DNA of 63,936 nucleotides, the filler included, from Globobulimina sp. (Eukaryota), in assembly GCA_003354225.1 (NCBI GenBank). It is 54 parts of 54 records of this genome, joined end to end, with 100 filler letters (N's around TTAATTAATTAA, not from the genome) between each part and the next. Parts side by side here need not be neighbours in the genome. Positions count along the whole stretch, not along the records: positions 40,334 to 41,419 come from PIVH01023928.1; 53 more parts are not named here. One strand, given 5' to 3'. The position numbers and the translations under genes are program-made. Positions 1 through 63,936 of this stretch are shown one piece after another. Each line of letters begins with the position of its first letter. Position 1 is the first letter of the stretch. Below the pieces are notes generated by a model. It was not told the DNA's origin. It was given only the letters and a program-made list of their open reading frames with translations, and searched no databases.

Positions 1-96
1 TAGCGGGAGAGCACATTGAATATTATTTGTGTGGCTTTCGAGAGTTTGTAATTCTTGCTTTTGGAGGAGGCCTCGCTTCGCGATTTGTTGCTCCAT

Positions 97-1087
97 TCAA
101 GCGCTTGAAACTGGAAAAAACAAATATCGATTTCTTGATATTTCTGTTGATATAATAAATAATTTACAATCGAATATAAACCCTTTCTCGACGACCACCG
201 CAAAAGATATCCACTTTCGCCATTTAAATCTAATAAATCCAGATATTTCTCTTTCAAATACTTTAATATCTCCAATCGGTCCGACAAAACACATTCGCGC
301 TGCTTTTTTTTAGTTCGCTCGATATCATTTATGGGTAAACTGAATATAAAATGTACAGGTAATTGATTTGAAAAAACACAAAAACATAAAAATAAACATA
401 TCTGAAATAGCAACTACGGTGGAAAAGGGAGAGATTAGCTGTTTGCCGAAGGATTTGAGTAGAAAACTTTTTGTGTGTTTTAGCCATGGAAACGGGATCA
501 AAGTGTACAAGAACCAGCAGCCTAAGCCCATCACAGAGAATATTTCCGGTTCTATGTTGAAGACGCCATCGAACATAAAAGCTAACACGAATAAAATGGT
601 GAAGATCATGGTGGTGACGCTGAAAATGGCCGCAATGTTCCAGACGTGCGGGACTCTGAGCAATGTGGTTGGATCTGCGCCAAATATGAAGGCGTGATTA
701 AATTGGTACTTTTGGAAAACCCATAAATCGCAGCCCCATAACCAGAGGTATATGGATAAGGCCATTGAGGCGCGGAAAATGTACCTAATTAATTATAATA
801 AAAAGTAAATTAAAAAATATGTTGGAAAGGAAGGAATATAAAAATACCATGATCTGTAAACCAGCCACGAGCTCCAAAAGGTGCCATGCAATGTGGCCAC
901 CAAAACGGAGGAAAGCAGCAAAATGGCGATGCTCCAGCCACCGCACAGTCCGATAATACAGGATTCGGTTTGGATTTGCTTGTTTGATGGCGGATGTTTT
1001 AGCCGTTCGATGGCTTCACCCGGTTTCTGGTCATCTGGTTTCAGGTGGAATGCGTATAAATGTTCCAACCGTTTCTGCAGAAACAAA
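97..1087 (-). CDS. SPX-EXS family (XPR1/SYG1/PHO1-like) membrane protein, internal fragment, intron-containing
   Basis: Exons read ..LEHLYA..AIERLKHP..GLCGGWSIAIL..WLVYR / LWLWGCDLWVFQKYQFNHAFIFGADP.. / ..ISPFSTV, matching the end-of-SPX to EXS transition; GT-AG introns near 773-860 and below ~420. Confidence 0.75.
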
Positions 1088-1187
1088 NNNNNNNNNNNNN
1101 NNNNNNNNNNNNNNNNNNNNNNNNNNNNNNNTTAATTAATTAANNNNNNNNNNNNNNNNNNNNNNNNNNNNNNNNNNNNNNNNNNNN
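1088..1187. other. Artificial contig-joining spacer (N44-TTAATTAATTAA-N44); first of ~53 identical spacers recurring every ~1186 bp
   Basis: Identical N-flanked 12-mer giving stops in all six frames recurs throughout; blocks between are unrelated and of near-equal length. Confidence 0.98.
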
Positions 1188-2207
1188 GGGAGGCTCAGAA
1201 GTGGAGAATGCTACAGATTGTATACAGAGGCAGTGTATAGTTCGTATATTAATCAATATGAGGTTCCAGAGATACAACGCAGCGATTTGACGCAATGTAT
1301 ATTGAAGCTAAAGTCGTTGGGCATTGACAATATATTGAATTTCGAGTTCATTTCGGTGCCGCCCATTGTTTGCATTACTTATGCCTTGGAACTATTGTAT
1401 GCCTTGAATGTGATTGACGATAATTGTAAGTTGACGCATCCGTTTGGTGAGATCATCAGTGAGCTGCCGTGCGATCCTCGTATGGGAACAATGTTGATTG
1501 CTTCGGGTCAGTTGGGATGCTCAGAGGAGATATTATCCATTGCGGCTATGCTGAGCATTAAAAATATTTGGACTCATAGAACAATGTCCAAGTTGCAACG
1601 AGCAAAGCAAAATGAAATGAAATTAAGATTTTGTGTGTTGGAAGGCGACCATTTAACTTATTTGAATATATTTAATTCGTTTGTTTTGAATGGCCGCGAT
1701 GGTAATTGGTGTAAGGAGAATTTTGTGGAATATCGATCGTTGAAAAGAGCGAAGGAAATACGACATTTGTTGAAGAAATATTTGATTCATTTCAAAATAC
1801 CATTGGTTTCATGCAAAGAAGATGCAATTTCTGTGTTGAAGTGTATTATAAAAGGATATTTTTCGAATGCTGCGCAGATTCAAACGAATGGGAGTTATAA
1901 AACAATTCGAGGCAATCAAGTGTTGTATCTTCATAAATCGTCCATGTTGTACTCGCAGGCAGTTCCATGGGTGGTGTTTCACCAAATTATACAAACAGAT
2001 TGTGTTTATATGCACGACGTATCTGCTGTTAAACCTACATGGCTTCAACAAATTGCTTCACATTTCTATCAATATAAATCTCTATCTCATTCCCATTCTC
2101 ATTCTCATGAACAATTATCATCGGGAAACAATAAGGAAAAGGCAACACATGAAAAGAAAAAGAAAAGGAAAAAGAAAAAGAAACAAAAAACTCTGCTCAT
2201 TAAATAA
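1188..2207 (+). CDS. DEAH-box RNA helicase C-terminal part (HA2 and OB-fold), DHX35/Prp43-like; 5' truncated
   Basis: GRLRSGECYRLYTE, PEIQRSDL, LKLKSLGI, ALELLYAL, ELPCDPRMGTML, EGDHLTYLNIF, YLHKSSML, WVVFHQ motifs. Confidence 0.92.
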   Translation, partial: GRLRSGECYRLYTEAVYSSYINQYEVPEIQRSDLTQCILKLKSLGIDNILNFEFISVPPIVCITYALELLYALNVIDDNCKLTHPFGEIISELPCDPRMGTMLIASGQLGCSEEILSIAAMLSIKNIWTHRTMSKLQRAKQNEMKLRFCVLEGDHLTYLNIFNSFVLNGRDGNWCKENFVEYRSLKRAKEIRHLLKKYLIHFKIPLVSCKEDAISVLKCIIKGYFSNAAQIQTNGSYKTIRGNQVLYLHKSSMLYSQAVPWVVFHQIIQTDCVYMHDVSAVKPTWLQQIASHFYQYKSLSHSHSHSHEQLSSGNNKEKATHEKKKKRKKKKKQKTLLIK

Positions 2208-2916
2208 CATAAGTCAGTCCACTTTTTTCTAGCCAAAGTAAAACAGTGTCAGTACTGAAATGAGAGAGAATGTCNNNNNNNNNNNNNNNNNNNNNNNNNN
2301 NNNNNNNNNNNNNNNNNNTTAATTAATTAANNNNNNNNNNNNNNNNNNNNNNNNNNNNNNNNNNNNNNNNNNNNGTATTATGTTTTATGTTTAGTATGTC
2401 TTTTGTTTTTTGATTGTTTGTGTACAAATCAAGAAACAATATTTGTTAAATTTAAATAAAATTTACCCACCCGTTCGTACATTATGATCCTTCATTAGTT
2501 ATCATTTCATGAATCATTTATTAGTTATCATCATTTAATCATTTCCCTTTCTTTCAATTTATCTTTCTTCAAATCTTATTATCAATATACTAAATATTAT
2601 ATAAATTATTAAGGAGCAAAAAACGGCATAGCTTATCTCAACAAAAACGGCATAGCTTATACGGATTTTTCATTTTCCCCCATCCTTTTTTTCTTTTCTT
2701 TTCATTTTCAGTTTTGTTTGTTTTCGTGCCCTAGTTATTTTATCCAATTATATAGATTTGTAACAAAATGAAGTGTCTTCAAAACTTCACACTGTGGGTT
2801 CCGGATTCAACGCAGTGAAATTAATACTTAAACAAAAAAAACTTTTATAATATTTACACCGCGTACCGCTAGCGGCGCGGCAGGGAACACAAACACACAA
2901 ACAATGCGTAAACACT

Positions 2917-3461
2917 TTATTGGCCCACAGCGACACTGAATGTACTTATTAATATTATGATCAATAAAGTAATCCAACAACAAAGCGGACACACATTTTT
3001 CTTGCGTTCCCAGCTTTTAATAAACTTCTGCACTTTTATTACTTCCTCATCCTCTTTGGCTTGTTTTGCACCAACTCGGTTCTGTGTATTTTCATCATGT
3101 ATTTCATTTAAAACACCAGCTTCAAACGCATCCAATCCATCAGTGGCTACATATTCTGCCTCCTCTCCTTCATCCACATTCGGATTATGTTGGTATGGAA
3201 TCTCAATCCGTCCCCAATACGAAGCCAACGGATCAATCATAATAAAGATAGACTTAAATAAATTCGCTAAAACCGGTTGCAACAATAACGCAGCGATGGC
3301 ACTCGAAAATAATATAAAAGATCCAAGAGCAAAATCGCTGTTATCCGGACCTATATAGTTTAATAACTGAGTCACATCACAGTCCACCGAGCTATAATTA
3401 TACACCAAATTGAAATCGTCTTTCAATATATTTTCACCGTCGTTAAATACGCGTTGTGTGT
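2917..3461 (-). CDS. Hypothetical membrane protein, C-terminal fragment
   Basis: Open frame to contig edge with two hydrophobic segments and a terminal CPLCC-TM; no family recognised. Confidence 0.5.
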
Positions 3462-3561
3462 NNNNNNNNNNNNNNNNNNNNNNNNNNNNNNNNNNNNNNN
3501 NNNNNTTAATTAATTAANNNNNNNNNNNNNNNNNNNNNNNNNNNNNNNNNNNNNNNNNNNN

Positions 3562-4648
3562 TCGCCGCAATTCGCGCGATGCGGCAATGAAATATTTCTG
3601 CAAATAGTAATATAAGACACTTAATGGTAATATACTTAAAGCAAACCACGGCGTCACCAAACAAACAGCGATCGCAGTGAAGACCAATGAGACAGTGATT
3701 CGTAATGCGGATTGATACGAACTAGGAATGGCTGTATCCACTGCGTAGATATCACGGCTAAATCTGTTAATAATTCTGCCTGTAAAGTGTTAATTTATTA
3801 TACATAAACATAAAAAAACAGATAAAAACGAATTAATATTAATATACAAACCGATCGGTGTGGTATCGAAAAAATACATCGGTGCTCGCAACATTTTGCT
3901 CAATAACACTTCAAATAAATATTTGCTGGCTTTCAATCGCGTAATTAACGCAGTCACAGTAATTAAAACTAAGAAGCATAAGGCAACGCCTTGTATGACA
4001 CAGTAAATATCCATGTACCACCAATTACTTTTGCCTTTGAACTGGTCGTTGCTGAGAAACGCCAACCAAAAATTGCCCATTTGATACGCGCCATAAAAGG
4101 AGGACAAGAAAAAAAGATAAAGTATACATAGCAGCAAACCGCCCGCAGCCTTAACATACAAATAGTAAATACCAAAGGACACATCACCAACTCCACGCTC
4201 TTCCTCTTTGACCAATTCGCCTGTTTTTCTATCATCTGTTACAGATTTTGTTTTTGGAGAACCTCTTTGTTTGGGCGACTTGGGCGAGGATAACAATTCA
4301 TTCTCGTCCTCTTTTGCATCGCTTTCTTCTTCGTCTTCTTCATTTTTGTGGATTATAAAGGCCGTTAAATTGATTTTAGCGTCGATTAAGTCCTGTAATT
4401 TTCCCTGCAATTTAATCAAACCATGTTCCATTACAACCACATTATCCGCGTATTTTAAGAATGACACCGCGTGGGTGGCTAAGATGATTGTTTTGCCTTT
4501 CAATAAACCAATGAAACATTCGTTGAATATATGGTTCGCCACATGAGAGTCCACCGCACTCAAAGGGTCGTCAAATACATATACATCGGCGTTGGAATAG
4601 ACAGCTCGGGCTAAGGAAATGCGTTGTTTTTGCCCACCACTTATTAAT
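3562..4648 (-). CDS. ABCC/MRP-type ABC transporter fragment (NBD1 end to TMD2); intron 3780-3851
   Basis: SGGQKQRISLARAVYSNADVYVFDDPLSAVDSHV (signature + Walker B), EERGVGDVSFGIYYLY, LRAPMYFFDTTPIG|RIINRFSRD, ASRELRR. Confidence 0.95.
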
Positions 4649-4749
4649 NNNNNNNNNNNNNNNNNNNNNNNNNNNNNNNNNNNNNNNNNNNNTTAATTAA
4701 TTAANNNNNNNNNNNNNNNNNNNNNNNNNNNNNNNNNNNNNNNNNNNNT

Positions 4750-5205
4750 CTTCGAAGATGTACTGCCTGCACTGATGGATATGTATTAAATCCAACAACC
4801 AATGAATGTCAACCAAGTGCAAGTTGTGGCGGTTTTGCACATTGTTCAGGCTGTGTACCACCTCAGCCATATGCATCTCAGCCACGGACAGTTGCACATT
4901 GTACTTCGTGTGTTGATGGCTATGTATTAAATACTGATACAGAAAGTAATGAATGCGTCCGTTGTTTGTTGTCTCCCTGGCCCTGTGCCAATCCATGTGC
5001 ACAATTTGAAGGAATTAATATAGTAAATGAACAGCAATGGTTTCGGCATTGTAAAGGACATCCAAATACAAGATGTGAAGGACATGCTGACTGTGTTAGA
5101 GGATGTCATGCAACGTATTTTGATTCTGTTACTGATCAAGAGATTGTTGATTGTGTATTGATTTGGGATTATTATTTTCATCCGCATGGAATTACAACTA
5201 TGTAA
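4750..5205 (+). CDS. Cys-rich CxxC-repeat (furin-like/VSP-like) protein, C-terminal fragment
   Basis: Own translation: RCTACTDGYVLNPTTNECQ..HCSGC..HCTSCVDGYVLNTDTESNECVRC, continuing into ORF 4966..5205. Confidence 0.65.
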   Translation, partial: LRRCTACTDGYVLNPTTNECQPSASCGGFAHCSGCVPPQPYASQPRTVAHCTSCVDGYVLNTDTESNECVRCLLSPWPCANPCAQFEGINIVNEQQWFRHCKGHPNTRCEGHADCVRGCHATYFDSVTDQEIVDCVLIWDYYFHPHGITTM

Positions 5206-5954
5206 AATTTATATTGGATTCATGGCATCGGATATATGACTTCTTCTTTTTTGGTTTTAGTTTGCTTTATGTTTTAGTTTGCTTTATGTTTCGTTGTTTT
5301 TTACTTTATTCTTTCACTTTACTTTTTTTTTGCACCCGTTCATTCACAGCAAGGATGACTAGATCACTTCAAAACAAATTTTTATTTTTTGGAAGAACGG
5401 TGATAAGTACTTAGAATAGAACTAGTTGCGGTAAGAATATTTATTTGAAAATTTCCACAGGAAACAAAAAAAACGTTGAATTAATTTTGCATATGGCGTA
5501 TTTTTTTAATACCTGTGTATACTGTCCACTATCTCCAGTATACAATTAAAGTCTGAATTTGTGTATACAGTCTTATTTGTATATCAATAGACGTGCGTTT
5601 GCCAATCTAGTGGAGTTTGCATCCCCCGTTGGTACGTGTGCAATCACAAATACATTATCAATTAGTGCACATCTGTATATATCAAATAAAGAAGAAGATG
5701 ATGAAATGTCAACTGTTTTGAGCGTGATCATCTCAAACAGCTTTGAGGACTGACTGGCAACACATGACAGAAGAGACAAATAATCCACTAAATCTAAAGC
5801 AACCCGACGCAGAAAATAATGTCATAGAAACAGTTNNNNNNNNNNNNNNNNNNNNNNNNNNNNNNNNNNNNNNNNNNNNTTAATTAATTAANNNNNNNNN
5901 NNNNNNNNNNNNNNNNNNNNNNNNNNNNNNNNNNNAATTCGAAAAAAGAAATCT

Positions 5955-6581
5955 ATGCAAATGAATGAAGAGAAATTAAGTGTAGTGATTGATGGAGAAA
6001 GTGATTTGGAAAAAGATGATTTTAATGCAACCAGAATGAATATTTGTACATTGAGTAAGATGATATTTGTGGATTTCTGGATGTATTCGCTGCCATTATT
6101 TGTGACTTACTTTGGTTATGAAGTCGTGCGAAGTGGTTTTGTGGTAAATATTTGGTCCGACGACAAACTCTTAATTGTATGGTGCGAAGCGAAATTTTAT
6201 GGTGTATTTAATTGGTTTTTTAGAGTTTTTGCAGGAATCGGCAAGTCATCCACAAATATATGGCATACGAAGAAATATTGGATATTTTCAATGATAGTGG
6301 TAATTGTTGGGATATTTATGTCTTTGCTGTATTTATTGCCACAACATTCCGATTTGGTGATGTTTTTTAAAGATGATTTCAACGGATGGATGGTTATCAT
6401 TATTTTGTTGATTATGCCGTTGGGATTTTCATATGGATCTACCTCCGCAAACGTTTATTATTCGATTCGACAAAATGTTAATGATATTAAATTGAGAGAA
6501 TTTGCGCTTGGAAATGTAAGACAAGCTAATACCTATGGTCAGATAGTGGGAAATGTATTAGCTTTGCTAATGAAACGTTGA
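5955..6581 (+). CDS. CLN3/battenin-like membrane protein, C-terminal half
   Basis: YSLPLFVTYFGYEVVRSG, GFSYGSTSANVYYSI, LREFALGNVRQANTYGQIVG parallel the CLN3 motifs PL..VYF.EY..NQG, GG..YVNTF, REFA.G. Confidence 0.7.
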   Translation: MQMNEEKLSVVIDGESDLEKDDFNATRMNICTLSKMIFVDFWMYSLPLFVTYFGYEVVRSGFVVNIWSDDKLLIVWCEAKFYGVFNWFFRVFAGIGKSSTNIWHTKKYWIFSMIVVIVGIFMSLLYLLPQHSDLVMFFKDDFNGWMVIIILLIMPLGFSYGSTSANVYYSIRQNVNDIKLREFALGNVRQANTYGQIVGNVLALLMKR

Positions 6582-6722
6582 ATCTTGCTGATTATGTTTT
6601 TTTTTGACTACTGTAATTTCATGAGATAACTCAGCTTGTTAACTTGCTACCATTCAACAACAACAACTACAAAACTTACTACAAAATAACAAACAAAAAC
6701 ACATTCACTCATTTCAGTCATT

Positions 6723-7022
6723 ATGGAAAATGGCAATGATGTATGCCATATTTATATGTTTCTAAAAGGCGATGCATATATTAGTATTTTACTTTTTTAT
6801 ACAGACACAATTGCAAGAATCAATAAACAATAACGATGATCAAAAATCGCCCTGTCCGATGTGTACTTATTTGAATGAAGCAAATGTAATAAATTGTGAG
6901 ATATGTGGCAATAAAAAACAATCCATACCAAATGATGATAAATGGCGGTGTACAATATGCACATTTTTAAATGAATCGAATGTGGCACACTGTTCAATAT
7001 GCAATCAACCAAAACAAGTTAA
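6723..7022 (+). CDS. RanBP2-type zinc-finger protein, 5' fragment (probable intron ~6741-6804)
   Basis: Two C-x2-C-T-(Y/F)-L-N-x6-C-x2-C fingers: CPMCTYLNEANVINCEIC and WRCTICTFLNESNVAHCSIC. Confidence 0.8.
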
Positions 7023-7123
7023 NNNNNNNNNNNNNNNNNNNNNNNNNNNNNNNNNNNNNNNNNNNNTTAATTAATTAANNNNNNNNNNNNNNNNNNNNNN
7101 NNNNNNNNNNNNNNNNNNNNNNG

Positions 7124-7696
7124 TTTAGTTATACGCGAAGCGAAGAGTTATTATTACGATGGATGGAATTGAGTGCATTCAGTGATACGATGTTCAGATC
7201 GCATCCAGGAAATATACCAAGTAGTTCTTATCAAATATATTCAACGAATGCGACAATAAATCATTTTGTTAAGTTTTCAAATATATTTGGTGATTTAGGT
7301 GAATATAAATTAAAATTAATGAATGATTCATATTTTTATGGTGTGCCACTTGTTCGTCATTTATTTTTTAATTATCCAAATGATGAAAATGTAAGAACAG
7401 TAATTCAACAAATTAAAGCTATCGATAATGACGACAGTCAAAATAAAATGAATGATGAGTATGTTGTAATAAATCAAGAATTTTTATTAGGAGATTGCAT
7501 GTTGGTGGCACCTGTTTTGTATCCAAATGTGACACAAAAAACAATATATTTGCCCAAAGGAGAATGGATCTCATATTGGAATAAACAAATCATTTATAAA
7601 AGTAACGGCCAATTCTATCCAAATATTACTTGTCCATTGGGTCAACCGCCGGTATTTGTTTGTGGCACTTGGAATTATACATTTGCTCGTTTTTGA
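7124..7696 (+). CDS. Glycoside hydrolase family 31 (alpha-glucosidase/YihQ-like), C-terminal fragment
   Basis: RSEELLLRWMELSAF..MFRSHPGN, GVPLVRHLFFNYPND, EFLLGDCMLVAPV, IYLPKGEW, PLGQPPVF. Confidence 0.9.
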   Translation, partial: FSYTRSEELLLRWMELSAFSDTMFRSHPGNIPSSSYQIYSTNATINHFVKFSNIFGDLGEYKLKLMNDSYFYGVPLVRHLFFNYPNDENVRTVIQQIKAIDNDDSQNKMNDEYVVINQEFLLGDCMLVAPVLYPNVTQKTIYLPKGEWISYWNKQIIYKSNGQFYPNITCPLGQPPVFVCGTWNYTFARF

Positions 7697-7805
7697 GTGT
7701 CTTTATATCTAATTATTATTAAAAAACTTACTTGAACTACACGACCAAATTGCATCCTTGAAACAACACCGAAACCCAACACAACCACCCAACACATAAA
7801 TATAA

Positions 7806-8195
7806 ATGGCAAACAACGACAACCCTTTTGATGACCCAGACGTGGTCCAAGCCAGCAGTGGCGGCCCGCCTCCGGCTCCGGCCATGCCACAGCAAGTCTA
7901 CGGTGACGCCAACGCCTACGACGAAGACGACAACGTAAACGTCGATATGGTGGCCGCCGCCGCCAAATATATCCCAGCCGAGCAACAGAAACAAATTGCA
8001 ATCTCCGCCGGCTCCGCAGTGGCCAACCAGGCTGCCAACAAAGTGCAAGAAGATTACAATGACTCCCAACGAACGCAGCAGGACCAACATGAAGCTCCGC
8101 CGCCGCCTTCCTTTTGCGTGAATCTATTCAACTGGTTTCCTTTGCGTATCTTCGCCTTCATCGGCGGCATATTTTTGATCGTAGGGCCATCTTAG
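7806..8195 (+). CDS. Membrane-trafficking-type protein with N-terminal NPF motif, 5' fragment
   Basis: MANNDNPFDDP, Pro/Ala/Gln-rich region then a TM segment; GC-richer codons. Confidence 0.5.
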   Translation: MANNDNPFDDPDVVQASSGGPPPAPAMPQQVYGDANAYDEDDNVNVDMVAAAAKYIPAEQQKQIAISAGSAVANQAANKVQEDYNDSQRTQQDQHEAPPPPSFCVNLFNWFPLRIFAFIGGIFLIVGPS

Positions 8196-8309
8196 ACATC
8201 GCCTTTGGTNNNNNNNNNNNNNNNNNNNNNNNNNNNNNNNNNNNNNNNNNNNNTTAATTAATTAANNNNNNNNNNNNNNNNNNNNNNNNNNNNNNNNNNN
8301 NNNNNNNNN

Positions 8310-9126
8310 CATCCACAAATACCACATTCCAATCCATCACTTTATGACTGATATTCTTGTAAAGCCATTGCAATTCGCTCACTTTTCGACGCACAAAATC
8401 TTGTCCATTTTCATGTGCATTATACATTGGAATAATTACTGTTAAATGCGATTTATTTTCCATTTGTTCTAAAAATAACACATTTAATCTCGAACGCGCT
8501 AAACCTAAACCTAAGAAATATAATAAACCATAATCATTTTGACGGTGATTTCTTTTTTTCATTTGTTGATAACAATGATTTTCAAACTCATTCAATTTGG
8601 TGATAGCTTCAAGCAATGTTTCTGCACATTTTACAAATTTTGATCTTAATATCAATTCTGCCAATGTTATACTCCATTTTTCTTGCTCCCAACTCTGTAA
8701 ATTATACAATGGATGTTGCTTATTTTCAGAAATCATTACATTTTTAATTGCAGAAATTTCTGGGTTTTTTTTAAAAAATTCAGACTCTTTTCCATCATAA
8801 TCTGGCCATTGCTGTTTTACATTTGTATCCGATTTTTTTTCTTCGTTATTTTGCATCATTTTTTTTGTGGTTTCCTGGACCGCGGCACGAAGTAAATTAT
8901 ACATTTCTGATTTCTGTGGCTGATATTTATTATCATTCATGAAACTCAAAAGGGTTTTTGGTGCTTTTGGTGCTTTTTGTGGTTTGGGTTTATTGCCGCT
9001 TTGCGCTAATTTGTCACATGAACATCGCTGATCCATTGGAATTCGTGCTAAAACTCCATCTTTATGTCTGCCACATCCTCCCCATGTATATAATCCACAT
9101 TTTGAACACTTCACTTTGTAACACAT
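8310..9126 (-). CDS. Small Cys/His-rich N-terminal domain fused to a GT2-like glycosyltransferase; 3' truncated
   Basis: MCYKVKCSKCGLYTWGGCGRH..QRCSC at the first ATG; C-terminal HLTVIIPMYN...WNVVFVD matches the GT-A/GT2 start (SVIIP.YN...I.VDD). Confidence 0.6.
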
Positions 9127-9826
9127 TCTCACTGTTTGTTTTTGAAGTAAGTTTGTTTTTTTAGTAACGCACAAAACTTTGTCAATTATCTTCAAACTTT
9201 ATAAGCAAATAAAAAAAATTATAAAATTAAACGATAACACACTTTCCTAATTATAACGTGATGATTACATGGACACAGACAAGGCAGATATGTAACATCT
9301 AAAATATATATACTGTACATATATTAATTTCTACGGCACACATTTCTGTTAATCATGATAGGCTGACGAATTATGTCCGGCAGTCTCCAATTCATANNNN
9401 NNNNNNNNNNNNNNNNNNNNNNNNNNNNNNNNNNNNNNNNTTAATTAATTAANNNNNNNNNNNNNNNNNNNNNNNNNNNNNNNNNNNNNNNNNNNNGAAG
9501 AATGGATCAAATTATATCAAAAATAAAAACTTATTTAGTATTATAAAAACTTATTTATGTCGTATATTTTTATTTTGTTTATCGATATTTTTATATTGTT
9601 ACCTTTTTGAAATGAACTCTGTTTAATTTGTTTACAAACTGTCAGAACAAAAGTATAACAGTTTACTAAAGGAATAAGTGCAAATGGATCAAAAAATATA
9701 ACAATAGCTCATTCAAAATGAAACAAAAAACTTTTAGTTAGGTGTTTTGACCATGCAAAACAATGCGAGGCAGAATGACAAATTTGACCGTAAATTGATA
9801 AAATTGGTCTGGTTGAATTTAGTAAT

Positions 9827-10576
9827 GTGAATTGGAGAAAATATGTGGATTCTTTTTTATTTAATGTATTATTTATTTTCTGGATAATAAAAATATTAAC
9901 AACATTATCAAATGTATTAATGAATGGATATCAAAATACAAGAGTTAGTATATGGCAATGGAAGAAAAAACTGAATGAATTAGATAAAGTAAGCAATATT
10001 ATTGCTTGTACGACACATTTTGAATTTGAATTTAATGATTTTATTGTACCAATTATGGGAATGATTAGATTATTTTATGGATTTAATAAATGTTGGCCGG
10101 GATATCCGGGGTTATTTTTCTGTTTTGAATTTTTTTTAACGCTCTTTAATATGTGTTATTTGTTAATTGTATGTGGATATTTTCTTGATTCGCCATTATA
10201 TAAAATAATTTGTGTGATTATAAATTATAAATGTCAATTAAAGGCATTATCAAAATATCTGCGAATAACTAAACAAGAAATGTGTTCAATTTGTTTTGAT
10301 GCATTTAGTCATGATAAGAATGATAAAAATAAATTATTAATGGGTTGCGGTCATATAATCCATAAACAATGTTTGATTGCATATAGAAACCATGGATTAT
10401 ATGCTTATAACACAGGTAAATGCCCATTGTGTAGATATAATCATCAATTTGAATATGTTTGGCCCATTGATCAAGTAATTCAAGTTAATACATTGTCATT
10501 ATATGAATTGGTCAGCGAAATTTATATCAAAATTACATTATTATTGTGGCAAAATTATACAGAAACCAATTTATAA
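9827..10576 (+). CDS. Membrane-anchored RING-H2 E3 ubiquitin ligase
   Basis: CSICFDAF..CGHIIHKQCL..CPLCR preceded by hydrophobic segments. Confidence 0.85.
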   Translation: MNWRKYVDSFLFNVLFIFWIIKILTTLSNVLMNGYQNTRVSIWQWKKKLNELDKVSNIIACTTHFEFEFNDFIVPIMGMIRLFYGFNKCWPGYPGLFFCFEFFLTLFNMCYLLIVCGYFLDSPLYKIICVIINYKCQLKALSKYLRITKQEMCSICFDAFSHDKNDKNKLLMGCGHIIHKQCLIAYRNHGLYAYNTGKCPLCRYNHQFEYVWPIDQVIQVNTLSLYELVSEIYIKITLLLWQNYTETNL

Positions 10577-10788
10577 CAAACTTNNNNNNNNNNNNNNNNN
10601 NNNNNNNNNNNNNNNNNNNNNNNNNNNTTAATTAATTAANNNNNNNNNNNNNNNNNNNNNNNNNNNNNNNNNNNNNNNNNNNNATTATTTTAATTGCATG
10701 TTCAGTTGTTTTATGTTGTTGTGGATGTATTGATTGTATTGGATTGCTTGGATGGTTTTGTTGTTGTAGAAGAAAAAAAGTGGATAAA

Positions 10789-10836
10789 AAACCTATGGTG
10801 AAGGGATATGGTCGTATCCAAACCTATGGTGAAGGG
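10789..10836 (+). repeat. Direct repeat AAACCTATGGTGAAGGG x2
   Basis: Exact 17-mer at 10789-10805 and 10820-10836. Confidence 0.85.
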
Positions 10837-11206
10837 GAACAGTACGCAAATAAATAGTTTATAATCTCTATTCTAATTCGGTTCTAGATGTTTAAATTAG
10901 TTATTTTTTTTGATATTGTTTAATTGATTGCAGTAAACCTTTTTCTCGAGACAATTTATAAAGGTTTTCATAACTTCACATGAATTCCCTTAAAATAATA
11001 CAAATATTTACAAAACAACACATCCGCCAACTTGCTGATTCTTTTTACTCTCAGCATCAAACAGCAACTTACCAGACACGCTGACACATGAATCATTGTC
11101 CAAATATGCCTTCAAATCCTTTTCATTATCTACATTATACACATGCTTTCCTGCCACAATTCATATACAATTCATACAATATTAAATCATATATTTAAAT
11201 ATATAT

Positions 11207-11734
11207 TTACATACCACAAACTTTACAAAAATTTATGTTTTTATACCTTTTATACTTAATTAACTCACTATGACTATAAGGTTCATCATCATATTCAATC
11301 TGTTTTTTATTGATATTTGCGTCCAATTCCATAATTGATGTATATTCATCACCATATTGTCGATAAAAAGTATCGTTCCGCTTTTCTTGCAAAATTGGAC
11401 ATTGTATAAACCAAATATATCCATCTTCGATTAACGAATTTTTCACCAAAATATCATCAAATTTCAATCCATTCAATATATCGGTTTTATGTTTAAAGCC
11501 AGTCTTTAATGATAATCTTTTCATTGCACCCAATTTTTTTGATTGTGGCAAACCTAAATCGCATCCTTCAATGGCTATATCTTCGATGTCTTTCAATTGA
11601 TTTACATTTTTATAATGATATGTATACGAATTAAAATCTCTGTTTATTGCAAGCATTCTGATTTGATACAATTTATCCCATCGTTTGGTTTGATATTTAT
11701 TTGATATATTTTTAAATCGATTTTTGCAAAGCAT
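11207..11734 (-). CDS. Hypothetical protein exon (probably spliced to an exon below ~11155)
   Basis: 175-aa open frame ending at a GTATG donor-like site; no family recognised. Confidence 0.4.
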   Translation of the reverse strand: MLCKNRFKNISNKYQTKRWDKLYQIRMLAINRDFNSYTYHYKNVNQLKDIEDIAIEGCDLGLPQSKKLGAMKRLSLKTGFKHKTDILNGLKFDDILVKNSLIEDGYIWFIQCPILQEKRNDTFYRQYGDEYTSIMELDANINKKQIEYDDEPYSHSELIKYKRYKNINFCKVCGM

Positions 11735-13055
11735 CTTCCATAAAAAATTAGTTGCACCATATTCAATATNNNNNNNNNNNNNNNNNNNNNNNNNNNNNNN
11801 NNNNNNNNNNNNNTTAATTAATTAANNNNNNNNNNNNNNNNNNNNNNNNNNNNNNNNNNNNNNNNNNNNTAACTTATGAACATTGTATCTAAATTTTGTG
11901 ATGATTGATAGTTGACTGACTTACTTGGCTTCCTTGATGTTCCTTCAGGATTTACAATCTGTTGCTACGATTTTGTCTAGATTTATGTTTTTTATTTTAT
12001 CCTTGTCCACACCCAAGTCTTTTCCAATTGCATCTACTAGTTGGTCTAGTGTTAACCTAATATAAATATAATCATTTACTTAAAACATGTATACTGTGTG
12101 AGCTAACCTTGTGCCTCCAAGCCATATTTTCTTCTGACCACAATTTCGCAATTTAATGTTTTGCCCCTTCGTTTCCTTTGGGTCACCCTTGAAAAAATAG
12201 CCCCATTTTTGTTTTGGCATTTCTACTGATATGACAGCTAAAAGAAATAATATTCAATGGTATACATGTAAACGGTAGAATTACATTAGGCAACATACAT
12301 ATGCTGCTTGCTTTACGCTCCTGGATTAGTTCCTGTTCAACAGGCTCCGGTTCAGGAATAGGGTCTGAAAATTGATTTGCAGTTATATTCTGTTTATGTA
12401 AGTAAGGAGAATATTATAAGACACACCTGGTTCTGCAGTACCCTCTTGTACAGCAATTTCATGCTCAACGATTTTGTCAAGATCAATATTCTTTATCTTT
12501 TCCATGTCAACACCCCAATTAGTTCCAACAGCGTTTACCAACTTATTAACAGTAATCCTAAATGTAACATGTCCAGGTTAAATTACTCTTGCTATGGTCG
12601 ACTTTGTACCTTTTGCCACCGAACCAAGTCTTTTTTCTACCACTGTGCGCCAACTTCTTGCCAAAATTGTGAAGTCGTTTTAATTGCCTCCCAAGTACTT
12701 CGAATGCAAGTGAACCCATAGCCAGACCACATATTACATATGTTATTCCGATAGGGAAAAGGAACAGTCTAAAACGGCAAACATTGACCATTTTCTTTTA
12801 TCTTGATAATATTGTACTATACCGTTTTGTGTGGGGATTGTCAATCTATTGACAATCCTATTGTACATGATATATGATTGTTTGCAAAGGCCACTAAACA
12901 CGGCACCCCCTTCCAGCTTCTCAATTTCCGGCCTAGGTAGTTCTGGAATGCCGTANNNNNNNNNNNNNNNNNNNNNNNNNNNNNNNNNNNNNNNNNNNNT
13001 TAATTAATTAANNNNNNNNNNNNNNNNNNNNNNNNNNNNNNNNNNNNNNNNNNNN

Positions 13056-14141
13056 GAATGTCGGGACGTACGTTTGTTTAGTGTTTTTGCCCGGCTCTTT
13101 AGTAACAATATTAAAAAATGGACGTCAATTATTATTTTCTGCCTTATTTAGGTATATAACAAATAATTAGTCAGCATTGCATATCTTACAAATATGATAG
13201 AATTTGTCAATCTGAAAGGTAACGATCTATCTGATCTGAAAACGATTTTTAATTTTTTTTGAATACTGCTGTATCTGATTTTGGATTCGTTACCGCATCG
13301 ATCGAAACAAACAAATTCTATCCATATTATGTGGGTCTCATAAAAATGTAATGCAATGCAAATTATTTGGCTGTTTGTGTTAGAAAAATTTTGGAAAAAA
13401 AAACATTAAGCAACTCTCAAGCGTTTGGTATTTTGCTTGTTGTGGTTGGCTTGTTATTGGTTTGCGTGGCAGCATTTTTAAATGATGCTAGCACTGCTTC
13501 ATCATCTTACAAATCACAATTCATTGGCATGACTATAATGGTAACAGTTGGCTTTTTTGGTTCCCTCAGAAATCACCACGAACAAATCCTGTGTCGAGAC
13601 AGGGGATATAACGCTTCTTTTGTTGTTGGCACACGGTCGTTTGTCTCCATATTCTGGACATTAATAATTGCGATTATTTTATTATGTATTCCTCTTTTAT
13701 ATGATAACAAATTGAATAATTATACAACTTCGATCGAAACTGGTTGGACCGATTTATATTCCGGCATTGTTTATATTGGCTCATATCCGATATTTGTAAT
13801 AAGTTTTGCATTTTTCGTCGCAGCAATATATGGTAAAAATATAACGCAAATGAAAGTTATTGAATTATCATCTGCTTTGACAAGGAATTTGACCATGCAA
13901 CTCATGCCAATCGGGACATGGTTATTGTCGTTGGGATGTTACTATGCTGTCAATGAGCAATATGGCGAGCCGTGGAATAATATGTCCTATATTCGCTTAG
14001 CTGGATTTGTTGTTGTTTTAGGCGGAAGTTATTTATATATGAAGATTCCGAAAGATATCAATCAAAATGAAGCAAAAGGTCTGATTGAAGACATTGATTT
14101 GCACGGAAACGATATAGTACCTCCATATTTCTTGCCATTTC
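13056..14141 (+). CDS. SLC35/DMT nucleotide-sugar-transporter-like protein (SLC35F6-like) fragment
   Basis: Multiple TMs; ILEKKTLSNSQAFGILLVVVGL, ELSSALTRNL, YGEPWNNMSYIRLAGFVVVLGGSYLY; upstream exon ..LKNGRQLLFSALFR. Confidence 0.75.
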
Positions 14142-14353
14142 NNNNNNNNNNNNNNNNNNNNNNNNNNNNNNNNNNNNNNNNNNNNTTAATTAATTAANNN
14201 NNNNNNNNNNNNNNNNNNNNNNNNNNNNNNNNNNNNNNNNNGGTGCTGTACTTCTATACAAATACTGGTGCTATACATGGTGCGATACAACAGTCTATAC
14301 ATTCTATACATTCGATGGGAAATAAATTCGGCCAATACAGTCAGCCAATGCAT

Positions 14354-14926
14354 TCAATGCAATACATGGTGCAATACAATAGTCTCCTTGAATGTTGCTT
14401 TCAGTTTGGTTTTGTCGCCTTCTTGGCCATTTTGTTTTTTCGTTGTCTTTCCGATGACACAATGGTTAGCCCCTGTGATCCGTTTGCGTTTTGTTTTAAC
14501 AGAAGGGATAATAACTTCCAGCGTTTTCATGAGAAGATATGTTTTGTCCTGTAAAAGAAGTGTGTAATCATGGGATAAATCAGCTTCTTGTATACCAACT
14601 TTCTGATTCGGCCCCAAATACATAAAAATGTTTGGTAGCTGGAGTCTTTTATCCGATATGTCAGCTTGTGGTTCATCATGTGTTTGTATTTTGTTGTCCG
14701 AAATGGGGTGTTGAAGGATGTCGAAACCCAATTGCTCGACAATACAAACACTTATGGGGTGATTTCTGGTCATATGACGTTTCATGCTGTCCTTTCTTTT
14801 GCATACAAAGTCACATTTTTGGCAGGGAATGGAGTAGTTAGGGTCATGCCCCGCACGATGACGTACAAGATTTCCGGTATTAGCAAAATTGTCACCACAT
14901 TCTGGACAAGAAAGTTTGGGAGCCAT
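14354..14926 (-). CDS. C2H2 zinc-finger protein (eukaryotic)
   Basis: CPECGDNFANTGNLVRHRAGH and CQKCDFVCKRKDSMKRHMTRNH. Confidence 0.85.
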   Translation of the reverse strand: MAPKLSCPECGDNFANTGNLVRHRAGHDPNYSIPCQKCDFVCKRKDSMKRHMTRNHPISVCIVEQLGFDILQHPISDNKIQTHDEPQADISDKRLQLPNIFMYLGPNQKVGIQEADLSHDYTLLLQDKTYLLMKTLEVIIPSVKTKRKRITGANHCVIGKTTKKQNGQEGDKTKLKATFKETIVLHHVLH

Positions 14927-15037
14927 AATCAGAACCGACCGCACACGACCAGTACAACTGTAAGAATGATGCTATGTCTAGTTAATACTTATTATATGTA
15001 ATGTCAGCCTAAATTTCACCTGAAGAGAGGAAAATAA

Positions 15038-15327
15038 ATGCCACATTTTAACTGGAAAGGAAAAAATTCATACGGTGAAAAACGGAAAGGCGTCATAGAA
15101 GCTCCCAATCTCGAATCTGCCAAAGGTCATCTGAAAAAGATCAGGATCACCCCGACTAAAGTCAAAGAAAAACCAAAGGACTTCCTTGAGAATATCGAGA
15201 TGTTCAAACCCAAAGTTACCGGTAAAGATGTTGTTATTTTTACCCGGCTGCTCTCCACCATGATCGATGCAGGGTTCAAGTTGGTACAGGGTTTAGAAAT
15301 ACTTGGTGCCGTACAGGAGAATCCTAC
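15038..15327 (+). CDS. pilC: Type IV pilus inner-membrane platform protein PilC (GspF family), 5' fragment, bacterial
   Basis: MPHFNWKGKNSYGEKRKGVIEA..PKVTGKDVVIFTRLLSTMIDAG..LVQGLEIL..QENP; Shine-Dalgarno GAGAGG ~8 nt upstream. Confidence 0.92.
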
Positions 15328-15527
15328 NNNNNNNNNNNNNNNNNNNNNNNNNNNNNNNNNNNNNNNNNNNNTTAATTAATTAANNNNNNNNNNNNNNNNN
15401 NNNNNNNNNNNNNNNNNNNNNNNNNNNCCATGACACGCATCGCAACTTCGATATGGTGCACAACACGTAATGGCTTTCATTATTTTACGTCCAGAAAATA
15501 AACTTTGTTACTAAAAGCTCTACAAAC

Positions 15528-16513
15528 ATGCATGGTTCTTCTAAGTTGACTGTATATTATGGAGGATATTCAGAAACATCAATAAATAATCTGTTGGGAG
15601 CACTCAAACAATATAAAATCGGTACAATTGTTGATTGTAGAAGTTGTCCGAACCCATCCACTATTTCAGAATATAAATTGAAAAATATCGAAAGAAAATG
15701 TAAGGAAAATAATATTGAATATTGTTGGAAGGGAAAAGAGTTTGGAGGAAAACATCAAATAAATAAATTATTGTCGAGATTATGTGATAACGAAGCCAGA
15801 ATAGCCGAAGATTTCTTATGTTGCGTATTCAGTGTAATTAAACAGCCATCATTCATGCTTTGTGAATGTAAAAATATTATTAATTGCCATTGTAAATATA
15901 TCGCAGATGCATTAATAAAATATAATTTAGCAAATATTAAAACTATAACTATACACAATGACAATTTAAACAACATTGAATGTGCAGATTATAAATTAAC
16001 CAAAGACTCAAAGATAAAAATCATTGGTTTTATTCCCGACATACAGCAGAACGTTAACGATGATGACGAAAAAGCAATAAACGACAATACATCAAATGTT
16101 CGTAATGACTGGTCCAAATATTTAAAATCAATGGAAGAACGAGATATAAATTGCGTATTAAAGCAATTTGAAGCAAAATGGAAAAATGAACAATTAAAAT
16201 TAAAAGAAAAACTAATTTTAAGCGATGATTTTAATTTTTATTTACCGCACGAAAAAGAAAAAGAATTTAATATTGATGACATGTTTAAAAATGAGAAAAG
16301 AAAAAAAAGATTACAATATATTGGCGGTGTGGATATTTCGCATGGCTCAGATGATGCAGATTTGGCCTGTGCTGGATTGGTGATATTGGAATATCCGTCT
16401 TTGAAACCAGTCTATGAGAAATTTAATATTGTTCGATTTAACCAACCGTATATTGCTGGCTTTTTAGCCTTTCGTGAAGTCGATTTTTTGCTGACAATTA
16501 TTGATGAAATTCG
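15528..16513 (+). CDS. Endonuclease V with N-terminal DUF488-like domain; 3' truncated
   Basis: C-term YIGGVDIS..ACAGLVILEYPSLKPVYE..PYIAGFLAFRE (EndoV); N-term YYGGYS..IVDCRSCP..IEYCWKGKEFGG..MLCEC..CHCKYIADAL (DUF488 pattern). Confidence 0.85.
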
Positions 16514-16613
16514 NNNNNNNNNNNNNNNNNNNNNNNNNNNNNNNNNNNNNNNNNNNNTTAATTAATTAANNNNNNNNNNNNNNNNNNNNNNNNNNNNNNN
16601 NNNNNNNNNNNNN

Positions 16614-16769
16614 CAATGTGAGGTTGATCAAAAAGGCTATTTAGAAGATCGCAGACCTGCGGCAAATATGGATCCCTATGAAGTTACAGCAATTATTGCA
16701 AAAACGACAATTTTGAATGATCCGTATGATTTGGACGAATCCGTCGAGGAATTTCAAACCATCGAATGA
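16614..16769 (+). CDS. Glutamine synthetase type II, C-terminal fragment (absent from ORF track)
   Basis: Own translation [34 protein letters not shown], the canonical GSII KGY.EDRRP..N.DPY.VT motif. Confidence 0.92.
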
Positions 16770-17128
16770 AGTATTTACCAATTGTAAGAATGAAGTATTT
16801 GTATTTTGTGTTGTTTCTTTTGTGCACTTTGTAGTTTCCTCTATGAAACTTTTTTTTTTGTTTGTTTGTGCGTTTATATTTTTATAGCCCTTTAAATTTA
16901 ATATATCATATATTGTCTGGACATTTGTATCGGACATTTTTCCACAAACATCGTTGAAACCTAAAGCGCTGCCACGGTCAAATCAGTTTACGCGTCTGTT
17001 ATTACCGTCACTTGCGAGTTGCGCAACTTTTTTTGTTAAAAAAAATGATTTCATAATAGGTTGTGTTTTAAAGAAGAAAGAGTTATAGGTTGTGTTTTTT
17101 CATAATTTAATTAATATTTGGAAGTCTG

Positions 17129-17491
17129 TTAAATAGCAATAAGTATCATATTGAGAATAAAGCCAAGCAGTGTCACTCCGACCAATACTTTAAATGCTTG
17201 AAGTTGTTTGGGTGGTAAATGTGAGCCGCAGTTATAGACACACATTCCAATTACACCAATTGGCCAAATTAAAAATCCTAAGAATGCCATAATGTAAAGA
17301 CAAGTTGGATCATCAATAACAGTGAGAACAATTGGAGTTTGTTCACTTTGTTGGTAAGTTACTGGTTGTTGGTAACTTGTTTTTGCGGGTACTGCTTGCT
17401 GGTGAGTTACAGCAGGATTTGGAATTGAAGTATACGCTGGTACTGGGACTACAGAAACTTGCACAGGTTCTTGAATATTATTTGCTTCCAT
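17129..17491 (-). CDS. Small Pro/Gln-rich two-TM membrane protein
   Basis: Complete 120-aa ORF with low-complexity N-terminus and two hydrophobic helices. Confidence 0.6.
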   Translation of the reverse strand: MEANNIQEPVQVSVVPVPAYTSIPNPAVTHQQAVPAKTSYQQPVTYQQSEQTPIVLTVIDDPTCLYIMAFLGFLIWPIGVIGMCVYNCGSHLPPKQLQAFKVLVGVTLLGFILNMILIAI

Positions 17492-17799
17492 TGGATGTGT
17501 GGTTCGAAATGATCAGACTTATCAGGGCTTGATGTTACAAAGATAGAGTCTAAAGATAGTGTCTAAAAATAGAATTATTCACAAATAGACACAATTTCAT
17601 AATTGCATCTGTAATTATGTATGCGCAGAAATAATTATTAATAATAGTGTAATATTTGTCCCATGATATCGACATATCGTAGCCTTATCTTTTACAATCN
17701 NNNNNNNNNNNNNNNNNNNNNNNNNNNNNNNNNNNNNNNNNNNTTAATTAATTAANNNNNNNNNNNNNNNNNNNNNNNNNNNNNNNNNNNNNNNNNNNN

Positions 17800-18153
17800 C
17801 TCTTTGGATTCCATAAGATTTACTAAACGATGATCATAAATGGTCGAATGGAATTTACGAAGTTTCCAGTCATCAGTTATTGTACCAGTTGTCGGATCAT
17901 AGGGAAATGAATTATTTCCATCTATTTTAGCATGCCTATATGTTGTATCATATTCTTCTAAATCTTCTAAATTGTCTTGAATCAATGTATTTACTGTTTG
18001 ATCGTTAGGAATATCTTCCTTATTCATTGCAACTTCCATATCTGATAAATTGTAGTTGTCCAAATCGTTGTTAAATTCCATACTTGTATTGTCACCGGGT
18101 TCATCTTCCTGTGACAACGGTTGTTCTGCATTTTCTGAAGGACAGCAGCCCAT
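17800..18153 (-). CDS. Predicted N-myristoylated/palmitoylated protein, 5' fragment
   Basis: MGCCPS N-terminus followed by acidic region. Confidence 0.55.
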
Positions 18154-18198
18154 GGCATGGAACAGTAGTTACAGTACTTACCGCAGTGGTTTTTCAAA

Positions 18199-18849
18199 AT
18201 GTGTGAATCAATATTAACAATACTCACTTTTTTGGAACTTGGTATTTTCAATGATGTATTTGCTGGCTCTCAGCCTCCGTTATTCGAAACATATCAAGGT
18301 TATAATGAAGGAAAAATCGGGCAACGTTTCAAGGATAAATTCAATAAATATATCCCATTCGAAGGACGTAATAAAATGCATATATTGCATTTGGGTGCTA
18401 AGACATCGGATTTTGCAGAAAATATGTACAAAGACGGATTTATAAATATTGATAACATTGATTTATTGGAAGATAAAATGAGTAGAATGAAACAACGTAT
18501 GAAGCAATTAAAAATTGCAGCTACAGTTAGATTTGAAGTAGCTGACATGTTTGAATTTGGTGAAGCGAATATGTATGACGTTGTAATTGATAAAGGTGTT
18601 ATAGAATTAACTAGCAAGGGACATGACAAATACCTCCCACATTGTTGGAATATTTTAAAAGATAATGGTTTATTTATCACAATTGGTCCATTCCCACCAC
18701 AAGGATCCAAAGAGAATGGTTGGTGGCTTTCTGCTAAAATGGCACCATCAAATTGGAAAACAGAGCGAAAAAATGGGTGGGAAATGGAAGGAGTGGAAGT
18801 GATGGTCAATGTTGTAGCTATCTTTTCACGAAGATGGGATTCCAAGTGA
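18199..18849 (+). CDS. Class I SAM-dependent methyltransferase (METTL13/EEF1AKMT4-like)
   Basis: ILHLGAKTSDFAENMYKDGFINIDNID, FEVADMFE, YDVVIDKG, ILKDNGLFITI. Confidence 0.8.
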   Translation: MCESILTILTFLELGIFNDVFAGSQPPLFETYQGYNEGKIGQRFKDKFNKYIPFEGRNKMHILHLGAKTSDFAENMYKDGFINIDNIDLLEDKMSRMKQRMKQLKIAATVRFEVADMFEFGEANMYDVVIDKGVIELTSKGHDKYLPHCWNILKDNGLFITIGPFPPQGSKENGWWLSAKMAPSNWKTERKNGWEMEGVEVMVNVVAIFSRRWDSK

Positions 18850-19014
18850 AGTGAAATTTCTTTAGAGATATTCTGAAAAATCCAANNNNNNNNNNNNNNN
18901 NNNNNNNNNNNNNNNNNNNNNNNNNNNNNTTAATTAATTAANNNNNNNNNNNNNNNNNNNNNNNNNNNNNNNNNNNNNNNNNNNNATGTCCTATACATTA
19001 TATATTATATACAG

Positions 19015-19967
19015 GAGAAGAATGGGGTTTGTATGGTTCAGTGGACTTTAATGAAAACCAACAAAATAGAGAAGAATTTGTAAATAAAATTGTGACGTAT
19101 ATTAATTTTGATATGACAGTGACCGGGCAAAATATGGTATTTTTATCAAATCCTTTATTCCGGTCCTTATTATTTGACGCATCTCAACAATTAAATTATC
19201 CATATGACGATCATGGATTTAGCAAAGATATGAGTTTATACCATGTATGGAGTGAGTTGAATCCATCTGGCAATTTACGGTTAGTTACAACGGGAAGCGA
19301 TTATGGCGCATTTGAATATTATTCAGGAATACCAACCTTAGGGGTTAGGTTTGATACATATCCGCAATCATTCCCTGATGTTTATCATACCTTTTATGAC
19401 TTAAATGGTGTATTAGATATTATGGATCCACAATGGAACTATGCACAACGTATAGCATCTTTGGGAGGGCTGTTAATGTTGAAAGTGGCTCAATCACAAA
19501 TATTGCCATGGGATGTGTTGCGATTTGCTGATAAAATGGTGGAATGGCTTGATAATGATTTAGTAAATAGAGCCGCAAATGTCGCTGATTGCAGCATTGA
19601 TGCATATGTGGATGATTTGAAAGAGGCAGTTATTGATTTTAGAAACTCTGCCAATGTATTTGATGAGGTTCGTAATAGCTATGTGCGAGCTAATAATAAC
19701 GATGAGGAGAATATGGATCCACAACAAGTGCAAAGATATAATAAAATATTAATGGAATTGACAAGGCGTTTAACATTAAAATATCCACAAGGAATGCCAT
19801 CAAATATGTGGTATAAACAAATGATTATAGATCCAGGAAGCAAGCGATTTCCATATATTTGGGATAGGATCACTGTTGGATGTGATGTACAGGAGTTAGA
19901 GGAAGCATTTCTTATCACATCCAGTATGATTTATAACGCATCGGAATTGTTGCAATCAGTTTTATAA
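19015..19967 (+). CDS. M28 peptidase (glutamate carboxypeptidase II/transferrin-receptor-like), last exon
   Basis: EEWGLYGS, YINFDM, GSDYGAF..GIP, YHTFYD, then TfR dimerisation-like domain (YNKILMELTR..GMP..WYK). Confidence 0.9.
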
Positions 19968-20869
19968 TCAATTATCGATGTGGATAAATAATATTAATTT
20001 AACTTTAATTAATTATACTTTATAATACATATTGACAATAATCAATAACATTAAACCTATACCAATCTCTGNNNNNNNNNNNNNNNNNNNNNNNNNNNNN
20101 NNNNNNNNNNNNNNNTTAATTAATTAANNNNNNNNNNNNNNNNNNNNNNNNNNNNNNNNNNNNNNNNNNNNTTTATCTTTTCTCTGACTTTCATTTACAT
20201 TGATAATAATATTAAATTTTTGATTATTTTCATTATTTAATCTTTAAATTTTTTTTTGAATTGTATCAAATATGTAAAGATAAAAATGATTATTATTATT
20301 TTTCTCATACTCTCTATTTCGATAATGTCTTTTTATCCATTTACAGTCATTCATATCTGCACATATTTCAATATATTATGTTTCAGTCTCAGAATGTTAT
20401 GAATTATAATATCGCAAACAATATGCAATTCGTAATAAATGAACGCAATTCTTTATGATTCCATCTTCTTTCTCATTACATTTTGTTGTGTTTGTTTTGA
20501 ATATTTTAAAATCAAACTTCTCTGTTTTAATTTGTGGGATGGCGCAGCATTGTACTAATTGCTGCTACGTAATATAAGCAGAGAATAAGTGACTAACTAT
20601 GGATCTACCAAAAACACAAACTGACAAAAGCATCTAATTACTTAGTCAACGTTTTTGTTTGCATCTTCAAGATTATGGACTAACTATCCTTGCACATAGC
20701 AATACACACACAAAGATTTGTTTATTACATAGAATGAATCGCATATAACCACAAAAAATGCAAAAATAAAACACCAAAAAAACAAACAAAAATTATACCA
20801 TATGATATTATTTTTCATTTTTCTATTTCTTTGGGCGGTGTAAACCCGTTTTAATTCACCAAATTATTC

Positions 20870-20960
20870 AATATTTACCATAATAATAATAACATAAAAT
20901 ACATAAATTCTACGAAGCGAATTCGTCGCTTGACATAGATACCATATTTACCATAATTAA
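20870..20960 (-). repeat. Single diverged copy of the hairpin repeat arrayed at 40.6-41.0 kb
   Basis: Reverse complement reads TTATGGTAAATATGGTATCTATGTCAAGCGACGAATTCGCTTCGTAGAATTTAT. Confidence 0.7.
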
Positions 20961-21440
20961 CTCGATCCAACTGCCAGTCACAACCAATTAACTCTATTAT
21001 CATCTAGTCCAATTAAATAATATTTGCTTTCTTTCTTTTGTTGTTTGTAATGATGGCCGTGTAGAAGGCCATCATATACTTCATTCTTAATCCAATTCCA
21101 TTTCCTTGCTTGTATTTTATTGAAGTTGCCTCAGGAGTTGAACCTGAATCTCTGGACGCATCCAGTGCTCTTCTTGAGCTATGCGACAGCATCGATTGAT
21201 TGGATGTAAAACGTTGCTGACAATCATTGTCCTAATTCCTAAATCGCATTCAAATAANNNNNNNNNNNNNNNNNNNNNNNNNNNNNNNNNNNNNNNNNNN
21301 NTTAATTAATTAANNNNNNNNNNNNNNNNNNNNNNNNNNNNNNNNNNNNNNNNNNNNTATTTGTTATTAGTGCACCCAACTGGTAAGGATTATTAATTTG
21401 TGTTATTGGCACATCATTTCCCCTCACCATAGTTTTTGGT

Positions 21441-22443
21441 GTATTATTATCACAATGGTTCTTGTGTCTGTAATTGGCGCGAGTGTGGTGTCATTTATAA
21501 GTTCATCTGCCTCAGGTTCGATTACTCCCCTGAATAAAATTCGTGCGTATTATAATGCCGAGTCCGGTTACAGATATGCAGGGTACAGATTCTCAAGTAA
21601 AAGCGAAGGGGATTTTGATGCTTTAAAAAATATTTCGGGAACTACATTTCAACTTTCACAGGATAACAGTTTCAGTTTAGATATTGATTCCTACTGGTTC
21701 GAAGTGTCAGGAAATCAGACACCACCGGTCAGCAGACTTCGCGTAAGATCGCCCCTTTCCTATCCGGACGGATATTCAGATGAGGCAACAGGCATTATAT
21801 CCGGAATAATCAAAATTGACGGTGTGTCTGCCCTGGTTTCATTCAGCAGTATTGACAGGAATACGGGATCACCCGGAGAATGGGACCTGGTCCTTGATAC
21901 TGCTTTATCGGTTTCTGTTTCAGACGGGTCCTATGTTTATCCTGCACTGCGGGTTTCAAGTACAACCGGAAATATAAAAGTTGTTTCGCCGGGAAATGAT
22001 CTGCAAATCGTTGAATCGGATGGTGTTACGCAGCTTAATGAAAGTGATTTCCAGGTGTTCCCAAAATTTAACGGGGCATTAAATGTAACAAACGGTACAG
22101 ACACGTATCTGCTTTTATATGACAGGGCGGATCCGTTAACGTCAACACTGACAAACATCAGGAATGCATCCGACACCTTTAATCCCATGGATGACAACTC
22201 AGTGCCTGCGGCCGGTTCCACGTTTGTTTTAAATAAAAACATATTTATTACTTCAACCGGGATTTCCGGGGAAGACGGGTCAGCATATCAGGCCAGAAAG
22301 GAACTTAAAATAAATGTTCCTCTGATTGCAGGTGCAATGGTTAAACATTATAAATTGAATGAGACTTTTGGCAACCTCAATAGCTTTGATACGTCGTCTG
22401 AACTGGGGGGTCACACTTTTTCATCAGTAGATGGAAATGATGC
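21441..22443 (+). CDS. PilX-like type IV pilus/secretion minor pilin with large beta-rich extension, bacterial, fragment
   Basis: Hydrophobic IIITMVLVSVIGASVVSF followed by RAYYNAESGYRYA (PilX-N motif); no introns, bacterial codon style. Confidence 0.7.
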
Positions 22444-22543
22444 NNNNNNNNNNNNNNNNNNNNNNNNNNNNNNNNNNNNNNNNNNNNTTAATTAATTAAN
22501 NNNNNNNNNNNNNNNNNNNNNNNNNNNNNNNNNNNNNNNNNNN

Positions 22544-23563
22544 ATGCGACAGCGGTGTTGAACGATACTCTCTGTTTTTACTTATATATTCGTCCAAAAT
22601 TACACAATTAAATAATAAATATACGAATTCCTTTATCCATTCACTCGATTTATATCCGTTGAATCTATTAATTAGATCCGGTATTATTGAATAATTAATA
22701 TATAAATGAAAATCATGAAATGTGCGCAGGTTCGGTTTGAAATAACTAACACACAAATAATATATCACATTTTTTGATATTTTCGGACATTTCATGCAAA
22801 TATGGAAACAATTTGAATCTGAATTGTCTGAAATAAAAACAGTTTGTTAACGGAACATTGTGTTCGCAGAATAAATCCCATAAATTATATTGTCAACAAA
22901 CACAATGTTCCATATTTGAATTGCTTTTATCAAAAATATCAAAAATGTGACATGATTTGTATATATGTCATACGTAATTGGTGTGTTACCAAATATAAAT
23001 ATAAATAATATGATAGACAACAACAACAATGGTGAGATACTAAAGAATATTGCAAATAAAAAAGATTTTGAGATGAAAGATTTAATGATTATGCCCCAAT
23101 ACTCACGATCTGTGTATTTCAGCTTTGATAAAGGAAATAAAAATGGCGCCATTATCGATGTATGCACAGCAAACATAATTATTAGATACAACAGTAATGT
23201 CATTAAAAATATATTTAAATGGTTGTAAAACGAGATAGTGTATAAAGGGAAAAAATAATTTGTGGCAAAGATGTTCATATAAATTGTATCAAATATACAT
23301 AGCAGGATAATAATTGCGGCGAGCATAATTGTCACATAATTTAACGATTTAGATTTGGATTTGCATGATGAGGATGGCATCGGTAACAAATATGTGTAAT
23401 CGTGTGCTTTATAAACATTGATACAGTTTTGAATTGATGTGAATAATGGTTTTAGCCAATTACGATTACACCCCATTGTTGATATGGTATGATTTAAGCT
23501 ATCAGGGTTTTCTAACTGTTGTGCAAGGATAAGGAGAATGACAATGACAAAAAACGATATCAA
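22544..23563 (-). CDS. Hypothetical multi-pass membrane protein (two exons/ORFs)
   Basis: Hydrophobic ORF 22847-23563 plus downstream ORF 22544-22795. Confidence 0.45.
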
Positions 23564-23889
23564 TCTACAAAATTACATCAGTTTCCTCCTCCTCGTCGTC
23601 ACTGACTCTGAATGAATGTTTTGCCCTTANNNNNNNNNNNNNNNNNNNNNNNNNNNNNNNNNNNNNNNNNNNNTTAATTAATTAANNNNNNNNNNNNNNN
23701 NNNNNNNNNNNNNNNNNNNNNNNNNNNNNACGAAGCCACATTTAATCCATACAGCACATATTTTGCATCCTATGTACCCAAATAACCAATAAAAACCGCT
23801 ATAAGCATATGACATGTAAATATACTCTCAAACTGTAAATACGCATTTGAGATTAGATAGGCCCTATACAGACCGCTAGTGACTATGTA

Positions 23890-24561
23890 AAAACAGGCAA
23901 AATATTAGGCTCATCAATAAATTTATCAAATTCGAACATTGGAATTGGAACTATTGGTTTAGCATTTGGTTTGGTGCAAAGTGGGTGGTTATTAGGTGTT
24001 GTATTATTCATATTTTGCCATTTTTTAAACCATATAACAATGTATATGATGATGGAAGGTATTAATATTGAATTGTATATTTGTATATATTTTTCGTTAA
24101 CAATTAAGTAACACAATTCCATATATTGTATATGCAGTTGCAGCAACAATGGAAATATCAACATATGCTATTGTATGTAATGCATGTAAAGTTCCAGCAT
24201 TGCAAGTTATTTCTGATTATTCCATGGTAATAAATAAATTATTATCAGTCACATCATATTTAATACTAATTGGTGATTATATGAGTGCTGTAATGCCACA
24301 CGTAACAGGTCATTATTATGATAATAACCATATTTTATATCATCGGCGCATATGGATTATTATCTGGTTGCTATTATTTATTATTCCATGTAATATCATC
24401 CGAAGACTTGATCCATTAAAATATGTTTCTTTTTTCGCTTTGATATGCTTTATGTATTTGTTTGTCATTGCTCTTTATTATGCTACATTTGTCAAACCAG
24501 AAGGCGACGACCTCAATGTTTCAGCATGGCCACAACCGGACTCTCCATTTGCTTTTTTCAG
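23890..24561 (+). CDS. AAAP/SLC38-family amino-acid transporter fragment; intron 24059-24137
   Basis: GSSINLSNSNIGIGTIGLAFGLVQSGWLLG, spliced MMME|VAATME, SYLILIGDYM, IIPCNIIRRLDPLKYVSFFAL. Confidence 0.85.
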
Positions 24562-24979
24562 GTAACACGTTTGCTCAATTTATATTTCATGCAATTTGTA
24601 ACATGGAATCTGAAAGCTTCGTCAACATAAATATTAATTTAGTACATTAATATGAAAAAAGTTAAACACAGTGACAATTAATTTCAGCGACAACACTTTT
24701 GTGACATATTTTGTTTACAAAATGAAAATCAGTTAAAATTAATTGTAGCTGTTGTAACTTTTTTTTATATATTTTAATTTCAATGAGCAAACGTGTTGCT
24801 TGTTTTTAATGTTTTNNNNNNNNNNNNNNNNNNNNNNNNNNNNNNNNNNNNNNNNNNNNTTAATTAATTAANNNNNNNNNNNNNNNNNNNNNNNNNNNNN
24901 NNNNNNNNNNNNNNNTTCCGGCGCCAGAATCCCCGCGCTGCCATCGAGTTAGTAATTGGTTTAATTTATTGCTACTTTA

Positions 24980-25840
24980 ATGGACGAAGCCTCTCCTCTT
25001 AAAACAATGAGAGCAATATGTCCCTTTCAATTTGATTTATGCATAGCTTCAGGCGAACCCGTTCAATTTGATAATGATATCGATGATGACGACGACGATG
25101 ACGATGATGATGAAAAATGTGAAAATAAGTTTATTGATACGGTAGGTGACATTGAGCAAAAATTGAAAAAAAATAAATTGAGATATAAATCTGAGGTAAC
25201 TACGCCTGGAAAGATCGAACAGCAGCGTGTATTTATAAAATTATTCAATGAAATGGAGGTTAAATCGAATGCATCGGATAGTATTCATAGTAAAAACGAG
25301 GATAAGTTTTATCATTTACATAAAAAACGTTTGATTGCTTTGGTTGACCGAAGAAAAGCTGCTGTAAATAATGGTGATCCGATTTATTTATATCGACCAC
25401 CAGCAAATTGTGCGCGACTTGAAAATGATGCGGTGACTGCGTCCTATATTTCATTGTCGAGAACGTGTTTATTACCAAATTTAGAATACGGAGATGGTGC
25501 TGAAGCATTGTTAGAAGCAGAGGTAGTTTGTAATGATACATATAACAAAAATAAAAACACAAATATTAGTGCTAGTTTTCATTGTGGTGGATGTTTATTG
25601 ACATTCTCATTTCATGTGAAGAAGGAGGATGAAATTAAATTGTATTTGTATTGGAATGGACAGGTTATCAGATTTATGCCACAAGACATTAAAACTGTAT
25701 TGCCATTGTTATTTAATATGGAGATTCCAGAAAATCGGGAATTTATTGAGGGAAAAAGGGAAATGAATGAGAGAATAAATGAAATGAATCGAACACTCAA
25801 AGATATTGATTTTGAAGCATTTCAGCGAACTTGTATTTAA
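24980..25840 (+). CDS. Hypothetical protein with poly-Asp tract
   Basis: 286-aa ORF, no family recognised. Confidence 0.55.
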   Translation: MDEASPLKTMRAICPFQFDLCIASGEPVQFDNDIDDDDDDDDDDEKCENKFIDTVGDIEQKLKKNKLRYKSEVTTPGKIEQQRVFIKLFNEMEVKSNASDSIHSKNEDKFYHLHKKRLIALVDRRKAAVNNGDPIYLYRPPANCARLENDAVTASYISLSRTCLLPNLEYGDGAEALLEAEVVCNDTYNKNKNTNISASFHCGGCLLTFSFHVKKEDEIKLYLYWNGQVIRFMPQDIKTVLPLLFNMEIPENREFIEGKREMNERINEMNRTLKDIDFEAFQRTCI

Positions 25841-26299
25841 TTTGAAATGCATTCGTTTTTGATTTGATTGTACAAAAATATAAATTAACTAATATCATGC
25901 AATGGCAGTGGTTGCTGAAGAAATGGGCAACGTCCAAAAACACAATACACCGATCAAAACAAGGAAATATAAATAGAAAAAAAGAGAATTTGTGGTGATC
26001 CNNNNNNNNNNNNNNNNNNNNNNNNNNNNNNNNNNNNNNNNNNNNTTAATTAATTAANNNNNNNNNNNNNNNNNNNNNNNNNNNNNNNNNNNNNNNNNNN
26101 NTCGCCCCCGAAGCAAAAGGAATATCATCAATGATATATTCATTTTCAGGAAATATAGATGGTGCAATGATTTTTCTTTCATTTTGGGTTTTGCAATTCT
26201 TGATTGGTGCATACGATGCGCACATGACGTAGGGTCGAATTAAATTTCACAGTTTTAAATTCTGTTCATGCCAAAACTTCACTCTCGTTTAGAAATCAT

Positions 26300-26963
26300 A
26301 TGTCATCTGATCAGCCAGCCGTTGCTGTTCGAGGCATTGATGGATCAGTAATTTGGTTCCAACCAAGCCATGTACGAGGTAGAGGTTCTGGTGGAACTGT
26401 AATCTGGGACGGAAAAATAACTCGGCCAGCGTCAATGCAGAATGTTCGATGTGTTTTAAAAGAAGTGAAAGATGATAAAGAGATTGGAAGCAATGAGATA
26501 AATATTTATAACAAATACTTGAAGAAATGTCGTGTGGTTACAAAATGTCATGGCACGCACATTTTAGATAAAAATGATCAATTTAAATGTTGGATGTTAC
26601 TCGAAGATGGTGGAGACAATTTAAGGCATTTGAGAGATGAATTTAATGGCAATTTAACAGAAATACAAATCAGATGTATTATAAAAAACATATTAAATGC
26701 ATTATCGGAATTATCAAAAACCGGAGTGTTACATTTGGACATACGACCGGAGAATATATTAATTTGCAAAGCTGAGAAGAAAAATGACAATATAAATGAT
26801 GAAAAAAATGCTGATGTTGATGAGAAGAATATTTATAATGAATGGAATATCAAAATATGTGATTTTGGAATGGCAATGCCTTCGAGTGCCGTACAAAATG
26901 CATCCACAAAAAGGATACGTGAAAAATTAGCAGCTCGCCCAAAAAGAAATAAACATAAACAAA
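26300..26963 (+). CDS. Ser/Thr protein kinase, N-terminal exon
   Basis: GRGSGGTV, VLKE, HLDIRPENILI, KICDFGMA. Confidence 0.88.
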
Positions 26964-27793
26964 GTATGTATATATGCCCAATCACTGTGTTGTTTATGCA
27001 AATATTTTATGCATCATATTTGTACATATAATATCACAAACAAATATTTCCGGTCTCATTTGTAACGGAATTAAACACCGCCGAAAGTATAAATATTTTA
27101 TTATTCTCTGTCCATAAGATTTCCTGTATTGTCACACATATTAATATCACAATGGTCGCAATCAAAGTGTTTCCACGAAACTGCTGCNNNNNNNNNNNNN
27201 NNNNNNNNNNNNNNNNNNNNNNNNNNNNNNNTTAATTAATTAANNNNNNNNNNNNNNNNNNNNNNNNNNNNNNNNNNNNNNNNNNNNATACAAATTTACG
27301 ATTTGGCCCATCGTAAATCTGTTTTCTTTATATCTTATGCTTGAAACTTGATTTAAAAGAAGATTTTATGTGTGAAATTAACAAATAAAAAATAAAACAC
27401 ATTTTGATATATCATATGCACAAACTCTACAAACACACATAAAATAAATACAAAATAACAAAAACCGTTGATAAAAACACAAATCTACAAAATGAAAATG
27501 CAAACTGAATCAATCAAAAATACGGTGATTCGCAACATAAAAACAATATATAAATATAACGCAATGCTCGTGGGAAGTCCCAATGTGTGATTGGGTGTGG
27601 CATGCGACTAATCTTTGAGATATTCGTAGGGCGAGACATTGTCGACGTAGCTGTGGCAGGTAACTGCAACAGGTGGGTAATTCTGATGTGAATCCCATAT
27701 GGCAGCTAACGTTAACACAGCGCTAAAGTTTTAAATAAATATCTACCAATCAGAGATAATTAATACTTAAACAAATATATAATAAATACATAC

Positions 27794-28373
27794 ATGTATA
27801 GCATGGCGAGAGGTAAGAAAAGAACCACTCGCAATACCTTACGGCGCGTAAATGAAAGAAATAACGATGATGACTTTGATATTGTCATCGATAACGAACA
27901 TAATCATAATCATAGCAATGATGCCGGAGCCAGTGCATATACACAATTATTATACCAATTGCAGAAAATTAATAACTTTACCCGTCCATTCATAGCACGA
28001 ACGGGGTTAGATACATTACGTTGGATACTTGATGTGAATGATTATATTAATATTAATAGTGATGCTCCAGAGAGCTTAGTCTTTGATAAAATAATGAATT
28101 CCATTCCGCAGCACATACAACGTTATTATCGTAATTATATAATTGAGCAGAATCGTCAGTTGGTGGCAAATCAGAATCAAAAGAATCAAGATGATGATGA
28201 TATTGATTTGTTACATCACATTAAAGCAATGGGCGAAATATCAGTATCCACCGACTCCGAATGTTGTTTCCTTGATAAATAAATTAAATCAGATCCAATT
28301 CCGGTACAAAGAAAATCCATTGACTGTTTTTGATCGGTTCCAAATACTATGTGGTAATATAGAATTATGTACA
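27794..28373 (+). mobile_element. Possible retrotransposon gag-like ORF with a frame change near 28200-28230
   Basis: Basic N-terminus, helical core, second frame LKQWAKYQYPP..LINKLNQIQFRYKENPLTVFDRF resembles Gag capsid C-terminal pattern. Confidence 0.35.
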
Positions 28374-28474
28374 NNNNNNNNNNNNNNNNNNNNNNNNNNN
28401 NNNNNNNNNNNNNNNNNTTAATTAATTAANNNNNNNNNNNNNNNNNNNNNNNNNNNNNNNNNNNNNNNNNNNNG

Positions 28475-28696
28475 TTTTTTTCTAGCATTCCAATTTTTCT
28501 ATTTTGCGCATTTACTGCTGTTTACCTTTTTAATCTAGATATTGTAAGTAAACCCATTCTTAATTTTATTATCGTTTCAGTTATTTGGTTTGCATCATCA
28601 GTATTTTTTTCTTATCAGTGGATGAAACTCACAAAGAATTTGGTTAAAACATTTAAAGCCAAAATGTTCAAAGCTCCTGTAATAATAGGCACATAA
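28475..28696 (+). CDS. Integron cassette ORF (membrane protein), 3' fragment
   Basis: Own translation FFSSIPIFLFCAF..KAPVIIGT*; stop TAA lies inside the attC R'' box ACATAAC. Confidence 0.75.
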   Translation, partial: FFSSIPIFLFCAFTAVYLFNLDIVSKPILNFIIVSVIWFASSVFFSYQWMKLTKNLVKTFKAKMFKAPVIIGT

Positions 28697-28820
28697 CAAG
28701 CCAATTAACGCTGACCGCAAAACATCGGCGGTATAGTCAAATTAAATGGTACGCATAAATTAATCAGTAAATTCAGCTTTAATCGTCCGCATTATGCGGC
28801 AGGTTATCGCGACGTTATGC
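28691..28820 (+). mobile_element. Integron attC site 1 (130 bp)
   Basis: R'' ACATAAC ... R' GTTATGC; inner arms TAACGCTGACCGC / GCGGCAGGTTA pair with two extrahelical bases. Confidence 0.88.
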
Positions 28821-28847
28821 TAAAAAAGAATTGAACGTCAATACCAA

Positions 28848-29378
28848 ATGAAATCGAAATACGTTTGCAAAGATTGCTGGCAGGAAATGTCACAGATCGA
28901 ATATGACAAATTAAGTGAACTGTTTTGTCCTGAATGTGGTGGGCATATTGAAAAGACCATAAAGTACTCTGTAGCTACAGATGACTTAAATTTTAAAGCT
29001 AAAACGAAAAACAACCACAATGGGCAAACAAAGCATAAGGCAAATTATACTTCGAACTCCAATATAAAAAATAAAAATTGTGACATATCACTGACTAAAT
29101 TTGACAAATCGGCCACGGACAAAGATGATAAGTTGGACATGTTATCGAATAAAATTGATAAAGCAGGTTTATTTTCAATGTGGATGTTCTTGCATGGATT
29201 GTTGGGTTTTATTCTTGGTATATTAACCGGATTCTTCCTTTCTCTTTTTTCTGGTAAATTATATATAGTAATATTTTTTGGTCCACTTTTAGGCGCAATT
29301 GCTGGTTGCATAATAGGATCTTGGATTGGTTTTGTTCGTCGTGAGACCCTGTGGGCAAAAAATAATCTGCAAAATTGA
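28848..29378 (+). CDS. Integron cassette protein: N-terminal zinc ribbon plus two C-terminal TM helices
   Basis: CKDC..CPECGG then Gly-rich TMs; single ORF filling the space between two attC sites. Confidence 0.8.
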   Translation: MKSKYVCKDCWQEMSQIEYDKLSELFCPECGGHIEKTIKYSVATDDLNFKAKTKNNHNGQTKHKANYTSNSNIKNKNCDISLTKFDKSATDKDDKLDMLSNKIDKAGLFSMWMFLHGLLGFILGILTGFFLSLFSGKLYIVIFFGPLLGAIAGCIIGSWIGFVRRETLWAKNNLQN

Positions 29379-29433
29379 AATATATCAATGATCTGCAGAA
29401 TGTTAAATTTTAAAATAGCAAAGAAAACCTAGG

Positions 29434-29559
29434 GCATAACAAGCCAATAAACGCTGACCACCTAACATTGGCGGTATGGCAAGTTGGTTGCTCTTAATAA
29501 ATTAATTCGGTTATCTGTCTTCTCAGCACAAATCCGGTGGCAGGTTATCGCGACGTTAT
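29434..29559 (+). mobile_element. Integron attC site 2 (truncated at contig end)
   Basis: R'' GCATAAC (exact complement of upstream R' GTTATGC) ... GGCAGGTTATCGCGACGTTAT; ends nearly identical to attC1. Confidence 0.88.
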
Positions 29560-29710
29560 NNNNNNNNNNNNNNNNNNNNNNNNNNNNNNNNNNNNNNNNN
29601 NNNTTAATTAATTAANNNNNNNNNNNNNNNNNNNNNNNNNNNNNNNNNNNNNNNNNNNNTTTTAGGATAGGCACAAACTATACAAACCAACGCAATTATT
29701 ATTTGGTCCA

Positions 29711-30571
29711 ATGGCCGCTGATAATGAGAAAATATCAAAAATTACGATATATTTATTACGCACAGCTACCAACAAAACAGTGTACTGTCCACTGGTAACA
29801 CAAAAAGTAATTGCTTTTGTAACCAGATACAAAGTATTCGCCAAAGCACCGTCAGAAAATGTAGCGCAAATTCAAGAGAACGGACTGAAATGCATACAAA
29901 TTGCACGTTCATTTACAACACCATTTGGTGAAGCTTTTGATGGATGGGGAAAAGATAAAAATTTAATATATGCATACAAATTAAACATAGAAAATGGCAC
30001 TGCTGGCTTTGGTTTGTGTGGTCCACATTGGGATGGATGGAATCGAGGCATTAATATGTCGAGCATACGTAGGAAATTTAAACAATATCAACATTGTGAG
30101 ACTCGAATTGGTGATGATCCAATGTCGACGTTTCCGGTTGGAATGAAGGATAATGTTCGAACACAAAATGAATTTGAAACATTAGAATTGGGACATTTAA
30201 CCACATTTAAATTGTGGCAAAATAAGAGGATAAAAAATAGAAAAGATTTGGCATCGTACAGCTGCAGTATTGAAAATAGTAATATTGGAGATGGGATTGT
30301 ATGTTATTGGAGAAATGGATGGTACATTAACTCGTTTATGAATGAAAGATATCATACCGGTTCATTTTATTCTATATATAGAAAAACAGAGATTACGATT
30401 ATTATGGATTTCAAGGCATATTTATGTAGAATTATTTCGGCAAACAATGATAAGCAAATTTTATTTGACTTGAGCTGTTTTTGTGATACCGTTCAAATGG
30501 TGTTTTCGTTTGATAAAGGTAGATATGGCAATGTTCATGTTTCGCTTCTTCAACAATTTGTACAAGAATAA
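29711..30571 (+). CDS. Hypothetical protein, possibly SPRY/B30.2-like beta-sandwich
   Basis: Long ORF; YKLNIENGTAGFGLC and EITIIMDF segments weakly SPRY-like. Confidence 0.4.
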   Translation: MAADNEKISKITIYLLRTATNKTVYCPLVTQKVIAFVTRYKVFAKAPSENVAQIQENGLKCIQIARSFTTPFGEAFDGWGKDKNLIYAYKLNIENGTAGFGLCGPHWDGWNRGINMSSIRRKFKQYQHCETRIGDDPMSTFPVGMKDNVRTQNEFETLELGHLTTFKLWQNKRIKNRKDLASYSCSIENSNIGDGIVCYWRNGWYINSFMNERYHTGSFYSIYRKTEITIIMDFKAYLCRIISANNDKQILFDLSCFCDTVQMVFSFDKGRYGNVHVSLLQQFVQE

Positions 30572-31343
30572 TTATACTACTTATCTTGGATTGAGTGCGA
30601 GGATAGAAAAAGTGGTTGCTGTCAACATGTTGAATGGAATAATGCAGACACTTTTTGTCCATTGTCAACCATATTTGTATATTGAGTGGCAGCTTTATGT
30701 GATTGCAATATGAAATAATCCTTAATTTCACCATTTTTTTTAGCCNNNNNNNNNNNNNNNNNNNNNNNNNNNNNNNNNNNNNNNNNNNNTTAATTAATTA
30801 ANNNNNNNNNNNNNNNNNNNNNNNNNNNNNNNNNNNNNNNNNNNNGCCACTTTAAGGTCGTTATATTTTAATTTTGATTATATTAAAAGGAAGAAATCAA
30901 AATATAAATTTACGCATTTTAATGTATTATTGGTCGGTGATGGTTGGTTTAAAGCTGATATTTCGACAAAAAGGTATTTAGCGAAATTGTATAATTGCTG
31001 TACGAATGATTTGGAGCAACAAAGGGGTCAAAGTAAACATAATACTGTCATATTGCAGACGAAATTCAATCGGAAATTATGTATAAATCCATTTAAAAAT
31101 GAGGAGAAAAAATTATTTTTGAAAGTGACCGCCATCATTAAAATCGATAACAGAAAAAAAGCAAATTCACATGAATGGTTTTTAGGTAGATATGGATTTG
31201 CTGAATGGTGTAAATGCGATTATATGTTTTTTACAGGTTTGAATCTGTGTAATCACAACACTTAAAGTAAATCTTTCCACCGTTTCTGTGCAAAAACACT
31301 TATTTTAAATAATAAATACTTACATTAAGATGCATATTCCACT

Positions 31344-31931
31344 ATGAATCGTGAAGGTTTGTACCGGATGTTGGTACATATGAAAAAACCGAAGAATGCA
31401 GACGTTGTATGTTGTACTGGCCGAGCGAGGGTATATTCGATTGAGCAAGAATTAGATTTGCAAAATTTATTACGCGAAAAAAATGTGGAAAAAGCACAGT
31501 TAGATGAAGACGATAACAAATATCAATCTGTGGCTTGGTGGAAAAATGATATATTTAAAGATGAAAAGAACACCGATATATTCAAAGATGACTCGGGTAA
31601 AACGGATGAGGTATTTTATAAAATTCAAGACAGTGAATTTGACCATCGGTTAACGACCAATTCACATTTACGTTCCTGTCAAATGTTTGAATTTGAAGCG
31701 TTATACGGCACCATTGGCTGTTATTTATTGGGTGGTTTTTTACCAGTCATTCCAGGTTTGTTTTTACTTTTTTTTCATACACCCAACAAATATTTATTTA
31801 CTGTATTAGGTCCATGTGGCTTTTATAGGTCCTCTGTTTTGTTAATGGATGAAGTGCGTGGCTGGTATTTTGAGAAAATAAATCAAAAAAATGATCCAGA
31901 AAACATGGACTTGGTTTTGGGTAATATGAAA
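31344..31931 (+). CDS. Hypothetical protein fragment (upstream exon ~30846-31220)
   Basis: Open frame to contig end with one hydrophobic stretch. Confidence 0.4.
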
Positions 31932-32031
31932 NNNNNNNNNNNNNNNNNNNNNNNNNNNNNNNNNNNNNNNNNNNNTTAATTAATTAANNNNNNNNNNNNN
32001 NNNNNNNNNNNNNNNNNNNNNNNNNNNNNNN

Positions 32032-33117
32032 TCGAATCAATTTTGTAAAACACCGCGCCCAAAATATCTGGTATACGAAGGCCAATGCGGCTTATTGAAA
32101 AACCCCTGCCTTCATCCCCGAGGTTATAAGTTATTTACCGGAGTCAATAGCAAGTTATTAAATAATTTATGTGACGGTGAATGTTTACTATTTTCAACGC
32201 AAACCAGCTGTAAAACCTCACCGGTCTTTGCAATGAGTGGCGCTGATTTGGATGGTGATCATTTTCTGGTGGTGACCCAAAAGGATTTATTACCAAACAA
32301 CGATTATGATATGGAATATAAATATCATATTAAAGTGCAGAAATTTGATGAACAGGGTCAGTTATCGTTGCCTGAATACATCGATGATTATACGATTGTG
32401 GATTATTTTTTAGAATATGCGTTGCATGAAAATACTGCAGAATTATCACAGTTGCATGAGGCGTACAGTGAACATAACGTAGAAGGTATTGGACATAGGG
32501 ATTGTTTGGAAATTGCCAAATATCATTCATTTTCATTGGATTTCCCCAAAACAGGAAAAGCAGCAATATTTCCGAAAGATAATGGCATTCCAATGAATAA
32601 TGAAATCCGTGAATGTGGACATCGCGTATATCCACATTATATGAAGAAGCACGAAAAAATGAAGTTTCATTCGTCTATGATCAAAGGAAGAATGTATGAT
32701 TTTGTATTGGATAATTTACCGAGTGATCTGACCTCGGATTGGAGATTTAGAAAAGATGCAGGTTTACGAGAGTACGAAAGGCCGCTTCCACATGAGCCAG
32801 TTTTAAGGAATGCTGACAATAATTATCAGAATCAGAATGATCAAGCATATCGTAATCAGAATAATCAGAATCAACATGTACAACAACAAGAAAATGATAT
32901 AGCGGTAAATCATGGAAATAAAGCACGCGAAGAATATGAGCATGGAAATAATATAGCGGAAAATCAGGTAAATGGCGGTCGCGGTATAAATGGGAATGCG
33001 AATCAAAATGAAAGTGAAAGGGTAAGGCATGAGAATATTGACAATGATGATTATTATTGGCAGGATGGTGCGAATGCGATGCATACTGTTGATGTGAATG
33101 ATGGTGAGGTGATAGAG
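32032..33117 (+). CDS. Eukaryotic (RNAi-type) RNA-dependent RNA polymerase, catalytic region
   Basis: KNPCLHP, LLFS, MSGADLDGDHFLV (DxDGD), HSFSLDFPKTG, YPHYMKK, SSMIKGRMYD. Confidence 0.93.
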
Positions 33118-33217
33118 NNNNNNNNNNNNNNNNNNNNNNNNNNNNNNNNNNNNNNNNNNNNTTAATTAATTAANNNNNNNNNNNNNNNNNNNNNNNNNNN
33201 NNNNNNNNNNNNNNNNN

Positions 33218-33815
33218 CATCATCATCAGAATTAGATGTTTCAGATTTTTCAAATTCATCATATCTTCGTTTTCTTGAAACTGTTTTGCTAGATGTTGTT
33301 GGAATTGGAACTAGACTTAAACTTTTCAATTTAGAATTTAATGATGAAATTGTTGTATCTCGGGAAATAACTGCACCTATTTTTTGTTTTTTTTTAGGGT
33401 TTTTTAGGTTTGATTTTTCCATTTGGTAAGCCATAAACCATGACTGGTTATATATATTATTATAAATTTGGTCCACTATGTTTTTTGATTTTAATCTAAT
33501 TTTCCAATCGTTAGCAATGGCTAAAAGTTCTGACATTGACATTGGTGTTAATGTTGGCTTGGTGTATTTTTTGTTAATACCAAATCTTCTGGCTTTTTCT
33601 TTATATTTTTCAATTGTTTTAGAACTAAATGTTTTTCTTCTTGTTGATGTGGTTTTTCTTGTTTTTGATGCTAATTTTAATGGTACTTTTGATGATGATG
33701 ATGACGATGATGACCATGATGACGATGATGATGACGATGATGATGATGATGATGATGATGATGACGATGATGATGACGATGAGGTTGTTGATGTTGATGC
33801 TGATTTTTTTTCCAT
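33218..33815 (-). CDS. Ser-rich/basic low-complexity protein, 5' fragment
   Basis: ATG-initiated ORF with poly-Ser encoded by the (GAT/GAC)n tract 33691-33782. Confidence 0.5.
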
Positions 33816-33931
33816 CTCTTTCTAATTATTTGCTGCTAACTTTTGAAATGTCTAATTTTGTTTTTATGGAGAAACAGTTAGTCAGTTAGTTAGTTAGTTA
33901 AATTGCAAACAATTATAATTGTACAAGCGTG

Positions 33932-34250
33932 TTGACGGAAACCTAAAGTGATGGTAACCCAGTTTGAACAATATTTTGCAATCTGTAATTTGACAAACAT
34001 TTGTAAATAGCAAATTATTGTTCAAACTGGTTTACCCGTCACTTTTGGTTTAGGTCCTCAGCAAAAAACATTTTGTTGAAGTAGATACGAAAACCTCTTT
34101 TGATAGTCACATTGGTAGTGCGACTATCAAAAGAGGTTTTTTTGATGAATCTCTTTTTTTCATTTTTTGATGAATGAGGGCTGGGTAAGGTTCGCACGGG
34201 ATATGACAAACTCAAAGTTGGGATATGACAATGGGATATGAGAAACTACT
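33932..34250. repeat. Cluster of two hairpins and three short direct repeats
   Basis: Imperfect ~45-bp-arm IR 33932-34060; perfect 19-bp IR AAAACCTCTTTTGATAGTC 34090-34108 / 34122-34140; GGGATATGA(C/G)AA x3 at ~34198-34245. Confidence 0.85.
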
Positions 34251-34403
34251 AAATTAACCGCTAATATTTAATAATTTTATGTAGAAATTTAATAAAATAA
34301 TATNNNNNNNNNNNNNNNNNNNNNNNNNNNNNNNNNNNNNNNNNNNNTTAATTAATTAANNNNNNNNNNNNNNNNNNNNNNNNNNNNNNNNNNNNNNNNN
34401 NNN

Positions 34404-35489
34404 CATGTACCGACATATTTGTGTTCTGCTGATACGAATTACGCGTATCTGCAGCCAGGATGGACAGACTTATCCAAAGGGCAAAGTGCATCCATGCAGA
34501 TGGAGTATCCCAATACAGATTTTTATACAGTAAACTGCATAGATAACAATCGGCCGCCGTCCAATCCCCCAACCTATGCCCCGACCAGCTTAGCTCCAAC
34601 AAATCATCCAAGTACATCCCCAACAAAATCCCCAAGCAATTCCCCGACTAGTTTGGCTCCAACAAACCAGCCAAGCATATCTCCAACAAAATTGCCAAGC
34701 AATGCGCCAACCACTTTAGCTCCAACGAACAATCCAAGCCTATCTCCAACATTACGTCCCACAGAAACGCCAACTGCTATTCCGTCGGAAACGGTTCTAT
34801 CTGTTTTCATTATCTCTTGTTTCATTTATGTTTAATTTAATTTTTAAACCAAGACAAATACGGATGATTATGGAGAGGGTTCGATTGGAGATCACGAGAC
34901 AACACAAATGAGCACACAAGTTGTGTTTGGAAATTCCAACAATAAAACTGATGCTTCTTCTTTTTGGACAGTTTTTATTGTGTTCTTAGTGTTGATATTT
35001 ATTTGTATTTTGAGTTTGGTGGTTTTGTTCCGGTATAAATATAAAAAGGAGAATTCGAAGGCAACCACGCATGTCAAGAATATGCAAAATGCAGTGTATA
35101 GCATCGATCCTAAAGCGGTAAATGATGTTAAATGGAGAAACAGAGTGTTTACACACAGTCAATATCTTGACAATGAGGATGAGGGAAACGGAGATATTGA
35201 AGCAGCGGTTGATGATAATCCAAAGACACCAAAAGTACCTGGGAATGGTCCAAATACTAACCATAATTCTGTCGAATTGTGCGTTGAGTTCAATGCGTTT
35301 AATGATTCCTTTGTTGATACTCCTGGGAATATATCAAATGTTGGTACTTTTGTAACTGGCGAGGATGCGTTTACTACGCCACATTTTAACACTGGTATCG
35401 TTGGGGAATGGTTTGAAGTGAAAGGAAACGAAACATTGGGTGATGAAAATGTAGATGGGGTCAAGGAATGGTTGGAGGATAAAGTTAAA
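34404..35489 (+). CDS. Type I membrane protein with P-T-x-x-P-S/T mucin-like repeats, TM and probable C-terminal SAM domain start; intron ~34794-34853
   Basis: APTSLAPTNHPSTSPTKSPS repeats, FWTVFIVFLVLIFICILSLVVLFRYKYKK TM/stop-transfer, terminal VKEWLEDKVK. Confidence 0.7.
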
Positions 35490-35589
35490 NNNNNNNNNNN
35501 NNNNNNNNNNNNNNNNNNNNNNNNNNNNNNNNNTTAATTAATTAANNNNNNNNNNNNNNNNNNNNNNNNNNNNNNNNNNNNNNNNNNNN

Positions 35590-36675
35590 CCTCTCTTTGC
35601 ATCTTTGCCTATCTCTCCTCAAATAATACAATGACTTGCGTAGTTCGTCGTTTTTCCTTTTCTCCTTTGCGAATTCTGTGCGTGATTGTTGTATTTTACT
35701 GGATAAATTCGCATGAATCTGTTGTGATTGCGCATCTTTCAGTTGAAATTCTTCGATAACGTTTGCTTGATGATTATTTGCTTGTAATAATACAGTGGTA
35801 AGATCGCGTGTATGCTGCGACACACGGTACTGTCCATGGCTGTCCATGGCTGTCGCCTTTTGTAATAATTTCATCTGCAGATCTTCATTGACATTATAGA
35901 GAAAGTATGACAATTCTAAACCAATATCATTCTGCTCCATTTCAAATTGTTCTCTGCCATTAAAATTACTACGCACAGATTCCAAATCATCCACAGAATT
36001 GTGAGCTGTGTACACGTGGGGAGAGGATTATTTCAGTTTGAAACTGAATAAATATAAATATAATAATAACACATACGTGTATTGACAATAACCGTGCTTA
36101 AATTCCTACGGCTCCGTGGTATTTCTCCCACTGCGAAATTCCTATTGGTATCACCATCCGAATCATATACAATTAAATCATCATCATCACCGACAAGTTG
36201 CAAATCCTTTTCATCATCATCGCCATTGACATCAACCACATCGGGATTGAATGTCATCTCGCCACAAATCATGTCGTCGTCGTCATTATCATCAGCATCG
36301 GCATGGACATCATCAATATTCTGAGTATTATCCAATTCATTATGGGATTCATCCTGTGCATCGTCATGTTCATTATGGGATTCATCAATATTCATATTAT
36401 GGGCAATATCATCGTCATGGGCATCGTCGTCATGGACAATATCAATATTATGATTATGATTATGATGATTGTCCATTTCATTGTCATTATCACTTTCAAA
36501 TTCTGATAATAAATTTCTACGGCTCCGTTGGCGGCTCTGTGGGCCTCTCACTCTTTTCGCAGTCGACGGGCTGCCGGGCAAATTCATACAATCCCCGCCA
36601 TTCTCATCATTGCAATTTGCAAGTTCTTCATCTATTACTGCCAATTCTGATCGCTTTCTCTTTCTCTTTGCGCGT
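35590..36675 (-). CDS. Acidic/coiled-coil hypothetical protein fragment (two exons)
   Basis: ORFs 36033-36644 and 35590-36015 separable by a short GT-AG intron. Confidence 0.45.
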
Positions 36676-37034
36676 NNNNNNNNNNNNNNNNNNNNNNNNN
36701 NNNNNNNNNNNNNNNNNNNTTAATTAATTAANNNNNNNNNNNNNNNNNNNNNNNNNNNNNNNNNNNNNNNNNNNNTCCACAAATTCACCACTTTTATGTC
36801 TTTGGACGAAAGTACTCTTTCCTACGCCTCCATCACCTATCAAAGCTATTTTGAAGGTTGGAGTGTTCGAATTGTTCATGTTGTTTGGCAAAAACGTTTT
36901 CGTGTTTCGAGTTAAGTAGAACTCTTCAAATCAGGACGTAAGCCCGATTCCACACAGGTTGCTTCGAAATTAATTAATTTAATAAACAACTATTTGCTAA
37001 ACATATATTAATAATTCAACAAATCTGTGTTATG

Positions 37035-37861
37035 TCACAATTCAACAAATCCAAAATTTGCTTTTTTATCTCTTCTATTTGAACAAAAATCTCTTTTTGG
37101 ATAAATCCTACACCCTCTCATACATGGATATGCACTAAAAAACGGTCTCACCTTTGGATACGACACATAATGCTCTTCAATTTCTTTCCAATTCAATTGT
37201 GCATTTTGAATATCATATTTCTCAAAAAACGCATCATATTCTCGCGGAAACGCGCCATAAAACTCAAATTCATCATTATTCACCGATGGATGTTTAAATA
37301 TATATGTCATCATAGTAGGTTCGTCCCGGTGGTTAAACCTCACACAACTCGGATGTCCCTGGCCCATATCCATTGAATGCGTGTCCAATTTCATTAAATT
37401 ACTGACCATCATATCCCGATCATGCAAATAATGCGAATGCCAATATCCGCCATACACGTCCTCATAATTATTCTCCTTCAACGGCCCTACACCCCATCGA
37501 CCCTGGAAACAATGCCGATATTTCACCGGATTTTTATCAATCCATTGACTATAAAAACTCAAATCCGCCTCAAAATCACATGGCTTTAGCTTCATCACCG
37601 TCTCACGAACGCGTAGCACCACCTCACTGAAATCCATGTCAATCAATTTGCCCCTTTGTTCGTGCAACACTAAAAACGCCAATCCGTTGCCAAAATAATT
37701 AACATCCTTCGGAAATCTCTCCGGTATCCACTTACGTGTATTAATCACCATCGTGCATAAAACCGGTCGATTATATTCATACCGCCCATTCAAAACTGCA
37801 TTCAATTTCCAATGCAATGCCAATAACACATCATTGCCAGAAATACGTCCAATTTCCTTCA
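37035..37861 (-). CDS. BAHD/transferase-family (CoA-dependent acyltransferase) C-terminal half
   Basis: ISGNDVLLALHW, VINTRKWI..NYFGNGL, MMVSNL..SMDMGQG (DFGWG-equivalent). Confidence 0.75.
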
Positions 37862-37961
37862 NNNNNNNNNNNNNNNNNNNNNNNNNNNNNNNNNNNNNNN
37901 NNNNNTTAATTAATTAANNNNNNNNNNNNNNNNNNNNNNNNNNNNNNNNNNNNNNNNNNNN

Positions 37962-38555
37962 ATTATTATTATTTGCATTCAATTTCAACAAATTCCTTTT
38001 ATCGAATAACAACTTATGAATAAATTTTATAATTTCGGTCCTCAATAAATTATTCTCAAACAATTGCTGACATTTATTCCGATTCTGAATGAAATAATTT
38101 GTAATATCTTGCTTTAATAATAACTGATTATTGTCATAGAACTCAGACAATAACGGTTTCAATACATTTTCATTGAAGTTAATATTCAAGTTTTTATCGT
38201 TTTTATTGACGGGTTTTGGCGGATTATTAATAATATTCGCCACCAATGCTTCGACATAATTTATTATAACTTGTTTATGTTTCTGTTTTTCTTTCTGTTC
38301 TTCTCTTTGTTTTGCTGCGCGTGGTATGTATTTACTGCGTTGCAGATCTTCGTCATTGTAAAACCCTGCTTTTTTATATCGATCTGGTCTGCGACTTCCA
38401 TCTTTTCGCAATGTACCATGTATTAAAATGCGTCCATACGATAGCAGCTCTTCATTATCTGCCAGTTTTAATTGTTGTTTAGCTTTGGATTTGGTGGATA
38501 TTGTTGGTGGATTGTGCTGGTTTTGGTTTCTGCGATGTGGCGGTTGATATGACAT
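37962..38555 (-). CDS. Hypothetical protein, 5' fragment
   Basis: MSYQPPHRR start; IHGTLRKDGSRRPDRYKKAGF resembles the PYM/WIBG-type R.DG..R....V..G motif. Confidence 0.45.
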
Positions 38556-38625
38556 TTAGATGTTTAGTTTAGTCAACCTTAAGTTTTTACTTTATTAATA
38601 TTAACATTTTTTTGACACACAAAGC

Positions 38626-38975
38626 ATGTCACAAACCAATAATATCGAGAATGCTTTAAATGCTGCGGATCAGGTACTGGAACAATATGAAAATATGGTG
38701 AATGAATACCAACAAACCACTGACAATTTGAATCAAATCATTGGTCAAAATAACGACAATAACCACAGCAATGCAGATGATGAAAACGAGCAATATCCCG
38801 CACCTCAACCCAGACCGCAATGCAATATCGATGAAAAACAACAAGAACAAGAACAGCAACAGCAAGCAAACGCAGATGAAGATGTTGGTGGCTTTGCGTC
38901 TGCCAAACATTATTGTGGCCACATTGGCTCTGCATTAGTAATACCCCAAAATACCAATAAATTCCCGAAATTGAG
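38626..38975 (+). CDS. Hypothetical protein first exon, possibly leading into a zf-UBP-like domain
   Basis: Gln/Asn-rich then GGFASAKHYCGHI; divergent from previous gene. Confidence 0.35.
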
Positions 38976-39477
38976 TTAACTCACAATCTACATATTCAAT
39001 ACACAGTTTTTTGCGTTGTTGTTTGTGGCAAATAATTAAAACAGATGNNNNNNNNNNNNNNNNNNNNNNNNNNNNNNNNNNNNNNNNNNNNTTAATTAAT
39101 TAANNNNNNNNNNNNNNNNNNNNNNNNNNNNNNNNNNNNNNNNNNNNATCACAGTTTATCATCAGAGCATGCTAGAAAGCTGGTAAGGGTCTTATTTTAA
39201 ACAGATTGATCAGGACTATCACAAAACTACCAAATATCGGCATTCCAACTACTATTGTTGCTTCTACAGCACTAAATTGTCGCAATGTTTAAAATTTTGA
39301 ATAAAACATGGTTCACATATTGGCACATTTGGGCCACTAGATCATCAGAACGGGCGGATTTTCTTTGGCAAATCGATAGCCCTCACATTTCTGAACATAA
39401 GTAACATAGTAGCGATATCGATTTAGGGGGGGCCATGGGGGGTGTTTTGACCGCCGATGAAAATTTTCGGGGTGGGT

Positions 39478-39720
39478 CAAAAAAATATTTTCGACTTTAT
39501 TCCTGAAAATAATATCGTTTGTACAGTTTTTTATGCTGATTTCAAAAATGTATACCATTTTCCTCATATCTGAATAGCTGACTCACTACGGTTGCTCAAA
39601 TCCAGCCAGGTTCGTGACCACAAAAAAATTTTTTTTCGACTTTAGTCATGAAAATTAAGTGTTTTGCTCAGTTTTTCATGCTGATTTCAAAAATACATAC
39701 CATTTTCTCTATATCTCATG
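39478..39720 (+). repeat. Diverged ~90-bp direct repeat pair (transposon-derived-like)
   Basis: TTTTCGACTTTA.TC.TGAAAAT...TTTT.ATGCTGATTTCAAAAAT..ATACCATTTTC..ATATCT at ~39480-39570 and ~39625-39720. Confidence 0.75.
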
Positions 39721-39957
39721 TACCGACACACTACATCCTCTCAAAGTCAACAAAAGTCGTATTTCAAAATTAACAAAGACCCGTAGTTCTTGTAGAGCAA
39801 AACTATCAGAAAACGCTCCAAACTGCTCAATATCATTGCATTGTTAGGCAACATTTCATTGCGCATCGAATGATGCATACGCCAGGTATTCAAGACGCTC
39901 CATTGCCGAGATATTGGGTCTCGAAACGAAAATGACCAAAAATTTGGCATTCTGCCA

Positions 39958-40233
39958 AATAAATAAATTTTATGATAAAAAGTACTTTCCTGGGGTAATT
40001 TTTAGCGTAGAATGCATTTTTGACACTCCCTAAGCCCGTCTGCATCAGCATAAGGTATAAACGAAGGGTCAAACACAATTCGATCTTCTGCGATGGCAGG
40101 GTCCATACCGACATGTATCTTACTCCTCATTTATGCTTTATGCTGATGCAGACGTGCTTTTGAAGTGTCAAAAATGCATTCTACGCTAAAAATTACCCCA
40201 GGAAAGTACTTTTTATCATAAAATTTATTTATT
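39958..40233. repeat. Long inverted repeat (fold-back/MITE-like)
   Basis: 70-bp perfect arms 39958-40027 / 40164-40233, extended inward by ~38 bp imperfect arms around a ~60-bp loop. Confidence 0.9.
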
Positions 40234-40610
40234 NNNNNNNNNNNNNNNNNNNNNNNNNNNNNNNNNNNNNNNNNNNNTTAATTAATTAANNNNNNNNNNN
40301 NNNNNNNNNNNNNNNNNNNNNNNNNNNNNNNNNCCAAAAAAAATGACCATACAGTGATTTTGCCATAATTTATAATGTTCATATTTATGGTTTCGCACTT
40401 TTTGATTAGTTTCATGGGAAAAATCTATCACAAAACAAAACAACACAAAACAGATAATATATTGATGACTCGATGACATTAAAATACGAACGAGATCGAC
40501 ATGCAACGATCAATGACATTAACTCAAAGTCCAAAGCTTTTTTAAGCTTCTCATCAAAAACAATGGATGCTGTCGGAGCGAAGCGACTCATCCATTGATA
40601 TAATGGCATT

Positions 40611-41050
40611 TATTAGTGTATTTATGGCGGCGACGAAGTCGCCTTATCGACTGATATAGAATTTATTATGGTAACCTATGGATATTATGGTATCTATGGC
40701 GGCGACGAAGTCGCCTTATCGGTTTCGCGAAACTGAATTTATTGTGGTATCTATGGCGGCGACGCAGTCGCCTTATCGATCGGTATATAATTTATTATGG
40801 TATAGAATTTATTGGTATATATGGCGGCGACGAAGTCGCCTCATTGATTGGTATATCGTATTTATTATGGTATCGATGCCAGCGACGTAGTCGCCTCATC
40901 GGTCGATATAGACTTATTATTGGCATCAGATTTTATTATGGTATCTATGGGCGGCGACGAAGTCGCCTCAACGGCTGATATTATTAATAAGACTTATTTT
41001 ATGGTATCTATTGGCGGCGACGAAGTCGCCCATCGGTCGAAACCGATTTA
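40611..41050 (+). repeat. Array of 7 hairpin-core repeats, consensus TTTATTATGGTATCTATGGCGGCGACGAAGTCGCCTYATCG, with variable linkers
   Basis: Cores start at 40629, 40701, 40758, 40826, 40881, 40953, 41016 (periods 72, 57, 68, 55, 72, 63). Confidence 0.92.
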
Positions 41051-41546
41051 TTTATTGTGATGATGGCTCATTGGAGCATCTTATTAAATAAGATTTGGGT
41101 TCAAATCCCAATCATCACATTTTCTGTTTTTTATTTTGTGATGCAGCCAATGTGTGTTTTATTATGTACAAGTTGTGTTTTTCGTTTCTATTTTACTACC
41201 TCTAGGGCTTTTGTAAGCTCACGTTCGTTAAAAATAAAACAGTTTTACTGGCGTTTTTTTTGGTAAAATTTAATATTAATTTTAATTAATTTTAATGGAT
41301 ATTATATTTTGGAATTGTTAATTTTAAGCACCTTTTGCCCCTCATTATGCGTCCAAGGACATAGTGGTTGGTATCACGGCCGACAGCAATGCCTAATTCA
41401 TTTAATTGGTGAGCCATTCNNNNNNNNNNNNNNNNNNNNNNNNNNNNNNNNNNNNNNNNNNNNTTAATTAATTAANNNNNNNNNNNNNNNNNNNNNNNNN
41501 NNNNNNNNNNNNNNNNNNNAAACTCAAATAAATCTTTTTTCACTAG

Positions 41547-42605
41547 ATGAGAACATGGCAGCTAGCACAACAACACAACCCAATATCGCCACACGGCAAC
41601 AACTTATCGAAGCTGAAAGGAGCACTCGGTGTGTCATTGTTTGCCATATACTGTTCAATGGACCAAACAATCGACGTCCAAAAAACCAGGAAACTCGCTC
41701 AACAAAAAAGAAATGAACGAAAAGATGCATTTTTATCAGCACAAAAACAATTATTAAAAACAACCGAATATATTCAACAATTAGACAAAGTTAATACATT
41801 CCAACATATCCTTATAAATATTTACATATTGAACCCATACTATTTTAGTTATCGCATACATTGACAGAAGACATCGACGATACATATAATTTATTAAACA
41901 ATGCCACAATCACAAATATGACACATCATTTCTCGGAAGACATCAATAAATTCAATAAAAAGAATGCAAATCACGACTATAATGGATATATAATCGACCC
42001 CTTAATACAGTCATTTGATTCGATTAATTCAGGAAACAGCTTTTGTAATGACACCTATTTAATGAATCACATTGACGTTCCATTCTTATCCCCAATCATA
42101 GACATACCGCTATTTATGAACAAAATACAATCTTGTCTTTATTCATCGCGTATATACATAAACAATACGGATATGGATCAGTTTGAAGAAGAGTATAAAC
42201 AGAAAACTTGCATATCTGTGGATGAATACTATTCATATTTGAGTGACAGAGAGCTACTCATTCAGAAATTGCTACATTTTATGCGAATTTATCCCAACAA
42301 AAACGATAAAAATCAGCAAACAATACATGAATACTACGAGAATATATTACCGTTTTGTTTGTATTGTTTGGTGATTATTTTATATCAAACCTCCATTCAT
42401 ATCAATGACATTAACAACGATGCGTTGTATAAATTATTCAGTGATTTTGTCATGAAATGCAAACAAGAAATCGAAGCAAATATTATTAAATCATTACAAT
42501 TCATGTCAGATAATCCATTTTTATTAATTCAATGCCTAAACAAATATATCAATTTATTCAACACCACCAATCCAATACAATTAAAATGGACAAATATGTT
42601 CAAAA
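41547..42605 (+). CDS. Hypothetical protein, two exons, N-terminal Cys motif and coiled coil
   Basis: RCVIVCHI.. region, coiled-coil exon, then 41861-42605 frame. Confidence 0.4.
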
Positions 42606-42718
42606 NNNNNNNNNNNNNNNNNNNNNNNNNNNNNNNNNNNNNNNNNNNNTTAATTAATTAANNNNNNNNNNNNNNNNNNNNNNNNNNNNNNNNNNNNNNN
42701 NNNNNAGGCACAGACTCA

Positions 42719-43791
42719 TTGCTTAAAGGTTTAGACCGCTATAAATCGACAAATACAGCGAGCTGTGATGATATGAACGACATTTTAAATCAAAGTAAAA
42801 GCTCGTTGAGCACTTTAGATACAAATCGCATTTTCGACGAAGTCAAAAGCAGCGGAAACGAGTTAAACACGGAAAGCGAGGCAGGGAGTACACATAAAAT
42901 GTTCCGTTTGCAAGAAATATTCCAAGCAAATAGAAAAAAGAGAGCGTGGAAGAAGGGGCAAAGGAATCCCTATTTACGACGCAAAACAAAGAGAATTAGA
43001 GCACAAAATAAGACAAAATCGAAGCGAAAGTGTGCGAAAATCCGGCAAAAATGTAAGATTATTTTGGAGGAAGAGGCGCTAAAAATAGCTCCGAAACAGA
43101 AACTACCCGAAATGGACAGTAATATTGTATTACATCCGGGTTTCGAGCAATTAGTTGCAAGGAGTCGCAATTTCGTAGTAAATCCGCGGTATTTTGATTT
43201 TAATAATATATTTATCGGACTTTTCAATCTGAAAAACAGTCTTCGGAGTTGGTATAATAATATTTACAACAAAGATAAGTTTGGGAAAAAGGAGGAGAAA
43301 AAAGAGGAGAAAAAGGAGGAGAAAAAGGAGGAGTACGACGACGAAAAGTGGAGCGATTGGAAGCCGTATCTGATAAATAAAAAAGAGAGACGGTATCTTT
43401 GTAAATCATCAAATAATATCAATTTAGAAGCATTTATTAAGCATTTTGAGTTAGCGCTGTATGAGCAATGCCAACATAAACAATTATCGTTAAATTACAA
43501 ATTAAATTTGACAGACATTGAAGAGGAGGCGTATATGGATTGTGTTGAGGAGGGATCAAAAAAAAAGGACCCGGAGAGGAGGGTTACAGTCAAAGAAGAT
43601 AAGGGATCATTATATATGATAACGACGGCAGGTCCGTTGAATAAAATGGTGCTTAAAACATTGATAAAATTAGGCTTTGAGGAGTTAGATAATTACGATT
43701 GGAATCACGAAATAGATATTTTGACGAAATTGCTGTCAAAATGGGTAGACGAAGGAGAGATAAAAGAAGCATGGTTTAAGGCGTTGCAACC
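42719..43791 (+). mobile_element. Penelope-like retroelement ORF, region N-terminal to the RT domain
   Basis: RNFVVNP..LKNSLR..LEAFIKHFE..NLTDIEEEA..VTVKEDKGSLYMI matches the PLE pattern (L.F.P ... NL...E..AL ... I...DKG...V); intronless. Confidence 0.65.
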
Positions 43792-43920
43792 NNNNNNNNN
43801 NNNNNNNNNNNNNNNNNNNNNNNNNNNNNNNNNNNTTAATTAATTAANNNNNNNNNNNNNNNNNNNNNNNNNNNNNNNNNNNNNNNNNNNNAAAGTGAGT
43901 TAATAATATTTGAGAAAGAT

Positions 43921-44313
43921 ATGCCAAATAAGATGATATTGACACCATTCTTATTTTCATTAATTAATATCTCGAAAATACAATTTATGGAGGAATATAT
44001 TTGGTGTTTAGATGATGAGCAATTTAAAGCATTGACAGTTGGACCAAAGGATAAATATATTGTATCACAACAAGAATTTTCTTATCAGATTGGAGCCACA
44101 AAAACAGTTAGATTTACAATTGGAATATGTAGAAGTTCAGCAGATAAATATACAGGATTCCAATTAAAAATTAAAAGTGTACCTTCCGCATCAGTTTCTG
44201 GACATTTTTGTATTGCTGTTGATGATGTAAATCATTTAGATAATAATAGGACATTTTATCGTTTACCGCTGGTAAATCAAAAAATATCTATTGTTTTGAG
44301 CAGATGTTATTGA
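43921..44313 (+). CDS. MATH/TRAF-like beta-sandwich fragment, possibly frameshifted near its end
   Basis: YIWCLDDEQF..FTIGICR..TGFQLKIKSVP..VSGHFCI. Confidence 0.35.
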   Translation: MPNKMILTPFLFSLINISKIQFMEEYIWCLDDEQFKALTVGPKDKYIVSQQEFSYQIGATKTVRFTIGICRSSADKYTGFQLKIKSVPSASVSGHFCIAVDDVNHLDNNRTFYRLPLVNQKISIVLSRCY

Positions 44314-45076
44314 ATTGTATAAGTTCATTGACTTTGAGAGTTGCAATACATTTTAATTCATAATTGATCCATTTACTGTCTATCAATCATATAAATAACT
44401 TTGTTTTGTTTTGTTTTGTTTTGCTTTGCTTTGAGCTTTTACTTAAATACAAGAGTTACGTATTAAACAGATGGTGTTTTTAAATGGAAAAATATCAAAT
44501 ATCATTACGATTTATTTATATAATTATTTTTGAAAGGAGGACTGGATTACCGCGTTGGTTTGAGATCTCTGAATAAGCATTTTTCACTGCATTTTTGCTT
44601 TATCGATATCGTAAAAATCTATATTCTAAGGGAAAAAACTGATTTTTTAAGTTACGATAAAGCAAAAATGCTTTATGACATCTAAACATTTCCAATACTT
44701 AACAACTTGATTATTAATTGCAAACAATCAAATGAAATAAAAATATTGGTGTATCATCAATTTTGATAATAAGGAAATTATGGAATTTCCTTCTGCCAAT
44801 TGCATCATATGAATTACCTCATACAATTACCTTTCAGAATTTCCTATATTTATTGTTTTATTAACTTACATATTCGCTATTTACGTACATATTATTTAAT
44901 ATTTTTCGATCGGTATACTTTAAAAAAATAAAATTTCTTCAGCTTATACTAGAAATGTTGGATGCGGAGCGTTAAANNNNNNNNNNNNNNNNNNNNNNNN
45001 NNNNNNNNNNNNNNNNNNNNTTAATTAATTAANNNNNNNNNNNNNNNNNNNNNNNNNNNNNNNNNNNNNNNNNNNN

Positions 45077-46161
45077 CAGCAAATATTTAAATGGGCCGCA
45101 GTTGAATTTGACCTCAAACGTAAAAGAAACGCAGACGAATACGATCAAGCTGTTTGCGTATGTTATCTGTAAAAAAACTGTACATGTTTTTTTTTGTTGT
45201 TTTCCCGATTATAAAAACTGTTTTTATATCACATAAATGTTGAGATTACCCGCCCAAACGGCCAATTAATCACTGCGGAATGGGGCCCATTGGGCAACAA
45301 ACGAAGATATTTAGGTTCCATGTACAAAATGCATGATAAATACGCAAATATTGGCACACAATATCTTGAAAACAGGCAATGTGGCTATATTGCACAGGTC
45401 GAAGCAGATAAGTTATATGGATTTATACTAATATTCAACGATAACGCTGCATTGCTGCACGTCCATGTTGACCAATGTCATATGTATGGAACTCGGAAAT
45501 TGCGCAGATTCCAATTGGTTGAATTTATTATTTCAAGCAATCAAGAAACTGGACGCAAAATGGCGACACATGTAACTGGTCCAAATCTAGAAATATTGCG
45601 ATATCAATCTGAAAATCATTTCGTTTCTGGCGCTGCATTGTTAAAAAAATTAGATTCCAAGCTCCGACATCAAGGAATTATCACAAAAACGCCACAAAAT
45701 ATGGACCAGCCTTATATGATAAAGCCGAATGAATATGGCTGTCGTCCGGTGATTGGATATCATGGCTGTGTGGTATCATTGGGCTCACATTATTTGCGCC
45801 GTGGCGACGCCGTCGAGTTTGGGATTAATGATAATCTGTCCACGCATAATGAGACATTGCAGCGTGCGTTTGATATAACATCGTGTGGTGGACATCCATT
45901 GTTGTTACAGGACGGTGAATATGGCAAATATTTGCAAAGTAAAATAGATCTAACTCAAAAGCAACACTTATTGCCGGAATATGGCAGTAATGAGGAGAGC
46001 ATGTACGATGTACACGGATATATTACACATTATGACGAAAGCGATGGATACGGATTTATAGAGATTATTGTCGATGGATGTCACCGATATCGGCGGATAG
46101 TGTTTGATTTGAAAGATGTTGTGTTTAGGGATAAGGAGATGAGAGATGGCAAATATAAGCC
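45077..46161 (+). CDS. Multi cold-shock-domain (OB-fold) RNA-binding protein fragment
   Basis: Repeated CSD units: GYIAQVEADKLYGFI..HVHV..LVEFII..ATHVTGP; LRRGDAVEFGI..AFDIT; GYITHYDESDGYGFI; upstream exon AVEFDL..QAVC. Confidence 0.75.
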
Positions 46162-46412
46162 NNNNNNNNNNNNNNNNNNNNNNNNNNNNNNNNNNNNNNN
46201 NNNNNTTAATTAATTAANNNNNNNNNNNNNNNNNNNNNNNNNNNNNNNNNNNNNNNNNNNNTTCATTTTCTTTTTTTTTCAAGAGAGTACTGCAAACTAC
46301 ACTAAGTTGTATCATTAAATTAAATTCTTATCTTCATACAAAATAAATAAGATCAAACAGAACGATTAAGATAACGTTTGTTAACATTCACTCTGAAAAT
46401 CAAACAAACATA

Positions 46413-47346
46413 ATGAGTTGCAAGTATTTACTGCGGACAGCAAAGCAACATTTGTCTGTAATCACTCACAAACAATTATACCGATCGTTTTGTGCGTCCA
46501 CAATCACCCAAAATGATAATTACGTTGTTCCGACATACGACCAAATTGAAGAATATACACAAACTATCGCAGCGGCATTACATTCGTGGCCATTACAACT
46601 CCGTGAATATTTTCTATCGACATTACACAAAGCACAAGCAAATCCGAAACGGAATAAAAATTATGATCATTTATTAAATAAAATCCCTAACGATTACTTG
46701 CAACATTTAGATACTTCTAAATTGAAACAGTGGCTGCCATTTGTTTTTGTCACTGATATTATTCAACTTATGGATGAAATTCAAGAATCGTCAATTCTGA
46801 CATTAATTAATGATGGTACACGAATGAGCAGTTATGATGGCACTAATCCTCAACACTTAGAAATATTAAGTCGTATAAAAACGCAAAGTTCTGATAAAAT
46901 GGTCTGAAATTTTATGAAATTTCTACGTTTTCATTGTGTTTCTATAAATTAAAAATAAAAAAAACAGATTTGGGTTCAAGACATTCCATTGAATACAACT
47001 GATGTCAAACTAGCACAAACTTTCAGTAAATTCGGCCAGGTATCGGCAATTATAATGGATAGATATCAAAGTGTGAGACAACAAAATTGGATCAAACACA
47101 AACAAAATGAATTAAAAGCCAATCAAAAAGATGAATTAATTAAAACAATAGAAAAATTAAGAAACGATATGAATAGAAACATGATCAACGATTATCAAGT
47201 TAAGTTTTTTTTTCTTGGTCAATCTTATAATCATACTTTTTGAACTATGTTTTGTTGGTTTTTAGCAACAATATTTATGCATTCAATTAGATATTGATAC
47301 CAATTACGGCATATTACGATTGATTATGGCACATTTACAATTTCAA
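46413..47346 (+). CDS. RRM-containing protein with probable mitochondrial targeting peptide; multi-exon fragment
   Basis: MSCKYLLRTAKQHL..YRSFCAST presequence-like; spliced IWVQDIPLNTTDVKLAQTFSKFGQV (RNP2). Confidence 0.65.
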
Positions 47347-47557
47347 NNNNNNNNNNNNNNNNNNNNNNNNNNNNNNNNNNNNNNNNNNNNTTAATTAATT
47401 AANNNNNNNNNNNNNNNNNNNNNNNNNNNNNNNNNNNNNNNNNNNNTTCTTGGCATGCATTGGTAGTGGTTGGTCGTGGAAGCATTTAATAATACTACTC
47501 TATCATTACTCTGACTAGTCAAAATATAGAAAAACCTCAATCCTTAATCTATTTAAC

Positions 47558-48261
47558 ATGTCACAGTCCAGTTCAACCACAAACTCTCCAACGCCAAAGA
47601 ACCAAACGAACCGGCTCACGGAAGGTATTACTGAATACATTATTGTCGCAATAAGCCGACATTGATCTGTTTTGTTTTGTTTTTAGATGAAATAATTACA
47701 AAACGTGTAACTTATTCTGATGATGTGATGGAAACATGTTTGGAATCATTTTATATGTTTTTTGATGCTTTAAATGATGATAAAAAAGATGCGAAACATA
47801 TTGGTATTTTAGAAAATGATTTATTGAAAAAACTGTTGTGGTGGGAATTAAATTCGCAATTAAAGAAACAAAGTGAGATTACATTAGCCGCTGACATCAA
47901 TATTTATAAACAGCAATTAGAATCATTGCAAATTGAGAGAGAAAATATTATTGACGATATTGAAAAATTAAAAAAACAATTAACTGACGCTAAAATACAA
48001 AGGGACAATGAGGAGGAATACAACATAATGATACAACAAATTAATAAGGAACCAGCCAGGGAGCAAACAACCAAATTGTTGAACGAAATGGAGATCAAAT
48101 TGCAACAAATAAATACCACATTAAATCAATGTACAAAAACCATTGAAATGAGATCAAAACAATGTTACACAGCATTTGCCTCTGTACAAGCATTAAACAG
48201 ATCTATCCTGCAAACTGATGCCATTGTTATTGATGATGATAATGACGTGCATATGCAGTGA
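47558..48261 (+). CDS. THOC7: THO complex subunit 7 (THOC7/Mft1-like); intron 47625-47686
   Basis: TE|DEIITKRV, coiled coil DIEKLKKQLTDAKIQRDNEEEYNIMIQQINKEPAREQT matches THOC7 (L..AK..R.N..EY..L...I...P.R..T). Confidence 0.8.
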
Positions 48262-48359
48262 AATTTGCGCAACCGTTTGTCGTATAAAATTTCTTCCATG
48301 TTTCAGTGCAAGGATATAAATGTTAATATTTACAAAGTTTTTTTAGACTAACTACAAAA

Positions 48360-48531
48360 ATGGGAAACAATAATAGTGCATCCAAAAGTGCAAAACAGCC
48401 CAAATGGATGTCTCTAAAGTCTACTCCATTCGGTCACTTTCCATCAATTACAGTCATGGATTCAAAAAAAATCCTCACCGTACCATTGAATAACTCCTTT
48501 GTTAAATCAGATGGAATATATACATACATTA
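48360..48531 (+). CDS. N-myristoylated, probably Kelch-like protein, 5' fragment
   Basis: MGNNNS start, WMSLKSTPF..DGIYTY. Confidence 0.45.
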
Positions 48532-48687
48532 NNNNNNNNNNNNNNNNNNNNNNNNNNNNNNNNNNNNNNNNNNNNTTAATTAATTAANNNNNNNNNNNNN
48601 NNNNNNNNNNNNNNNNNNNNNNNNNNNNNNNCGATACTTTTTAAATGTGTTTTCACTCATTTATTTCGATCTTTTTCCTAAACTGAC

Positions 48688-49716
48688 ATGTCTTTCTTGA
48701 ACCATTTGGTCTTGTTCACTTTAATTGATTTATTATCGACCGCCAGCAGTGCGAACTTTCAATGCACCGGTTCAAATTGCAAATGTGTAGACGCCACCGG
48801 ATGTGAAACAAATTGCGTGAATGGATTTTGTCAGAATAAGGATTTTATTTGCACAAAAAACATAGATTATTGTTCATTTAATTGCGTTGATGAAGAATCC
48901 TGTCAAAACTCCACTTTTTATATAGCCTCCAATGAATTTTATATGGATTGCATTGGTCCCAATTCATGCAACAATACCGAAGTATATTGCGGAATTCCTC
49001 CACAAATTCCGTCCGACTCTGACACGAATATCGATGAGTTTAACACAGATATGAAAGCATGGTATGATATTCGCAAACGTCTCAATACTAATTAACAAAA
49101 TACAAAATAAAAACACAGTGCAATATCAGCATCCACTTCATCGATGAGAAACAGTTACTTGTCCTGCAACGGCAACATTGCAAACTGTTATATTGATTCT
49201 GCGGCCACTACAATGGGCTCCATATTCGATTCTCAATTCGATTGGTATGTGTTTCTTAATATATTACACTGTAAAATGTATATATGTCAATATACCTGTA
49301 ACTATGCCACAGCTCTGTCGATATTGGACAATGCGAATTTGATTGTAACTATGGCTGTTATCGCTCATTGTATACATGTCAGACACCATCAGCTAATCAA
49401 TGTATTTGCAATGAATGTCAGCAAAATGATGGTGTGATCCTACGAAATATATCCATACCCACTCTATCCATATCAAGCACCGATATCTTAGCAACATCGC
49501 GTGTGTCCACCACCGATACAGCTACAACCACAGCAATCGCCACCACCGAAGGCTCGCACGGTAACACCATCGATATTGATACGGATAAGAATACAAATAA
49601 TGAGAGTATTGTACGCAATGACGGTCCGTTATTTAATTTTACAGATAGCAAGATATCCAACCTTGAGATTTTATACTGTTAAGTGCATGCAAATTCTTTA
49701 AAGTACAAATTCAAAG
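48688..49716 (+). CDS. Secreted/surface Cys-rich repeat protein with Thr-rich stalk, multi-exon
   Basis: Signal peptide, repeated C..C....SC.N....C units, introns near 49062-49118 and 49245-49311. Confidence 0.65.
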
Positions 49717-49869
49717 NNNNNNNNNNNNNNNNNNNNNNNNNNNNNNNNNNNNNNNNNNNNTTAATTAATTAANNNNNNNNNNNNNNNNNNNNNNNNNNNN
49801 NNNNNNNNNNNNNNNNTAAATGACTCGGTGTTTAGTTTTGAATCTTACTGTTAGTCAAAAACAGTCCAA

Positions 49870-50901
49870 GTGCTTTTCATGTTCGGTTTTACGGCCCAAT
49901 TCTGTGGAGTTGACAAAACATGTAATCTGACGCCACCGATTGGATTCCAATATAAATCGGTGAACCAATTAGCAAAAAAAATAAGAAGAATTGGAAAAAA
50001 GTTAAGAATCTTAGATGAGTTTGATGATGGACTAAATGAATTAACTGATTTATTTAAAATAATATTTGACAATATTCATTCATTGCCATTATCTCAATGG
50101 TTTAATGACAAATCATTTGATCGTTGCGTTATTTTATTATTTGGTAAAATCCAAACCATCGCATATCCATTTATCAATAACAAAAAAAACGAAAAAACAC
50201 TGAAAACAGATTTAAAAAAATACCAAAACTTTATCAAAACATTAAATAATTTGTGCCATTCAAACAATAAGCCGCCATTTATCTTATTTTCTAAAAAACA
50301 AAGAAGATCCATTTACAAGTTACATTCAATTATTATATCCTTGAAATCCCTCAAAATAAACAAGTCCTCAATTTTAAAACTAACAGACTTCGAAAAAGAG
50401 AAAATATTTTATGACCATTTAAACTCAAAAAATAGATTAAATAGTTACAATTTATCGGAATTAGAGTCTTATTTGGCATCAAATGATAGAATAAAAAGAG
50501 CAGAATATATACTAAAAAATCGCACTGATCGAGTCTTGTTAATATTGGATGGATGTTACGATATTCATAATCAATATGCAATGCTGCGGACTGCGGAGTT
50601 ATTCGGAGTGCAAAATATATGGATTGTGCGACCTGTGCAATATAGGAATATTGATATAAAAATTGCTAATCGAGTCTCCAAATCATCTCAGAAATGGCTG
50701 AGTAGTCAATTTTTTACATCGTCAAAACAATGTATACAGAAATTAAAAACGGACAAACAACACAAAAACAGAAAGATTTATGTGATGGACACTGGAGTGG
50801 ATGCGATGGAGTTATCGCCGGATGTTATTATTAAACACAACATGGAGAATACAAGAAATAATAAACAAAATGGCAAAGATAAAGAATATTTTGCTATTGT
50901 A
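49870..50901 (+). CDS. SpoU/TrmH-family (SPOUT) RNA 2'-O-methyltransferase with long N-terminal extension; fragment
   Basis: RIKRAEYILKNRTDRVLLILDGCYDIHNQYAMLRTAELFGVQNIWIV, VSKSSQKWL, FAIV(FGNE expected next). Confidence 0.88.
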
Positions 50902-52186
50902 NNNNNNNNNNNNNNNNNNNNNNNNNNNNNNNNNNNNNNNNNNNNTTAATTAATTAANNNNNNNNNNNNNNNNNNNNNNNNNNNNNNNNNNNNNNNNNNN
51001 NTCATCCAAACCACACATATTTCGTCGTGTAATATCAATTTCAGATAAATTGTCCCAAAAAAAAATCAATAATTTCAAAAAAAAACGTAATTCAAATAAT
51101 TTTTCATCCTTAGCACGAATTTCCAAATTACAAATATTACAAAAAAGTTCTTGAATATGATTTGCATAAAAAAACTGACCATATCCCAAAGCATCGCAAA
51201 TCTCAATCCATGCTTTTATATTACAAATATGAGCAAAAAAATGATATAAAATTGTTACTTCATCGCGATTTATCAAATTTTTATAGTTTACATTCTTCTG
51301 TATATTTCAAATAAGTACAAATTAATTAATGAAATATATACAAAGCATATATTACCGACATTATCCAGCACAGCTTGAAATGTGTCGTATTCTCTATTAT
51401 TATAATTGTATAATTGTGCTAATTTATTTGCATTTTGCTTTAAAATGTCGCGCATTGCTACAAATGCCATAGTTTCATGATCGCTCATTGCTTTCTGTGT
51501 TTATGCCAAACTGTAACATATTTATCTGTACATATTTAATAAAAAAGTAACTCTATTTATTGATCTGCGATTTGATTTCGTTTTATTCCTTAATGAATGT
51601 GTGGTTGCCGATGAATTGTATGCAGTGTCTCTGTTATTTTTGTCAAACTGGTTATCATTGATATCATTGTCCTGTACTAAATCTTTAATATAATCCGGTG
51701 TAAATTGCAATGTTGATAGACTCGATGGACCTATTTCAAATTCTCGCTATTTTAAGATACGTATACATATGTTTTTAATTTTTTATATGTGCATCGTTAA
51801 CATAATACTGACGCAGACACTCAACTACAATATAATAACTATAACATACGGAGACAAGACCGTGTGGAACAATTTTATTTACAATGTTGCGTTCAATATT
51901 TCGAACATATCCATCGACCAAGAGTTTCTGTGTTTCAACTACTGCATTATGCATATTAAACCAAGTTTAGCATCGAAAAACTTTATTTCATCGAAAACTT
52001 TAGCAATTTTCATCAAATATGCATCGTTTATTAAAATTCGCAATGATCCTCATATTGTTAATAAAAAATACATGCCGTTATACAGANNNNNNNNNNNNNN
52101 NNNNNNNNNNNNNNNNNNNNNNNNNNNNNNTTAATTAATTAANNNNNNNNNNNNNNNNNNNNNNNNNNNNNNNNNNNNNNNNNNNN

Positions 52187-52466
52187 ATAGCAATAACATA
52201 TGAAGTGAATATTTGCCGAACATATAAAATAAATAATTTGAGATATATATAACAGTACATTTAGATTTGTTTAATTCTATGAATAAATCAGTTCGAAAAA
52301 ATGCCCATTCAAAACATGCAATAACATTAAAAATCCAAACCGCAAAATTTAAGAATGTTAATATCTTTGATATTGTTCTGATTTTCATCTCCTGAGAGAT
52401 TTTGTACGATGCTATAATAATAATTGCAGTTAAAACAAAACCTCCAATAAATCCAAACGCAATCAT
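52187..52466 (-). CDS. Multi-TM (GPCR-like) membrane protein, 5' fragment
   Basis: Three consecutive hydrophobic helices with Cys at the start of TM3. Confidence 0.45.
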
Positions 52467-52753
52467 GGCATATATCCATGATTGAGGTACTGTTATTGTT
52501 ATTGTATTGTGGTTGAATGTTGTCGTGCATGGAAACAGTGAATTACCTACATTGTATACCTTGTGGTCTGTCGTCGTCTATGTCTGCTTTGGTACATAAC
52601 ACAGCAAATATGAGACATGGTATGATTAATGAGTACATTATTCGACTCTATTTAGTTGTTTTTAGCTATTAATTTAGCAGAATTTTAAAATCTGCAATTA
52701 CGAAAAAAACAGCTTATTTCAGAACCATCCCGTCGTAACACACAGCAAACAAT

Positions 52754-53260
52754 ATGGCAGACGAGAAAAAACAACAAGAAGATGTGCTCCGCGTAGTCAT
52801 AACCGGCGCCGCCGGTCAAATCGGCTACTCCATCCTTCCATTATTCGCGACCGGGCAGGTCTTTGGCCCCAACAAGAAGATCATAATGAGTCTCTTGGAA
52901 ATCACGCCAGTCTTACCTGCTTTGGAAGGCGTCCGCATGGAATTGGATGACTGCGCCTATCCCTTAGTCAACGAAATCATATGCACGGACCAACCCGCCG
53001 TGGCCTTCAAAGACTGTGATTATGCCGTATTAGTTGGCGGCTTCCCGCGGAGAAAAGGCATGTTACGCAAGGACTTATTGGCTAAAAATGCGCCGATCTT
53101 CAAATCCATGGGGGAAGCCTTGGAAAAACACGCAAAGAAGACGGTGAAAGTAGTGGTGGTGGCAAACCCCGCCAATACAAACTGTTTAATTTGCGCCACC
53201 AACGCACCATCCATCCCCAAGAAGAATTTCTGTGCCTTAAATCGAGTGGATTATAATAGG
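52754..53260 (+). CDS. MDH1: Cytosolic-type malate dehydrogenase, 5' fragment
   Basis: [66 protein letters not shown]. Confidence 0.96.
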
Positions 53261-53432
53261 TATATTGCACANNNNNNNNNNNNNNNNNNNNNNNNNNNNN
53301 NNNNNNNNNNNNNNNTTAATTAATTAANNNNNNNNNNNNNNNNNNNNNNNNNNNNNNNNNNNNNNNNNNNNATCCAAATCAAAATTCAAAAACTCTCGTG
53401 CATGCAAAAAACAATTTGTATATATATTATCA

Positions 53433-54456
53433 TTGCTAATCATAAGCAGTTTATGCATCATTTTCTCAATATATCCCATAAAAAAAACCTTATCCACCAA
53501 AATAGAAGAAGTCGACACCACATTATGTGAAACACATATATGTTTATATGAAATGACTGACATCGCCAACATTGACATGACCAACCCTCAAATCCAACTC
53601 TTGCAAAGCCATCCATCCACAATCAAGGATGCCTCACAATTTGCATTTGTAAACCTTGAGAAGTTTGCAAGCTCCCCGCAATCAGTAACAATCACGCACT
53701 CTCAAGGAAGTATAGTATCCCTCCCATTAAAAGCTTACACACCGACTGGATTGCATTACTTTGAAGATGGCTTTGAAAATAGATTTTTATTCGCCATAAA
53801 CTCAGAAACGGAAACAGTGGAAGGCTATGCATGGTGCAATGCGCACAAATACGAGTTACATTCCATTGGCAGTGATGATGGATTTTATCTATTTATTGAA
53901 AAAAATAGCATACAAGACACTGATTGGTGCGGTATTTTTGATATAAATACAAAATATAATGATATTATCATTGCAGATGATGATGGCACAGATGATGGGG
54001 ATATGAATGAAGATATTGTGATATGGTTAAATACAAATAATATGATTACAACTCATATCGGTTTGGACTTATTTATCAATAAAGGCATAATAAATGCATA
54101 TGATGACACATTGACCTTTGTCATTGAACCATTATGCTCTGATTTAAGTATTTATGATGGATTTGTGTATTGTTTATCTCCCGATACACAGACATGGAAT
54201 GAGTTTGGTAGTTTAATATTTTATAATTATCAATACTCGACTGGCACATGGCATGAGTTGAGTGGTTTTGCATTGGATCTGGGCGATTCCCGCATAAATG
54301 TGCCAAAGAGTATGGTGGTCAGTGCCGATAACGAGGTGTATGTCTTTGCAGTAAATCCGACGGATTCAATGGTGAATATATATTCATTTACCAGTGCATG
54401 GAGACTGCATCATTATATGCCGGAGATTGGCGGTGATTTGGAGCAGATTGAAATTG
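53433..54456 (+). CDS. Secreted protein fragment, unknown family
   Basis: Signal-peptide-like start, 340+ aa open frame, beta-rich. Confidence 0.5.
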
Positions 54457-54556
54457 NNNNNNNNNNNNNNNNNNNNNNNNNNNNNNNNNNNNNNNNNNNN
54501 TTAATTAATTAANNNNNNNNNNNNNNNNNNNNNNNNNNNNNNNNNNNNNNNNNNNN

Positions 54557-55250
54557 AACTTTTGTGACCAGAAAAATTCTCCAACCATTACGGTATTCTC
54601 AATTGCTTCAACATTAGAAACACTAAAATTTGGATCAAATGGTCCGTTTTCTACTTTTACCCAGGCTATTGAATCAGATGATGACCTATACAGACCTTTT
54701 CCTGTTCCCAAATAATAATAATCAGGTGAAATGCTAAGATGAGTTAATCCTCTTCCGAGACTATCAGGAAAAGAGTGCCATGTATCGCCAAGATCCCATG
54801 ACATATTAAAATCATGTGATGAAATTATGTAATATACCGTATCAGTAGTGATTATCTGTTTACCAAAGATTCCCTCAATGCAGTTAAAGTTAAGCCCCCC
54901 ATCATCAGAATAAAACAACTCATTACTTGCTATTACGTATATATTACCGTTTTGTGTTTTAATCGAAGATATATTCCTATGGTTTAATCCTGTATTATAT
55001 GCAGTCCAATTCCCATTTGTATCAAGAGAATATGCTCCCTGATCAGTGGCACAAAATAATTCTTCGTTATGCAATAAAAACTGATTAACAACTTTTGAAC
55101 CATCAGCAAATTGAACCCATACTGAATCAGTATAATCAAATTTAAACACGGGATATGAAGTTGTAGCACAAAGTAAATTACCATTATACTCGAACATATC
55201 ATTATGGCTTACAATAAATGGTAAGTCACCAGTTGTTTCAGTCCAGCTCC
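54557..55250 (-). CDS. Bacterial BNR/Asp-box beta-propeller protein fragment (Bacteroidota-style)
   Basis: YSDDGGLNF, MSWDLGDTW, GLYRSS..W Asp-box repeats; frame extends upstream as SWTETTGDLPFIVSHNDMFEY. Confidence 0.75.
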
Positions 55251-55421
55251 CCAGTTCATAATTGAAAAATAGAGATTAATTGAAACTCTATCCAATGGAT
55301 CTTCGACCCCTTGCGTTGCAATTCCCAATTTATGACTAATATCTTGTTTTGAAATCCCATGCTTTATTAAGGCATTTACTAACCAGTGTGCTGATACATG
55401 TGATTTGTCATTTCTATACAT
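55251..55421 (-). CDS. AraC-family regulator N-terminal ligand-binding domain (OruR-like), truncated
   Basis: LVNALIKHGISKQDISHKLGI....EDPLDRVSINLYFSIMNW matches L...G.....L...GI....L.DP..RI....Y..L. Confidence 0.65.
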
Positions 55422-55741
55422 TTAATTATTACCTAATTTTAACAATGACTATTGGCGACAAAATAGAACTTGTCAATACCTGGGACAAATGGTCAATTCA
55501 TTGAGACAAACAGTCAAGAAATCAGTCGTGTTTTATATTAATTTAATTACACAAAGATTGACAGTGCTACTGGCATAAATTAACCGGTAGCTTTTTAATG
55601 AACATACAATAATTAAATAAAAGGTCGTTACTATGAAAATANNNNNNNNNNNNNNNNNNNNNNNNNNNNNNNNNNNNNNNNNNNNTTAATTAATTAANNN
55701 NNNNNNNNNNNNNNNNNNNNNNNNNNNNNNNNNNNNNNNNN

Positions 55742-56092
55742 TTCTTTCCTTATTTTACAATTTTGAGAGTTGCATCTTTGCGTAACATGCCTTAAATTAG
55801 ACCATTTATTATTACTTTTATTTTGATCTATATGATCGATAACATTTTCAGGAAAATATCCTTCCATATATAAAAATGCTAATCTATGGCCTCGATATGG
55901 AATATCATTAATATCAATTGAAATATATCCATCTGACCCTAAACATCCAGCAACCTTTTTAGCATATTTTGCATTCCAATTGCGACTATAATTATTAGTA
56001 AAATGATGAACAGGTCTTTCTTTCCATGTAAAAATTCCTGTTTCAGGATCATACAACAAACATTCTTTTAAGTGTTCTTGTGTTAATTTCAT
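55742..56092 (-). CDS. Phage-type HNH homing endonuclease (HNH_3), 3' truncated
   Basis: LTQEHLKECLLYDPETGIFTW, GYISIDI..YRGHRLAFLYMEG, IDHIDQNKSNNKWSNLRHVTQRCNSQN. Confidence 0.93.
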
Positions 56093-56820
56093 TAAATTTC
56101 TTCTTCAATATTTCCAAACAATGTAATATGTAATCTTTGGCTGTAATTATATTTCAATTGGACGCAAATGTCAAACAATTTCTGTTCAAATTCTAATTTT
56201 GATGGAGTCATTGGCATCAACCAAATTTTATTTTTTAAATATAAATCATCATTCCATTTAGAAATTTCTTTTAGATCACTAACAAAATTCTTTTTACTAA
56301 CAACAAATTTAAATATACTTTTTTCTTTTACTTTTAAAAATTTATAGGAAAGTTCATCATAATCCCAATTAACATTTGATGTTTTTAGTTTAGGTGAAAT
56401 GATAATATTATCAAAATTGTTAATAAAGAATTCTGTTTGTATATTTGTAAAATAAGGAAGATAAGCTCCATTTGTTTCAACTTCTAACTTAACACAATAC
56501 TTTTTACATAATGAAATTAAATATCTTAATGATTCAAAATCTAATGAAAAGGGTTCACCACCAGTAATAGTAATCATGTGAGGTTTATGTTCTTTTAAAT
56601 ATAATTTTATATCATCAATAGCTAAATTTTCATTGTAATTTTTTTTACAAATTGTATCACAGAAAGAACATACTTTTTTATTTGGAAAACAATTTTCTGT
56701 ATACAATCTTATAAAAGTTGTTGCTTGACCTGCATTAATACCTTCACCTTGAATTGTAGGGAAGATTGATACAAATTTTAATTTATCCGGCATATGAGGC
56801 ACATGCTCCTTCTGTTTCAT
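56092..56820 (-). CDS. queE: 7-carboxy-7-deazaguanine synthase QueE-like radical SAM enzyme, phage-like context
   Basis: IFPTIQGEGINAGQATTFIRL, C-x6-C-x2-CDT, ITITGGEP, VETNG, IISPKL, FKFVV, IWLMP, YSQRLHITLFG. Confidence 0.9.
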   Translation of the reverse strand: MKQKEHVPHMPDKLKFVSIFPTIQGEGINAGQATTFIRLYTENCFPNKKVCSFCDTICKKNYNENLAIDDIKLYLKEHKPHMITITGGEPFSLDFESLRYLISLCKKYCVKLEVETNGAYLPYFTNIQTEFFINNFDNIIISPKLKTSNVNWDYDELSYKFLKVKEKSIFKFVVSKKNFVSDLKEISKWNDDLYLKNKIWLMPMTPSKLEFEQKLFDICVQLKYNYSQRLHITLFGNIEEEI

Positions 56821-57186
56821 AAATTTNNNNNNNNNNNNNNNNNNNNNNNNNNNNNNNNNNNNNNNNNNNNTTAATTAATTAANNNNNNNNNNNNNNNNNN
56901 NNNNNNNNNNNNNNNNNNNNNNNNNNCATCCACTTTGCCTTTACAACACAACAACCAAATATCACAATTCATGCTGAAATGTATGACATTGAAAAAGTGC
57001 AAAGCGGGCATGATCTTCAAGACTGACTGAAAAGTTTTCAGTTAAAATCATCCGCCATGTCAATGCTTGCAAAGCGAGAACTGTTTCAAACTGACATTTT
57101 GCATTGATACATGCATGGAAATGTACACAAATGCATCACACGCAAAATCAGTTTGCAATTTCGAGCACAAAAAAAAATGAATATAC

Positions 57187-57850
57187 CGTCATATCCGTTA
57201 ATAGGCGGATCCAATACTTCCGGTGCGACATAGCCCAAAGTGCCCACTTCCGTAAACGCTTTGGATTTGATTTGGTTCAAATGTTTGGCCGTCCCGAAAT
57301 CCGTCACTTTGACTCTATACTCTTCATCCAACAATAAATTGTGCGTCTTGAGGTCTCTGTGGATGATATTCTTAGAATGTAAATATTTCATTCCGCGCGC
57401 GATGTCAATCGCCATTAACAACACGTCGTAATAATTGATTTCAATCTTTTCTTCTGCGTCTTTTTGGTGCAACAAATCGTGCAAACAGCCACCGGGCAGC
57501 CACTCCAATACAATGTACAATTCACCAGACACTTCGTCCAAATACGAACCGACCAACATGGCGATGTTGGCATGGCGCAAATTTTTCAACGTATTGGCTT
57601 CCTTATGGAAATCCTCCAAAATCGCAGGCGATAAGTTTTGAAATACAAATTCTTTGACCGCCACGAATACGGTGTTTTTGTACAAGGCTTGATGGACTGA
57701 GGCGGTTTTGCCGCGACCCACATTGTGCGACGTGATAAAGATATCATTCAAATCGATGTTACTGTCGGTTTCCACCAAACTGTCGATCATCGTATCCGGC
57801 AACGGCACTAAATCTTCGACCGGCGAGTTTACTGCGTTTTCATTACCTTC
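57187..57850 (-). CDS. Tyrosine-kinase-like (TKL) protein kinase exon
   Basis: VGRGKTASV, VAVKEF, LRHANI, DIARGMKYLHSKNIIHRDLKTHNLLL, VTDFGTAK, GTLGYVAPE. Confidence 0.93.
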
Positions 57851-58114
57851 ACAGCGCACACACACAAAAAACATATTCAGTTTCAAGTTTCACATAATTC
57901 AGACACACAAAATCGAACGTTACGGGAACATTTTATGCGACATTATTTTGAAACGATTATTTTAGAGTAAGGTCCACTTCACTGAAAAAACACAAAAAAA
58001 CGACCTGTGTTNNNNNNNNNNNNNNNNNNNNNNNNNNNNNNNNNNNNNNNNNNNNTTAATTAATTAANNNNNNNNNNNNNNNNNNNNNNNNNNNNNNNNN
58101 NNNNNNNNNNNAAA

Positions 58115-58883
58115 ATGAAATCATTCATTTCAAAACATTCAATTGCAAAGAATCCAAATATTGTTATTATTTGCCCATTTATTGCAATATTTTCTTTCTT
58201 AATCATTGGATGTTTCCTCACTCAATATCTAAACATTACGTATGGCACAAATCAAAAATATGACAACAAACCATTTGCAAAGCTATTTGAAAGACAAATT
58301 TGTTATTTAGGAACAACCGTTTCTGACTTTCGATGGCTTCATTGTATTGGAATAACATTGTCATCTCTTTGTATTATGTATGTTGTATTTTTAAAACATT
58401 ATTTGATGAATAAAGTATGGCAATATCCAAAATACATTATAATTACAATTGCATTTATTACAAGTTGCTGTTTCTTTATTTTAATGGCGTCGACACCATA
58501 TAATGTTAGACAATGTTATGTCATTCATGGCATTGCATCAAATGTCTCATTCATAATGTTCCATTTCGCAAATTTATTGGATTCGATACATCATTAAACA
58601 AAAAAATGATGGAAATTCATTGGTAACGGTCACAATCAAGGATTATTTAAGTATTTTTTATGGATTATTATGTCCATTCTCATATATTATGTTATGTTGT
58701 TTTGACTTTATACTAATTATAAAGGGAGAGAGACGCATGGTTTTTGGTGTTAACTTAGCATGGCTTTATTTAATATCATTATTCATTGGATTTTCAACAC
58801 AAGCAATACATGGACATTTTCTTAAATTGCATATCATAAAAAATCAAAATGTACTGATTCTACCAAATGAAAATACAAAATAA
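58115..58883 (+). pseudogene. Frag1/DRAM/Sfk1-like multi-TM protein split by a frameshift at ~58595
   Basis: ICYLGTTVSD, HGIASNVSF, six hydrophobic segments across two frames with no GT-AG intron between them. Confidence 0.45.
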
Positions 58884-59296
58884 TGACAGTACAATTGAAA
58901 CAGCCACATGTACAGATTATTGTCATTGCAAACGTAAATAAAAATTGTTGTTCTTTGTTTAATTTGTTTTTTCAGATTGTAAATACATGCATTGCCTATG
59001 TGGTTGTCGAGATCTTTTTGTTCTGATAACTGGTCTTTTTCGTGAGTTATTTGAACGGTTATTTGGTATTAGCAAGTTAATGCTGAATAAGTATTCCATT
59101 CCATATAACAACGTATTGCTTGACCCAAACTGTTATGAATGGATTGTTGATGGACATTTGGGAATAAATTGAGAATCTATGCAATAATCTTTGTTTNNNN
59201 NNNNNNNNNNNNNNNNNNNNNNNNNNNNNNNNNNNNNNNNTTAATTAATTAANNNNNNNNNNNNNNNNNNNNNNNNNNNNNNNNNNNNNNNNNNNN

Positions 59297-60215
59297 AAGT
59301 TTATAATCAATCACAAATCCAGTCACATACTTCTTTATCATATTTGCTATTTGATTGGGTGTAAATGAAAACGAAGTCACATTAAAATCTGTATATCTCT
59401 TTAAATCGCCTTCATACTCCATCAAATCTATCATACTGTTAATACAATCCGGCATATACATCATTGGGAGAGCCGTGTCTTTACCAATAAACGATGTATA
59501 CTTTCCTTTTAATATCGCATCATAAAATATATGAACTGCATAATCTGTGGTACCGCCTCCTGGCATGGCAAATATTGATATAATTCCTGGCAATCTTAAC
59601 GCAAAATTATCATACACTGTATACCATTGTGTGTGCGTGAATGGATTTGTATACAATGTATGATAACGTATACCTTAATCCTCTTATATTCATTCCATAT
59701 TTTTTATTGTAATAATTGGCTAAAACCTCGCCAGCTACTTTAGTGACACCATACATTGATTCGGGATGCATTGCACAAGTTTGTGAGGCCAATTTCATGT
59801 CAGGCACATCAGGACCAAATGCACCGATTGATGATGGTAGTAATATATTTTTAATATTCCGCTTGCGTGCAATTTCTAAAATATTTATGGTTCCATTCAT
59901 ATTGACATCCCAACATAATAATGGATTTGCTTCGCCTGTTCCACTCAATATTGCAGCTAAATGATATATGGTATCAATATTTGTATATTTATTGAATACG
60001 GATGATATAGATTCGACATTGCAGACATCAATATTCATCAGAAAGGGACCGGGTGCTAATTTATTTAAGATTTTTGATGGTTTTGTTTTACGACCAATAC
60101 CAATTACATTAGTATTGCCATATCGATTTCGCAATTCAAGTAATAATTCTGTGCCGATTTGTCCTGCTGCTCCGGTTACTAAAATGCATCGGTTTTGGTT
60201 TGGAGTGGTTGACAT
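59297..60215 (-). CDS. TDH: SDR-type L-threonine 3-dehydrogenase (NAD-dependent epimerase fold); intron 59595-59673
   Basis: [72 protein letters not shown]. Confidence 0.92.
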
Positions 60216-60481
60216 GCTCGACGTGAATGAAAGTCACTTCTCAAAAAAACCGAGTACTGACTTGCTAGTTTTGAACATTAATTTGACACTCTTCAAAACG
60301 TATATACGTTAATACGTAAAAGGATTTCAAACAAAAAAGAAGAAATTTCCAGCAAACAATTATAGTTTGGAAACAAAAGAANNNNNNNNNNNNNNNNNNN
60401 NNNNNNNNNNNNNNNNNNNNNNNNNTTAATTAATTAANNNNNNNNNNNNNNNNNNNNNNNNNNNNNNNNNNNNNNNNNNNN

Positions 60482-61150
60482 CTCGCCATGACATATCGGA
60501 TTTACTATCGATTTGAGCCCTAATATTACGCTATATGCGAAAACGTTATTTTTATACATTTTAGCGATCATCAAATTAATATTATGATTATTATCCCTAA
60601 ACCATCCAAAAAATAACTTACGTTTTACATACAATAAATCAAATTCCTTATCCACTGTCTTCACAAAATATTCGTTATCTCCAGCAAAGGAACCTATTCT
60701 TGACCTAAGTTCTTGTTTTGATTTAATACCAATAAAACTAAATCCTTTTTCATATGAGAGTGCCATTACTTTCGCTGAGCCTGATTTTTCTCCATTTTTA
60801 TATGTTAATTGATTACAAATTAATGGCTTTGATACTAAATCTTTTGCTTTTTGCGACCAATAAACGAATCGACCAAACTCAACCTTATCTTTATTGATTG
60901 TTCCTTTATCAACAGTCATATGTATATCACATTTGCGACCTGTAGCTGGTAATATTGTAGCTACATCTTTTCTGATTCTCTCTCTAACAATATCAAATAA
61001 CAATTTTTGCATATCAGGAACATAATATCTTGAATGTGGTTGATTTCCAATGTCTACATTTTGAAATATTTTCTTTCGTAAAATCATAATTGGATAGTTC
61101 CAATTTGCAATTCGTGATTTAATCATTTCTAATACAGTTCGAAATAATAC
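60482..61150 (-). mobile_element. hAT-like (ZNF862-type) DDE transposase fragment
   Basis: IHMTVDKGT (first D), SGSAKVMA, GSFAGDNEYF (second D), WFRDNNHNINL (W.D..H equivalent of CxxH). Confidence 0.6.
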
Positions 61151-61290
61151 CTTACACATTACAACAATTGCAAACAAACACATTACAAACGAACACATTA
61201 CAACAAAGTCATGATGAAAATGCACACATTGAGTGGACTAACTAACATTTTCCATGACTAACTCATGGGATCCTTGCAGTGTGATTATCA

Positions 61291-61566
61291 GCAACATGAT
61301 AGAAAACGGAATTGTATGATGTTGCAGTGCGAAATCAAACAATCCCAATACATTTACAGTTAAATTAATAGGTTTCTGTCATCAAAATGTATTGGGATTT
61401 GACTGTGTATGTTGGCAACATGATGGAAAATGGAATTGTATGATGTTGCGGTGCGAAATCAAACAATCCCAATACATTTACAGTTAAATTAATAGGTTTC
61501 TGTCATCAAAATGTATTGGGATTTGACTGTGTATGTTGGCAACATGTTGGAAAATGGAATTGTATG
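61291..61566 (+). repeat. 124-bp tandem repeat (2.2 copies, runs off contig) with internal inverted repeat
   Basis: Units start 61291, 61415, 61539; each has AATCCCAATACATTT ... AAATGTATTGGGATT. Confidence 0.92.
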
Positions 61567-61856
61567 NNNNNNNNNNNNNNNNNNNNNNNNNNNNNNNNNN
61601 NNNNNNNNNNTTAATTAATTAANNNNNNNNNNNNNNNNNNNNNNNNNNNNNNNNNNNNNNNNNNNNGTGTTTGGTGGCAAAATAGCAAAAATTGGAACTA
61701 AATTATATTACTATTGACACATACATATCGATTGACGAGGTGTCCATTCTCGTCCTACTTACTTACCGAGTGAAGCGAAAATAGAAAATTTTGATTCAGT
61801 AAATGAACTAAAAGCAAAAACTCTAATACTTTTAGTCAATTCACCTACTGAACAAC

Positions 61857-62675
61857 ATGTCGTCGTATTTCCTGAACTTGTTAGCAATACTAGTTGTAAC
61901 AACCGATTTGTTGCATTATGCCAATGGGACATCGTCATTAAGTTGCGGAGGAACTGAATGCGTAAATACAACAAAAACTTGTCCATCATCACAGAATGTT
62001 TGTCAAATAACATGTCCATCAAAAGGCTCATGTAAGAATTTAAATGTTTCAAGTGATTCAATAACAACAACAATCTCATGCATTGCAGGCTATTCCTGCC
62101 AAAACATAGCCGTTATTTGCGGCTCCAATGTTAAAACATGCCAAATTACATCAAGTGCGCCCTATGCATTTATTGATTCTTCATTAGAATGTTCAATAAA
62201 CGGAGCACCAAAAACAAATAATAACACTAATAACTGTACGTTACAATGTGTAGAGGAATCGTCATGTATTGCGGCGACATATTATTGTAATAATAATAAT
62301 ATATTTGATGAACAATGTAAATGTTTATACGCAGACGTTACGAAATGTGATCCAAATCTAAACAAAGAAATAACATATTATCCACCAAATGATTATTTAT
62401 CAACCATTTTTTATTTAAGTACAACAAATTCCGCGCCAGATAATGAAGGCGGCGATAAAGCGGTGGCATGGCTTGGGAAATATAAAATTTTTATCATATC
62501 AGCTTCTGTTTTTGTTGTGATTGCATTGTTGTTGATATTTTTAAAAATCAGATATTCCAGAAAGAGGAAGAGATTCAATACGGACATGTATAAGCAATTG
62601 AGTGGTTTTGATGTGTTGGAAAACCCTCGAACTGACCAGATCACTCAGGAGTCGTTGGTACATTATCAATTATAA
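61857..62675 (+). CDS. Cys-rich type I membrane protein (complete ORF)
   Basis: Signal peptide, C.I.C....SC.N..... repeats, TM IFIISASVFVVIALLLIFL followed by KIRYSRKRKR. Confidence 0.8.
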   Translation: MSSYFLNLLAILVVTTDLLHYANGTSSLSCGGTECVNTTKTCPSSQNVCQITCPSKGSCKNLNVSSDSITTTISCIAGYSCQNIAVICGSNVKTCQITSSAPYAFIDSSLECSINGAPKTNNNTNNCTLQCVEESSCIAATYYCNNNNIFDEQCKCLYADVTKCDPNLNKEITYYPPNDYLSTIFYLSTTNSAPDNEGGDKAVAWLGKYKIFIISASVFVVIALLLIFLKIRYSRKRKRFNTDMYKQLSGFDVLENPRTDQITQESLVHYQL

Positions 62676-63581
62676 TAATTTAATTACCTTTTCTTGCCCA
62701 CTCATTTTTTTGTTAGGTTTACATAATTAAAAAAAACAAAACTTCGAAGTGNNNNNNNNNNNNNNNNNNNNNNNNNNNNNNNNNNNNNNNNNNNNTTAAT
62801 TAATTAANNNNNNNNNNNNNNNNNNNNNNNNNNNNNNNNNNNNNNNNNNNNTTACAGTGTCAGAAGTTGTTGACACAAAATTGTTTTTAAATCCTTTCGT
62901 TGAAGAGAAATATGAATAAGTGCTGTGCTGAAATTATGAATGATGGCGGAGTCAGACTCATTACGCAACACAATGTTGGTAATGCTAAAAACGTTTGGGC
63001 AATAATTCCTCAAAGAACCACAACACAAAAAATCACAATACACATTCCATTCAAACCAATCAGACCATTTCAGCGATTCCAGTGATTTCATTGAATCAAA
63101 CGATAATGATAATTATTATACGCATTCATCTGCAATTTCGATCGCAATTAAAATCAATGAGAAAGCATAGAAAATTAAAATGTGATGATATGTAATGCGA
63201 AAAACCATTCAATGTCCAGGTTGTTATAAAATGTTTCAAAAAACATTAAGTTAATACGACATGTTGGCGATGGGCGAAGGCGTTGCAATGCAAATAGAGC
63301 ACACTTTGGACCATATTATGGACCATATCAAATTAAACCAAATGTTTTACAATAAAAACAATAAAAATATTTAATAATATGGTTGTGGCAATATTGCATC
63401 TATGTATAATTAAATGTGCATTTCAATTTAAATAAATTCGAAGACGGGTTATCCAACGGAATATATCGTTGAAACTAAAAACCACTAAAAAACTTTTTAA
63501 CTACTTCTCTTTGTAGACGATCATAGATCAACGGTCCTCTATTCAAGTTTAATTATATAAAAGTAGATCAGATCGACACTA

Positions 63582-63935
63582 ATGTCTAATACGTCTAATA
63601 CTACCATAAACTTACCATCATCGATATCACCAATGTCCAGTTCTGGTGTACGATTAAAACAATCCACCACTATATCTTCCAAACCTAAATTGGCTCAAGT
63701 TTATTACCGCGTTGCTGCCAAAGTAAAAAGAAAAAGAGCGAATAAAAATAAAAATAAAAATAAAAATAAAGATAAAAATATTTATCAGTCGAAGGAAATA
63801 TTTATAAAAACGGACGAGAAACACGATGAGAAATTGTTGCATATTTTTCTAAGTACCAAAGGCTTTTGCATTGATAAAAAATTAGCAGACACATTGCAAG
63901 GCAAAATATATCGATGTAAAAGCATTAGAAACGAG
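63582..63935 (+). CDS. Probable protein kinase N-terminus (absent from ORF track; open to window end)
   Basis: Own translation ends ..GFCIDKKLADTLQGKIYRCK, a divergent Gly-loop; (NK)n encoded by TAAAAA repeats. Confidence 0.5.
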   Translation, partial: MSNTSNTTINLPSSISPMSSSGVRLKQSTTISSKPKLAQVYYRVAAKVKRKRANKNKNKNKNKDKNIYQSKEIFIKTDEKHDEKLLHIFLSTKGFCIDKKLADTLQGKIYRCKSIRNE

Positions 63936-63936
63936 A

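Follow-up and report, generated by a model that had tools for sequence, protein, structure and literature searches.

A variable tandem array of C-GNA-G mini-hairpins 5′ of a tRNA-like element, inside a ~1-kb non-coding repeat family of probable foraminiferal origin

The closest described architecture to the element reported here, a tandem array of short hairpins followed by a tRNA-like element, is that of the tRNA-array short tandem repeats (STRs) of Entamoeba histolytica and E. dispar, in which, according to the available text of the source, short tandem repeats of unknown function lie between tRNA genes within array units (PMC2652664). The closest described chemistry is that of the d(GCGNAGC) mini-hairpins, whose natural examples, as far as the accessible part of the source goes, are single hairpins located in phage and plasmid ssDNA origins and in phage N4 promoters (PMC13037366). 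Like the Entamoeba STRs, as portrayed in the available text, the element described here belongs to an AT-rich protist, places short complex repeats beside a small Pol III-type gene, and varies between copies in repeat number and order while gene order is kept, a variation that in Entamoeba extends to isolates; in addition, the 1223-nt tandem or circular unit of one family copy (L003) is within the size range of Entamoeba array units (0.5-1.8 kb) (PMC2652664). The two differ in that the gene here is only tRNA-like, in that most copies are dispersed beside protein genes, and in lineage; long tandem arrays as in Entamoeba are hinted at in L003 only, the other copies lying beside unrelated genes, and the available text of the report describes no counterpart among the Entamoeba repeats of the conserved GC-rich C-GNA-G hairpin (PMC2652664). 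With the mini-hairpins, in turn, the element shares a GNA triloop in which all four bases occur at N, closure by a C-G pair and a GC stem, as given in the accessible part of that source (PMC13037366). Unlike these known mini-hairpins, those of the present element come in 2-12 tandem copies in a eukaryotic chromosome, without a known ssDNA stage. Hence, judging from the available text of both sources, neither the Entamoeba array units nor the d(GCGNAGC) mini-hairpins provide a home for this element (PMC2652664, PMC13037366). A literature search yielded no description of this sequence or of a repeat of this kind. To our knowledge, the nuclear genomes of foraminifera have barely been described.

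The window, that is, the whole stretch of 63,936 nucleotides (filler included) that was analysed, is composed of 54 pieces of 1087, 1086 or 1085 nt in falling size order, separated by 53 identical spacers of the form N44-TTAATTAATTAA-N44. It is a pseudomolecule of length-sorted, mutually unrelated short contigs and, consequently, the sole true context of the hairpin array is the piece spanning positions 40334-41419. The original prediction had assigned the array to a eukaryote-like contig; the real piece measures 1086 nt and not 64 kb. Because the true contig is this short, the absence of a visible cas gene or of a nearby Rep gene carries no weight in either direction. A Pfam search of 40 ORFs in the window revealed no Rep, RT, transposase or Cas, and these ORFs lie on contigs unrelated to the array. 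The ORFs at 41849-44310 belong to other contigs; one of them, at 42707-43792, yielded no homologue on search and, being on a separate contig, says nothing about the array. An inverted repeat with 125-nt arms (39958-40233) is likewise located on a different contig. Another piece of the window encodes a malate dehydrogenase that is 89% identical to the protein of the foraminifer Nonionella stella, with the next relatives found in Bolivina, Ammonia and Elphidium, whereas a protein-atlas search with an RdRP piece pointed to no informative taxon. If the pieces of the window derive from one organism, the host of the repeat family is probably a foraminifer.

Pattern search, repeat analysis and hairpin analysis place a hairpin array of seven units at positions 40605-41049 of the + strand. 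The core GGCGACGNAGTCGCC was searched across the whole window with up to 2 mismatches allowed, giving 13 matches that correspond to seven places on the + strand and six reverse-strand echoes of the palindrome, against 0.03 matches expected by chance; none of 100 shuffles reached 13. The cores (40629-40643, 40701-40715, 40758-40772, 40826-40840, 40881-40895, 40953-40967 and 41016-41030, all + strand) are exact except for the one starting at 40881, which has 1 mismatch. The description given by the original prediction is borne out in most respects: seven GGCGAC-GNA-GTCGCC cores are present, the loop varies at its middle base (GAA in five, GCA and GTA in one each), the closing C-G pair is found in all seven, the centre-to-centre distances (72, 57, 68, 55, 72 and 63 nt) fit the stated period of 55-72, and the linkers are partly related to one another. 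The predicted 6-bp stem, however, applies to six of the seven hairpins, since copy 5 (AGCGAC...GTCGCC) has an A.C mismatch at the outer pair and is reduced to 5 bp. Tandem Repeats Finder likewise marks overlapping arrays here, with periods of 55-68, and the spacers between units are of unequal length (10-35 nt). Both of the extra hairpins that had been noticed in the linkers exist on the + strand: CGGTTTC-GC-GAAACTG, with one G.T and 92% complementarity in the inverted-repeat analysis, at 40719-40736, and ATCGGT-CGAA-ACCGAT, read from the sequence, at 41032-41047. The latter has a counterpart, ATCGGT-TGAA-ACCGAT, in another locus of the family (L001). The conserved unit is wider than the hairpin, comprising ~36 nt of the form TGGTATCTATGG-C-GGCGAC-GNA-GTCGCC-TCATCG. 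Upstream of the array, and on the same strand, positions 40334-40570 form the 5′ module of a composite repeat, cut by the start of the contig, which aligns with loci L003, L006 and L008-L011 and holds TTTCATGGGAAAAA (40410-40423) and CAAAAACAATGGATGC (40555-40570); the 5′ box of this piece occurs once in the window. Between module and array, sequence reading and the hairpin census identify a degenerate hairpin with GC-GAA-GC, termed unit 0 (40571-40591, + strand), at the position occupied in L008 by GCGAGC-GAA-GCTCGC.

A 63-nt tRNA-like element (41057-41119, + strand) starts 26 nt after the last stem of the array. It adopts a cloverleaf with the anticodon loop ATTAAAT (UAA) and A73, and matches the Rfam tRNA model (41 bits, E 5e-07). 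This match surfaced only in a local E-value search, as Rfam run at gathering thresholds over the whole window returned 0 matches; the gathering score is 29, the copy in L001 scores 36.4 bits, and the copies in L003 and L006 have no match to the tRNA model at E ≤ 0.1. Standard ARAGORN found 0 tRNAs in the window and in four loci, and its -mt mode called mtRNA-Leu(taa) in the window, L003 and L006 copies. The stems measure 7 bp (acceptor), 4 bp (D), 5 bp (anticodon) and 5 bp (T), with a D loop of 4-5 nt and a variable region of 0-1 nt, such that a Leu anticodon is present without a long extra arm. Among 12 copies, the T loop reads TTCAAAT in five, has TCC/TCT in six and bears a deletion in one. 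The element is therefore tRNA-like and not a canonical tRNA. Its cloverleaf is well kept: 97.2% of cells are paired over the 12 copies, A-to-G changes on one side of the acceptor stem leave G.U pairs, and in L014 a D-stem pair has changed on both sides, from C-G to U-A. The Rfam mascRNA model matches it weakly (27.1 bits, below the gathering score of 42.5). Directly 3′ lies a T-rich run, TTTTCTGTTTTTTATTTT (41120-41137, + strand), which resembles a Pol III terminator and has equivalents in other loci, and this is followed by a 3′ module (41164-41261, + strand) defined by the alignment of 8 copies. The module contains, in order, TTTTCGTTTCTATTTTA (41179-41195), which occurs once in the window, an imperfect hairpin, and ...ACTGGCG followed by T8 (41250-41261), from which we infer the 3′ end of the repeat. 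The remainder of the piece (41264-41419) is a low-copy contig flank.

A scan of metagenomes with the unit pattern recovered seven loci, of which four are arrays on AT-rich contigs; the other three were discarded as chance matches in GC-rich bacterial sequence. A scan of prokaryote genome records added four short AT-rich array contigs filed in a metagenome-assembled genome (MAG) labelled Gammaproteobacteria, and one additional array locus (L017) comes from the same record, which harbors eight tRNA-like copies, five with an upstream array and three solo. Searching this record with the whole 1086-nt piece produced no further copies. In all, ten DNA arrays were collected, and the 5′ box, tRNA-like element and 3′ module align across copies, which lie on contigs of 0.6-2.3 kb. 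The family order is 5′ box, degenerate first hairpin, array, tRNA-like element (63-65 nt), T-run and a 3′ module ending in GGCG(T)n, the 5′ box of the composite having the form ..TTTCATGGG..CATCAAAAACAATGGATGC with CATCAAAAACAATGGATGC at its end. As an example, L003:402-1182 aligns by blastn with window positions 40372-41135 at 72%. The tRNA-like element, the steadiest neighbour of the array, is found 12-64 nt past the last stem in nine of the ten arrays, being truncated in L007; L001 is the exception, with the tRNA-like element directly upstream, then five units, then T10. The strand carrying GNA is the sense strand of the tRNA-like element in all ten. The arrays hold 7, 5, 8, 8, 2, 9 (plus unit 0), 6, 12, 11 and 3 units, with periods of 28-99 nt; L008 interleaves GGCGAC and GGCGGC units, higher-order periodicity is seen in L003, L010 and L011, and the window array and L001 have unit order in common and different flanks. 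On L007, an ORF resembling calcineurin A (solved calcineurin structures match it at E ~1e-104) lies ~100 nt downstream on the same strand, and on L011 another ORF follows ~55 nt downstream, also on the strand of the element; in these two contigs, which are those with a clear downstream ORF, the element thus ends ~55-110 nt before it. In L008, a gene end lies upstream of the element. The differing flanks, together with the calcineurin A-like gene, indicate that the family is eukaryotic, nuclear and dispersed. The first and last 119 nt of L003 (1342 nt) are identical, and this exact terminal redundancy places the whole composite on a circular or tandem path of 1223 nt. Taken as a whole, the array is a variable tandem repeat inside a ~1-kb non-coding repeat family that is probably foraminiferal.

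Contigs of four public sequencing runs (X1, X2, X3 and X5), out of five available from two studies, were aligned to the piece at 40334-41419. X1 alone provides 321 contigs that match the 1086-nt piece at 80% or more, with a summed depth of 34 at the flank (41296-41419), 1217 and 1725 in two unit bins, and 23154 in the 3′ half of the tRNA-like element. Depth along the low-copy flank (41264-41419) is even in every run (34-39 in X1, 36.7 in X2, 21-22.9 in X3 and 24.6 in X5). The repeat family is multi-copy, and the depth ratio of the tRNA-like element differs too much between runs (~680x in X1, 2.3x in X2, 0.7x in X3 and 11x in X5) to be read as a copy number. The run contigs include GGCGGC-GAA-GCCGCC variants, and those of X1 show three more joins between a unit and the tRNA-like element. 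Contigs of X2 and X5 match the flank only from 41264, and the X2 contig continues upstream into unlike sequence; these limits fit an end of the element at ~41261-41263, and the X2 contig is possibly an empty site.

The original prediction also held that structure, and not just sequence, is being maintained. To address this claim, a census was made of hairpins with at least four Watson-Crick pairs around a 3-nt loop in the ten arrays and the first hairpin of L008, a definition that biases the inner stem. It yielded 72 hairpins, with the loops GAA (48), GCA (16), GGA (4), GTA (1), AAA (2) and GTG (1), so that GNA accounts for 69 of the 72. The closing pair is C-G in 71, the loop G is kept in 70 and the loop A in 71, and the middle base is A in 50, C in 16, G in four and T in two. 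Stems are of 6 bp in 56 hairpins, 5 bp in 11 and 4 bp in five, and comprise GGCGGC/GCCGCC (29), GGCGAC/GTCGCC (25), shortened forms (16) and one each of AGCGGC/GCCGCT and GCGAGC/GCTCGC; deletions disrupt roughly six more units. An alignment of 32 units shows 98.2% pairing in the main helix, where 20 units have A-U and 11 have G-C at one of the pairs, and RNAalifold adds an A-U outer pair in one unit of L006; at the second pair from the loop, GGC-type units have G-C and GAC-type units have A-T. The claim is partly borne out: across the family the C-GNA-G hairpin persists on four stem sequences in ten arrays, but the predicted array itself presents no compensatory change and one uncompensated change, that of copy 5. 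The paired changes across arrays are the double change AGCGGC/GCCGCT, the symmetric insertion GCGAGC/GCTCGC and the switch between the GAC/GTC and GGC/GCC classes, and, since GGCGAC has GGC in front of it, a 3-nt deletion combined with a single transition would also account for the last of these. With two or three events among kin units, and about six broken units, the case for maintenance of the fold is suggestive. At the middle loop base at least six changes have taken place, versus two at its two neighbours, which fits a G.A-closed triloop on the + strand and also the free center of any palindrome. In both unit classes, conservation reaches beyond the hairpin by 12 nt on its 5′ side and 6 nt on its 3′ side. 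Folding energies do not separate the strands (-6.1 vs -6.5 kcal/mol in a nearest-neighbour DNA model), since the folding model has no GNA term, and the strong z-scores obtained on both strands for the whole array are uninformative because the repeats pair with each other. Two candidate extensions were dropped: a longer lower stem (TCTATGG/TCATCGA), which is 78.5% paired, lacks RNAalifold support and is out of register in GGC-type units, and a derivation of the unit from a decayed 5′ third of the tRNA-like element or from a minus-strand tRNA 3′ half (...GATACCA), for which the resemblance is weak. It is concluded that the family preserves the potential to form the hairpin on the strand of the tRNA-like element, possibly under selection.

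The explanation that accounts best for these data, and to which we give roughly even credence, is that the array is a hairpin-core minisatellite which slippage both produces and keeps uniform, in the sequence flanking a Pol III-type tRNA-like module on its 5′ side. Comparison between copies reveals the traits of a minisatellite or variable-number tandem repeat, i.e. 2-12 head-to-tail units, array-specific unit classes and mixed arrays, and the junction TATTTATT(A/G)T|G is common to unit-to-unit joins and to joins between a unit and the tRNA-like element. Units would arise and become homogenised through replication slippage and unequal exchange 5′ of the tRNA-like element. Slippage at a Pol III-bound site is a notion that comes from yeast biology and would be carried over here by analogy. 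The stable C-GNA-G mini-hairpin, when formed in a single strand, may promote such slippage, and quasi-palindrome correction or weak selection could preserve complementarity between the arms as the stem sequence drifts. On this model the hairpin would explain the propagation of the repeat, and a function in cis (promoter-proximal, leader or boundary) would be possible and not required. Against this model, the near-invariant G and A of the loop, and arms that stay complementary through stem turnover, exceed the order required of a neutral minisatellite and point to a constraint on one strand. The hairpin flanks conserved in both unit classes would suggest a sequence-specific reader, and the position of the element just upstream of same-strand ORFs in L007 and L011 would fit a regulatory role.

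Two other readings place a function of the array in RNA or in double-stranded DNA. The array might act at the RNA level, within a + strand leader or non-coding RNA whose 3′ end is made by RNase P at the tRNA-like element and in which the hairpins serve as protein-binding or stabilising modules; in the L001 variant, the array would be transcribed downstream of a tRNA-like promoter. Both arrangements have precedents, since RNase P cutting at a tRNA-like element makes the 3′ end of MALAT1 (mascRNA), and murid herpesvirus 68 transcribes tRNA-hairpin units from a tRNA-like promoter. The co-orientation of array and tRNA-like element in ten of ten copies and their near adjacency in nine, the T-run after the tRNA-like element (and, in L001, the succession of tRNA-like element, five units and T10), the preserved cloverleaf with its D-stem double change in L014 and the weak mascRNA match all agree with this reading. 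The likeness to mascRNA and MEN-beta resides in a small cloverleaf without a working anticodon arm, a co-oriented non-coding stretch upstream and a T-run after it, and the differences in a match below the family threshold and in a tRNA-like element that also occurs solo (3/8 copies in the MAG record). Stems of 4-6 bp with a triloop are, however, too short for Dicer-type processing, RNAalifold gives only the short core helix and no extended stem, and a GNA triloop is much weaker as RNA than as DNA. It is for their stability in DNA that the accessible part of the source notes C-G-closed GNA triloops (PMC13037366). Moreover, a search with a translated array ORF among 5.8 billion predicted proteins retrieved a single one (P0121) and none from transcriptome-derived sources; it represents another array, of four GGDEVASS-type units, and its frame stays open for ~60 residues past the array, which implies, from the protein only, that no tRNA-like element follows there. 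An RNA-level role is considered unlikely. The units might instead be double-stranded sites for a sequence-specific, dimeric protein, acting as promoter, insulator or boundary in front of genes or the Pol III module. The ~36-nt conserved block that exceeds the hairpin and is common to both unit classes, the free middle base of an odd palindrome, as for a dimer site, and the location of the composite just upstream of same-strand ORFs in L007 (calcineurin A-like) and L011 speak in its favor, as does the AGCCGCC contained in GGC-type units, which we take to be the GCC-box core bound by AP2/ERF proteins. Yet a symmetric dimer site leaves unexplained why the loop is asymmetric, with G..A conserved instead of G..C, and the stem sequence changes while complementarity stays, the opposite of what a base-reading protein demands; we regard this reading as quite unlikely.

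The remaining readings invoke mobility, single-stranded DNA or systems that merely look alike. A Helitron has TC at its 5′ end and CTRR at its 3′ end, which a hairpin precedes by 10-12 nt, and may bear tandem repeats. The present family resembles Helitrons in having a GC-rich palindrome within an AT-rich, non-coding, mobile-looking repeat with internal tandem repeats, and a ssDNA signal of a mobile or episomal element (an HUH/rolling-circle substrate, a Helitron-like signal or a priming site) would accord with the exact GCGAAGC heptamer of GGC-type units and the strand-specific loop, with the 1223-nt circular or tandem path that holds the whole composite in L003, with the presence of the composite beside different genes, implying that it moved or was copied, and with the X2 contig that crosses the inferred 3′ end (41264) into unrelated sequence, maybe an empty site. 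In the accessible part of the source, C-GNA-G mini-hairpins are moreover reported to act in phage G4-type origins, RSF1010 ssiA and phage N4 promoters (PMC13037366). The HUH/rolling-circle substrate put forward in the original prediction nevertheless finds no support: the 3′ ends of six copies read ..GGCG and then T-rich sequence (...GGCG(T)8 in the window) and not CTRR, the hairpins are internal and tandem rather than subterminal, and none of the copies has a linked Rep/helicase, RT or transposase, a weak point given contigs of this length. Viral contigs searched with two patterns contain no copy of the array, and the terminal redundancy of L003, being of the length of an assembler word, could also come from a tandem duplication. 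A ssDNA signal of this kind is accordingly deemed very unlikely. A broader proposition, that the arrays are working single-strand signals, kept through stem turnover, which would act together with the adjacent tRNA-like element and serve as transcript processing or protein-loading sites or as ssDNA priming or nicking sites of a small mobile or episomal element, with the 1223-nt path of L003 as the unit, appears quite improbable. Finally, a CRISPR-like array, a peptide-coding repeat or mitochondrial DNA copied into the nucleus (a GC-hairpin spacer plus a mitochondrial tRNA-Leu) could be suspected from the regular repeat-and-spacer look, the three partly open + frames and the ARAGORN mitochondrial calls, respectively. 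Against a standard CRISPR, which the original prediction had already dismissed, stand the unequal and interrelated spacers and the calcineurin A-like gene on the contig of a related array. As for a peptide repeat, named there as a possible refutation, some periods are not divisible by three, and stops interrupt each frame (4-5 per + frame and 9-12 per - frame). Foraminiferal and radiolarian mitochondrial genomes are reported to lack tRNA genes (PMC10127745), which speaks against a mitochondrial source of the tRNA-like element, provided that the host is a foraminifer. This last group of readings is held to be barely credible.

The family constitutes a compact natural test case for asking if mini-hairpins of DNA arise, and have consequences, in the chromosomes of a eukaryote, as tens of C-GNA-G mini-hairpins that keep loop and closing pair while the stem changes are the pattern needed for that question. 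Should the single-strand-signal reading be true, the family would match, in a eukaryote (a foraminifer), the mini-hairpin origins and promoters found in phages and plasmids; should it be only a slippage minisatellite beside a Pol III-type pseudo-tRNA, it would be an ordinary, tidy case of repeat dynamics. The array is a likely hypervariable locus for typing individuals, and the family marks host DNA mis-binned into bacterial genomes, because its short AT-rich contigs sit in a record filed as a bacterial MAG. Tandem repeats of other types were also observed in the vicinity of the tRNA-like element: in L018, five copies of a different repeat, GTGGCAATCCACAGCCAC, lie upstream of a solo tRNA-like element, and in L017 a G-rich repeat is found upstream of it. 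The 5′ flanks of the tRNA-like module seem prone to tandem repeats.

The window (positions 1-63936) is a pseudomolecule of 54 contigs of 1087, 1086 or 1085 nt that were sorted by decreasing length, and the 53 spacers separating them are all identical, each consisting of N44-TTAATTAATTAA-N44 and belonging to the six-frame-stop type. Neighbouring pieces of this pseudomolecule are not syntenic, and apparent ORFs spanning the N blocks are artefacts.

Several other features were observed on pieces distinct from the one carrying the hairpin array. One such piece harbors an inverted repeat (39958-40233) with arms of 125 nt that are 89% complementary and separated by a 26-nt gap, which is a foldback or MITE-like element, together with a direct repeat of 137 nt (39479-39760). 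On another, of 25% GC (55742-56826), an HNH_3 endonuclease ORF adjoins a radical-SAM (Fer4_12) ORF, a phage- or giant-virus-like pairing amid eukaryote-type pieces. A tandem repeat with a 124-nt unit was also identified at 61291-61566 (2.2 copies, 97% identical).

Outside the window, the termini of the 1342-nt metagenome contig L003 (1-119 and 1224-1342) are exactly identical over 119 nt, and the resulting 1223-nt circular or tandem path holds the entire composite repeat. Record G001 spans 3.1 Mb and is titled as a gammaproteobacterial MAG; within it, contigs L008-L011, L014 and L017-L019 are short and AT-rich (32-41% GC), bear eukaryote-type repeats and gene fragments, and are probably mis-binned host DNA.

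In L018 (45-477), a different repeat, present in five copies and containing an imperfect palindrome, GTGGC...GCCAC (GTGGCAATCCACAGCCAC), sits 5' of a solo tRNA-like module that is a longer, 74-nt variant. On the reverse strand of L017 (approximately 100-325), a G-rich, GGAGGAGGTGGATGTG-like minisatellite is directly followed by a three-unit hairpin array. In L014 (700-820), a solo tRNA-like copy with a compensated change in its D stem (C-G to T-A) directly follows, in the same orientation, the apparent end of a kinase-like coding region.
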